From positions 75,020,001 through 75,084,000 of the forward strand of contig OZ260662.1 in the NCBI GenBank assembly GCA_965285935.1: a DNA stretch of 64,000 nt. Reading direction: 5' to 3'. The position numbers and the translations under genes are program-made. Origin of the DNA: Ophelia neglecta (taxonomy: Eukaryota). The notes under the pieces were generated by a model. It did not search any database and was not told where the DNA came from. It saw only the letters and a list, made by a program, of their open reading frames with translations. Below are positions 1 to 64,000 of the stretch, piece by piece (the stretch's first letter is position 1; each line of letters opens with the position of its first letter).

Positions 1-3000
1 CAGTCAAATAGTGAGTGCATGAAATCCATTTGTTCTGGTGCTTTAACATCTGTAGAAGTTGACAGACCAGATAAACGAGAATAAAAAGTACAGGTAAAAG
101 CAACGAACATCCGCTGTCCATTGGAAATACAAATACGGCAGCGTACAATCTGATGACTTGTTTGCCTTCAAGTTGCCTTGATAGTAAGGGAGAACGGCAA
201 GTGCCTGATTTGATCAATTAAGCATGAAGGCTCTTTATGTCTTGGACACATATTAAGGGAGATTCGCTGTGACGTGTAAGAGGATGCATACGGAATTTTC
301 ACGCATAGACACCCCTTATTGTGATAGGTTTACCATGAATTGTAACCAAATTCGACAACGCTGGTTGGTTATTTTCACTTATTTGCACTCAAATAAAGCG
401 TCTCTTATGTATATCCCTAAGTCAGGCATCCTGAAAATAAAAACAAATGTTAAGAAATGATCTATAAATTTTAACAAGTTTCGGATTTTCAAATATATCA
501 AGTCTGACAAGTAGATGTGAAATTCCTAATAAGAACTTTGTTTGCTTTGATCAGCATATAAAATATAATAATATTATTTTTCAACCCATTCAGTTCACTA
601 TTACTTTCAGTATAATATTCTAAAAAAATGTTTAATTGAATTTGCCATTGGACGATGCAGTCATTTTGTCCCTTACATGTTGTTGAATGCAAATATGAAT
701 TTCTAGGATTTGTTTTTGATTTTGATGGATAATTATGTGCGAAATCCAGTATAAACCTAGTAAAAGAGATTGAATTAATGCAACCCCCTCAACTCCGTCA
801 TAATCATCTTTCTGCTTAATAGCCACAGGCTAATTTCCATTTATAAGATTCATTAATATAATTAAATAGATTAATTTTGATTATATGTTCACATTAGTTT
901 GAATGCTTATTGTGCTCGAAAGTACGTGCAAGGAGTTTATTTTGGTAATGTTACTAGTTGGAAGGAATTCTGGGATAGCTATTACCAGTTTAAATCGGCA
1001 TTAATGATTATTCATGTTACGCAACCGGAAGTAGCGGCTGATACAAAGTATGATCATGGTGCTTTAATTGAGACCATTAATAATGTGTGTCCGCATTGCT
1101 ATAGTCAAGAGCTACCTACTAATGTACTAAACGCCTTGGTAACACAAACAACGGTAGAATAATCTCTGATTGGCGCATGTTGTTATAAAGCTATTTGCAC
1201 GTCTGTTTGATCAGTGTTTTAATGGAATCATTCCCTCGGAGATTCCGTTTTTCGCGTAGGAAAATTATCATATATAGAAGGATTAGATTTTTAAAGAAAG
1301 TTTGGTCACGGGAATGTTTTTATAGCACAAGTAGTATGGTTCCTGGGTGCTCCAAGACTTCATGCGGGCACCGTATCCTAATGGACACGTGTTTTGGTCT
1401 CGTAAAACATGTGTGCTGTCCAATTATGTGAAAAAAGCATATTGTGAATCATTCATGCAAAAAGGTGGATTTGATAAAAAGCTCCCCGTAAGATCCTTTA
1501 ACTGTGAGACACACATAAAAATGTATAATATAACTAGCCAAACTAAATTGTATAGTTCACAAAAAGCCTCATTATACTGATAACAGATGTTTACACATTT
1601 GACATACATTTATCAGGATGTGTGAAATCGTTAGACGTTCAATAGTCTGTCCATCGATAAGCTTCTTACTATAGACCCAACGTGGTCAATACAAAAACAA
1701 AGGTATCTTTCGGTCTCCTATACTAGTTTATTGAATATTGTATAAGCCTGGCCCGCATTTGAATACGATTCAACGCTAATTCCTTCGCCATATAGCGATA
1801 ACCATAGTCGGATATTATGTTATTCGAGTTGCTACCATTCTATAGCAAAAAACAAAACAAAAAACGGTGACTACAAGTCAATCCATTCAATATATTACAA
1901 ATATGCATGTAAAGCGAAATTCTTTAAGACATTCTAGGGGTCGCACATAAGCGCAAACCACAGATCATGAGGTTTTACCAATTTCTAAATTGCAATGTAT
2001 TTTTCTACCCTACCAGATTTGCTAAAATCTGTTCATACATTTTCTACCATATGAACAATATATCATGTTCACGCGAATCACCGTTAAATTTGTCTTCAGT
2101 TTGGCAACCATTCAGTGAAATGCAATGTTATGTGTCAACTTTCTCTTCAGAGTAGAAAGCCTCCTTGTACATTAACAAACGACTTTAAAAATCCATTGGC
2201 CCAAGTTCTCGAGGTTCTGTTCTTGGGCCAATTTTGTCTTCAATCTCTCATGTGCTAATTCATTCTCCTCTTAATGTCATCATTTGGCCTTTTTCCAGTA
2301 GAACACTGAAATAAAAACTGAATTAATTGTAAAGTTGTGTTACTCGTCTCAGATAGGGATCAAATTTATTGAGAATGTACTGATTTACCGTTATTGCCAA
2401 CAATGTAATTTAGTTCAAATTAATTCATAAAAAAATACAGGAAGTATCATTTTATCAAGCAAAAACGTTTATTATTTTAGCAAAAGGGACTTCCCCAGAT
2501 AATCAAAACAAGCATTCAATAACTATTTCCCCTAGCACTGACGCAACAGGCGCGTATACTAAATAATAATGACCTTTTTTAGGAACTAGAAAATGTGAAT
2601 AGTATTCAACTTTGACCCCTACTGATAAGTCCGAAATCTCCATAAAACGATCACGTAACTCTTGATTGGACAAAGGCGTCACTCCGAGCCCTATCTGTAA
2701 ATGTCGGCATTTATTTGTCTAGTAGAACTGTAGTTTATAATAATAAATAAAAGTCAGTGCACAAACTCTTATTCTACAAGATCCATCACGGGATAATCTA
2801 GATAGCTTATGTTATGGTATAACGAGAACCCCCGGGGTGCATGCAGGAGATGTTTAAGATAAAAGACATTGGACACATGGCAAACAAGCCAAAATCGATC
2901 AAGATTACCCTACTAAAACAGGCACCAGGAAGGCTATAGGTCCGACAAAACACAATGTGTTCATAGTCAGTCTGAGTGGCAACACGCTTTTCTAAACTAT

Positions 3001-3630
3001 CGTATATTTCGGCCCAATATTGCAAAAACATATTTTCTGAAACCCACTAGATGTACCTGCGCGAAATAATCATACTTAAATTCAACAATTTAATTTTTAT
3101 GTGCCTTACTTTTGACCCTGATGTCAGACTACTTACCAAATGTAAATGTCACTGCCGTATAGACTATTTATCGTGATACGGAGGCTATTTAACAACAGCA
3201 TATTTTCGTTCCCAGAATGTTGTGGACCTGCCAAAAGAAATTGATTAATAAATGTGATATGTAATATACCCATTGCAATTCAAAAGGTATTTTTTTTTGT
3301 AATTATTCATTTTTGTCATACTCTCAAACAGTATTCTGGTATTAGTCGAATTGGATACTATGTTATTTTGGGTTGCAGAATCTAAATAGCTATCTTATTT
3401 GGCATACCAACGAAGAGATGCTTAATACTAAAATCAATCCATGCTACTGACATATATTAACAATACTGTGGCTATCTAAAGATAATAGCTCATATGATGG
3501 TTTCAGAAGCACCATACTCGTTTCTACATCACTGTTACTGCTTTCATTTCACCCAGCAAGTCACTGCACATCCATTTTATTAAAGGTAATATATTGCCCG
3601 GCAGTATAAGCAACCATGTCATGCTAAAGA
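1..3630 (-). pseudogene. Decayed multi-exon gene (pseudogene or dead DNA-transposon gene), product unknown; runs off the window start
   Basis: Minus-strand AG/GT-bounded exon candidates join in compatible phases: 3630-3518 -> 3227-3137 -> 3056-2909 -> 2305 onward, and separately 756-677 -> 49-1. They give ...HDMVAYTAGQYITFNKMDVQ*LAG*NESSNSDVETSPQHSGNENMLLLNSLRITINSLYGSDIYIWYI*WVSENMFLQYW... and FILDFAHNYPSKSKTNPRNSYLHSTTYVKAPEQMDFMHSLFD. In-frame TAG/TGA stops interrupt several exons. Confidence 0.5.
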
Positions 3631-6600
3631 CTATAGGTTGAAAAAAAAATGCACAAGGTGGGTCGACTGATAAGGGAATGTTCGTCTGTTCTCTCCCCGA
3701 ACTGACACGAGATCCAGGCATGCATGCAGGCGATTTATCAGAACGCAGCACCCGAAAATATCAACGTGCCGTAAGCGATTCATCTATCATATTAAATATT
3801 AACCGAGAGGGAAAGTAAGCGTTGAACAGCTAGGACCAAACAGCTAGAAACAAAAGGAACACAATATTTGCTATGTACTAGGAATTGGTCAATTATATGC
3901 AAAGAGTATTTTATGATCACTGCAATGCGTTTAAAAGGAAAAAAACAATGCATACAAATAAGGACGTGATTGTTGAGTAACCTAAGACGCAAAGATGTTT
4001 CCACTTATTTCGTATACTAAAATGTAATGTTCCTAAACGTGGCGGTCAATTTTTTCCATTAGTCTTGGTTAAGCTGCCAGAAATGCACCCATACAACCAA
4101 GTATATTTCATTATTTCAACTATATGACACTAGGAGCTGTATAAGTGAATAACCCACTTTGACTATTTTTATTACCCTTTTTACATGTAAGATTGTTCAA
4201 ACAACTTTAAGAGTTCTGTGCCCTTAACCATATTACTATCTTGCTGACATTAATTAACATATGGCATTTGATAAGCTGTTTGGCTCTTCCTATTATTTTC
4301 GAATATCCAACAAATGCCTTTGAATATTTGAAACAGGTTTTGATTTCCCTGTTTAATTTATATCTGTATTTGTTCATAGTAGTTGGGTTTCGGCTGATTT
4401 CTGCACTACTTTGGCACCTAAGTCTGGCAATGCAGTAGTCATACATTGGCTGTATAGATATATTTACCATGCGTTTTTTAAGGGATACCCTGAGGCGACC
4501 AAGAAAGATGTTGACTCACATAACTACTTACTAGTAGTGTTGCTTTATTTTTATTTACAAGAGCAGCTTTTCTCGCCAGAATAATATTTAGTTTGACACA
4601 TGCTGCATAGTAATCAAATCGCCATTACCTATGTCTAAATTGGTCTTCTGTCTAAGAGACAAAACACTGAACTTTTATTACACAGCGATTTTGCAATTTA
4701 ATGTATCAATTATCACAAGTTATGGGTCAGACATGTTCTTTTCGGACCATGGTGTCACTTGTCCATCAGAAAGAACGACATATGTATGATAAGTGTTACA
4801 TAACAATGCATAGTAGTGCGCAGTAAACGTAGTTTACGTATAAATAAATACGTATAACTAAGTAGTGACTATATCGGGCATGCAATACCAGTAATGACTA
4901 CTCACTAGCCCGAACTATACTTAACATTATATAAATATAATGCACGTAATTTTATATGTATTTTTTTTCAATTTTTTCAATTGTGTTTTCAACGTCAATC
5001 AATTCACCAAACTAATCGACTTCAAAAATCACTATGTTTGTCAATTCAAATCCATTAACTCCCCCTCTGCATATTACAAGGTTTTACAGATTTGTGGTTA
5101 TAGTAAGATATTAAATATTGCCAACCGTGTTTCCAGTTGTATCCACGAGCCCCGATGTGAATTTTGGTTTGTATGGGCTCTAGTTGAAAACTGGAACGCG
5201 ATATAGTTCACCTTGGGAGACTCTCCATTATCACCTCGCATTTGTTTTACCGTATTTGCTGAAAATAGTTTGCAGCACTCTTGAATTTTCAATGTGCCTC
5301 GATGAGGAGTGTCTTGAGTTAATACAGCGGCTCCAGTGCTGAATAGGACAGTAGAACCTGCTTTTCAAGATTTCATTGTTTTTTGCGGTCTCTTCCCTAA
5401 AAGTGAATAATAGTCATTGGTGACACACCCAAGTCATAGTTGCAAAATACGCCCTATTCAGTTCACATGAAAATTAGAGGAAATACAGGGAGAAATATGT
5501 GCAAATATTAGCCGTTTGATATGTGAAATGGAATCAGTTAAAGTATTATTGTAAAAAATGACCAGTTTTCAAATTAAAAGCTTAGTATTGTTAAGGTAGG
5601 GACATTGAACAAGGAAAATCGGTACGGTTGGCAGAATCATTTCTTCTACATGTATATTGGAATTCAGGGTTCTTTCTGTCCAGAAGTTTCAAAACTTTGC
5701 CCGGTCTGCCTCAGATATATTTGGGGCCCTATGCACTTTACATTGAGGAGCTGCAGAGTCTGGTGTTATCGCTCACAATAATGCAGCCATGCGAATCCAG
5801 GCTTAAGTGAGCTATTTATCATCTTGCCACATTCCCCGAAATATATATGGTCTAAGTTCCTTTGTCACCGTGGCAAGGGTTATATGAACAATGAGTTTTG
5901 GAACTCATTGTCGTTTTTGCGTAATCTAAACGTTTAGCCATGCTCGAACTATAGTATGCCATATTTCGTAATGAAATTTTAGCTAGTCGTTAATTTGTAT
6001 AACTCGGGCTGTCCAGCGGTTCTAATTATGGTTCATCATATTAGTTTTCTCCCTGTTTTCTGGAAAGCGAGTACAGCAGTGGATCGACTAAAGTCTTCTC
6101 GGTAGTCCCGCCTCTAACACCATATTTAACTTTGCTTCACAGTTGATTGTGTTTGCTATCCCTCCATAGATTAACCTTTACCAAATCTACACCGGATGAT
6201 TGATATTATATGTGCTTGAATAGGCTGCATGATGCGGAGTTTGCCTCTATCATCTGACGATCAGCAATTATAGATAGAAGGCTATATCACTTGATGTCCT
6301 CCAGCGAAAACGCACTTTGAGTCTGCATGTGTAATTAGCAATTCATCTTCAGCACGGTTTATACTTGCATCTCGTGTCAGCTGTCAGCATCTCGAGTTAT
6401 GGCATTGGTGCCCCCTTCAAGTAGAGCACTTGAAAATATATCGATCTGGCAAGTGTGATCGTCAAAACACAAAAACCAGGAAATGTGTACCATAAATAAA
6501 ACCGATCAAGTAGTTTTTCATTTAATCGTTCCACAATTATTAGGCTCCGACAGCACTGGACTATGAAATTTAAATGTGCCTCAAACCACACGCCAAGGTT

Positions 6601-8599
6601 GAAGCGGCCACAGTAAGAAGATTATTGGTCAAAAAGCAGTCAGGGATGCTTTATGTTCTTCGACCATATCAAAAACAAAAACAGATTCGTCAGCATTTGT
6701 TACACTGCACTAATTGGCATATAAACGGGCGTAATATGGTGGTAAATAAGTGTGTATTTTTCGTTACAAACCGAACCAAAAATAGGTGCATGCTTACTTC
6801 AAAATACTCTTCCGTTCATGGTCACACAGGTTGGCATTCCTAGGCAATTGATTTTACATTATAATGATGCGACCTCTAGGTTATTTTGCACGGGACAAAA
6901 GTGAAGTACTTTGGTAAGTGAATTCTAATTATATAAACAGTTTAATGTTCATGTGACTCACACCATAGAAAGTTACGTATTGATATATCGTACAAAAGAT
7001 ACACATATAAGCTGATTTGCGTACTATATTTTAATGAACCTTTAGCTTCTTTTAAATTTTACAGTGATGTGGTTTGATAAAAGGTTCATTATATAAATCC
7101 AAATATAATCATAATAACCAATTGTAATTTCGACCATAATTAAACATTTAAAACCAAACTTTCGAGCCTTCAAACTCTCTAATGAATATATGCCAAACAC
7201 TGTCATTGGTACCTCTTGGCAGTCAGTACCACAGTTGAGTCTAATACTACACCATAAAAGAAATTTACTTTCTGAGGCCTGGGCAGCAATACTTTTGGTG
7301 TTCCTCAAAATACCGGCCCCCACTTAGCATATTATGCTGGTATCTTTGTGTTCAATAGTTGGCATTAAAACAGCAAAGTGAAAATAACATTTGTTAATAA
7401 TCTATAAATGGACTCACAATAACCGCATTTAAATCGTTTCTCATCTATTGTTATATTATTGGATTGGCAAATGAAAAAGCTTAAGTGCATAAAAACACCA
7501 ATATTTTCATCTTGGGGCACATATGTCATTTTCGGCATTTGCCCTCGGCCAAAAAGCGGGATTTTTCAGGATACTCTTGCATTCAAGCAGGTGTTTTTTT
7601 TTTCTTTTTGAGCATGGTGACATGTGTATTTTATTACTTTGTTACATAGTGTGTGCATCTATTTATCTAGTTTTAATGTTAAAGAGACTTGTAATGACTT
7701 TTGATCAATATTTTAGGCGAAAAATATTAAAAATTGTCCATTTTTAAGCGAGATGGCATTGAATACAATGGGGTTCTTATATTTGACGGGCACCACTTTC
7801 AATTTTTGATTTTGGAAAATCTAAGATGGTGAACTAGCAATTTCATGGTATGGTTTTGATCCTTAGATAATTACCTACAAAAATAGATATAATTGAATTT
7901 TCTGTAATGACTATTGTACAAAATATATAAACAAATTGTAGGAGTATACACAGATATTTATATATATATATATTTTTCTTAAAACAAATATCAGTAAAAA
8001 AAATTGGTGGACAGGGCTTCTCTCGCTGATACTATTAAACGTGTCATAGATAAAAGGTAAGGGACTCAAGCTAAGAAGTTTCAAATGCACGCATTAATAT
8101 TTCAATTGCTGATCGTGAATGGCGCCTCTTCATATCTTGCCAATAGACAGTAAGTGATGGAAAGATGATTGGCTAATAATAGCTTTTAAATTTTGCATAT
8201 GGAGTATGCCATCATAATACTGAAATATCACATATCAAATTAGAATTTCCAAGGTAAATAGCTAAATCAGCACAGGTACCAATCCTGTCCCATCCATTCT
8301 ATAGACCTGAATGGGTTAAGAAGAAATCCACTTCTATTTACTGTCATTTTCAAGCGTGGTTAGTTAACTGTCATCCGTAAAGGAGTATAATTGATACATA
8401 ATGGAAACGAGAAGTGAGAAGATTACTTATTTGCTGAGAAAAATTAGTAATGGGGCTGATTATCGTCCGGATACAGAGAAAAGTTAGCTTCGTGCTGTCA
8501 GAGAGTAACCCATGTTGCTATCATAGTGCGAGGGTGCACAGCAATGGTCCGAGCACTGCGCCTCCGTCACATTAACTTTACTCTCTGCCTCCAATGACT

Positions 8600-8832
8600 A
8601 TCCGTTGCAGACCAGGGTACCCAAGAGCATTGGAAAAAACTCAATGATTATGCTCCGTGGCGATCCACAGTGTGGAACGCAAGAGACAAATCCAATAGAT
8701 ATAACATTGGAGGTGCCACACCAAGGTTCAAGACTCAGCGTAGTATGCGGAGTGCAGTCTGCAATTTACCAGTTAATAAAGTGTTATATAGGCCAACTGA
8801 TACACCAACTGCATGTTGTTTTCAAATTTGAG
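8600..8832 (+). mobile_element. Possible highly degraded CR1/L2-group LINE ORF2 C-terminal fragment
   Basis: One frame reads ...RYNIGGATPRFKTQRSMRSAVCNLP..., loosely like the RxN...PxxxTxRxxxS end of CR1-group ORF2. Weak match. Confidence 0.25.
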
Positions 8833-11159
8833 TTCTTTATTGACATAGATAAATATAAGCTGTAGTAATAATTATACAATGGACGCCGAAAAGCTTACAG
8901 CTTATATGCGTCTCTAAGTAATACTTGGTGTTTGGCTGCAATTTTAACAAAGATAACAGATGATAACAGTAGGAGCAGATCTGTGCCAGCGGACACAGTA
9001 TTAACATATTAACATATAAAAAAGCACCATATTTAAACTACATGCCAGGTTTGAATCGGGACAGGGTGCCAATTATTGAAAAACACATTGTAAAAAATGC
9101 AGTTCAGTCTATGCTGGATTATTGCTGATGGATTATAACACAAATACACCCACCATTATGACAACATTGAATTTACATCTTCCACGCTGATAACATTCAC
9201 GTTACATCTTCAGTTAATGAGGCGCAACGCAAATGCATATGTGCATAATGCAAACCATCAACCAAAATCTTCACCTCAGCCTATTCAACCAAGGACAATT
9301 CTATGTAATGCGATAACAAAAGTAGGCAAATGGTTTCCGGACTTATCCGTTCAAGCTAATTGATAGGCATTAAGAACCTGCCTTTCGTTTGGGACAAATC
9401 TCCACTCGTCTCTTGGCGACTAGATGGCGGATTTTTTGAGACAGGCATCCCATTTGTTCATCCTTCAGCTCACAGTGACTGGTTGTGTGAAATACGTGTG
9501 CCTTGTTTCATCCAATTTACAATTTACCAAAATCAGCTGTCATTATGGAAATGCGGGTAAGCATGGGGACCCTTGCGGCAAAAACCATTCTTAAATTTAG
9601 GGCTCATTCAGTTATTTAGATTTTATGTAAACAAAGCAATTATATTATTTTGTAATATCTATACGCAATAAAGGATTCTTGAAGTATTTATTAAGTGGAA
9701 CAAAAGGCCCGATAGGCATAACAAAACTCCCGAGAGGGATGAGAGTACTGGGCAATTGCATAAAACATACAAAAGGGGAACAAATAAATATATGTATACC
9801 TTCTTAACTGTTGGGAGGTATATGTGGTTAATTTTTTGACTGTTGTCTTAAGCTTTGCAGATATATCAAAGGGCACGGTAGGTTAATTAGGTTAATTTCA
9901 AATGCTGGCTGACATGAACATACTAGGCTTTTGTTTTTAATCTTGAGATATTGCCAATCTTTGGATTGTACGTTCTTGTGTAACTATTTGTATGAATGCA
10001 TATCACCATGGGTTACTCCCCGGTTTGGTTGATCTAAATTATATGGTGCATGGTCATGCAGCAAAACAGGCAAGCAGTCCGCGTATATCTTTTCGGTTGA
10101 ACTAATTGTGTTTAAAGAATGTGATTTCAGGGAGTCTTATATTACAAATAATATATGACACTGTGCCAAAAGAAAACAAATCGTTCCCTTGCTTCTTTCA
10201 AATACAGCCGCAAAGCATGCAAGTTCTGTAAATTTTGGTGAACTTCCTCTTTTCTTTTGACTTACTAATTTCTTTTTAACAAATTGAAACAATCCATTGG
10301 TAGCGATGTGTCTTTACAATTGCTAACTTTATGTATTATGTTGTATCCGGATAATAAAAACCATTATCATTATTACATCCTTAACGTCTACTTATAAGAA
10401 TAATCCTATTAACAAAATTTATAGTGATTCACATTTTCAATAACTGTATAACTAATTGCCGAGAAAACTCTTAAAGTATTGGGCTCCCTTATCAACTATG
10501 CAGTCAGTTCATTTTTGTTATCTTTGACATCAATTATAACTAAATAGAGCTTCATTTTCTAAGTTTTAGTTTAATTGTGTTTTTTTCGAGTGATAATCTC
10601 TTGGGTGTCGGCAATGGTAGAGCGGAATAATTCTGGGAAGGGTCAAGATCCAATAGATCAATTTGATTGCTCTTTTTGAGACGTTTGCATGGCATAAGAC
10701 CTGCATCGGGATCAATTTGTGGTGCACGTTCTTCCATTATCTAGCACACGAAGCCATTTTGACTATTTGGATCTTTAATACTGGGCGATTGTGGCAAATT
10801 TGGTGGGAATGTAACTTGCAAGGAGTAATGTTTATCCTACATTCCGGTTGAACTGTATTAAAATAATTGGCCTAAATAGGTATGGAACTTACTTGATTGT
10901 TAGTCTTTAGGGGCCGAATAAATTCGATTGATTATGTGTCTCAAACCGGTCGACTGATGGTTTCCTGTAATACACTATAAATAGCTTAATCCTCAAGTAA
11001 GTGTTCATGCATTTTAGTTTGGAGGAAACAAATATTGAACTAACCGCGAAATAGTGGGTACGCCGTTCTTGTGGTTGTTCGAGTAGGTTTCGATAAAGAA
11101 ATCAGTCTGTTATTAAAGACGCTGTTCAGCCAGACAAATGAGGCATCAATGACAGTAAG

Positions 11160-13450
11160 AAACCAGTTAAGAAGACTGATACATTGGGTGTAGACACAGC
11201 ACAGCTCCACAATTTAATCTACATTTATACCCGGCCGTTCACCGTTATATCGAGTTTAGTTGATCAATTTCATAGCTTTCAGGAAAACATTAATAATAGT
11301 ATACCGAGTCAAGCAAAGAATTGCTGGCTCCTTTGTTAAGTGTTTGGGTAACAACCCTGGCATAACATTGATCACTTCAATGATCCAGACCACACAGTGT
11401 CAAATGCTCAAAAGATGGCATGCGCTGGTGCAGTATGCGACCCACGTAACACCACTTGCCCTAGCCGAATAGTTCAGGAAACTCATCTGCAGAATGTTGC
11501 ACACCGCTCTGTAGTAATGTAAATAGATTAACTGTGCATCTATTATCTCTGGACATCTGCATGCGCTGTTGCTGGCCAGCAGAACGGCCTGCGTTGGACG
11601 TCCTTCGTGCTCTGATGAATGGCAGTAAGGAGGCAGCAAGTTCGTGTGTTAGTAGACTAGTGGCTGTGGATCTCCGTCATATACTTTGATATACGCAATG
11701 GATCACGTACTTATGGACGTGTTTGATAGAAAAGTGTGCAACACCCTAATCAAGAAAGAAATTTCCTACAAATCCAGGTATCAGCTCAAGAATGGCCGTC
11801 TGCCAGAAATAGGAACTTAATAGCCTGGATTTATAAGCAGGGATGTCGTTAATTTCCCAGTTGGTTGGTTTGTTCTGTTCTAATAACACCATGCCAGTAT
11901 CGTGTTTTCTGGTCTCGTTATTGTTTACCATCGTAGTGACACAGAGCCTTCCCAAAGGCGGATTTTAGCATAATCCGGAGGGCAAAGCTAATGGCGCGTA
12001 GGCATGAAGCTTGAAAGAGATGCCCTGGAAATATGTCGTCCCATGAGTGTCCTGCGGGGAAACATTGACAATTTTGTCAGGTAAAAGGATTATTTCCCAC
12101 CAGTTCGGCCTCAAATGTATAAATATTCCCAGTTTGGGTCCCAACTGGGTTGTACCGGCCGGGTTTCCCACGTGCGCAAAGCAGCGATTTTTCTTAGTTC
12201 TGACACTAACCTAACCCTTTAACATTGCGTATGTGGTTAATCGGCGCCGATGAAAACCCGACATTGTATGCTCTTGTGGTTTTCTAGGACCTGCCTGCGA
12301 GCAACACGTGAAGTGCCTACGGTCCGCGCATTATTCTTGGTCATCGCTCTGAATTTGAGCATGGTGGCATATGTTCAGAAATCGGTTGCCTTTTCCACTA
12401 TTTGCACAGAAGTCAACCCTGTATGAATCATCAATCGATTATTGCTCAAGTGGTTTAAATAGTATATACGACAAAAGATAAATAATATGCAAACATGATT
12501 GATTGTGAATGAGACATTTGATATTGTATGAAAGTCTGCTAATCTCATGTGGAATGTCGATATTTGTTGGACTGGGAAATATACATACTGAAACGAATGG
12601 ATTACTGATTTCCCTGTTAAGTATCGAATCGTGTTCAGAATTGCGACACGTTGCTGCATGTTGTTTATGATTTATGCCGGTGCAGATTCACATGGCCCGA
12701 GGAGGGCTCCGTTGGGGCACCGCCTCGAGGGATGTTGCTCCCTACCCCAGGGACGGCCGAACATCAAGTGTAAGCTCGGCTAACAACAAGGAGAAACGTA
12801 TACCGTGTAAAGAGTGCGTAGCCTTGCTTGGGGAACGAGACACTAGGGAAAATGGATTGGAAACTGAATTCAATGGGAGTAAACTTCGGGAAATGCGTGA
12901 CTTCCGGCCACCGCCATTTTCTCGTGACCTCAGCCTTCGCCGAGCGGGATCTAGGGGAAGTCTCATTGACCGACGGAGCTCCCTTGGGGTCATTCCCGAG
13001 AGAAGGGGTTCAGCTCCTACTGCTAGGATTTCCTCATCTCCCGCCAGACGGAGCTCCCTTAGTGCCCGAGTGATGATTACGCCATCTAGGAGGATGCAAG
13101 CAGCTAGTCCAGAGCTGTGGGCGATGAACGGGTCGTTTGGACGGAGGCGATCCAGCATTTTCCAAGCATTGGTGAGTTCGATTATGGTACGATAACAAAT
13201 CAAACCGAACCAGTGATACATGCCTTGCATTGAAAGAAAAAGGTTAGGGGACACCCAGATTGGTTTATTATGCCTCTTGGTTATTAGTTCGAATGGGTCG
13301 CCACTTATTTGGCCCAGTTTGTTTCGAATTTATGTAGTACACGTGGCGATCTCGTTATGACATTCGACATATTTGCCGCCACACTTAGCCCTGTAATTTA
13401 ATATTGCATGCCATGGTACAATTTCCCCCAAATTAACCCACTTCGATTGG
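11160..13450 (+). repeat. Direct segmental duplication, copy 1 (~2.3 kb, contains a coding exon)
   Basis: Colinear with ~16940-19140. Shared blocks include GAATTGCTGGCTCCTTTGTTAAGTGTTTGGGTAACAACCCTGGC. Flanks are diverged with indels while the exon is nearly identical. Boundaries are approximate. Confidence 0.95.
12686..13171 (+). CDS. Coding exon (copy 1), Ser/Arg-rich disordered N-terminal segment with multiple PKA-type motifs; gene unidentified
   Basis: CAG acceptor at 12683-12685, in-frame ATGs at 12674 and 12692, and a strong TTG|GTGAGT donor at 13171/13172 (phase 0). 486 nt open with raised GC. Encodes RRSSL, RRGSA, RRSSL and RRRSSI. Conserved without indels in copy 2. Confidence 0.75.
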
Positions 13451-14822
13451 CATTATATATTAAATACATCAAATCATAACATTCTCCCTTCAAGAATTAT
13501 CGCCAAGCCTCGGGCTTTTACCCGAAACCAGCAATGCCATTAAAAGATAATTGATTAAAGCTACATCAACCGTATTATTCCATTTCACTAGACACCACTT
13601 ACTGCACTTCGCTTTTAAAGCGGAATTAAATAATATTTTTTCTTTATATTTTTCTTTGACGCAGTCTGTTTATAAACACTCGTATACGTGTATAGAATCC
13701 GCAAAGCCCCATTTCACGATGTTTCTATGAGAAATAAAACTACACTTCCCAATTCCAGGGTATACTTCAAACAGCCAAATACTTCGTCATCGAAGCATAC
13801 AGCTTGTTTTTAGATCGTTTAATTTCCTTTGTTTGAAACAAAAATCATATCAATGCGTGACTCTAATCGAATGATGTCCTAGTACGTCTTTTCTTTGGCT
13901 TTGTTCGATGACTATTTTATCTCTGTTACGAGAGGTTTTGTGGCTTCCTGTCTGCCACTGCCGATTCCAATGGATGGATTCTTTACCTGCGTGCCAACTT
14001 GTTGCAGCACACTGTGAAACAGGGTTATGTCTACCTGCCCGGAAATGTGGCAAAATGTCAAGTCTGCGTGTAGATTGATGTAAAATGTAGTCAACCTTTG
14101 ATATTGTGACATCTTTTATAGGAACCAGTGCCACTGAGGCCTAGCATTTGTTGCAAAGCACCATAGAATTAAGACAAACTATAGCTGAATGCCAATTCGA
14201 GGCATGCATTATCCATAAAAGTCTATGAACACAACTTGTTTGGCTTTTAATAAGAAGACCCTGTAACAAAAAAATGTATTATTCTTAAAATGGCTTTGAC
14301 GAATCGTATCACGTTCCAAAAACAAAAGTTTATACCCACGCTGCAGCATTGGATGCACCTGAATAAAAGTACGTGGTGTAGAATAACTACCAGTTGCTCG
14401 TTGCCCATTATATCTTTCGTCAGAGTTAAGGAAAAATCGACTTGCTATTGGTCATTCCATGCAGGGCTTTCTTCTCTTCTCACATCATGTATAATGCATT
14501 TCAGTGAACGAGAAGTCGTGGCCCTTAATCATGATACATGGAAAAAACGAGAAATTGCCTGCTACTGAATGGACATGGGACCTGTTGTTTATGGGCCCGC
14601 TGTTGAATTTGGGGTCGGTTTAATGGTTATACTCTTGATAGTTGGCTGTACTACAGCAAAAACAAAACAGGGGTGAATACCAGGCAGACAAAGAAAAGTT
14701 ATGAATCTAAAATAGTCTACCTCGGTTGGAAATCACCAGAAACAAGCAGTCACCGACCCCATTGATAAAAGATATTATATGACAAAGGGTTCTTACCTTT
14801 TTAGCGGAGCTTGAGAGAAAAC

Positions 14823-15011
14823 AGCTTTGTGTTAACGGCGAAAGCGAAAGCTGTGGCGAAAGCCTCTTAAAAGGAGCTAGCATGATCACAATAGTAACCC
14901 TACTTTTACCGTTTGAGAAGGGCCGGGTTAAAAAATGACTGATATTATAGATTATTGTACTACCAATGCTGCTTTCGCCGCACCTTTCGCTTTCGCTGTG
15001 AACACAAAGCC
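14823..15011. mobile_element. Mutator-like (9-bp TSD) MITE, 189 bp
   Basis: ~40-bp imperfect TIRs (AGCTTTGTGTTAACGGCGAAAGCGAAAGCTGTGGCGAAAGC / GCTTTCGCCGCACCTTTCGCTTTCGCTGTGAACACAAAGCC) flanked by the direct repeat AGAGAAAAC at 14814-14822 and 15012-15020. Confidence 0.85.
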
Positions 15012-15284
15012 AGAGAAAACCCAACATCCGAAGGAAAGTCCAGGTACCCTATGTGGAAAATAGATTCATACGAATTGACATAAACTTGAATATTTGGCTT
15101 ATGTACATATGAATTTATCAATGTCATTGTCCAAGTTCAAGGTCCCAGATTTTGCCAAAGTGCACAAAAATAAGGCACAATATTGATGCTGGCTTTTTCG
15201 ACCAAATTTAGCAATTTTATTCAAATAGGCATGTTTGTTTTGTGATAATCTCTAATCTAAAAAACATTTGGCTACTTTGAAAAC

Positions 15285-16880
15285 GTGGGTGTTTCACAAA
15301 CAATTCCGGTCAATCCCGTTACGATAAAATGTGGCAAATAATTATAACATGAACTTGAATGGCACTCTTGTTGGAATTTGACCCCAGCTTTAATTGTCAA
15401 GGTCATTTAAAAAAATCTGGATATAACTCTTTGCACTTGGCCACCAGAAAAATAATACTGTATTTTGTTTTCATTATATTAATAATGAAGCGACTTTTAT
15501 TTCGCCTAGTATGTATTTTGTTTTCATCATATTAATAATAAAGCCACTTTTATTTCGCCCAGTATAAGGTAATCGTGAAAGATCAAGATCACAAATCTGG
15601 ATAATTTGGGAAAACTAACTGTGTATGTGATATGCATATAGCTGCTAATGCACTTAATCCAAAAAATTGCCAAAATATTTATCTTCAAAGTTGGTAGTTT
15701 GGTGCTTAAAATTTAACTTTCTGACGGTCTTATTAATTTATTACAGTACCCTTTATCAGCTAATCCTATCAGGATAATCTCGAACCTCCCGCTCAGTTTA
15801 TCAGACAGTCGTATCTGCCCAGCACACTATCAGACAAATCTGACCAAAGTATGATTTTATTTAGCTAATCTGCCTGTCTAGCTGCCGACTTATAACAAAG
15901 CACATTCTTTCAATCAAGTTTTCTGTATTTACCGGTACATCTATACTAGCTTATACTAAGTGTCTACATTGCCTTCAATCAAGACACATGTTTGCTTTAA
16001 GTACCTCATTCCTTGGGATTATTATTATTCATATCAGTATTATTATTATTATTTTTAATATTTCATCCATTTATATATATATTGGGTATCCCTATTCTGG
16101 GACTAAAAGTGTCTTTATAAAAATGGAAATTAAAAATGTCTACCATGCATCACTAGGAAGTTTTGAGGGAGGCATTGGGCCAAGGATTGTCATATTTTGA
16201 TATTGTGTAATCCTAAGATCAATCAATGTGGATGCTGAGATTCAGCTTAATGATAGTATATGCACATTCAGATCGCGAATTTCATCTACTCAATTATGGT
16301 ATTACAAAAGGCAGCTGCAAGTGATGTTGAAATGTCAGTCAGTGTTTAATGGTATAGAGGAGAGTTTGGCTTGGCCTGCGCACATAGCACTTTATGTGAA
16401 TCGACATATGTTTCCTTGTAAATTTATCCAGTTTTGTACTTTTGCATCATATACACTAATAACGAATGTTTTACAATAGCCCTCGGAGAATAACAAAACA
16501 TAACAACGTTAGAGACTAGTCATGTGTCATTGTGTTCAGGGCTAGGCTTCAATTACCAAAGTTAGTTTCGCCTTTTTTGCTTGGAAAAATACTATGTAAA
16601 CAATGGTAAAAGGGGCTGATGAGATAATACATCCAAGGAGGGGGGGGGGGGGTACTTTGGTAGAGGATTGAAGCCAGTTTTAAATTATTTGATATGCATA
16701 TACCAATATCAATAAATGCTTATTCTAGTCTGCACTATCCACTCATCACATCCATCTCAAAGATGTTGTGATCCAAGTGGTAAGACGTTTCCCGCATTTG
16801 CCACTCAACCACTCTACTTGAATTTTACTTGCCTGTTGAATGGTCGTGTCATGCAAAGCCCGTATTTTGATGTCCAACAT
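15285..16880 (+). repeat. Old interspersed repeat, copy A (homologous to ~61565-63545)
   Basis: Colinear diverged blocks shared with 61.6-63.5 kb: TCAAGATCRCAAA, CACACTATCAGACAA, CACATTCTTTCAATC, GCGAATTTSATCTAC, TAGTTTCGCCTTTT. Boundaries are approximate. Confidence 0.7.
15459..15564 (+). repeat. Tandem duplication, 2 x 53 bp
   Basis: TGTATTTTGTTTTCAT(T/C)ATATTAATAAT(G/A)AAGC(G/C)ACTTTTATTTCGCC(T/C)AGTA occurs twice. Confidence 0.9.
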
Positions 16881-16939
16881 AAATGCACTTTTAGTTGATT
16901 TTGGTTTGTTTGAAAGGTGTCCACCCTGAGCTTAAAGAA

Positions 16940-19140
16940 TCCAGCTTAGTGAGCTGATTCATCGGGTATAAGCATACAGCACAGCCGCAATGAAACCAAC
17001 ATATATATCAGGGCTTTCACTGCTATATCGAGTTTAGTTGACCAATTTCCTTTCAGGTAAACATTAATATTCTTATATTCGATCCAGTCAAGCAACGAAT
17101 TGCTGGCTCCTTTGTTAAGTGTTTGGGTAACAACCCTGGCTTAACATTGATCACTTGGATGCTCACACTGTCAAATGCTCAAATGATGGCATGCGCTGGT
17201 GCAGTATGCGACCCGCAGAACACCACTTGCCCTAGCCGAATAGTTCAGGAAACTTATCTGCAGAACATCGCATACAATTCAGTAGTAATGCTAATAGATA
17301 AACTGCGCATCTATTATCTCTGGACATCTGCGTGCGCTGATGCTGGCAAGAGAAAACGGACTGCGAAGGACAAATGGTAGTAAGCATCCACTGCGTAGTG
17401 AGGGTATCAGTAGACTAGTCCGCAGAGAAACCGCTTAGTGTGTGTGGGTCTCCATCATTTACTTTGAAATGAGCAATGGAGCATCTACTAGGAAATAGAC
17501 ATCTTAATAAGAACTTAATATCCTGGACGCATAAGCAGGAGTGTCGTTAATTTCCTAGTTGGTTGGATTGATATGTTCTGATAGCACCATGCCAGTATCG
17601 TGGTTTCTGGTCTTTTTATTGTTTAGCATAGTAGTGACACAGGAGCTTTCCTATGGCGGCTTTTAGCATAATACGGAGCTCCAGGCTAAAGGCGCGGAGA
17701 CATGAAGCTTGAAAGAGGGACCCTGGAGATATGTCAAACCTGGAGTGCCCCTTGGGGAAACAATGACACTTTAGGCAGGTAAAAAATAGGATATTTTCCT
17801 CTTGTTCGGCTTCAAATTTATCATCATTCCCAGTTTTGTTCCCAATGGGTTGCATCCACAGGATTTCCCACGTGCGCAAAGCTGCGAATTTTTAGTTTTG
17901 TTAGTAACTTAACCCTTGTTGACATCTGTGGTCAATCGGGGCCAATGATAGCCTCACATTGTATGCTCTTGTGGTATTCAATGACGTGCTTGCGAGCAAC
18001 ACGTTAATTGCATACTGTCTGAGCATTATTCCTGGTCATCACTTTGAATTTAAGCCTGATGGCATTTGTTCAGAAATCGGTTGCCTTTTCCATTATGTGC
18101 ACAGTATTCTACCCTGTATGAATCATCAATCAACCATTGCTCAAATGGATAAACTATTATGTATAACGAAAGATAAATGTTATGCAAACATGATTGATTG
18201 TTAACGAGACACTTTGATATTGTAATATAATCTGCTAATCTCTTGTGGAATGTCGATATTTCTTGGATTAGGAAAAAACATACTGAAACGAATGGATAAC
18301 TGATCACTCTGGTTAGTCAATAATCGTATTCAAAATTGCGACACGTTGCTGCATGTTGTTTATGATTTATGCCGGTGCAGATTCACATGGCCCGAGGAGG
18401 GCTCCGTTGGGGCACCGCCTCGAGGGATGTTGCCCCCTACCCCAGTGACGGCCAAACATCAAGTGTAAGCTCGGCTAACAACAAGGAGAAACGCATACCG
18501 TGTAAAGAATGTGTAGCCTTAATTGGGGAACGAGACACTAGGGAAAATGGATTGGAAACTGAATTCAATGGGAGTAAACCTCGGGAAATGCGTGACTTCC
18601 GGCCACCGCCATTTTCTCGTGACCTCAGCCTTCGCCGAGCGGGATCCAGGGGAAGTCCCATTGACAGACGGAGCTCCCTTGGGGTCATTCCCGAGAGAAG
18701 GGGTTCAGCTCCTACTGCTAGGATTTCCTCATCTCCCGCCAGACGGAGCTCCCTTAGTGCCCGAGTGATGATTACGCCATCTAGGAGGATGCAAGCAGCT
18801 AGTCCAGAGCTGTGGGCGATGAACGGGTCGTTTGGACGGAGGCGATCCAGTATTTTCCAAGCATTGGTGAGTTTGAATATGATTCCAAAATTAGTCAAGC
18901 TAAAATAGTCATACATGCCTTGCATTGAAAGAAAAGGACTAGGGGATACTCAGATTTGATTATCATGCTGCTGGGTGTTAATGGTTCGAATGGCTTGCAT
19001 CTCAAATTTGCCAATTTACACTTTATGTAGTATACGGGTGATCTCGTTATATCGTTCGACAAATATGCCGTCATACTTTGCCTTACAATTTGATATTGCC
19101 TGCCAGCATTTTGATGTCCGAAATTAATCCACCCTCGTTA
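16940..19140 (+). repeat. Direct segmental duplication, copy 2 (~2.2 kb)
   Basis: Colinear with 11160-13450. Boundaries are approximate. Confidence 0.95.
18381..18866 (+). CDS. Coding exon (copy 2), paralog of 12686-13171
   Basis: Same CAG acceptor (18378-18380), ATG at 18387 and TTG|GTGAGT donor. By eye there are 13 substitutions versus copy 1 (8 synonymous, 5 replacement) and no indels. Confidence 0.75.
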
Positions 19141-20163
19141 GTTTGGATGACTCTTACGGTCCCTGGTGACTTTAATGGACGATTTTTATTCACGGTTCTA
19201 ATTACTGCCGAGTACCCACTCCCATTTTTGTTACATATATCTGTACCAGACGTGCTCAATCATTTGGCTATTTACTCTAACGACATATTACGGGTGGCTT
19301 TGAGGATAAAGGGCCATTTTGGCACGCCAATGTGTGGCTGTTAGTAAAAAAACAAATGTCCCTAGCTATGTAGGCGTGTATGAATACACCGAATATGCGC
19401 TTTGAGGTAATTGTTCGCCTATGCTGAATAACTTTTATTGACGCGTGACCTGAAATACACTTTGAACTGTATACTAATCTAAAAGAATCGGATTGGATAC
19501 GCCATTTTACGTTCCAAACGGCCAGAAGACCCTGGCGATTTCATTATTGACCGCATCCCATTTAAGTTGGGTTCAATGAAATCCTTTCGGGGTTCGTATA
19601 TTCTGAATCATCCCAGGTTAGTGTATTCTCAGTGGTTCATCCTACACGAGGAAACAGAGAATACTGCTAAATGTAGGTCACTATATAATTAGATCCATTG
19701 ACTTGCTGTCTTGATGGAATGGTTGAAATATCGAACATCATCACTAAATAAGAAGTCAAAAGTTCACCAAAAGTTCAGAATTTGACAAAATGGAAAAAGC
19801 TAAGGCGGCCACTCAGGTCATCGAAAGTATTAATGAACTTGTAGTTTTATTAAAAAAAAATACACTAATGTTAGTCAGATGGTCCAAATGTGTATTGATG
19901 GTTTCTATTATGATATTTTGCCTGATTAATGTTATTATATTATGCTCATTTCATGTAGGACATTAAAAACCCTCTGGTTGTCTGTATAGTTTTGCCACAC
20001 CATGGGCATGTTGTTCGGTCCGAGCAGAAAATGACTATTAAATACAATTATTTGTAAATATGTATAATATACCCCTGATTAAAAGTTCATTCCACTCACC
20101 AAGTGTGTATTACCTTCACCATATCTTGTAGAAAGCATATTTATTTTATTTTGTATTTAAACA

Positions 20164-21215
20164 CTAATGAGGCTCTTGCTGCAAATAGACACACTCAATA
20201 GGCTTTGTTGGCATGATGGAGATGTTGCCAGATGAGTCCTCTCTTGCTGAGTTGTATTGAAGGCTCGTGTTAGTACAGCGAAACTCGCACATAGCATCTT
20301 CAGTTCTCATTGTGGTCACTCCACTTTCCTGATCTCGCTCTGATCCTGCTGAAATGAGTTATTTATCTTGTATTTCATTGGCAGGTTCGAATAGTCAACG
20401 GTCAGAAGTCCTTCAGCAGTGAAATAGTCTGGGAGTAATGCACAAACAGTATCGAGTAGAATATCATATCTAAGATACCCTTCACGGGATTTGTTCTCTC
20501 ACGTGTCATATGAGGGATGATCAACGGATGTCGTTGAAGCAAAACCAATTGAAAGCGTGGGGACTGTTGATTGTAATTTTCTTGTTCTGATCCTCCGGTT
20601 GAAGCCATTGGTAGCCGGTATTGGCACTACTCGTACATTAATCTTTATACAAGGACTAGGCAGATATGTGAACATGTGCAATAATAGTTTGATATGTCTA
20701 TTTGGTAGCCTGAACTGCCACCATTGCCTTGATTTAGAAGCGCTCTAGTTGCCTTGTATTCGATGTGGCTTTTAGATTACGGACTGGGATATTTAGATAA
20801 AAGTAGACAAGTAGTCTCATTCCTGTTAAAAAGAGAGGGCAGTTTGCAAAAAAACACCTGCAGTTTATAAAGATGAATAGATATTACTATAAATGCAGCG
20901 AACCATTCTCAGATGGGAGCCAATGGTTTGTTATGTGTTTGGCCATCAGTATAGGACCCGAGCGATTTGTTCGAGTCGCTTCCTTTGTATAGTGGCATCT
21001 CTGCAGGGATGCCGATTTATCAGCTGTCAGAGCCAGGGCCATCTCACCACACTCCGCCAAATTGGTAAAAGGAACATAAAATAACATCCCTCGCCAGTCT
21101 TCTGGCTTTTCTTTGCAAAACAAGCCACTTTTGGACGCACTCATCTCAGAGTTACGACTAGTGCTGTAACCTTATTAAGGCGTTCAGTGAGTAAGATGTA
21201 ACTTTTTGTCTAGCT
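20164..21215 (-). pseudogene. Possible decayed Myb/SANT-like gene (PIF/Harbinger accessory-protein type)
   Basis: A frameshifted minus-strand reading LTERLNKV/STSRNS/DECVQKWLVLQRKARRLARDV...QFGG resembles the Myb/SANT-like pattern R...eC.kKW..lk..ar...GG. An open terminal-exon-like segment at 20348-20164 is followed by AATAAA. Confidence 0.35.
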
Positions 21216-22944
21216 GTTAAGAGCATTAAGGTAGGGTCAAACCCATTTTAAATCCCCCCCGCGAATACTCCCACAATAATAACGTTGATGCTTAACAAAA
21301 AGAGTGTAGGTAAATTGCTGTGAAATAGCCTACCATTGCTGAAAGAGACTTTCTCCATTTCTCCGGATTCCAGAGGGAAATTTGATTAAGTCGAATGAGT
21401 ATATACTAAAACAGCACGCGTAATGGAACTCTTACGTGTAGCTAATCGCGTTAATATACTTAGCGAAGGACAAATGCAGACATGATCCACACACTTCCCA
21501 AGTACATTTAAACCCCAGGGGTAAACCTAGGGTCTTGACCCTAAAATAGCATCCGCAAGAAACATGAGGTGGCGTATGTCCCATTATCACTTCACTTAAA
21601 TTAGCCCATGATGATCATGCAATCTTTTAGCAATACACCACTACCATACAACTTGGTAATGCTGTGCTTCAAAAGAATGGTGATAATTCACTTAATACTG
21701 AGTATCTTCTCTAGACTGGCTTAGGTGGGCAAACGCCACCGCAATCCTTTGTTAAAAGACCAGTACTAATTTTCTTGGAAAGTCGGGTAGGCGAGTATAA
21801 CTAGCTGGAAAATGCATGGGGACGACGGGGGCTGAGCCACAGCATAGACAATTGGACTAAAGACTCAGCACCATTATCACCCATCCTAACTAGTACTCAA
21901 TCCCGATGTCTGGACGAATAGGCAACAGAGAGCGACTGGGCTCTGACGGTGCAAATTAGTTTCAGCACCCAACGATCTAGTACTCGCGATAGTCCGGCAA
22001 TTGGGCAAAACATAGGGGAAGGCGTAGGAGGTCATGGGTTTTTTGGTAGTATGCAGATCGCTTTAAAACTTGGCTGTCGCCTCGGTTTTATGACCTCTTA
22101 GTACCACCAGAAACCCATGCTATATCTCAAACATGTTGTTAGCATCGGTACTCTGCTCGATATAAACCTCAGCTGTCGCCTCGATCGGTTAATATCTACT
22201 CGATAACCACCCGAAACCCATGCTACAACTAAGACAAGTTTGACATCAATTCCTCCTTGAGTTCGTCTTTCGCTAGTATCGCCGGTTTAGACACAACTAG
22301 CTTCCCTAAGTGGAAAGGAGGCCTTGAATCTGTTGATGGAACTATCTGGACTTGTTGGGATTCTTCTCTAGGCCGATGACCTTGTCCCTAATCAATCGTA
22401 TTTGCCCGCATTGGGGGACATTCAAAATTGACGAATCGATGTACCATTACAATTAGTTTACGGTCTATCAAGTGAGTAGCCAGGATCGAACTGCTCGGCC
22501 TATATGCCATGCCGGCGATGTCTTGTCTTACCCCTTGGGCTTCTACCATTGATTACCCTTTGTTCGCTATGCCTGAGGAGCAATCTTAACACAAGAATAA
22601 CCTAGTTCAGCTTCAATCCGTCAATTACTGTTGTAATAAGTAGTTCGGTGTTGTGTGTATTATCTCCATAACACTGCCGGCAAGGGAAAGTCCAGGAGGA
22701 CAGTCTGCTTGATGTTTAGATTTTTCTAACAAGCATTTAAATCTAAAGATTTCCCTTGTTTGTCATTAAATCCTTAGAATGTCGCCTAAGAATGGACATT
22801 TCCGTGGTAGCATATTTCACGATTAAACCCTAGCGACCTTATAATTGTCCAACTGGGATCCTCCATATATAGATTCATTACATGTAAATCAAATGACTAT
22901 AACACAGACTATACACTTTCGAACTGGCACCACAATTGAACCAT

Positions 22945-22983
<39 letters not shown>

Positions 22984-23044
22984 GTTTATTTCTACAAGAT
23001 TACATGCAACTTACAACGGACATTCCAGATACAATTCGTGACAT

Positions 23045-23233
23045 AAGGCAAATAGCAAAAGTATTGAACCAAAAATAATGTAAATATTGAACCAAAGAAA
23101 TAATGAGCTAGTAAGTACTTGAACTAGAACTATTAATAACAAAGGCAAATAACTAAAACTACTGAACACAAAGTATTGTAAATATTGAACACAAGAGATA
23201 ATGAGTTAGCAAGTACTTAAGATCAGACTAATT
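23045..23233 (-). repeat. ~97-bp diverged tandem duplication in the LINE 3' UTR
   Basis: AAGGCAAATA...TGTAAATATTGAAC...ATAATGAG(C/T)TAG(T/C)AAGTACTT occurs at ~23045-23134 and ~23142-23233. Confidence 0.8.
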
Positions 23234-23341
23234 CTATACATGCATACACTTGATTATTCCTTAGCTGACATACGTAAACATCTAAGTACGCAGACACATG
23301 CTCGTACATATACTTATATGTTGGCACCCATCTGTCCGAGG

Positions 23342-26300
23342 CTATTTCAGTCTCAATATTTTTTCTCGATCAAATAGAATTGTTAGATTTGGATACATAT
23401 CCCTTGTTCCGAATCTAAACTTGACAATGCTAAGTTTTCCTATTAATATAAGATAGTTGGGAATACGATTTAATATAGAATATGGGACAAACCCTAATAT
23501 AACATTCTCTTCTGTGAGTAATACCCTCTTATTTAGCAACACAGAGATTTCCTGTTCTATAGAATTCCACAATTTTCTGACTCGATTGCAGTAATAAAGC
23601 ATATGATCTAGTGATTCAACCACATTACACTCACTGCACATAGGAGAAACTGATTTACCTATCTTAAATAAATATTTATTATTTGGGAAAATATTGTGGA
23701 GAATCTTCCACTGAAGGCTTATAATACGTGTTTCACTACACACATGCCTAGCTAGTAGAAATGTATGTGAATCAACTGCTTTATCCCCATATTTTTCAAC
23801 CCAGTATTTTGTTATATGTGTTTTAAAATCAGGCATGTTAGATAATATTTCATTCCTAATTAATTTAGAATCTGTATTTTGTGTATATTTTAATTGTTTA
23901 AAAAGGATGTTGCGATTGCACTTGTTTTCAAATAATCTGTCTAGAGCTGGACGATTAAGTGCATTTCGAACAGCATTTAATTCCCACGAATTCAATGTGT
24001 GAGGTGGGAGTTTCTCCAAAACCATCTCCTCACAGAGGTTACCATTACTTAAAATATCACTAAGATAAACTATTTCATGGTCAATCCATCTTTTAATAAA
24101 TAAAACGCTTCCCCTATATTGAATATACCGATTATTGAACAAAACAGTGGATATGTAATTTTCTGTCACCTGATTTTCTGTCACCCATAATTGCAGAAGG
24201 TGGAGCCAGTAGCTTGGCTCATCCTTCGTCAGACCTCTAAATTTACCAAAAGAAACATAGCTGTTAAAAACACTTAGATTTTTTCCGAGTCTGTCATAAA
24301 AAGACTGTGGTATAATTTTCCAAGATCTATTTTCATTATCTAACAATTTGCTTACCCACTTAAAGATCATCTGTTTAAACATAATATGCATATCTATCAT
24401 GCCAAGTCCCCCTTCGTCGTAATTCCTGATCAGTATACTACGGGATACTCTCTCTGTCGCTGTAGTCAACTGTTGCCGCTGATTTGCCCACAGAAATTTA
24501 TAACATATTCTGTTTATCCTTACAAGCACATTTTCAGGTATAAAGATACTTTGCATTACATAATTAAATTGGCTTGCTAAAAAAGTTTTAACAATCTGGA
24601 TTTTCCCTATAATTGTGAGATTTCGTTGGATCCATTGTCTGGTTATATTTTCACACTTTTTTATTCTATAATCAAAATTTTCGTCACATTCATAGGAATT
24701 CTTTGTATTAGACAGATATATACCTAAAACTTTTAGTTGATTTTCGGGAAATATTTTCCATTTTAAACCTAAAGTTGTTTTTCTTCGAAATTTCCAGCAT
24801 CCTAACCAGATAGCTTCACTTTTTGACCTATTCAATTCTAATCCTGAGATAAAGAAAAAAGATTCTACCACCCGAATGAAGTTAATTAATGACTCTTCAT
24901 CGGAAACCAGTCCTGTACAATCATCTGCGAACTGTAATAATTTAGATGCGATGGCATTTTGATTACCTTTAACTTTTATGGGGATGCCCTTGATTTCTTG
25001 AGTCTGTCTTATTTTGCAAGATAATACTTCCAACCCCAAGATAAAAATCAATGGTGAGAGAGGGCAACCTTGGCGGATACCCCGTCGTAACTCGATCGGC
25101 CGAGTAAACCAGCCACTATGATTTACTATAGCCTGGGTCTTAACGTTTAGAGTTTTGATCCATCGAATAACAGATGGACCAAAATTGAAGATCTTCAAAC
25201 ATTTAAACATATACTCTTTTGAGATGCTGTCAAATGCCTTTTTGTAGTCTAAGGCTACTAGAATTCCAGGAATATTTTTAATTCTAGTGTATTCCATTAC
25301 ATCTTCCACAGCCCGAATTACCTCTGCGGCAGAGCGACCCTTCATAAAGCCAGCCTGGTCATTAGATATTATTTTAGATATGATTTTCTTTAGACGATTT
25401 GCTATTACCTTTGCAGCAATCTTATAGTCTATAGGACTTAAAGAAATAGGCCGCCAATTTCCTAGCAGTTCTTTTGATAGACCTTTTCCTTTATGCTGTA
25501 AGGAAATAATGCTTGTCCTTTGATTCAGGGACATGTGCCCTGTATTGTAAGCATAATTAATAGATTGAGTAACCATTTCGCCAATGTCTGCCCAAAAAAC
25601 TTTATACCACCCCGCAGTGAGACCATCTATGCCGGGGCTTGAATCATTTTTCATGCTTTTCAAAGCTCTGCTACACTCTTCCCTTGTAATCTCCCCCTCA
25701 CAGGATTCCCTCTCCTCGTCGGTGAGACGGGGAACATTTATATTCTCAATAAATCGGTCTAATCTTTCGTCAGAGAAGGCAATGTTTTTGTCATAAAGTT
25801 TAGTGTAGAACAAGTGCAATTCATTCAAGATTTCGTCTTTACCCTCAGTTCGTGATCTGTCATCTTTCTGCAAAGAATTTATGGTTTTTCTTATTCCACT
25901 GCTCCGCTCTAACCCCAAAAAATGCTTATTATTTTTTTCCCCTTCACAAATCCATCGATATTTAGATCTCAGTTGAGCTCCCTTTGCTAGCTCCATTTCA
26001 TATATTCCTATTTCCTTATTATACTTATTAATCTGTGTTTTTATATATTCATTAGTTGGCGATTTTAAAAATTGTTTATTAGCTTTTTCCAATTTGTTTT
26101 GCAAACCAGAGTACTTTTGTCTCTTTTCCGAAGCTCGTTTTTTACTGTATCTAAGAGTTACTTGACGGACTTTATTTTTTAATATTTCAAATTTATAGTC
26201 GGGTGATACTGTTTCATAATCACTGTTGACGGATTTTATAACTTCATTTATTTCCTTTAGATAATCTGCCTCCTTTAATAACATATTGTTAAATTTCCAA

Positions 26301-27037
26301 TACGAGGGTCCGCGTGAACTAGTTTCAATGCCAATTTCAATAACAACCCCCCTATGATCTGTCATTGGTACGTCAATTATTTCACAACTATCTATTTTCA
26401 TTAATAAACTGTCATCAGTAAATATATAGTCTAAACGCCTAGCTATATTCTGTGATTTGTGCCTCCATGTGTAATCTTTCTTATGAACATGGAATTTACG
26501 CCAAACATCATTTAATAGATCAGTAGCATTATTGAAATGTAAAATTTCCCTCTTTGGGTGCATTAACCCAGATACAGTATCCAAGTTAGACCTCGTACAA
26601 TTAAAATCTCCAGTCATAATTAAATAGTATTCTGAATAGTTTTTCATGAGATCTTGTATCACTGTATCTAGCGAAATAAAAAACTGTATTTTTTCTGCTG
26701 ATCTTGTTGGTGCATATATATCAATAAAAATGTAATTTTGGTTATTGTGTGTAAGTGTAACTGTTATCATTCTTGGATTATTAACAACTATTTTGAGATG
26801 ATCATAATCAAAATTTTTTCTTATTAAAATAGCTTCCCCGCAGCTATGTTCTGATCCTGGTGCATATATTATTTCCCCTCCCCATTCGAACTTCCATTGA
26901 CTAAATATTTCTTCGGTAATAAAAGTTTCTTGCATGAGAATAACATCAAAATTGTTTCTCTTCAGAAAGTTAAACACCGTTTTCCTTTTTAGCCTTCTTC
27001 TCAATCCTCTACAATTAATAGTTAGAGCTTTTATCAT
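23342..27037 (-). CDS. LINE ORF2p: APE-like endonuclease + reverse transcriptase + C-terminal CCHC zinc knuckle (1231 aa)
   Basis: EN motifs TINCRGL, LMQET, GDFN, RLDYIF, TDH. L1/Tx1-type WKFNN and EGEK..HFLGLE. RT motifs SPGIDGL, WRPISL, LDYKKAFD, GIRQGCPLSP, QFADD. Zinc knuckle CSEC..ESLDHMLYYC. Confidence 0.98.
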   Translation of the reverse strand: MIKALTINCRGLRRRLKRKTVFNFLKRNNFDVILMQETFITEEIFSQWKFEWGGEIIYAPGSEHSCGEAILIRKNFDYDHLKIVVNNPRMITVTLTHNNQNYIFIDIYAPTRSAEKIQFFISLDTVIQDLMKNYSEYYLIMTGDFNCTRSNLDTVSGLMHPKREILHFNNATDLLNDVWRKFHVHKKDYTWRHKSQNIARRLDYIFTDDSLLMKIDSCEIIDVPMTDHRGVVIEIGIETSSRGPSYWKFNNMLLKEADYLKEINEVIKSVNSDYETVSPDYKFEILKNKVRQVTLRYSKKRASEKRQKYSGLQNKLEKANKQFLKSPTNEYIKTQINKYNKEIGIYEMELAKGAQLRSKYRWICEGEKNNKHFLGLERSSGIRKTINSLQKDDRSRTEGKDEILNELHLFYTKLYDKNIAFSDERLDRFIENINVPRLTDEERESCEGEITREECSRALKSMKNDSSPGIDGLTAGWYKVFWADIGEMVTQSINYAYNTGHMSLNQRTSIISLQHKGKGLSKELLGNWRPISLSPIDYKIAAKVIANRLKKIISKIISNDQAGFMKGRSAAEVIRAVEDVMEYTRIKNIPGILVALDYKKAFDSISKEYMFKCLKIFNFGPSVIRWIKTLNVKTQAIVNHSGWFTRPIELRRGIRQGCPLSPLIFILGLEVLSCKIRQTQEIKGIPIKVKGNQNAIASKLLQFADDCTGLVSDEESLINFIRVVESFFFISGLELNRSKSEAIWLGCWKFRRKTTLGLKWKIFPENQLKVLGIYLSNTKNSYECDENFDYRIKKCENITRQWIQRNLTIIGKIQIVKTFLASQFNYVMQSIFIPENVLVRINRICYKFLWANQRQQLTTATERVSRSILIRNYDEGGLGMIDMHIMFKQMIFKWVSKLLDNENRSWKIIPQSFYDRLGKNLSVFNSYVSFGKFRGLTKDEPSYWLHLLQLWVTENQVTENYISTVLFNNRYIQYRGSVLFIKRWIDHEIVYLSDILSNGNLCEEMVLEKLPPHTLNSWELNAVRNALNRPALDRLFENKCNRNILFKQLKYTQNTDSKLIRNEILSNMPDFKTHITKYWVEKYGDKAVDSHTFLLARHVCSETRIISLQWKILHNIFPNNKYLFKIGKSVSPMCSECNVVESLDHMLYYCNRVRKLWNSIEQEISVLLNKRVLLTEENVILGFVPYSILNRIPNYLILIGKLSIVKFRFGTRDMYPNLTILFDREKILRLK

Positions 27038-27222
27038 AATATATCTTTTTGAATAATAGAAGTTAACATACCTGGCACAGAGTCACAAGTGATATATCCA
27101 TAAACCCTAGTTTTGATTTGATAATTATGAGCAAATAGTTTAGAGCAACTCATTTTGTCCAAGTACCATATCCATATATCGTCACCATAAAAATTCAGAG
27201 GGCACATTTTATGATTAGCCAT
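27034..27222 (-). CDS. Putative 62-aa inter-ORF (bridging) peptide of the LINE
   Basis: Its ATG lies just before the ORF1 stop (ATG-GC-TAA) and its TGA overlaps the ORF2 ATG (ATGA). No homology recognised. Confidence 0.35.
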   Translation of the reverse strand: MANHKMCPLNFYGDDIWIWYLDKMSCSKLFAHNYQIKTRVYGYITCDSVPGMLTSIIQKDIL

Positions 27223-27445
27223 CGCCCTTATGCAGTTTAGATTGTTTTTCTATAGGAGTAATTTCTTTTCTCTTTGGTGGCGCCTTTGGAGTCATATAAT
27301 CTCTAATTGCCGTTTGGGCCGAATCCACCTTGGTCTTGTCTTTTTTTTTACTTTTTTTCCTTGTTGCCTTTGTATTTGCCTCTACCTTGGTCCCTGTTAA
27401 GGGCTCGGAGGAATATCCAGGCCCCACATCTGATTGGTCAATAGT
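27215..27445 (-). CDS. C-terminal remnant of LINE ORF1 (cut by the 5' truncation)
   Basis: The frame is open from the element's 5' junction to TAA at 27217-27215. It is Lys-rich and low-complexity (TIDQSDVGPGYSSEPL...RKKSKKKDK...KGDG*) and ends 177 nt upstream of ORF2. Confidence 0.75.
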   Translation of the reverse strand, partial: TIDQSDVGPGYSSEPLTGTKVEANTKATRKKSKKKDKTKVDSAQTAIRDYMTPKAPPKRKEITPIEKQSKLHKGDG

Positions 27446-30400
27446 AGAATTGAACCATCATATCAGTACAAGTGGTATAGTTCTGTGGGCAGGTCCAGAG
27501 CCCGTAAGGCTGTTTTCAATCTGTATAAGTATCTGCATGAATTTGATTTGTATTCGTAAGTCATCAGTTGTTTATTTGAGTCCTAGGTAAGGCGGACAAG
27601 CAATGAAAAAGAACATTCAGAAATATTTATTTCAAATGGAAATAGCATATATCTTCTTTGCTTCAATAGTAGCAACCAGGATAGTTCTCAGTTATTTAAA
27701 TCAAATTTCCTCTTATCATTCTTGTAAAATTTAGCCTAAATGGCCCAAAGAGGATCATGAACATCGTCCTATATAGGTAGAGGCAAACTCGCCTTTTTCT
27801 CAAGTCAAGTACTAACATCCATATCATTTATAATTATGCAAAGCATTATAAAATAACAGGTAATTTCAACCCGTCAGTTCCGATTAAGAACTCTGTCTAC
27901 CATACTTATAAAATGATTCAGTAAAAATGACATTATGGCTATAAATTTATAAATAAACAAGACAAAACTATTATATTACACATGTGCGATACTTCTCATA
28001 TAAAGATAACATTTCTCCAACGCAACAAAAAATTGAACGGATACCCGGCAGACGACACAGAATCATCTAGGGTCAGATCATTGACTTTGTAATGACTCAT
28101 CAAGAAGCGTAAGCTGCTGGCTCACAAACGGAATCCACTATTCATTATGCTCCAACGATTTTGTGACGATAACTAGTGAATAATTGAAATACGAAATCCC
28201 CGGCAATGAACATTATTCAACATTTGGGTCAGTTTAGAAATAGGTTTGATATATCTTGGGCCATTTCTGCCATATACAAGCGCCAGGTTATGACTTACAT
28301 TGCTGATTAAGTGTTTCCCATAGCACTACTTAGTATTCGGATAGCCCCCATTTATCAACGCAATCTGTCAGATAGGGGTCGCCTTATTGATGATATTGCA
28401 TTTGAATGAGGACCTTTTTCATTCGATATGGAATCATCTAATAGCTTAACTATGAGTACCACTGCAACCACAAAGGGAAGAGTAAGGGATATCGCTACCC
28501 ACGAACTTTGTAAAGACAACGTTGCATGAATTTAATCATGCTCCAAACAAACTTTTCTTATCCCTGTCCAACACTCAAGCAATTGAAGCAGTAGGCCCAC
28601 CATCACCTGTGCATGCCTCTTTGGCATAAAAAGAGCGCAGCAGTAGTGATTTAAGAATCAGTCAGGATTGACGGCTGTTAAACGCCTGTTGAGTTGGTTG
28701 GCATGTAGAGGCTAAGATTGCGATTCATGAAATCAAATCTTGAGCGAGCAAATTAATCGCCTAAACCTTATGAAACCCGACTTGAAACGGGCCTCGAACA
28801 TGCCTAGATCTAATGATGAGATAGGTGCAATATCTTACAGCATCGTCTCATACTAGTGCTGTTTCTTCCTAACCAATCAGTGTTTTACCCTACTGTATTT
28901 GATAGAAAATAGAGTGGTAAATGCACTTATGAATAAATACTCTGGGGAGTCAGAGTGGCCAATGTCAGAACATTTGGTTATCCATTGGTTAATATTTATG
29001 AGTGTATAATATTACGCATCACTGCCTAATTGATGGTTATGTAATGTTCCACGAATGATTTAGAACTCCAGAATAACATAACAGCTTTGTGTAGTGGCAT
29101 GACTGGATAGCTTCACACAGCTCGATTGAGCAAGATAGCTTCCAAAGCCTAAGGATGACTTATATTCCACGTAGCATCAGTTTTTCTCGCACTCACTCGA
29201 TATCAATTTCCTCATCGAAGTGTGCCTTAAGGCCAATTACCCAGCAAATTTTTATGGTGCTTTTTATCTTTTTGGACCTATCTTTGATTTATGGAAAAGG
29301 AGAATAAGACCATTAAGTAAAGAATAATTATGCATTTTTAGTTGCAACCACCAGTTACGTCGTGGGCGTGTAGATTAAAATTACAAACAGTGAATCCTTA
29401 TATAATACCTCATAAAAAACATAATTAATTTACATCAAAGCAAAGTGGATCTAAAATAATACTTGGAGTTTCCTATTTTATGTCATACTCATGTAATGCC
29501 GTGGCTAATTATTATCTGAAAATGTTCTGTTTCAGAGGGCGAAAGTTTGCTGAAGAAGGAATGATATATAGGCTATGTAGCACAACATGTACACACTCTC
29601 TTATAATTTTGCCAGCAATTTGTTCAGTTAAGACCTAATAGAAAGATGAATTAGCAGTTCTCGTCTGGGGTCAGTTCTTAGGTAAAACTCGTTTGGTTTG
29701 GGTATTATATGGCAGCCATCACTCCCTACCTCGGTGGTTCAATGTCAAATTGGGTTAGCTCTAAAAATCCAGAAGCCATCTAGAACAGCAAGCAAAATAT
29801 CATCCAATTATTGTAATATAAGAGATGGTATCTCAATACGTGTCTAATGCAACTTGCCGTTGACAACAAGGTTGTTTGGTTTTTACTGTCAGTTTATTCG
29901 ACTGAAGGAATCATCTAGTCGAGTTTGGAGTGTCGGTTACATTTTTGTTGTTTTTGTATTACGCTTTGATGTAATGTTATCAAAAGCATGCCAGGATGGC
30001 TATAAATGCAACTCATTGGAAGGTGGTCAAATGTACCCCAAGTATATGTCAGTGACCGCTTCACCTTATGTCCTGAAATAACTCAATCTTTAATTGTTAT
30101 TTTATTCTCGAAATAGTCATTGAGTTTTCAAGAAGTGCAAATGTTTGAGAACTAGTGGTCTCCCATGATAAATAGTTTTCAAGCCGTGGAAAACGGTTTA
30201 CTAACACTTACACACACAACAAATAATAAAATCATAATTTTGTGAATAAGGAATATTGTTACACATAGATAACGTTCTATAATGTGATTTTAAAGTAAAT
30301 TTCGCTTGAGCTGAACGTTGTCGTCTGCCGTGACAGTCTGCGACAAGCAGATAACATTTCTTCCTAGAACTCCGCGAGGAATAGTTGTATCCTCGACCTG

Positions 30401-33041
30401 CATGACTGGGTACTTCGGGATCCTAACAGTAAGCACACAATAAATTCATGGTTGTCTGAGAGCATCAGAAATAGTCTCAAATTATAGCTAAATCGATTAT
30501 ATAAAAAAGGGACCATGTTATTGCTTATGTAAATCTTACCACTCTCATCATTGCCAAACTAGGAATAGGCCTAGTGTTGTAATCTCGTTTTCGCTGCCAG
30601 CCGGGGATATTTTTTTATGTCTGCTCCTTATCTCTTTTTTTGCCAAGCCAATGACTTCCTGGAGATCTGTTTGAAGCAATATGTTTGTCTACTCATGTTG
30701 ATTTCACCACAGCCTGAATACGAATGATAATATCAGGTCACTACAGCTTGTTCAATTATTGAAATTGAGGTAAAGATTTGAGTAAAACAAGAGGCAAATA
30801 ATCACATTAAGCCAGCCTGCACACTCCAGTAGATGGTCCGTGTTTAAAGGGGGCACAGATCAGCTGTTCAGATGAATGGTACCATCACTCATCTTTATGC
30901 TTGTTTATAAATCAGCCCAGAGAACAAACCGATCAATATTTGCTCTAACTAATACAGTCTGGTTACCACATGACAGCTATACGACAGCCTCTCTCTCTCA
31001 AAGTGAGATCACGAGTTGTGTAGCAGATGGCGCTTTTCTTTCACTTCCAATCTACGAGTCACATTTTACGAAATAAACATGCATGGTGTCCCCGCTGAGC
31101 GACCCACTTTATATGTGAACTTCATATTTTTGTTTCAAACCCGTATATTTATAGGTACATATGTGGGTGTGTGTTTATGTGCGTGTCCGTGTAAAATGTC
31201 ACTAATAACATTTGTTATTAGCTATTTCTTTACTCCATGCATGGTCATGTAATTATCTTAAGTTATTTTGGGACGAATAAGCTTTTGGCTCCTAGTCCTT
31301 TTTTCATTTCAATGTTTGTTTGAGCAATACTATAATACTAACTTTATAATCTATTTTTAATTCATACCTTTGTTTTCTAACTGATTTTCACTTAAGTGAC
31401 GGGTAAATATTGAAATGTAACACTAATAAAACTAACTTGAAAATATTATTGAATGATAACATTGCTTTTTTTTACTGATAAAATGACAAAGTGGATCTTA
31501 TTCTGACATTATCTGTAGATAGCAATATTTTTCATTTCCAGTATATATTTGTCAGTAGGCTAAACCCATTTATTTGACTTTCCTTTACTTCTGGAGAGTG
31601 GGTAATTTAACAACGAGATACCTAGGATGGAGATATCGAGCATCCTTTCGAATCTGAAACATTAAACAATGATTAACAGTGTCCTTAAGATTAAAAAATC
31701 CCATTGATGAAGGCATAAATCTAAAAGGCCAAATATATTTATCCTAAATTATTTGGAATAACTGATAAACGCATTTTTGCTGTCAAAGTTGATATTACTG
31801 ATCAATTAGAGATGAGTCTGAAGGAGCCAGACAGATATTTATCTGCTGCTTTGTGTCTTCAGGGCCTGTAAAGTATCCAATGACTCATCAGCTGTTTGAG
31901 ATCCTCCCAGACACTAGTATCAGTGACACAGCAACTGATATATAATTACTGGCTCCACTATCAGCATCGCTCGTGACCTGGGGCTGATGATGCGTGGAGT
32001 ACTGAGTATTTTATCGTTTATGTGGAAAGGCATGCAACGACATCTGCTAAATGCGAAATAATTATAGACATTTATTTTGATTATTGTCGACTGGTGCGAA
32101 ATGGATTAATAGATTAGTCAGATTTCATCTATTTTACGACATCACAAATAATTTAAATTGGCCTAGTTAAAGATTTAGGATATACAATTAATTTTCACCG
32201 TGTGGAATTACTAATAATTAAAAAAGGATTGTTTGTATCATATAGTTATTGCAAATAAGTGGTATTGAGACTATAACATATGTATATATCTATTTCAGCA
32301 GTATTTTTAATCTTTCTGAAACGTAAGTGGCATGCTTGTATTGCCAAAAAATGGTATAAAGTCGTGATGCAGCACTTTCGCTGTTGAGATACGAGTACAA
32401 GTTACAAGGCTATTCGGAGTTTACACCCCTCCCCCTTCACCCTCACATCCTCTTGGCCCTCCTTATCTGCGCAAAAATCACGCCCTCCAAATGCGTATTT
32501 GCTATAAATTTTCTTTATATTACCACTGAGATTAATAATTCAACCTTCCTCATAAAAGCCTCTTTTTTCAAACAGTCTATACCAACCAAAATATTTAATG
32601 AAATGGTAAAACTCCCTCATAATGATTTCCGGCTAAGCATTCTTTACTAATGAAGTTAAGATTCAGTCAATCAGGATTGCCAGCTTGTCAGCAGGCATGC
32701 TGAAAATGTAGGCCCATGTAGCCGGAGGCACAATTAACCCTGGAAAGCAATTAATTTACATAGGTAAGATAATCGTGTGTGCATGCTTTAAACAGATAGG
32801 TTTGCTTGACAATATACTAAGTTCTCAATATAAAAAATACATCTCAGATAAGCTGATATAAAAACCACACTAAAAAGAATATCTCATAAACGGATTTTCA
32901 TTTTTTTAAATAAGTGATTGCCAACCAGCCTAATGGCTTGGGTTTTCATAAGCCAACCCTTGAATGAATTAAACATATCTACAGCCGTTGGCGAAAGGGC
33001 GATTGTTTATTAACATCATGGTATAGGCCTACATACAAATT

Positions 33042-33115
33042 AAATTTGTTTTCATAATATCAGAGTATTTGTCTGTTAAAATTTGTTTTCACAATATCAG
33101 AGTACATGCCTGCTA
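33042..33115 (+). repeat. Tandem duplication, 2 x 37 bp
   Basis: AAATTTGTTTTCA(T/C)AATATCAGAGTA..TG.CTG.TA occurs twice. Confidence 0.85.
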
Positions 33116-33770
33116 TACTCTAACATCGTAGCAGCTACCCAACTGCCGATTTCTCAGCAGTTTACATAGTAACGACGAGGTGGGGCCGCAGACAAGGTAA
33201 GAAGATTATGATGTTCTCCATAAAGCAAAGGCGTGTAGTTGGGCCGTAATGATTCTTAAGTCGTTCATTGCATTTACCCGCATCCCGTTTGTTTTACGTT
33301 CAATAGGGCATACCTCAACTAAGAACTCTTTCTTATTCCCTTAATCCTCCTTTTCTTTGCGGAATGGTTCGTAATATGACGTGGGTTGTGAGCTGCATGT
33401 AGATGCAGCTTAAACTGATATTATAAAACTAGGGCAAGCCCCGGTGTGGTTCTAAAAATGGTCTTAAACTTGTTTTTGAGATCAGCATGACGTGACTGGT
33501 TTAGGCAATTTGGTTTTCCTGGTTTGGTTTTGTCTGAAACATTCGTCTTTATGTGCAACTATGTTTAATAAAATAGATCTTATATCTGGGCATAACAACA
33601 CCCTCCATTCGTCTTTATTATGTCTCTGATATCTATTTCTTCATAATATTGTGTACGGCAACAGGGTGCATCAAAAGCAACAAGGCTCATGGATAAATTG
33701 AGAAATACCTAGCTAGAGGTAATACAATACAAATAATATAACACAGGATGAAGATAATCTATTAGCATAA

Positions 33771-34080
33771 GACCATATAAAATTAATGAACTGATTCTTG
33801 GACACTGCCCGCCCCCCTGAGAGGGCCCGAATCCCCTTTTATTTCCGCTTTGTGACCATCAAACCGCCGCTTCCTCCGTAAAACAAAAACTGTAAAAAGT
33901 GGTCCTAAAAAGCTTCCTCATGCGATTGTACCGAATTAAAACCCTGCCTCCCCATCCTACCTCATCGTAAAAAAAATTGTTTCATCCCCTAATTGCAAAA
34001 AAAAAATCAAAATAGAAAACCTGCCTCACCCTGTGAATCGGAAAATAACCTGCGAATCTTTTAATTAATTTTATGTGGCC
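33771..34080. mobile_element. PIF/Harbinger-like MITE, 310 bp
   Basis: TIRs GACCATATAAAATTAAT and ATTAATTTTATGTGGCC match at 15/17 positions, with TAA on both sides (33768-33770, 34081-34083). Confidence 0.75.
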
Positions 34081-37000
34081 TAACGAAAAGCTCTTTGTCT
34101 GGCACTACAAGTGCCCTGCGTCGGAAATGATTTACATCAATGTATTTCGTTCATTCCACTTTGTCTAATAAAATAGTGTTCTACATTATCATTATTAACA
34201 GGGCCAGGTATAATGAGGTATCATACCGTATGTCAATCATTTGGAATGAATCCTCAAGTTATGTTGTAATGAATTGGTGGCGTCCCTGCTAAATGATAAT
34301 GTTATTTATATCCATCGCTGAGGCCACTTGTGCGAGAAACTGCATTGAGCTGTGTGTTCGTGCGTAGGAGGCAAGCCGCATCCAGAGCTCAATCACACCA
34401 TTTGATAGATACTTGTACAAAACTAGGGAATGTGTAGAGAGTACAAATTGTGTGGTATCTCTCTTAAAATAAACGCCGGCTGGGTCATATTTTTCCTTCA
34501 CAAGTGGACACGCCTTTAGTTCCTGTAAATTACATAAATAAGTAAAAAGGACCTTTTGTGCGAAAGAAGTAAGCGGGTCGTCTCTGTTTTCAAAGCTCTG
34601 AAAGCACGCCTTCCGATAAGAGTTTTCAGAAAATAAATATCACCCAGCTTAAGGTGATGAACAAATAAACATTTATGTCGAGCGAACTAGAACAGAACAA
34701 ATGAGCAACCTGTACCCCGCAACGCCTGTATGCCTTTTATGTGAGGATTTCGATTCATTCTGCCTTTATCGGCAATGGAGCAGAGCTGAAGGCAATTTAT
34801 TGATGTGGCCCTAATGTTTGTCACTGTGTTTGTTTCGAACCACTACATATGCAATCGATAAACCATTGTCCATTTTCTTTAGTTTGATCACATCTTTTTC
34901 GTCTGTAAATATTTTACGAAACGTCGCGTACAAAGAAGAATTAACTTTTTCTCTCAATATTATTGTTGCGTAATGACTTGCTGGAATATTGATGGGAATG
35001 GAAATTCATGCAGTAATAGCGTTCGTTCAGAATTACACTTCGATGTATGAAACCTATGTTCAGTAGTAACTGGTGTATGTAGGACAATGTTCTGTACTGG
35101 CTGAGAAGCTGCAGCGGAGAACACACAGTATCGTTACAACCAGAATGCTGTCTCGTCTTCCAGGATAATTGTGGATGATGCTTAAGTAGTGAGGGCGGCG
35201 GCCATCGACCTGACGACTCTGAATGGTCAGCGCCATGTTTTGAGGTGCTGCCATCTGTTGAAAACATGACGACCGATAGGCTGAACTGTTTCAAAGTCAA
35301 ATGCATACTTATTCTGATGACTATAATTGTCACAGTTATTGTGATCGGGGGGGGGGGGGGGGGAGGGGGGGGGATAGGCGTATGGCTTTTTCTATATGAA
35401 AATACGAATTTGGTTCATCTCTATTAAATGCTGATGTAAATTAGCAAATGTTCCGGGTAGGCCGTTAGTATCTATTACGACTAGGTCTATACTTTTAACA
35501 TGCAACCATCTTATTATAAGTTTAAAATATCTACATTGTATAATTGTAAGTAGGACGAGTGGGGTATTGTAAGTATTATTTATGATTGATACCAATGACA
35601 TTGCTAATGGAGGCGACATGTTTTCTGGAGATTTAACGATAAATGAATTAACAAATGTTATTAAAATATGCTTATAAACTAAATGTTAACGAAAAAAATC
35701 ATAACACATGGATATGCTTTTGTGACCATGAATTGTACTAGTGATGAATGAGAAATTGTTAGTCTCAAATACATCATTTGAAGTATGTACCTGCAGGAAT
35801 GAAAAAAAGGTAAAACAATTAATTAAAACTTGTGTGTATGATACTAAATTGCCATGGCAACAACATCCAAATCCACAGGCCTCCACATATCTGAATTTAG
35901 GATACTTAAGGATGTCTATATACCCACCGAAAGGTCAACCTCGAACAAAGAACTAGAATTTTCTGAATGCAACCTAATGGACTGGTGGCTAGTTTAGTCC
36001 CAAATCTCTGATTGGCGCCATTGAGCAATCTGGTTTTCACACAGAACCGCTGACGCTAAAATATCACATTCCTTTTGATTTCTAATAAGATTGTGTACCG
36101 AAGAAATCACTACTATTCGTAGGTACAATGACATTTTCTGTTTCACAGGCATCTACGCTGCAAACTTGCTACTCTTTAATTGTTGTTTTCTGATTAGGTT
36201 ATACCAGGGCCTGTGTTCATAGACACTGACTAAATCATTCAAAACCCAGTTATTTCTGTTCATTAACAAATGAGACGACTTGTTTTTCTGAAGTTTCGCC
36301 TGACCGCATACTCATGTCACTAGCTATTATTTTATTTCCGGTTGCCACGGGCAAGAGCGGCCACCCACAGTGCTTTGCGCTGGGAAATTTCTTCACCTAA
36401 ATCAATATATCTTCATATTGATGGAGAAGCTACGTATATCATGGACGTTTCCTTGGTTTACGCATCCTTTGCCAACTCTTGTCATTGAATACCACGCATT
36501 TATTCATTCCGCAAGACAGCACGAATCTCGTTCAATATGTGGACTTAATCCCTCTATTATTTATAATACGTGGTCAAGAAAGACGTTGACCTTAATCCGA
36601 GAAACGAACGATGGTTTCATCTCCATTCGCCTTAGGTTAATAAAAAGGCTTATCTTGCTTCCAACTGGAGCTACAGGTTCAAAGTCAAAGAGATTGTAAA
36701 CTGTAGTAGGGTGTGTAGAGGGCACGATTCAATACCAACGAGGAGGTCTCTAATTATAGAGGGCAACGTAACATTACTCAGATATACTGATCTCAGACTC
36801 TGCTTAGGAATCATGTCAGGCGCATAATTTGGGACAAGCCTAAGATGTTTTGATCCATTAAGTTAGCGCTGATTTATGTCGACTATAGGAGGCTGGCCTC
36901 AGCAAACGCCTTGCAACTTTATCATTTGCCCCCGAATGCAATGTGAATAGACTGCTTCCTTCGAGGGTAATATGGCAAAATAATGAAGCCATTTTTTCCA

Positions 37001-40000
37001 TACATTGAATTCACAGGGTCTTGGATAGACTTATAACAGGCTGGCTGATAGAATTTGAACAAGAGAATATATATATATGATCTTATTTTTCTTAACTTTA
37101 ATCTGGGCTATCAAGAGCAATTTACACTCATTTTATTGAAGAAAAAGCTGTTAAAAGTAAATGATAAGTAAGGGATCAAACACAGGGAAGCGACTAGATT
37201 TATTAAATGGTATATATGATATTACTAAGCAAATCGCGCCGGCCATTGAGGGGACAAACGGAAATCGTAAGTCCTAAGGGTATATGCTCTAACTATTGTT
37301 CCAGACAACATAGGCCTAGGGAACATGGCAGTTGGAGCGTATTCCAAGCAGTTCATTTTTCTCCATGGACTCCGAAATAGCCACTATTTGCTTCATTATA
37401 TTCCTAATCTACGCTTTTAATAGAAGAAAATAAGCAGCCTTATTAATTGTAGTTACCATTTGTAACTTTCATCTGCCTCCTTCGTAGCCACCCACCCCTC
37501 CCCTTTCTCCCTATTCCACAAACCCCTCCCCAGTCCCAACACGCACCGGCCTACCCCCATCCCCCACCCCCTCATCCCTCTTGACACTTCCCTGCCATAC
37601 TATCCGCAACCCTACCTGTTACATGACCTCAAACGCCCTATTTATTCTATCTACCCCTAATCCCCCCATATAGTCTCTTTGTACCATATCATGTTTCCAT
37701 CTTTTCTACCCGTCCCTCTCCCCCTCATTTGTTTCAACTGGCTTTTCACATTAAACCCACCCCTTTTCATGCCTCCGTTCCAAACTACACGGCTGACCGT
37801 GACCTTCCCTCGAGTTAGGTACTTGGCAGGTGTATGGGGTGATTATCGATTGATTGCCATTTGTTCCTGGGCCCCAATTGTAGACCTGTAGATCGCGAGT
37901 GCATGCTTTTTCCAAATAAGGAACAAGTCGGCATTATAATGGATGTCAGGTGCCTAGGTATTGGCAAATCATTGCCCGAGACTTATATCAGGTTTATAGT
38001 AAACATTTAAAAGACACTAATTTGTGATTGCGTAAAAATATTAACGAAGATAGTATTCAAAGTTTAAGTTATGTAGATTTACCACGAATGCCGCTGAATG
38101 GCTGTGACCTCTCCTTTCCTCACTCTTGTGTGATATACCCCTTGGCTCTCATCTTACAATATCGATCGGTCTTCCTCGTGAGGAATCTTTCATTTCGCGC
38201 TTTATCTTTTGCCTTGGGTTCCATCCGTAGCCAAAGGCACCAACCCCTACTGTCCTAACTCAGTATTGACCTACAATCAGTCAAGAAAACCTGAGCGTTG
38301 ATATATCATCTCTGCTGCTGCGCATGTGCAGTGGCAATTCAAGACCGATTCTGCCCTAGATTTGAGTTATTGTACTTCCGATGTAAATGACTGCTGAGGC
38401 GTCGGTATGGGTGCTTATCTCTGAAGACAGGGGTGATTGAACTAAAGCCCTGATCAATCGGCGCCACCCGAACCCCGGCTGTGTCTCCATCCTCGCGGTT
38501 TCCCCGTCCTCTCACATCACAGCATCACGGGATATAGACTACACTCGTTGGCCTTCCTGAATCTTTACTTCCAAAGGTCGTGTCGTCTGCCTCTGGTGTC
38601 TTCTATAATTAGCCAGCTTTCCCATGCACTCGAGATCACAGGTCTACAAACAGAGGAAAAACATCATGTCTATCTATTTGACCAGCAGATGTATACATAT
38701 ATTGGGTCCCCTAAACGCCAAGTCACTTAATCTATACAAAAAAACCTAATAATAAAGATATGCTCTGTACACTAACTCATTAAAGAACTTTACAAAATTC
38801 CAGGAAGCTTTCATAAAAAAGCATGTGTATGCTTCACTGGATCATAAACAGTAATGAACGAAAGTCTGTTACTTGGTTAATACTGGTTCCTTCTCGTCTG
38901 CTTGCGTGCCTACCTTCCGGCATACCTTACTGCCTATTCCTGATTAATGTTGTTGTTTTCTATGCCCGGTATCCACTCCCCTTTTTTCAGATGAATCTTC
39001 AGTATTTGTCGGATTAGACAGCTGTATTCCTTTTGATGTTCTGTCGTAATTAACTTTATTCCACGGCTTATAGTCACGTGCGAGATATTAAGGTAGAGCA
39101 GGGTTATCTCAATGAACGTTAAATGAAATGTAGACAGCGTATCGTTAATTCCCTGCAGTGCCCCTGTAGGTATTGGGCATTAGATGGGCTCTGCAAACTG
39201 TTTTCGCAACCAGGAAGTGCCACATAATTCTGTTATTGCACTGGGCATATCTGATTACATTTCCCTAACATGATAGTGTACTTGCAGATCAGATTATTCT
39301 GCGGATGTTACTTATCTGGTCCTCTGAAGTCTACATTAACCTTCATTACCCCTCTTAGATAGTGTCCAACTATTGATAATTTCGTGACTCCATCTCCTAA
39401 TATGAGGAAGTGAGCACCTCTCATTTACCTGCTCCATTTTGTCATGGCCATCGCGCAGAAATAGATGTTGATTTCGTAGTACGTCATCTCTCCCAATCTG
39501 GTAACCCTTCCCCTCTCTCACGCGAGTATAAATAATGACCAGCCTTAACACATTCAATTTCGGCAATTTAGAACTTAATGATTAGGAAATATATTTTGCC
39601 TATGAGCACAAAGTTACATGTTTAATGTTCTACCGTGGTGTGATTCATGATACCAGCATGTATGCGGTGAAATTGAATACCGCCTCAGTACTTTTTAGAC
39701 ATAATGTTATTATAGGTCTAACATCGAACGTTACTTCGATGTTGGCGCATGTCATCTGCCACATCCGCAGCAGTATGGGGCGACGCGCCCCTGGTTGACA
39801 GCAAATTATCTGTCGGAAATATAATGGTTACGTGATGTAGCGCACGACCTCTTTTCACAGGCAGTTGCAATCGGGCAGTTTATGTTATTGATTTATCTGA
39901 TATGCACAGTAATCACAGCTCAGTCTCTTACATTTCTCGGACAAAATAGTTAGGCATATTATATACGAGTGTTCAATCCCTAGTTGTACAGTGACGAGCC

Positions 40001-42017
40001 AGCATGGTTTATTAAACGAGATTATGTCCATGGTTGCTAGCAGGCAAGCTTATGATACAATGAAATGTGTATCCAATCGGATGCGTTAATATTTTCTCTT
40101 GAAAGCACCCTCTTTCCATTACTAAATGAATAAAGTGACTACCTATAATTTGATTTCTTTCTTTTTGCAATCAGATCAAAACCAACTGGAATATGAGCAT
40201 TTGAATATTTTTACTAAAAGGGTCTGTCGCCGACAGAATTTGATCCCTCAAACCTCTAGCATTCGTAAAGCGAGTTTTATACCACTGCGTCATGAGTTAT
40301 GTATTTTGATAGGCAGAATATATATTTTGTTGTTCATGGAAGATTAATATTCAAAATGGCATCGTGGCCTACGTATTGAAGATCCAGGCACGACTTATAA
40401 CCATCTTTCTCCTCACTGAGCAACAGTCAGCGATCAATTCGAAACATTTCAAACGTTGATATCTTCCAACAGGGATTGTATAGGAAGTATCTGCTAACGA
40501 AACAACTGACAGATATGGTAAACATGTCATTTACTAGGTATCAACTCGCCTGACTCAAAGACACGCCTATTTCCAATAATTAAAACCTTTGCAAATCCAA
40601 TGAAATTGTTGAAATAAATAATTGATATAGTGTACAGGAAGTCAACAGTCAGAATGAGCATGGGAAAAATCATTGAAATTGAGCATACGTAGCTCGCATT
40701 ACACTGGTACATATAAAAATCATGTATAAAGAAGCGTCACCCCTTGATTATAAAAAAAACATTGTTAGGATTGGTGGTATTATATGCTTATTGCTGGAAT
40801 TACAAGTCCCCAAACGCACGAGTCGTCAAGATCTATCTCACCTGTTGCTACAGCAATATGTTACAATTGAAAGATGAGTGTGTCTGTCCAACTGTTGAAA
40901 AACATAATATTATGGTCACAACGTTGGATGCCACTCAGTAGCATTTTTATACGAACAACGTTGGCTCGCAAAGGCCAAACATTGCTGGAAGATGTGTGGT
41001 GTGCTGTCTGTCTAACACAAACCGATTATGATGCGTATTGGAGGAAGTAGAGTTTTCTAAATTGCAACTCACGTGGCGTCAATGGCAGGTACGAGACATA
41101 ATTTACATATTACACTAGCAACCTACACAGAGGAAGAAGAAAAACAATAAAAAGGGAAAGACAGTTGTTCATTGCAACTTATTTTCAGCAGAGAGAATCA
41201 TTGTTAAGTCCCGTTTTTTTCTTTAATTGGTCATACATTGATTAAAACATTTGAAACAACGGTTGAATTCTGCGATTTATGCAACGTATAAGAAAAGCGA
41301 GGTTTTTTTTGAGAATGCTATATTACACCCAGTTTACTGTAGATCTGGAGATCAAGCTAGTCATGCCGGCTAGAGTAACAAGAATTCAGACAGAAAAATA
41401 AAGAATGTTATATAGACTTTTTGACACATAATAAACTTATTTATTATAGGTAGATAGACCAGTATCCCACTAGGAACGGGTTTGAAAATTGCCCATGCAT
41501 GTTTAAGGCACAGGAAATTTCTGCAAACAACAAATTTATATTAAATACATGCTCCAGGATTTTCAATTTAAATATACAGAAATGACGGCTTGTAGATGTC
41601 ATGTGATTATTGCTCTATGCCTCACCCGGTACACTGTAATGGAGAATTTAATTCAACTAGATTTGTAAACTGGGATTAATATGGCTAATACAGACAAACA
41701 AACGGCTTCGGAAATAAACACACTGGAAATAGGCCTATAGGAAAAAGAATCAGAGCGCTTATACAATAAAGGTGTCTATGAATTAGGTAATAACTCCCGC
41801 CTGACCCAAACAGTCTGCGCTTTGCAATAGTAAGAGCCTTTCTTACTGCAATATACTATAATTATAGTAGTTGTGGAAATACACGTAATGTAACAAGGCG
41901 TCATCCATTTTAGATAGTACATTGCATGCAGGAAGAGCTCCCTGCCAGTCAGAATGAGGATGGCGAAAATAATTCAAATGGCGTACCATAGCCAGCACTA
42001 TGGTATTAAGGTATAGA

Positions 42018-42053
42018 AGGAGGATATTGAGATGAGAGAGAGGAGGATATTGA

Positions 42054-42134
<81 letters not shown>
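42018..42134 (+). repeat. (GA)39 microsatellite preceded by a 23-bp direct duplication
   Basis: Pure GA run at 42057-42134. AGGAGGATATTGAGATGAGAGAG occurs at 42018-42040 and 42041-42063. Confidence 0.97.
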
Positions 42135-42136
<2 letters not shown>

Positions 42137-45100
42137 TCTCGTTTTGTCTCTATACCTATAGCTGACAACCAATGTAATGGTAGGAAAAATAGAAACTATG
42201 GTAGAATATTTGGGAGTTATGAAAACGTTAAGAAAAAATGTGACTTAAAGCCGAAAATGCAATACATAACACCATTGGTGGATTAGTTTTACTGATGTTT
42301 CAGGTTTTTTTTATCCCATAAGCATGGGAATATTAAAAACTTGCTACGATGATCTGTGTAAGCCCTTAAATTTATTGATGCATTGAGGCAACATGTGTCT
42401 TCGCTTGAAACCTGAGCAGCATTTCATCTGCCACTAGGCCTAGTTCTAAAATTAGCTTCGACTTGAAAATTGTGTTATCCAAGTTTTACCCCTTGTTAAC
42501 CTGAAACCCTTTGACTTGAAAAGAGATATCACACACACCAAATCAAATAAAATACTACACACGAAATTATGTCGTGTACTTTATATCGACTCTTGAATTA
42601 TTCATTTAAACCTTTTAGACAAATGTGTAAATTATGATGTCTTCTTTTATATATATTACAGGTATTTTCTTCATTAAAATACTTTTACACGTGTTGACCG
42701 CAATGTTAAAAATGTTATGCGTTCTCACATCACCAAACCATTGAACTATTTTTTCGTTACGTATCCATTATTTGTACAAATGATTTACTCTTGCTTCAAA
42801 ATCGAATTTCCGCCTATCTTTAAGTTAGTTTACACGTTTATACATCCTTATTGTATCCACTTATTTCGTTAAGCGCACTCCCTTGTAGTAAACCCTTTGG
42901 TCCCTGAAGCATTGTTCCTCCCAGAAAAAAACGCGCGGGAATTATTGAATCTTTTATCACATCACTTCCTAGTCTCACTCGGCGAGAAGAGGATTACAAA
43001 AACAGCAGAGAATTCCGCCAAGACCAATAACGCTCGATTTGTTAACAGTGACAGTGGTTTATTTACCAAGGCAGGAAGTAAAAAATCCACCACGCCTGAA
43101 GACCCCAACTCAATGGTGGTAGCTTACGAGTTTAGTCATTCAAGAACTTTTCTTCATTAACTTGGCTGATTGTAAATTGAGTGTAGGTTGTATGGATTTG
43201 GGTGGGTGATAAACCATCGACTGTCAGGGTAAATCTCACATAGTATAGTGGTAAGTCTCACATGCTGCAGTATTAGGGCGCGAGTTCAGGGTACAGCTAT
43301 GTAATTACGCACAGAAAGCCAAAATGACTATTGAGCAATTACCCAGCAATAACTTTGTCCCGTGACTGCAAATTACCCTTGCAGGTATTTTTTCAAATGG
43401 TTCACCAGTTACTTTCTGTCATTGCCCGTACAGTGTACTCTAGCATACTGAGAACCTGTCGCACACATACAAAAAAACATTGGTAAGATTGCTTTGTTTG
43501 CTTTTTCTTCTTGTTAGACTCAATGTATGTATAGTCACATCTATTGACGCAATTTATTAATGTGAAAACGTTTTACTTTGTATTCCTATATACTATTATA
43601 TTCATCCCATCATTGCCAAACAGAGATGAAAACATGGGGAGGGGTCTTATATTGTAACAGTTGATACAATTGCAGCGAAAAATCCAGGACATTGCCTTAT
43701 ATATCGTTATCTACCTTAAAGACCCCGGGTAATTTTTTACTTATTTTGACCCTGTTTAAATTGAATAACCTCACAAGCATTCCTGCTTTGATTTGAATCG
43801 GGACAGCAACGTCAAAAGTATTATCATTTGTATCGAAAAATCATCGAATTCCTTGAAAATACGTGAATTGGCCATTTATAACCATAGATTGCAAGCTTGT
43901 TTTTAATTAGATAAATATATATAATGTAGGTTAGTCTTCACTGTTGAATATTGAGCACGTGCATGGACTCTGGCACGTTTGATATTAATAATTGTTTGGT
44001 AGCCTTGTTAGCCCGAACAGAATCATACAAGGATCTCGTTGCTATTGAGCTATAAGATACGGCATCTAAGAGGAGAGGAGTGTCGGGGGAGAGAGTGGTA
44101 GTCATGGCAATCACACCCCTAGCATTTAACACACATGGGCGAAAAAAATACATTGACGTAAGCCTAATATAAAGTTTGTAAGGGCACTCGTTTCGCCTAA
44201 TAAGATATGGTCATGCTTTGGGCATTTCTCCCTGATTTAGGTACTCACTGTCGTGGGAACTCCCACTTTGATCGCTATATTCCGATGTCATATATGGGAT
44301 GAAATCAAAGATTAACATGCCCAACTTAAGTCAAATGCATCTCCTCGAATCCTGAGCGGAGCGTGAACAGTAACACGACCGCGTATAATGAATTAACCTT
44401 GAGGGTAATATCGAGAGTTCCCTGAAACGCCTAATTTGCTTGAAAACCATTACTTACTTGTTTTAGATGCATGAACATTTGTTAGGAATGTTATGACATT
44501 GGATTCGGCGTTATGGGTTCATATTCAATTTCTTCTTTCGCGTATGTGCATACTGCTAATTTCATAATTATAAAATAATATAGTAGCCCTAATACATGAT
44601 ACCGTCCCTCGTCTAAAGTCTCTGGCTGCAGGGCTCATACGTGGACCAATAGGATTTTCTTTCCAATATTTACCCTTGCTCTTTCAGGATACCCTGTTTT
44701 CCAATGTGTCCAGCACGTTGTCAAATATAATAAAAATATGCGTTAACACATTATAATGAAATGACCTTATGCAGCTCTTAATGCGAGCACTTTTATAATA
44801 AGCCTATAAACATTGGATTCATAGCCATTATACATTTATACTCAGTACAATAATGGACAAATCCGCTAATAACACATTACCATGGGACCAGTACCCCATT
44901 TGTTGTCATTTCCTTGCCTTTTTCTTAAGAAATCCAATTTGAAAATACATAAATATACGATAATTACATACGTGAAAGGCGTTTAAAATTGTTTGACATT
45001 GTACTGTGTGATCAGCTAGTAGATATAAGATGATTATAAAGATTAATTTTTCATTGCTATTTCGTCCTCTATTTATAAACGGAAAGTACAACCTATATAA

Positions 45101-45830
45101 TTATAGATGTGTCCTGTAGCCAAGTATATGTATTCAGAAGACGGAGTACACCAGTGCGAGTGCATCGAGTTTTTCGGCTGTGTTTTGATAAATGGACAGT
45201 TTTTGCAAGGATCGCAAAGGTTAATCCAGGCTCATGTGAAGACAAAGTTATAAATAATATAACCCAAATAATTACTATTTAGCTGCTGGCTAACAATTAC
45301 TTCCTCTTCTGTTCGCTGACAAGATTCTGTACCCATAGTCCATTTCAAATTGATGACTTGCTATTATGTGTGTATAGCTTCCTTTATTATTTGATTCACG
45401 GGCTGGAGTCATTTACAAAACTGTGTCAGAGCAATCGAGAAAAAAGTCTACGTGGCCTCCATGTAAACGGGAACATAGATGAACTTTACTTGTCTACTGC
45501 TCCTGACTTGTACTCATTTTCAGTTGAATACCCGGAATTGTGTCCTGGCTCTTTAAGCAAGTCGGGCCCACCCAATTTTAACCAATAACTGAACTGTATG
45601 TAAATCCTTGTGTATTGTGTGTCCTCTTTATTTGAGTATGGAAAACACGCGTTACACTGTCAAAAGTCTCAGAAGTGGCCAACATGGATATGGTTTAGTC
45701 TTGCTTAATGAAAAGCCGCGAAGAAAAATTGACTTTCATCTTTACTATAAGGGCAGTCCGTTTATCTTCATTTGAAAATGATGTGAAAGTGTTTTGAGGC
45801 AGTCAATTGTTATACCTGAGCTCACACGGA

Positions 45831-45896
45831 ATGACTCGACCCTGCTTCGAGATCGTCGCTAGAAAAGTTTTAGTTAGAGGACTCCATCTGAAAGAG
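45831..45896 (+). CDS. Candidate short alternative first coding exon (MTRPCFEIVARKVLVRGLHLKE)
   Basis: ATG in GGAATGA context, 22 open codons, ending GAG|GTAATT in phase 0 like the larger exons. Short enough to be chance. Confidence 0.3.
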
Positions 45897-48800
45897 GTAA
45901 TTTTTATATTAATACCGTGATATATTTTTCAACATTATTTGTATACTACAAGGTCTAAATGGCTACAATAATGCCAATGATATGAAGCATGTTTGGTATA
46001 GAAACGAATTCTATCCTCAAGCATCTGGGTATGACTTGCATACCCTGTAGAGATTATTAACATTTGTTGGGTATTTATACAACGGCTCAGTGGTTGTAGC
46101 TAGACTTAATGAGCAACTCGTTCTATCGTTTTTTCTAGAGTTTTGTCTATAGGTAAATGCTCAATATAGACCGACCAGGTAACACCTGTCGGGTAATACT
46201 ATTATATATTGTATGTTCTCCTTTCTACTGTGCTATCTCAACGTTCACACTTCGTAGAACAAAGGCCTGGATTATTCACTGGCTGTTCTAGTATAGGTGG
46301 TAGGACGGGGGTGGAGGTTGGTGGGGGGGGGGGGTTGTTTTTGGTGTAGCAGATGAAGCGTGGACCCGAGCTATTAGCTCGTCCGGTTTATGTCCTGGAA
46401 AGGATCATAAATCCTACATCCCCTGGATCCCTTGTCGTTGATTGATTAATTGATTTGTTTATTGATTAATTTGTGGTTGTGGTCTTTATTCCATGCTTCT
46501 TATTGATAATATGTACATGATTGATCGGAGATTCATTCGACTGCTTCTTTGCTCAGCCTCCTTCTTATATACGACTAATACACATGACTGCCTGTTGCGC
46601 TCGGAAGTAGCCATGATGGAGAATATTATGTTAGAGATATGAGGTATTAAGTTTCTGATAAATATATATCTGCATAGATCTGCATGATGCTTTCGTACTG
46701 ATTGTCATTCTTGCAATTCAAATAAGCTAGTTATTACATTGCTCACAGATGGAAACAATATGACGCTAATATCACTGATTATATTTCGCTCTTTCGTAGC
46801 ATACTCTTGAGTCCACCAATTAAATCTATTAGCATCGCACACCACACACGTATATCTATATAGTTACCATGTATTTATTTGATACACATTTTTATATGTC
46901 AGTATTGAGATAGTTTCTCTCGAAATCAAAAACAAACAAATGTTCTGATTTTTATGCCCCCGCCCTCCCCCGAATGTTAGTCGGGAATGTTTTGGACAAA
47001 ATGTGCTGTTATCTAGTAATTAATGACTGTAATCAATATGAGATTGGGTGTATTTTTCTATTTTGTTTATTTCATTTTCTATATAGTCAAAAATGATTAA
47101 AGCTTGAATAGCACAAAATGCGCTCCGATTAACAGGCGGAATTGTTGATAAACAATATTGTGTTTCCTAGCCTGTACATACGATAAAAATGGTATCAGAT
47201 AACCAAGAGTGTAAACTAGGCCAAGCCCTTTGTACAACAGGTTGTTTGCTGCATATCATATTTCGCAAACATGCTTCGGCTGAAAAATTAGTAGCAGAGC
47301 AACGAAAGAATGTCATGGTTTTCGACACAGGACCTTCTAATCAAACCTAGAAAATGGATTTTGTCCGCCAAGAGTTTTCTCTGTGGCCGCCTTAACCTGG
47401 TCTTTCATTTTCTCCAATTTTTCAATAATTTTGTTTTGTGTAGAAAAGGTACGGTTCTAGTCAGGTAAATGGTTTTCTTTAAAACCACCCTGTAGTGCTT
47501 TTTTTTTCAAGAGATGGCATTAGACCTACCACTGATTTCTAACTCGACATAGTCATTAAGTAATTTCCGTTTCTGGGTGGTTTCCATTTCCTCTAAAGTG
47601 ACATCAAGCGATTGTCTGTCAATGTTTTTTTCTCAAAGTAGGCCAAGATTTGTCACAAGAAAACGGAGCCATTACTCGGGAGACAGACGATGCCACCATA
47701 TTGGCATATCAATGTGTTTACCAGAACGCTAAATTTTTTGTGCCTGAAAAGAAATACCAAACTGGTGAGACGTTTGAGCGAACAGCATGCTGGGAACGAC
47801 CCCATGGAAATCCGCAAGCCATTTTTGTTAAACTACTTCTAAATAGGCGAGGTGGTGGCGTCCCAGGTTTGGGGGTTTGGAGGTGGGGTTTGCGGGGTTA
47901 ACCCATTTGGGTATTTTGTTCCTAGCTATGACAAAATATTGTCAACGTTCACATTTAAACTGTGATAATAATACCTCAGACGGTCTTTCACTCTATTCAA
48001 TTCTCATAATTTGAATGTTTGCTTTATATTTCTGTGCACAGCTTCATGAAATTGGTTCGGTAGTTTTTTGAAGGCGCAACTTAGTGCACTAACGTGGAGA
48101 TTTAATACCCTTTTCCTCTTTAAAAAAATTACATTATACAGTTGTTTTATGTTTATTTAGACCATATTTATTTTTCGTTTTTTTTTATTTGAGAGAGGTT
48201 AAACGATCATACATTGCCTCGCCAAGGTCATATTCATCTCCCTCCTACGTGACAGCTGACTCCTACGTGAACATTTGATTACTTATCATTGCATGCGTTA
48301 TCAATGTTGTTCACTTATCATTATTTGTATTACCATTATTACGGTTTGGATGTTGTTAATTGGTGTCTGTAGGCCTGAGGCTGGTGCTGCCCGATGATTT
48401 CCGGTCGACTTAATGGATTACATTAACGATTTTGCTGTGCCTGTAGGGTATACACTCCCGTGTAGAAATGTGTAATAATTCCGAGAATAGGTTTTTAAAC
48501 TACATATTATCCGAGTTGGCTTCAATATGACTCTAGTCTAAGTATGGATGAATTAATATACTTATTGAGGTATTTCTAACATTATGCTAGTATTCAGGGA
48601 TGAAGAAGTAGAGTTAAAACTTTTAACTGTTGTACTTAGCGGCCTGACTGTAATGCTGAGGCATATTGGGAGCGGGGTACAATTGTATATTTTATTTCAA
48701 TAGTGGAGAAAAAGCAAGACGCAACATGACATAGTAATAAAGCCTAAAGCAGAAAATAATCACCAAATAATACTTATCCTTAGTCTGTATATTTCATATA

Positions 48801-49405
48801 TTATTATAGTGAAGTGAATAAGGCATAAAGCATTAGGATTTTCTCTAAATGTAATAAACGAATCCAATCTGGTACAATATTATAATTAATACACTTTAAG
48901 TATCAGTACTAGCAAGAGTATTAATGTTTTGGCATAAATCCCTGCGAGCTTAATAAAGTATAAGATAGGTCTACTCTAAGTGAAAATGTCACCCACAGCA
49001 TGTGGTTGAGTTGAAACCATGTTCGATTGTATTCTGCCCTCTGCTAGCCTCCACCATGCTTGTTTCGGCTATGAAACCAGAAGCCTTGGAAACGGGCCTG
49101 GCAAAACCGGAAGCTAATAAAGCAAGGACTCCCTACGGAACTGCGGATCCATGAAAGATAATAAAACTAGCTTGCATTTCGCGGCAAAGTAATCTTATAG
49201 TTGGCCGCTCAGCTGCCAAAGTTAAGGATTTTGTTTTGATAAGATAACACTTAACTGCATGAAACTATAATCATTTTTATGGCTTTGTTCAAGCTGGCTA
49301 TACTTATTATACTCAAAGTATTTTCGTTTTGGCACGAATCTTAGTTTTCCTGTCAGTTTGGGTTTATGTTTCAATTTGCTTCTCAGACCGATCAAAATAG
49401 AGATC

Positions 49406-49632
49406 ACCAAAGCGTGGCCGAGTGGCTGGGTTGTCCGCCTCGCAAGTGGTAGACCGGGGTTCAAATCTCGATCGCGTCAAATTGAAGACATAAAAATAGG
49501 TACTGATAGCTCCCCTGCCAGGCGCCCGGTATTTCAGGGGTCATATCAGGCATGATCAACCCAGTGTCAGTGTAATGTGACTGGGTGGGGTTCCCTGTCT
49601 GGAGTCTACGGCAGGTACTTCAATGCGGCACC
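49406..49632 (+). mobile_element. tRNA-derived SINE with a Meta-type central domain
   Basis: Pol III A box TGGCCGAGTGG (49415-49425) and B box GGTTCAAATCT (49458-49468). These are followed by GACATAAAAATAGGTACTGATAGCTCCCCTGCCAGGCGC...CCCAGTGTCAGTGTAATGTGACTGGGTGGG, which resembles the MetaSINE core and body as I recall it. Confidence 0.8.
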
Positions 49633-51929
49633 TCCGCACACCACCCCTCTGACCTTCACCATGGAGAAATCGCTCATCAGCTTGCCAACTTTCTTTGCCA
49701 ACACTACCCCATGTTTTTAAGTAAGATGATTGACATGCTAACTTTCAAATAACTTCCGCACTTTCTGACAATGATTATTGTGATATGCTTTATTGAACCA
49801 TTTAGGACAATTCAAGGTTAGCAAGTCTTTCTTTGCGAGCATTAAAGTTTCCTCTATATTTATTCGTCTGTCTTCCCTTGCAAAAGGGACATAAAAAGCC
49901 ACAATTTTTGATTCGGTAGGGCAATGTTTCCACTTCCGGTTGATTTCACATGCCCGTTACGAATCTCAACAGTATTCTTTCTTCCGCCAAGAAGTCCTAT
50001 GTTTGGTAATGGACTGTTTACTTTGCACGAAAGTTGGCTGCTTATTTCAGCTCTAACAGCTTGGTTTGCATTCAACGCCTTAATGATACACTGTGCACCG
50101 TCAGTCCGGAAGTACGATGGACCGACCAAAGATCGTGTTTGTGCTTTTGCTTGTGCGCCAGGGTGGGAGGGTGTGTGTGTGTGTGTTTGTGGGGGGGGGG
50201 GAGGTTATACAGCCATTGATGTTTTTAATCCAAGTCTCCTTTTGTATCTTCTGTTGTTAATATGACACTCCATAACTCCAAACCTGGAGTTGGTCACCAA
50301 CTAATCCTATGAATCCATTGCAACAACTCCATCCCTGTCAATCTCAGGTACACACTTCTATAATTAGTGAAATCTCGGCTTCGTTAATGCCACTCAGAAT
50401 GACCACTGACCGAGACTATCTGTTTGTTATTCTGAGTGGCTCTTGAATCGTGATTGAAGCATCTGTACCTCCTCCCCGATAGCTGGCACTCTATGACACC
50501 TACCTTCTTCATTATGATATAGAGCTAGCATCAGAGATAGAAATTACTTGTATGTCATACATCAAAATCAAAAGATGTAGTTCGTAGTTCAAACCAAACC
50601 CTATAAGCCACCATTTATGCAAAATATCTTAAGCTTTAGTAAGTATTGAATAAATCATGCAGGCACTACAACTTATGAATTAAAGAAGCTATGCGTTGTT
50701 GCCAATGCTACTTTATTGGCACAAACGTATTCCAGCAAGGTCAGGTCGATTTGTTTTGCTCGGAATTAGGCACCATAGAGACGTGATATCCTTTAAGAAG
50801 CTAAGCTGCTTAAATTCAAACTTAAGATCGATAATCAAAATACCGTTCTGTCGACCCAACCATGATATTCAAACATGCATACCCTGATGGATTTAGTTTT
50901 CAGATAGATTTGATGGAGGTCATACTTCGAGAGGGAGCTGTTTCTCGTATAGGGCTGGTTAAACACAGTACTACAGGCGAGTCAGTGATAATCATGGTTG
51001 GGAACAGTTTGGATGTAGCTTATACTTCTTTCTAAGTGTATAAAATAGCCTTAGGTAGAATATGTTTCTTTGGTATATATCTCTCCACATTTGAAGGTTA
51101 GATTTAGAAATATGTTATCTAGTTAACGCTTCGGGTGTTGATCTCGCCCATGCTTTTTTTTTGTCCTCATTGGTTCTAATAAATTGTTATAATATCAACA
51201 GCATTCATTTCGGATTCTATCAAACATTTAGTCGTTCAAAAAACAATGATACTCCTAACACAGATATTATCAGCTGAAAACAGCAAATTGATGCTAGACA
51301 GGCAGACGTAAAGATGAACATTTTTTCACTCTATGGTTTCACCAGCTGATCTTAACCTTCCCAACTTTCAGCAACACCATTCAAGTGGTAATTGAAATTC
51401 AAATGCATTAAGCAGACGGCCTGCCAAGAATCTTGAACAGTTCTATAGCCCTCTGTTAGCACGGAAATGTGATGGAGCGAGCCCATGAGACCTAACGGTA
51501 GATTTCGTTAGTGAGTTAAATTGGATTTCTTTGGCGCCCTCCCCTCTTTCTAGGAATCTGATCAATGCCCGAGGACGTCGTGAATAATATATATCATCTT
51601 TGATTGGGAGCAGACGATCGTGTGAGGCTAGTGCAGTGCCGATAAGCCCTATAGCGAAAAATCAAAATCTGAACACATTACAATGTTATTAGTGATCATT
51701 CAAATGGTTTGAGGTCACTGAAGAAGCATAGGTCAATGATTTAATTCAAAGTATATACTAATGATTCTGACTTTTTAATCAATACTACTCTTTGCCTTTT
51801 CATCTGTTTAGGCACCGCCTTCTGCCGAATTAATTGAGCTAATCACGAGACACTGCCTTTTTCCTTCGTACGAAGCATGCATATGATGCTTCCTTTTGCA
51901 TTTGCATCGATTTAGATACTGCCATTGCA

Positions 51930-52210
51930 CTAAACATATAATTGCTTTTATACTAATCATATTACTGCCTTTTGCCATTGTACTAATCATATGCTACTGC
52001 CATTTGCCTTTGAAATAATCATATCATACTGCCTTTTTCCTTTGTACTAATCATATGATACTACCTCTTGCTTTTGTACTTTTTCATATGATATGCCTAC
52101 TGCCTTATGCCTTTGTACTAATCATATCATACTGCCTTTTGCCTTTGTACACTTCTCATAAGATATGCCTACTGCCTTATGCCTTTGCATCGCTTTAAAT
52201 ATACTGCCAG
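51930..52210 (+). repeat. Minisatellite, ~31-37-bp unit (GTACTAATCATATGATACTGCCTTTTGCCTTT), about 8 diverged copies
   Basis: TACTAATCATAT..TACTGCC.TTTGCCTTTG is visibly repeated, with more degenerate copies out to ~51850 and ~52260. Confidence 0.9.
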
Positions 52211-53619
52211 CTTTCATTCCGATAATCACTATGAAACTGCCTGTTGTTCTTGTACTAAATAATAATTATGACACTGCTAATGACTATTGCACGGCAAAAG
52301 CCAACAGTAGTAGCTCGCGCACTATATTTTCATCACCCACGGATTTTGTCCACTTACTACCTTTAACCAAACATCGAAAAGCCTTTCCTGGTGTTCAACG
52401 TTTTCTTTTGCAAATTTGTAAAAATCAAATCAAATCGTCAGTTTGAAGCGTTCCTGCCTTCTGCCTTTGAACGGAGAACTATTGACACCCCTTCTTCGGG
52501 CAAACCATTAGTTTCGGCAATAAACAGATGCAGCTGGCCGTCACAAAATGAATTAGGTGATACAATCACCAGAGATAACATCATTCGATCTAAAGAGCTG
52601 CGAGGGAGAAGGATTGGTTCAACGTCTGCTATGCGTCTTGGTCAAAATGTCCGCCCAGGCCGTCCTCAGTAACCAGATCGGCAATCCATACACCTTGTGC
52701 CACCGAACCAGGAACATTGCTATTGCCCCTTTTCCATTTGGAGGCCGACATTGATTGATGCTAGTCATATCGTAACTTTGCTCGTTTATTGCCGGACTGT
52801 ACACGCAGACAAGGCGTTCTCTGCTGTGATAAGACCAGAATAGTGATTGTTTTATGACAGTCTCCCCTCATTGCTCAATTTTCAAAATTGTATTCCGTGG
52901 TATAATAGCGTTTTTTCGTGGATGGCCAAAACTGCTTGCGTGACACTTGTAGCTTCCTCTCTACGCAAATCCTATTTTTTTAACCGAGAGGACGCCATCT
53001 CACCCTGTGTGGTATACAGTGTCTGATATTGTGTACCTATAGAATGTGCATTGTGCCTGAGCATGAGGAGCGGACGGCGCTCCAGACTCTTAGCTTCTTG
53101 TAGCAACTAGACACACGACAGATTGAATACCTGCGGTAAAAAACTGAAACAGTATCACTGCAATAGTAACCGGGGTACTTTTGAATGGAAGTCAGCTGAT
53201 ATGTCATTTCAAGCAATTGTGTAGTGATAATGGGTCGTCTATACCTCTCAAGGTGTCTGAATTGGAGTCTGGAAAATCTGGCACATGCTCATACAAACAC
53301 ACACATATATATGTATGCCACTTCACGGTGTCGCTCGTCTTTGTACAAGTTTTAACGTTGGCTATAGTGAAATAGCCACAGCATTGAAAGAGGAAGACAA
53401 AGAACTCCTGTTCTGTCTTTGCTCACGCGCTCTCGATGGACCCATGCCTTTCCAACTATCATTACTCCTCCGAAAGGTGCCAGGGAATAGAGTGGCGTAG
53501 TTTCGATGGAAAGAAGGCAGTACTATTGCGGGTTAATCTAGTTAAGTGATATGGCCACAAAATATTTGAGAGGAGGTGAACATTTTACTCATCCGATAGC
53601 AGATTAATAGTGTTTTGAT

Positions 53620-54350
53620 GTGAGCAACATAGCCTAAATTCAGCACCTCAGGCACTTGATACCAAAGGCTAACCCAGTTCCGAGAAGGAAATTGCAAGAT
53701 TGCAGTAGCCCCGGTGGTGCTCATGATTGGTGCCAACTAAATGGACGGAGCAAAGCAGCGATGTCTGCCATAGGAGTCAGCAATAAGACACAATCCGGTT
53801 GATTTAAAGCTTTTGGATCCAAACACCTTTGGTATCAACAGAGCAGGATCACCAGAGAGGATCAGAGGCCTGCCATATGTTATCAGCGGTGTGTGGTTAC
53901 CAGTCTGCTTAGCGATATATCCTCAGGAAAGTGATTTGCTTGCAGGATGTGGCCACAGTGAGTAGAAATCCGGCCATATTAATGTGACGGTTCGAAATGT
54001 ATGTAAACGAACTCTCATTATAAACCAAGCCGCTGACACCATCCACTCATCGATGGTCATAGCAGGCGATTGACAGAAGGAGATTTGTGCTGCAAGTGCG
54101 GATAGATAAGTTCGAGGATAGCTAAACATTTCAGAGTTTTGAGTTCAACGTGCATTCCTCAATGAAAGAACGTATGAAATATTGGGAGATTTGTTAAACA
54201 ACCCAATCATTGATGGATAAGCTATGGAAGGAATTCGATTGCGGCAAAGGTGGATGTATATGGTTTACATAAATTCAGAAAAGGATATGGCCAACTGGAA
54301 ACTTGAATCTGCAAAGTATTCCTTATCATCAGTTCAGCAATTTCTCAATC
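53620..54350 (+). mobile_element. Highly degraded RTE-like LINE ORF2 3' fragment
   Basis: Frameshifted remnants SEKEIARL, RPAICY and RFEMY appear in the order expected for the RTE thumb/C-terminal region, with many stops. Confidence 0.35.
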
Positions 54351-54527
54351 ACAAGGCGGGTGCCTCACCGGGTAAATTGTTAATGTTTCACCGATTGGTG
54401 GATACAATAACGATTTAATAATGAAGTCCAGTGACACTTGTTTACTTTTATAAACGGGCCTATATTGTTTTCTTCTTTGCCAAATGAATGCATATCATGC
54501 GGATTAACAGGTAGAATAGTGTTGCAG

Positions 54528-54833
54528 AATGGACACGCCCGTGACGGGCCAATGGGTTACATACCCCAGCAATGGTATAGAATGGAACCTTCCTATACCA
54601 CCGAAGCCGTCCTGGCATTAAATGGCGAGGGGGTGCAAACCGGATATCCGGATCAGTTCAGGGGGCACCAGGCTCGGCGGGGTAGTCTTGCAAGCCAGCC
54701 GAGAGGGGGCAGTGTCAAAGCCACCCCAGGCTCGCGACCTGTCCCCCTCCTTGTGCGATACTCCTCCCTTCGCAAAGCCTCTATAACCCCGTCCCTTACC
54801 AGAATACATCATTACTTCAACAGTACTCGAGAG
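54528..54833 (+). CDS. Coding exon, phase 0-0 (102 codons), rich in PKA-type motifs; probably the same gene as the duplicated exon
   Basis: TTGCAG| acceptor, in-frame ATG at 54552 and GAG|GTAGGT donor. A GC-rich island in AT-rich surroundings. Encodes RRGSL, RGGSV, RYSSL and RKASI. Confidence 0.65.
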
Positions 54834-57084
54834 GTAGGTATTTTATATAACCAATTCCCTTTAAATTAAGCTTACAGGTTTTTCTCAAAGTATAGTGCAT
54901 CATTATTATATATAATTAGTTGACGGATTAATCGTCGTTATTTAACAAATAATATTACCCAATATAGCAGAAATGTTTGTTGTTTCGTGTTTTCAACACG
55001 GTTTACTCTCTTCTTTTCTTTGAAGCGATTTCAGAATACCGAAAACACCAGTGTTGTTATGTCTGTCAAAAGCCCTGCGTTTTAAATAGGAGCACACATT
55101 TTCATAGCGATGGCTTCATTTTAGACTGATTGATGCATCTAAAAGAAACAATAACGGATGCTCATACCGTACTAAATAATTCTTCCCTTTTCTTTATCGG
55201 TACGAGGTTTGGTCCTACTTATAATGGGGTACTCGTTCAATTCATTTTAGTCACTGAGTGGCAAAAAGTAGGCCATCTGTCTCTGTGATAATTTCCACGA
55301 CAAGGTTACTATAGCTAGTACGTTTGATTTGCAATTAACAATGGCCGTATAATAGAGGGAATTCTTAGCGAGCAGCCTATTTGCTTGCTCGCCATTCATT
55401 CCTTAGTATAGAGTAGGCGTCCATCGATAAAGCTTTAATGACAAGCAATGTAGGCCGCTTGTGGACAGTGATGTATCATTGATCGGCTATAACCAGCCGT
55501 CAGTTCCTTCTGACAGCAAACCGATTGGGGGTCGTAACAAGATGTGAACACTTTGTAAGGATTTTCGAAGCGTTACAATAGTGTAGCCTATTCTACTAGA
55601 CGACAATCTAATTCCCTTACTAATATCCTATATATAATTGTGTGACGTAAGGGCTCCTACTTTCAGCCCGAGGTATGCATTGCCATAAGCTCTCTTAAAT
55701 TCATCTTTATTTTCATCTGGTAATTAATTGAAATCAGGAACTATGATTAAACAAAAAAGTCCATGTGAATCAAACTTCTTCAACACACTACGTACATATT
55801 TCAGATATATATTTTTAAGTATTTATATTTTGTACATGATCAGATGTATTCAAAGTATAGTTACATTTCTTGGGTGGAAAGGTTACACGATAGTTACTAT
55901 AAAATAGGGGAATATGACAGCAAGTGTTTATATTGCATATATATTTTTTATTTCCCCCAACAATACTTGTTTTAAAAATATCTGCAACAAAAACAGACCG
56001 TTAGGATTGTATAAACTGGTCGTTTAAGTAACCGACACATTGGATCAATATCACTGGCCTATATCATCCGCTAAGTAAACAGTACCAATGTACCGTGCTA
56101 GCTGTTTCTTATTTATTGGAACGATCGTGTCAACTGGGGGACATCTTCATGACGATTACACGGGCGGAACAAGGTTTCTAAGACAGAGGCGAATTCGGGG
56201 TGGGATGGGAATGGAACTTGGGCGATGGGTCATGGGTCTTGGGCGTGTCTACTCTCGGGTGATGGACTGGAGGCCTAGCCATCAAATCCCTCCTGTTGGG
56301 AATACACCCATCCTACCCGCTTTATGATTAACACGTGAATCCCATTTAAAGGAGAGTTCTGACTCCGATTTACCTCTATGAATCCGCCAAAGGTCGAGCA
56401 TATAAACGATACGAATCTGATATAGTGGTCGATACGTTAGAGTTACCTCGTATATTGACTGGCGAATAACAACATGACAGTGATAAGCGAAACTTTCTTA
56501 ATACAGAAGACTCATAAAAAATATACCGTTTTGTTTTAAATCGTTAGAGAAGGAATCTACAGAACTGAACAACATCATGTGAAAGTAAGCCTATATGGCA
56601 TAAGGGGTAGTACGGGTAGCATTAATTATCTACTGTGTCTTAGATGTTCCTCCCATATTAATTCTCGGCTGATATTGGTTTAAGTGTATTAAGTCTCTAA
56701 TGTGATGGATCTATGATTAATATAGAAATCAACAGCTAGCAATGAGCAATCAAGAGCACATGTTGGCAGAAAATCAACTGGCAAGTGGTGCGTGGGCATC
56801 GAATATCCGTCACGGGAAAACATCATCGGCGGCAGCCTCAGTCCCGCCTTTATACTAGTATTGATCAAGACGCCATATAAAATGAAGTCCTTCTATTCCT
56901 TCGATAATATTACCATTCACAGGTAACTGTTCTTATCCGAAGGCATGCAGAGGTACACATGCTTAAATATCATTTTGGGGTGCAGTCATTGTAATGGCCA
57001 ACTTAAACATTTAGAGTGTTTTGATTTCTGTGTACAACTTGTTTCAAATGGAATATTTTTTTCCTGAGTAACATAAACAAGTCA

Positions 57085-57263
57085 TTGTGAAACCCATGAA
57101 TTCGGACCACCAAGGGGCAGCCAAATACTGGTGTGATTATGGAGGTGGTCTGTTTCGACAGGTTATTTATCATTGTCGAGAGTGTGCAGTATGTACTTAT
57201 ATTTGTAGTCTGTATGGATTGGTGGTCCGAATATAGAGGTGCTCTTTAGGACAGGTTTCACTG
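57085..57263. mobile_element. Tc1/mariner (pogo/Tigger-like) MITE, degraded
   Basis: Right end GAGGTGCTCTTTAGGACAGGTTTCACTG|TA, degenerate left end GTGAAACCCATGAATTCGGACCACC, and internal GGTGGTC repeats. Confidence 0.55.
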
Positions 57264-59980
57264 TAATAGATACAAGTAACTTGACTCGACTGTGCTTGGA
57301 CCAAGTGACTTGTTTATCCGACAAGTCATCTCGCCAGCCACGATATTCTCGTCGTAATCCACGTAAAACCCTAAAACATAAACAACAACCTTTATTCAAA
57401 TGATGTCACTAAGGAATTGACTTTTGTGCATAGAATCCTGAACATTGCATGACCGCACGTTGCTCTCATATTTTGATAATCAGATAAAACTAGTATTCGT
57501 ATAAAGTGAAAGTATGCATGAACATTAAAAACATTGGTTTTCTGGGACAAACTGTATTGGGCTGCACGTATACATATTTCTAAAAATGACCAACAGGCAT
57601 GCAGCAGCAGGTTGTTTGCTATTTAACCAAAGGGACAGGCTTGAATTGACCCTTCATATATTGATCACGGACCAACACACAGCTTGTCTATTCTGTAGTA
57701 ACGTCTCGTTCCTTCTGTTTCACTGCTATTTGATATATTAGATCTTCCTTTCCTCCTTTTGCCGTAGGTAGTCATGGAACCTTAAAATTCATACCCTAAG
57801 GGCCGCTTTTGTTCTGCCGTAATATGAAGATCCTATTCAGCTCGAGTAGGGTTTGCAACACGAGATCCCAGGTATTTTACACGGTAATGCCTCATTCTTT
57901 ATACAACTACCGACGTTTTGCAAGGCACACCCACCAAGTCTAGCGACAGCTAGGATCGACAGGAAACTTCCAGATGCTTAAATTGCGAAACAAGTAATAA
58001 AACAAACTGTTCTTACAGTTTCTAGGACAGATTGGGTTAATGATTTATTTATTGAGTTGAATCTTTTTTGTCCATATGATTGCTGCCTGGTGTTTTCTTT
58101 TTTGAACTAAATGATTCCTTGGCGACTTATTTAAGGACTATGTGACTGTTATTAAGTCCAGGCCTACGTTGACAAGATAATTCCCCTCTACCTTTTTTAT
58201 TGTAATATTCGAAAATTTCCATCCCGCAACTACAGTCGAAATTCAGTCTAATACGATGTATTTGCCGTCCAAATCTTGTGACTAGGATTTCACTGATCGA
58301 TTTCCTCGATAAACTACTTATGTCGCTAACTCGTTTAGTGAACCTGTCTTTGTTCTCAAGAACGAGGCTATATTTGCTATCGGGAAAGCCGCCATACGTC
58401 TCCGTCCACGAACAGCCATAGCAACGTATCCTAACCATTGACCTAATATTATCAAATTGAGAAATTTCCGCCAGATACAAATCCTGTTTGCTGTGGTCAA
58501 ATATCACTGTACTGTACGTAGAAGTCGTGAGCAGGACGACTATCCGAGGCGCTTGACCAAAACCCAGGGGAGTGTCAGTGAAGCAGTGCTCTTAAAATGG
58601 TATAGCTACTCTAAAATACTTTTAATCGGGAAACTTTTTGGGTCCCTTCTATTGTTATTAACTATCCATGTGCTTCGACTTGATGACATCATGTGACACC
58701 TAAATTTATGTAAATGTGTTTTTTTTTAAAAATAGCTTTTGGGGTAGCTTTCACGTTAGCGTCTACAGAAAACTTAAAGGTAGTCTCGTTGACTGAATAC
58801 GTTTTTTACCATCTTTAATTTGCATACTACTATGTTCTGGCCTGTTAAAATTATCTGATCCAGGAACCGGCATACGTGTCTTACCTGACAGTTCTTATAA
58901 CGTATAATAATGCGACCCTGGACTTGATGAAGGACCGGAAAACGAGTCGGCGAGTCGTGTATTGCGATGCCAAAAGCTAAGCAATTAAAGGTAAGAATCT
59001 GGAGGTCCAGACTTATGTGAATACGACTGTCAAGAATTTTAATGATGAGACCTGGACCATGCCCTGATTATGTGATCCGTGTAGGGACACACTGTTTGGC
59101 ACTCGTCAAATCCATATCGTGTCCTTAGTGCTCTTATAATTTGCTGTTAATATACGTGCATAATTTGAACGTCGAAAGGTCCATAATATCCTAGGATATG
59201 TTCAATTTGGATTAGGAACTATAGTGTACATTGAATAAGACAGAGTTCTATTATAACAGGATGATAAAAAATATATAGACTTGTATAATTATATGCCTAC
59301 CTAAACATGCTTGAATATAATTACAACTATTTTATTCATTTGTCTGACGGAAATTCTGTATACATACGTGTCTGAGTTTAAGTTGAAAGATGTACCTTAC
59401 TCTTCTTGAACACGAGAAACGTGTTTTTCATATCTGATTTTTAAGTAAGTTTAGAAAGAAAATTGACTCTATACTCTTAAAAGCTTTAAGAGAAATGTTG
59501 AAGGCATACGAAAAAGGTAAAATACAGACCAGCGGCATATCAATGGTTTCATGACAAAAAAAGCACTGAGCAACATTTCTTGGTCATTGGTCCATTTCTG
59601 CATTCGACTGTAAGGCCTACCAGATCCAGGGCACCTTATTGGCAGATGTTTATTATTAATGATATTGTCTTTACTGTCATCGATGCAAAGCCATTCTTAA
59701 GTAGCTCCTATGTTGGTCTTTTTGTTGACTGTCTTTGGCATGAATGCTCCCCTATCATTTCCGTCTTATCTATGATTGATGGGGTGCATTTAATGTCAAG
59801 CAGTATTGGTCGATTAATATCTGAGCCCGGTACTAATGTACACATCCCTTCGGTAGTAGCCTTTGCGAAATACCTGATTATGGCTTTCTCCTTCATATGG
59901 GTTAAGGTGTGATATTACAACCAACCTAAATTATCGTAGAATCAAATGTCAATTTATGTATTTATACAATCAATGGCCAG

Positions 59981-60180
59981 TGACGTGCCTGGGCTTCATT
60001 CAGGCCAATTAGCGTCATAATCCGATGCCCACTGCTTTGTCAACATGAAACGTGACGCTCACTATGTTGTTTGACGTCACTAGCTACCACTTTTGAGCGT
60101 CACATTAGCTTCGGCCAATCAACATACATTGCCTAATTACACTCACCAGCCCGTTCTACCAATGAAGGCAGGACCCGTCA
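59981..60180. promoter_or_regulatory. CRE/ATF + CCAAT (NF-Y) motif cluster; candidate cAMP-responsive promoter or enhancer
   Basis: Full TGACGTCA at 60072-60079. Half-sites TGACG/CGTCA at 59981, 60013, 60053, 60098 and 60176. CCAAT at 60005, 60115 and 60159. Confidence 0.55.
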
Positions 60181-60789
60181 CTTGGAATAGATTATGTCGA
60201 AATTGAATCTCCTATAATTTTAGGTTGGATGTAAGAGCCAGATAGGGTAAAGTGCATACCATAATTCACACTACCCTCCAGAACATTATTATGCCACGTG
60301 TTTTTGTTTATAGTTGATCAGAGATTACTTTTACCTCCTTGAGGTTGTCAGATATATGCTTTATTGTTTTATAAGCACACTTTCATCATTTTGGACCACG
60401 TTTATCATGCTAGGAATAATTATAATGATAATATATAAAAATAATTATAATAATAATGATGATAATGATAATATATTTATCGAAATCAAGGCAGGATTGA
60501 GTTTCTGTGTAAAGGTTTGGCAATATAGCCCTATTAATTTATTTTAACCTACAAGGGTTATCCAGTTCCACAATTTCAATTAATGAACCGAAAAATTCTA
60601 AGATGTTTAAACCCACAATCCTTGCGGTACCATCTCCTTGTTCAGCGATATCAGCGACTCTGTCCTATGTGCTAATAATTAAAAGATTAATAATAAGATT
60701 TCAGCGAAACTGCTCATGACGTAGTAAGAATACTTTTTAAAAGACTATGTTCTATGCATATGAGCACGCATAAAGACAATGTCAATGTC

Positions 60790-61540
60790 TCAATTGAAAT
60801 TGATCATAATCGTTTAGAAGTAAGTAGCAAGCAAATAAAAAATAAGTTAAGTAAAGCAAGAGATGTATATAATATACATTTCTGGGAAAACACAGTCAGT
60901 CAGAGGCCATTGAAAATAGGGGTATTAAGTCTGGAATTAAACAATTAAACTCGGATTGGAGGCTAGTCCAAAGCCACGTCCATGCATACAGAAACCTAGT
61001 CTCTTTGTACATGTACAAAGTTTACGAGTGTGGTCTCTTGGGATTACACCATTACATTCCTACTCGGAGATCGGAGACATTTTGCCGCCTGATATGGGGT
61101 TATCAATACTGTTAAATAAGCTGGAGCTGAACCACTCAACCCTTTATGCCGGAAGACAGACTTCAATTTTATTCTGAAGAGCACTGGCAGACAATGAAGC
61201 TGTCTAAGAACTGGGTTTATATTAGCTCGATAGTCTGAACATCTGATCGTATTTGCAAATATATTTTTTATCAGAGGAAATGTTCTCAGAGCATTGTTAG
61301 ACAAACCAACATACTGGATGGACATCAAGATACTATTCTTGGACGTGGCAAGGCACGTGTTATGGTAACTAAACGATGCCTCTCGTGACAAATACTAATT
61401 TATGAGGGGTATATTTCTGTAGTGATAAAAATTAGAAGCATGTTTACTCACCAGACTGATATATTTATCCAGAGCGAAGTCTGTCTCAAAGATAACAAGG
61501 GTTATTGCCAATTTTAATAGTGTTTGGATCAGATCCACTG
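60790..61540 (-). mobile_element. Degraded L2-clade LINE 3' fragment
   Basis: NINPVLRQLHCLPVLFRIKLK...KGLSGSAPAYLTVLITPYQAAKCLRS matches the L2 ORF2 C-terminal pattern HITPVLxxLHWLPVxxRIxFK...GxAPxYLxxLxxxYxPxRxLRS. An upstream LVIFETDFAL resembles LGVIFD. Confidence 0.85.
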
Positions 61541-61564
61541 GAGAATGTTATAGGCTATATTCTA

Positions 61565-63545
61565 GTGCTAGGGTGGTCCAAAAATACCTAACCTTTAATT
61601 TTATGATTTTCTTCTTCTCATGGATTCTTGTTAGGTATAATCTCAAACACCAAGAATGGCAATATCTTTGATATTTGAACTCATAGCTAAAGGTTAGTGA
61701 CACTCATATTATTAAAAAAACAACAACAGGACAATATTTTTTAAAAAGGGCAAACTAAAAGGCTTCTTTTTCTGTTAAAATTGCCACCATTTTCAATATT
61801 TGGCCCAGTATGATATGGTATGGTACGTTGCTGTTGAGATAATCGCCAAAAGTCAAGATCGCAAAGTCTGGGCTTTTGTGGTAAATTGGATCTGTATGTA
61901 ATCTTAAGAAAAATGTTGAATGTTCTTACTAGAACATTTAGCCAATATGTATATCTTGAAGGTTTGTTGAAGTGATTTTTTCGTGGCTGTCTTATTCGTT
62001 TATCTTGGCTTACAAATTAAAGTTTTCAATTGTTTAGAAATATTAACAAGCTGAAATATTCATAATGTCATGCCATCTAGATTTACATGACACCAAATGG
62101 TCATTTAAAAGCGTTCCATCATACTTTCAGTTCGATGGTACCAATCACTTGTTAGTCAGATGTAAAGGTAAATTATAACTGTCACATAATCTAATAAGGA
62201 TAATATAACAACCAGCAGTAAACAAGCAGCTGTTTCTATCCGTATGTTTTCAAATCCCCGATGAGCAGCACTCTTAACAAACCATCTTGCCTTGATAAGC
62301 CTCACCTGGCTGGCCGCCACACTATCAGACAACCTTATCATAATCTGATCTACTCCTGCCTACCTGTTTACGGTCCAGCTATCAAACCACATTCTTTCAA
62401 TCTTTGTGTTCACTTGTACGTTTAGAAAAAAACAGCTTGTAATTCATTTTAGCATTTAATCGTGTGCATTACCTTCATTCAAGGCACATTCTTGTTTTAA
62501 CTGTTGAGTCGTTCCTCTGAATACTATATAAACGGCATACTGGAAAACCTGATACGAAATACGAAGGAAATACGAGATACACAGATACGAAAAATTAAGA
62601 TTGAGTTGGATTATGACAGGGTAAGGGGTAGGGTTAAGCTAGCAACCTAACTAAACCATAACTTACTTTATCTTTCACCCTAACCCTAACCTAGTCCATA
62701 TGGCTACGTTTTAAACACCTCGTATCTCGTATCTGCGTCTCGTATCTCGTATTTCGTATCAGCTTTTCCAGTATGCCTATATAAACCGGTCATTCTTGGT
62801 CTGAATCAATCGTTTAATGGAGCCCTATAGTCCAACTTTAACAATTTCCCTATGAGCTATCCCTTCGCTTTGACTAAAGATTTCCGGCTAAACAGTGAGA
62901 TCACAATATATTATTTAGCTGCAGCCCTAGGATGAGTTGAGGAACGCAACAGGGATAGGCACTGTAACATTCTGAAATCTAAGATGATTCAAAAGAGATG
63001 CTCAAATTACAGTATGTGCAAAATCAACCGGCGAATTTGATCTACACAAATTTTGAAATAGCAGTTGCAATGGATTTTTAAATGTCACCTTGTTATTGTT
63101 AGTACACAAAGTAGCGCTTTACTTAACCTTTGCACACCTTAGTTGTGTAGTCAATGTTAGTTAATTTTCCTGTGCCTTTAACCAGTTTTTATTTGGCATC
63201 ACATAACAATATAATATTATAATGTATGACAGCCCACTGAGAACACCAAAAGACGACATGGCTGAAGTCTTAATAGAGATTTTTCTTTTGACACGCTTGA
63301 ACTTTAAGAGATAGTTTCGCCTTTTGTGATTAAACAAAAAGTATGCTTCATATGTGTTATCTCAGTTTTATTGAAGCGATGTTCAAATTGTAGGGATATC
63401 ATTTAAGTTATCCTTCATGATATAAAAAAGCTTCATACAATGTACATGTATAATTTGTCCATATCTAACCACAAACTACGTCCTCTAGAATGTCAGGTGA
63501 ATGCCGCATTGTTTATTAAGTGCAATGCCATATTTTGAGGATGGG
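61565..63545 (+). repeat. Old interspersed repeat, copy B (homologous to ~15285-16880), interrupted by a MITE
   Basis: Same colinear blocks as copy A. The 62534-62777 MITE is absent from copy A. Confidence 0.7.
62534..62777. mobile_element. Mutator-like (9-bp TSD) MITE, 244 bp, with internal telomere-like motifs
   Basis: TIRs GGCATACTGGAAAACCTGATACGAAATACGA / TCGTATTTCGTATCAGCTTTTCCAGTATGCC. TSD TATATAAAC at 62525-62533 and 62778-62786. Internal AGGGTAAGGGGTAGGGTTA ... CCCTAACCCTAACC. Confidence 0.93.
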
Positions 63546-64000
63546 CATGGCAGCTTTATGCAGCTAAATTTCCAGTGGCTAAATTTGTATTCTACAAATA
63601 GAAGGAATCATGTAATAATCATTGTAATTTCCGTCGCGAACTCCTAAGGATTAAATACCTCATCAGGCATCACTTGAATGGTGATTGAGCAGGAAGTGTG
63701 TTCCAATGTAATGGGGTATATTATTGTCAAAATTCCCCATACGAACAATCGTAGCCGAATGAGACTGACGCTGGCTCCTCAATGAACCGGAAATAAAAGG
63801 CAGCAGAATTCTGGTGGTAATGCGACTTCGAACCTAAGAATCTCCACAGTGTTTTGAAATGAAGGGCCTGTCGGTCGCCTACATGAATATGTAAGTGTAG
63901 GAGTCTATTGCGTGGGTGAGCATTAATTACTTGAAAGACGCCATTCGTGATTACCTCAAAACTGGTCACCTAGAATGCACGGAATGGTGCATGGGGAGCT

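Follow-up and report, generated by a model that had tools for sequence, protein, structure and literature searches.

How ORF2 is translated from the bicistronic RNA of a LINE is an open question, and it is sharpest for elements with long spacers between the two ORFs, in which internal ribosome entry sites (IRESs) have been predicted, not shown. A LINE copy in a 64,000-nucleotide stretch of the Ophelia neglecta genome (contig OZ260662.1, positions 75,020,001 to 75,084,000 of the forward strand; the window) raises this question in a particular form, because one small ORF runs through its whole spacer, from the ORF1 stop to the ORF2 start. We asked what this small ORF is, and compared the element with its sister families in the same genome. 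The results suggest a conserved stop-start bridge over which ribosomes likely pass from ORF1 to ORF2 in two rounds of termination-reinitiation, its peptide being a likely by-product; we put the probability of this reading at about two in three.

The window element is an L1-clade LINE

The window holds one copy of what we call family A (Table 1). It is an L1-clade LINE: it has the ORF2 domain set, the poly(A) tail, the target-site duplication, the 5' truncation and the separate upstream ORF1 of RNA-binding type found in that clade, and the best solved-structure match of the family A ORF2 was human L1 ORF2p (E 9e-80). The ORF2 zinc finger scored 23.6 bits against zf-RVT, where the Pfam cut-off is 27.5. 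The window copy retains no more of ORF1 than its final ~77 codons. In full copies ORF1 has 361 aa (copy L018), with two predicted RRMs followed by CCHC knuckles, and the predicted model of the L018 protein matched tandem RRM proteins (best E 8e-6).

Table 1. Features of the family A copy and its insertion site (positions in the window)
Feature	Position	Strand	Basis or remark
Family A LINE copy, 5'-truncated, from inside ORF1 to poly(A) tail	22948..27447	-	no match to other copies above 27448
Target-site duplication, 5' copy, 14 bp	27448..27461	.	sequence of window
Target-site duplication, 3' copy, 14 bp	22934..22947	.	sequence of window
ORF1 3' remnant, TAA stop at 27217-27215	27215..27447	-	frame ends ...KGDG
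Bridging small ORF, 62 codons, ATG start	27034..27222	-	ORF list
First junction AUG-GC-UAA: small ORF opens 5 nt ahead of the ORF1 stop	27215..27222	-	sequence
Second junction AUGA, small-ORF TGA stop overlapping ORF2 start	27034..27037	-	sequence
Inter-ORF spacer, 177 nt	27038..27214	-	A+T-rich; structure z +0.7 vs shuffles
Intact ORF2, 1231 aa: APE endonuclease, reverse transcriptase, C-terminal zinc finger	23342..27037	-	zinc finger below Pfam cut-off
3' UTR: AATAAA at 22990-22985, poly(A) tail at 22979-22948	22948..23341	-	sequence

An ORF1 with RRMs and CCHC knuckles is consistent with the Tx1 group (PMC5203782, available text). Judging from its ORF1 type, family A plausibly belongs to the Tx1 subgroup; the tree made here holds elements of this genome only. 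Many Tx1 families, not all, insert at a sequence-specific target. No such target was found for family A, since the 3' flanks differed among the window copy and those 7 of 14 fetched ends in which the anchor was found. The preliminary description of this DNA had called the element a Tx1/L1-like LINE, and the Tx1 part of that label is plausible from the type of ORF1. Some other copies and relatives showed peculiarities of their own. At L004 and L005 the 5' flanks place family A copies beside or inside long frames that resemble LTR-element genes, the one at L005 with a protease-like DSG motif. One copy, at L219, carries a tandem duplication of its 3' end around the polyadenylation signal, and L015 is a diverged relative in which ORF1 starts ~200 nt before ORF2, that is, an internally deleted element.

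The bridging ORF of family A

The preliminary description reported a 62-codon ORF that fills a 177-nt AT-rich spacer and has AUG-GC-UAA and AUGA at its ends, and each of these details proved exact on re-reading. The spacer is 69% A+T, with 5, 0 and 3 stops in its three frames. With both ends held fixed, 163 of 20,000 dinucleotide shuffles left the bridge frame free of stops, and the chance of any single-ORF bridge within -14..+12 nt was 3.6% for the family A copy alone. For one copy this is a modest effect, suggestive though not strong when a whole genome is scanned.

The element had been described as a single copy; in fact 11 copies of family A, 98-100% identical, span the small ORF, and 10 of them keep the frame open. 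The exception carries a TAG, and the sole indel is an in-frame 9-nt deletion in one copy. Because the family is so young, retention within it cannot prove selection. Among inherited changes, taken as those found in at least two copies, the bridge had 0 synonymous and 2 non-synonymous ones, vs 22 and 5 for codons 1-730 of ORF2 (P 0.05, small numbers).

Sister families carry coupled bridges or chains

For the first family search the endonuclease domain was run against the genome; 150 of 1033 candidates were scored and 90 loci were examined, and the loci were grouped into families by eye and with a tree. In the tree, A-N fall on a single branch (support 94/95), and their endonucleases share 33-50% identity with that of A. 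Families M, AA, Y and H are each known from one or two copies. Table 2 lists the junctions of the sister families, given as the position of the AUG relative to the ORF1 stop and then that of the bridge stop relative to the ORF2 start.

Table 2. Junctions in the sister families of A (nt)
Family	AUG	Bridge stop	Arrangement
B	-11	-6	44 aa bridge, in frame with ORF2
C	-5	-4	chain: 30 aa, then an 11-aa ORF that starts 1 nt past its stop and ends at -4
D	+3	-17	49 aa bridge, in frame with ORF1
F	-5	-2 or -21 (two variants)	single bridge
G	-5	-11	61 aa bridge
H	-14	+4	single bridge
I			chains, or one 67-aa frame (variants)
J	-5	-4 or +4	single bridge
K	-1	-26
L			7-codon bridge over 8-nt spacer
M			no bridge
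N			6 codons over 21 nt

Across the families found in this genome, one bridge is present in A, B, D, F, G, H, J, Z and R, chains of two or three links are present in C, E, AD, AE and one I variant, and ORF1 and ORF2 touch directly, with no bridge, in P and Q. The long-spacer families have spacers of 87-288 nt. Bridge lengths over all families span 7-89 codons, and the majority of families have a bridge that shares its frame with neither ORF1 nor ORF2.

We scored each long-spacer family for a chain of AUG-started frames from ORF1 to ORF2, under a strict (-14..+12 nt) and a relaxed (-14..+26) tolerance. Families L, N and O (spacer <80 nt) and loci with no recognisable ORF1 end or ORF2 start were omitted from this test and from the cover test below. 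Among the first 12 long-spacer families, after sight of which both tolerances were picked, a strict chain was present in 9 vs 2.3 expected (P 5e-6), or in 8 when family F was scored by its other variant (P 9e-5), and a relaxed chain in 11 vs 4.7 expected. These counts are only partly independent, because the families share ancestry, though the peptides of their spacers can no longer be aligned. Relaxed chains also recurred copy by copy where the ORF1 end was recognisable: B 6/8, C 7/8, D 5/5, E 5/6, F 3/4, G 4/4, I 3/3 and K 9/9. The relay reading withstood the check proposed in the preliminary description: bridging frames, or chains of them, coupled at both ends are kept in the sister families.

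Among the five long-spacer families with other types of ORF1, R alone passed the strict test, with a 56-codon bridge running from UAA-AUG to AUGA, whereas T, U and W had no bridge and V was ambiguous. Families P and Q, also of other ORF1 types, couple ORF1 straight to ORF2 through AUG-GA-UAA and AUGA motifs. The spacers of T (L102, L116, L118) and U (L110, L117) are long and pyrimidine-rich or made of AT repeats, with no AUG near the ORF1 stop. Family W has at least 11 near-identical copies within <1 Mb (G000:C5:105.75-106.65 Mb; L119, L173), a clustering that suggests a target-specific element in a gene array.

New families under a fixed criterion

With the criterion set beforehand, a search with an ORF1 protein was performed; 150 of 230 candidates were scored and 40 loci fetched, yielding seven new families. 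The strict test was passed by 3 of the 7 vs 0.7 expected (P 0.013) when the first in-frame AUG of AB was taken as its ORF2 start, and by 4 of the 7 (P 0.0008) when that start was set by homology; the relaxed test was passed by 4 or 5 vs 1.8 expected (P 0.056 and 0.008). Family Z has one 89-codon bridge across 258 nt, from AUGA to AUG-GC-UAG, AB has an 86-codon frame that ends in UAAUG on a methionine homologous to the start of AC, and AD and AE have chains. Over the first and the new families together, M, AA and AC failed both tests, and D, K and Y passed the relaxed one only.

Spacer cover gave a second measure. Over all 19 long spacers, the mean fraction covered by one AUG-started frame from the ORF1 stop was 0.82 vs 0.30 in shuffles, the highest mean among 500 shuffled sets being 0.47. 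Cover reached at least 80% in 12 of the 19 diverged long-spacer families with this ORF1 type, where 1.5 were expected.

Some of the new families carry the same ORF1 type before an ORF2 of ~1030 aa, which is 24% identical to that of A over the RT region. This ORF2 occurs in four of the seven, lacks zf-RVT, and is presumably CR1/L2-like by its motifs. The ORF1 module thus appears to be shared between LINE clades. The combination was seen at loci L126-L130, L131, L136-L138, L141, L143, L149, L151 and L152, and further at L154-L156, L160 and L176-L179.

Relatives from other organisms

Scans of metagenomes with the ORF1 alignment gave no match, and none was found in viral contigs; the endonuclease alignment gave three loci, two of them with an ORF1. 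Two elements of another organism with the same ORF1 type, L225 and L227, have A-rich spacers of 97 and 105 nt, and neither has a bridge. An A-rich tract in the spacer is common to L225, L226 and L227, with no bridging ORF in any of the three, and is possibly a different way across. Nine ORF1 homologues are known elsewhere as proteins, with no DNA context, and two of them end in NG like those of families F and J. A NADAR domain (PF08719) lies within ORF1 of families G and R (L090:815-1618 (-), L109:947-2176 (-)) and in homologues elsewhere (P0005-P0007).

Positions are conserved, not the peptide

Of 22 families, 16 have an AUG that overlaps or directly adjoins the ORF1 stop; for the ORF2 stop, after which no further ORF comes, the count is 2 of 20 (Fisher P 4e-5; AC, whose frames are broken, is left out of the ORF2 control). 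The AUG-GC-UAA type of geometry, with the start 5 nt before the stop, accounts for 9 of the 22. The ORF1 endings that supply the AUG differ (DG, NG, HV, KG, KK, KT). Where ORF1 ends in DG or NG, a T-ending codon was used in 7 of 7 cases; ORF1 overall uses the T-ending codon at 51%.

The peptides, in contrast, showed no kinship. When 18 bridging peptides were compared pairwise, the best of 153 pairs had P 0.003, which is the chance level. The family A peptide had no Pfam match, no homologue of 34-109 aa among 5.8 billion proteins, and no relative elsewhere in the genome, where the three weak matches all lay outside LINE ORFs. Since the peptides are unrelated to each other, it is geometry and not a protein that is conserved: what is kept is the position at which the frames start and end. 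In family J a 5-nt deletion common to two copies shifts the bridge stop from -4 to +4, and the coupling at the ORF2 start survives it.

Family E (L063, L064, L065, L068, L084, L085, L164) shows a further variant of the second junction. Its ORF2 frame, whole at 1229 codons in one copy, has no AUG before residue ~70, well within the endonuclease, in 6 of 6 copies, and an in-frame stop lies 3 codons upstream of the ORF2 body in 5 of 6. The stop of the last bridge overlaps a CUG as C-UGA, and this CUG, overlapped by the upstream stop, is likely the ORF2 start of the family.

RNA features at the junctions

We looked for signals known from other systems. Neither junction of family A has the sequence UGGGA (motif 1 of TURBS) within 100 nt; over all families it was present at these distances in 3 of 22 and 2 of 22. 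In pseudoknot-free folding the spacers had no extra structure compared with shuffles (z +0.7 for A and between -1.5 and +1.6 over 19 families), nor did the 120 nt after the family A ORF2 AUG contain a SART1-like structure (z +1.2). No splice acceptor was apparent in family A, where the 30 nt preceding ORF2 lack a YAG and no pyrimidine tract is present; families Y, J and AA do have a YAG just before the ORF2 AUG. Contigs from three sequencing runs aligned with even depth and showed no joints, which bears on neither expression nor splicing.

The proposed relay and its alternatives

In the proposed relay, a fraction of the ribosomes that terminate at ORF1 would restart on the adjacent AUG. These would translate through the spacer, which post-termination ribosomes would otherwise cross poorly. 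Their second termination would fall next to the ORF2 start, and some of them would begin again there. ORF2 protein would thereby remain scarce and tied in cis to the translation of ORF1. The double attenuation of RT output put forward in the preliminary description would hold or not according to the comparison made: a relay may lower ORF2 output against one reference and rescue it against another.

We weighed this relay against four other explanations. The strongest of them, though still unlikely, holds that the bridge is a historical by-product: the spacer would be left over from coding sequence, be it the tail of ORF1, the leader of ORF2 or captured DNA, its frame still open but irrelevant, and ribosomes would get to ORF2 by scanning, a route suggested for human L1. 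That the B bridge is in frame with ORF2 and the D bridge with ORF1 fits such an origin, as does the absence of a bridge from some families and from both foreign elements, and in families as young as these (98-99% identity) retention says little. Most bridges, however, are out of frame with both ORFs, begin with an AUG at the ORF1 stop, end at the ORF2 start and encode unalignable peptides, and a remnant would not become re-coupled at both ends in many geometries. Somewhat less probable is that the bridge encodes a third protein, as the preliminary description had offered as an option, here in the form of a small, fast-evolving, family-specific accessory peptide expressed by stop-start coupling. 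Coupled starts would indeed express peptides, and there are bridges as long as 62-89 codons, the peptides of Z and AB having hydrophobic ends; but the peptide searches and pairwise comparisons came back empty, lengths range down to 7 codons, some spacers hold chains instead, and the inherited changes in family A, few as they are, show no synonymous excess in the bridge as they do in ORF2.

The remaining two explanations we regard as very improbable. ORF2 might be translated independently of the bridge, by an IRES, by spliced or trans-spliced RNA or from an internal promoter, with the bridge serving RNA stability or damping. The IRES-like elements predicted in vertebrate L1 spacers (PMC5381506, discussed below) and the YAG in three families speak for this; the unremarkable folding of the spacers and the want of an acceptor in family A speak against it, and it leaves the AUG at the ORF1 stop unexplained. 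Recoding, in which frameshifting or readthrough would fuse ORF1, bridge and ORF2, is the least probable of all. It could draw on the open stretches upstream of the family A starts (9 codons before the AUG in the bridge frame, 15 in the ORF2 frame) and on the AUG-less ORF2 of family E, yet the offsets vary between families at the first junction (-5, -1, +3, -11) as well as at the second (+1, +4, +5, -2, -4, -6, -11, -17), the junction AUGs would be unneeded, and the in-frame stop of family E stands in the way.

The relay as we prefer it has a cost of its own: because UGGGA, a folded spacer and a downstream structure are all absent in family A, there is no known tether for reinitiation after the long ORF1 or the 62-codon ORF. 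The bridgeless elements L225 and L227, the families that failed one or both tolerances, the single strict pass among other ORF1 types and the dispensable spacer of human L1 also count against the relay. If it is true, serial reinitiation can be efficient after long ORFs with no known tether. More tentatively, and at somewhat less than an even chance, LINEs with long spacers may use a general, sequence-free ribosome conveyor, namely an open frame coupled at both ends that would be rebuilt repeatedly, be portable with the ORF1 module between clades, do without TURBS or even an ORF2 AUG, and determine the ORF1:ORF2 ratio through how many junctions it has. The relay idea is directly testable, because this genome offers a natural series of direct overlaps, a 7-codon bridge, bridges of 36-89 codons, chains and a non-AUG start. 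It also predicts coupled frames hidden in long L1, Tx1 and CR1 spacers that are usually annotated as non-coding.

Comparison with known systems

Stop-start junctions drive reinitiation in viruses and in SART1, and some viruses tolerate gaps of up to 29 nt (PMC5972666); tolerance of non-AUG restarts is a mark of termination-reinitiation (PMC5972666, PMC4091050). In mammals, reinitiation after short uORFs usually requires fewer than 30 codons (PMC5972666), a limit that the 62 codons of the family A bridge exceed and the links of the C, E, AD and AE chains respect. By the features examined here, the family A bridge would work like termination-reinitiation, although not of the TURBS or the SART1 type. 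With the TURBS of caliciviruses and influenza B (PMC5972666) it shares a stop and a restart within a few bases. Non-AUG restarts are tolerated in those viruses; family E here has no usable ORF2 AUG and a putative CUG start. Unlike family A, those viruses need the UGGGA motif 1 upstream, so the calicivirus parallel drawn in the preliminary description extends to the stop-start overlap only; and their downstream ORF is a functional protein, whereas here it would be a connector. SART1, with its UAAUG coupling (Kojima et al. 2005, via PMC5972666), provides a stop-start overlap in a non-LTR retrotransposon, and families P and Q likewise couple directly. It has one junction and a downstream structure, whereas here at least two junctions stand in series, the ORFs are 177 nt apart in A, and no downstream structure is seen.

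Human L1 (Alisch et al. 2006, via PMC4091050 and PMC5972666) also has a bicistronic RNA, and its ORF2 needs the upstream ORF to be completed and tolerates loss of its AUG; its spacer, however, has 63 nt and is dispensable, whereas those described here have 87-288 nt and are mostly spanned by an AUG-started frame. In vertebrate L1 elements with long, A+T-rich spacers, which resemble ours in these respects, 32 of 36 long spacers were predicted to contain IRES-like elements, reinitiation across a long spacer was thought inefficient, and the effect on ORF2 translation was called unclear (Boissinot and Sookdeo 2016, PMC5381506). An IRES was proposed there, and a bridging frame would be a different solution.

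Our literature search, which took in few subscription papers, found no conserved doubly coupled bridging ORF in LINEs, and none is described in the available parts of PMC3894237, PMC2241872 and PMC5203782. The closest precedent is lineage 1 of the megabat L1 (Yang et al. 2014, PMC4072516), which has a long spacer with small ORFs. Deleting all spacer AUGs cut its retrotransposition 3.3-fold and shuffling the spacer 8.8-fold, which was read as small spacer ORFs aiding reinitiation at ORF2; on these data, a spacer with AUGs seems to give more output than one of the same length that has none, and a long spacer seems to reduce it overall. The available text on the megabat element describes neither a doubly coupled single frame nor conservation across families, whereas the bridge geometry described here recurs among ~20 families and two ORF2 clades. 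That small spacer ORFs aid ORF2 is therefore already in print for the megabat L1 (PMC4072516), and what appears to be new here is a conserved, doubly coupled bridge over many families.
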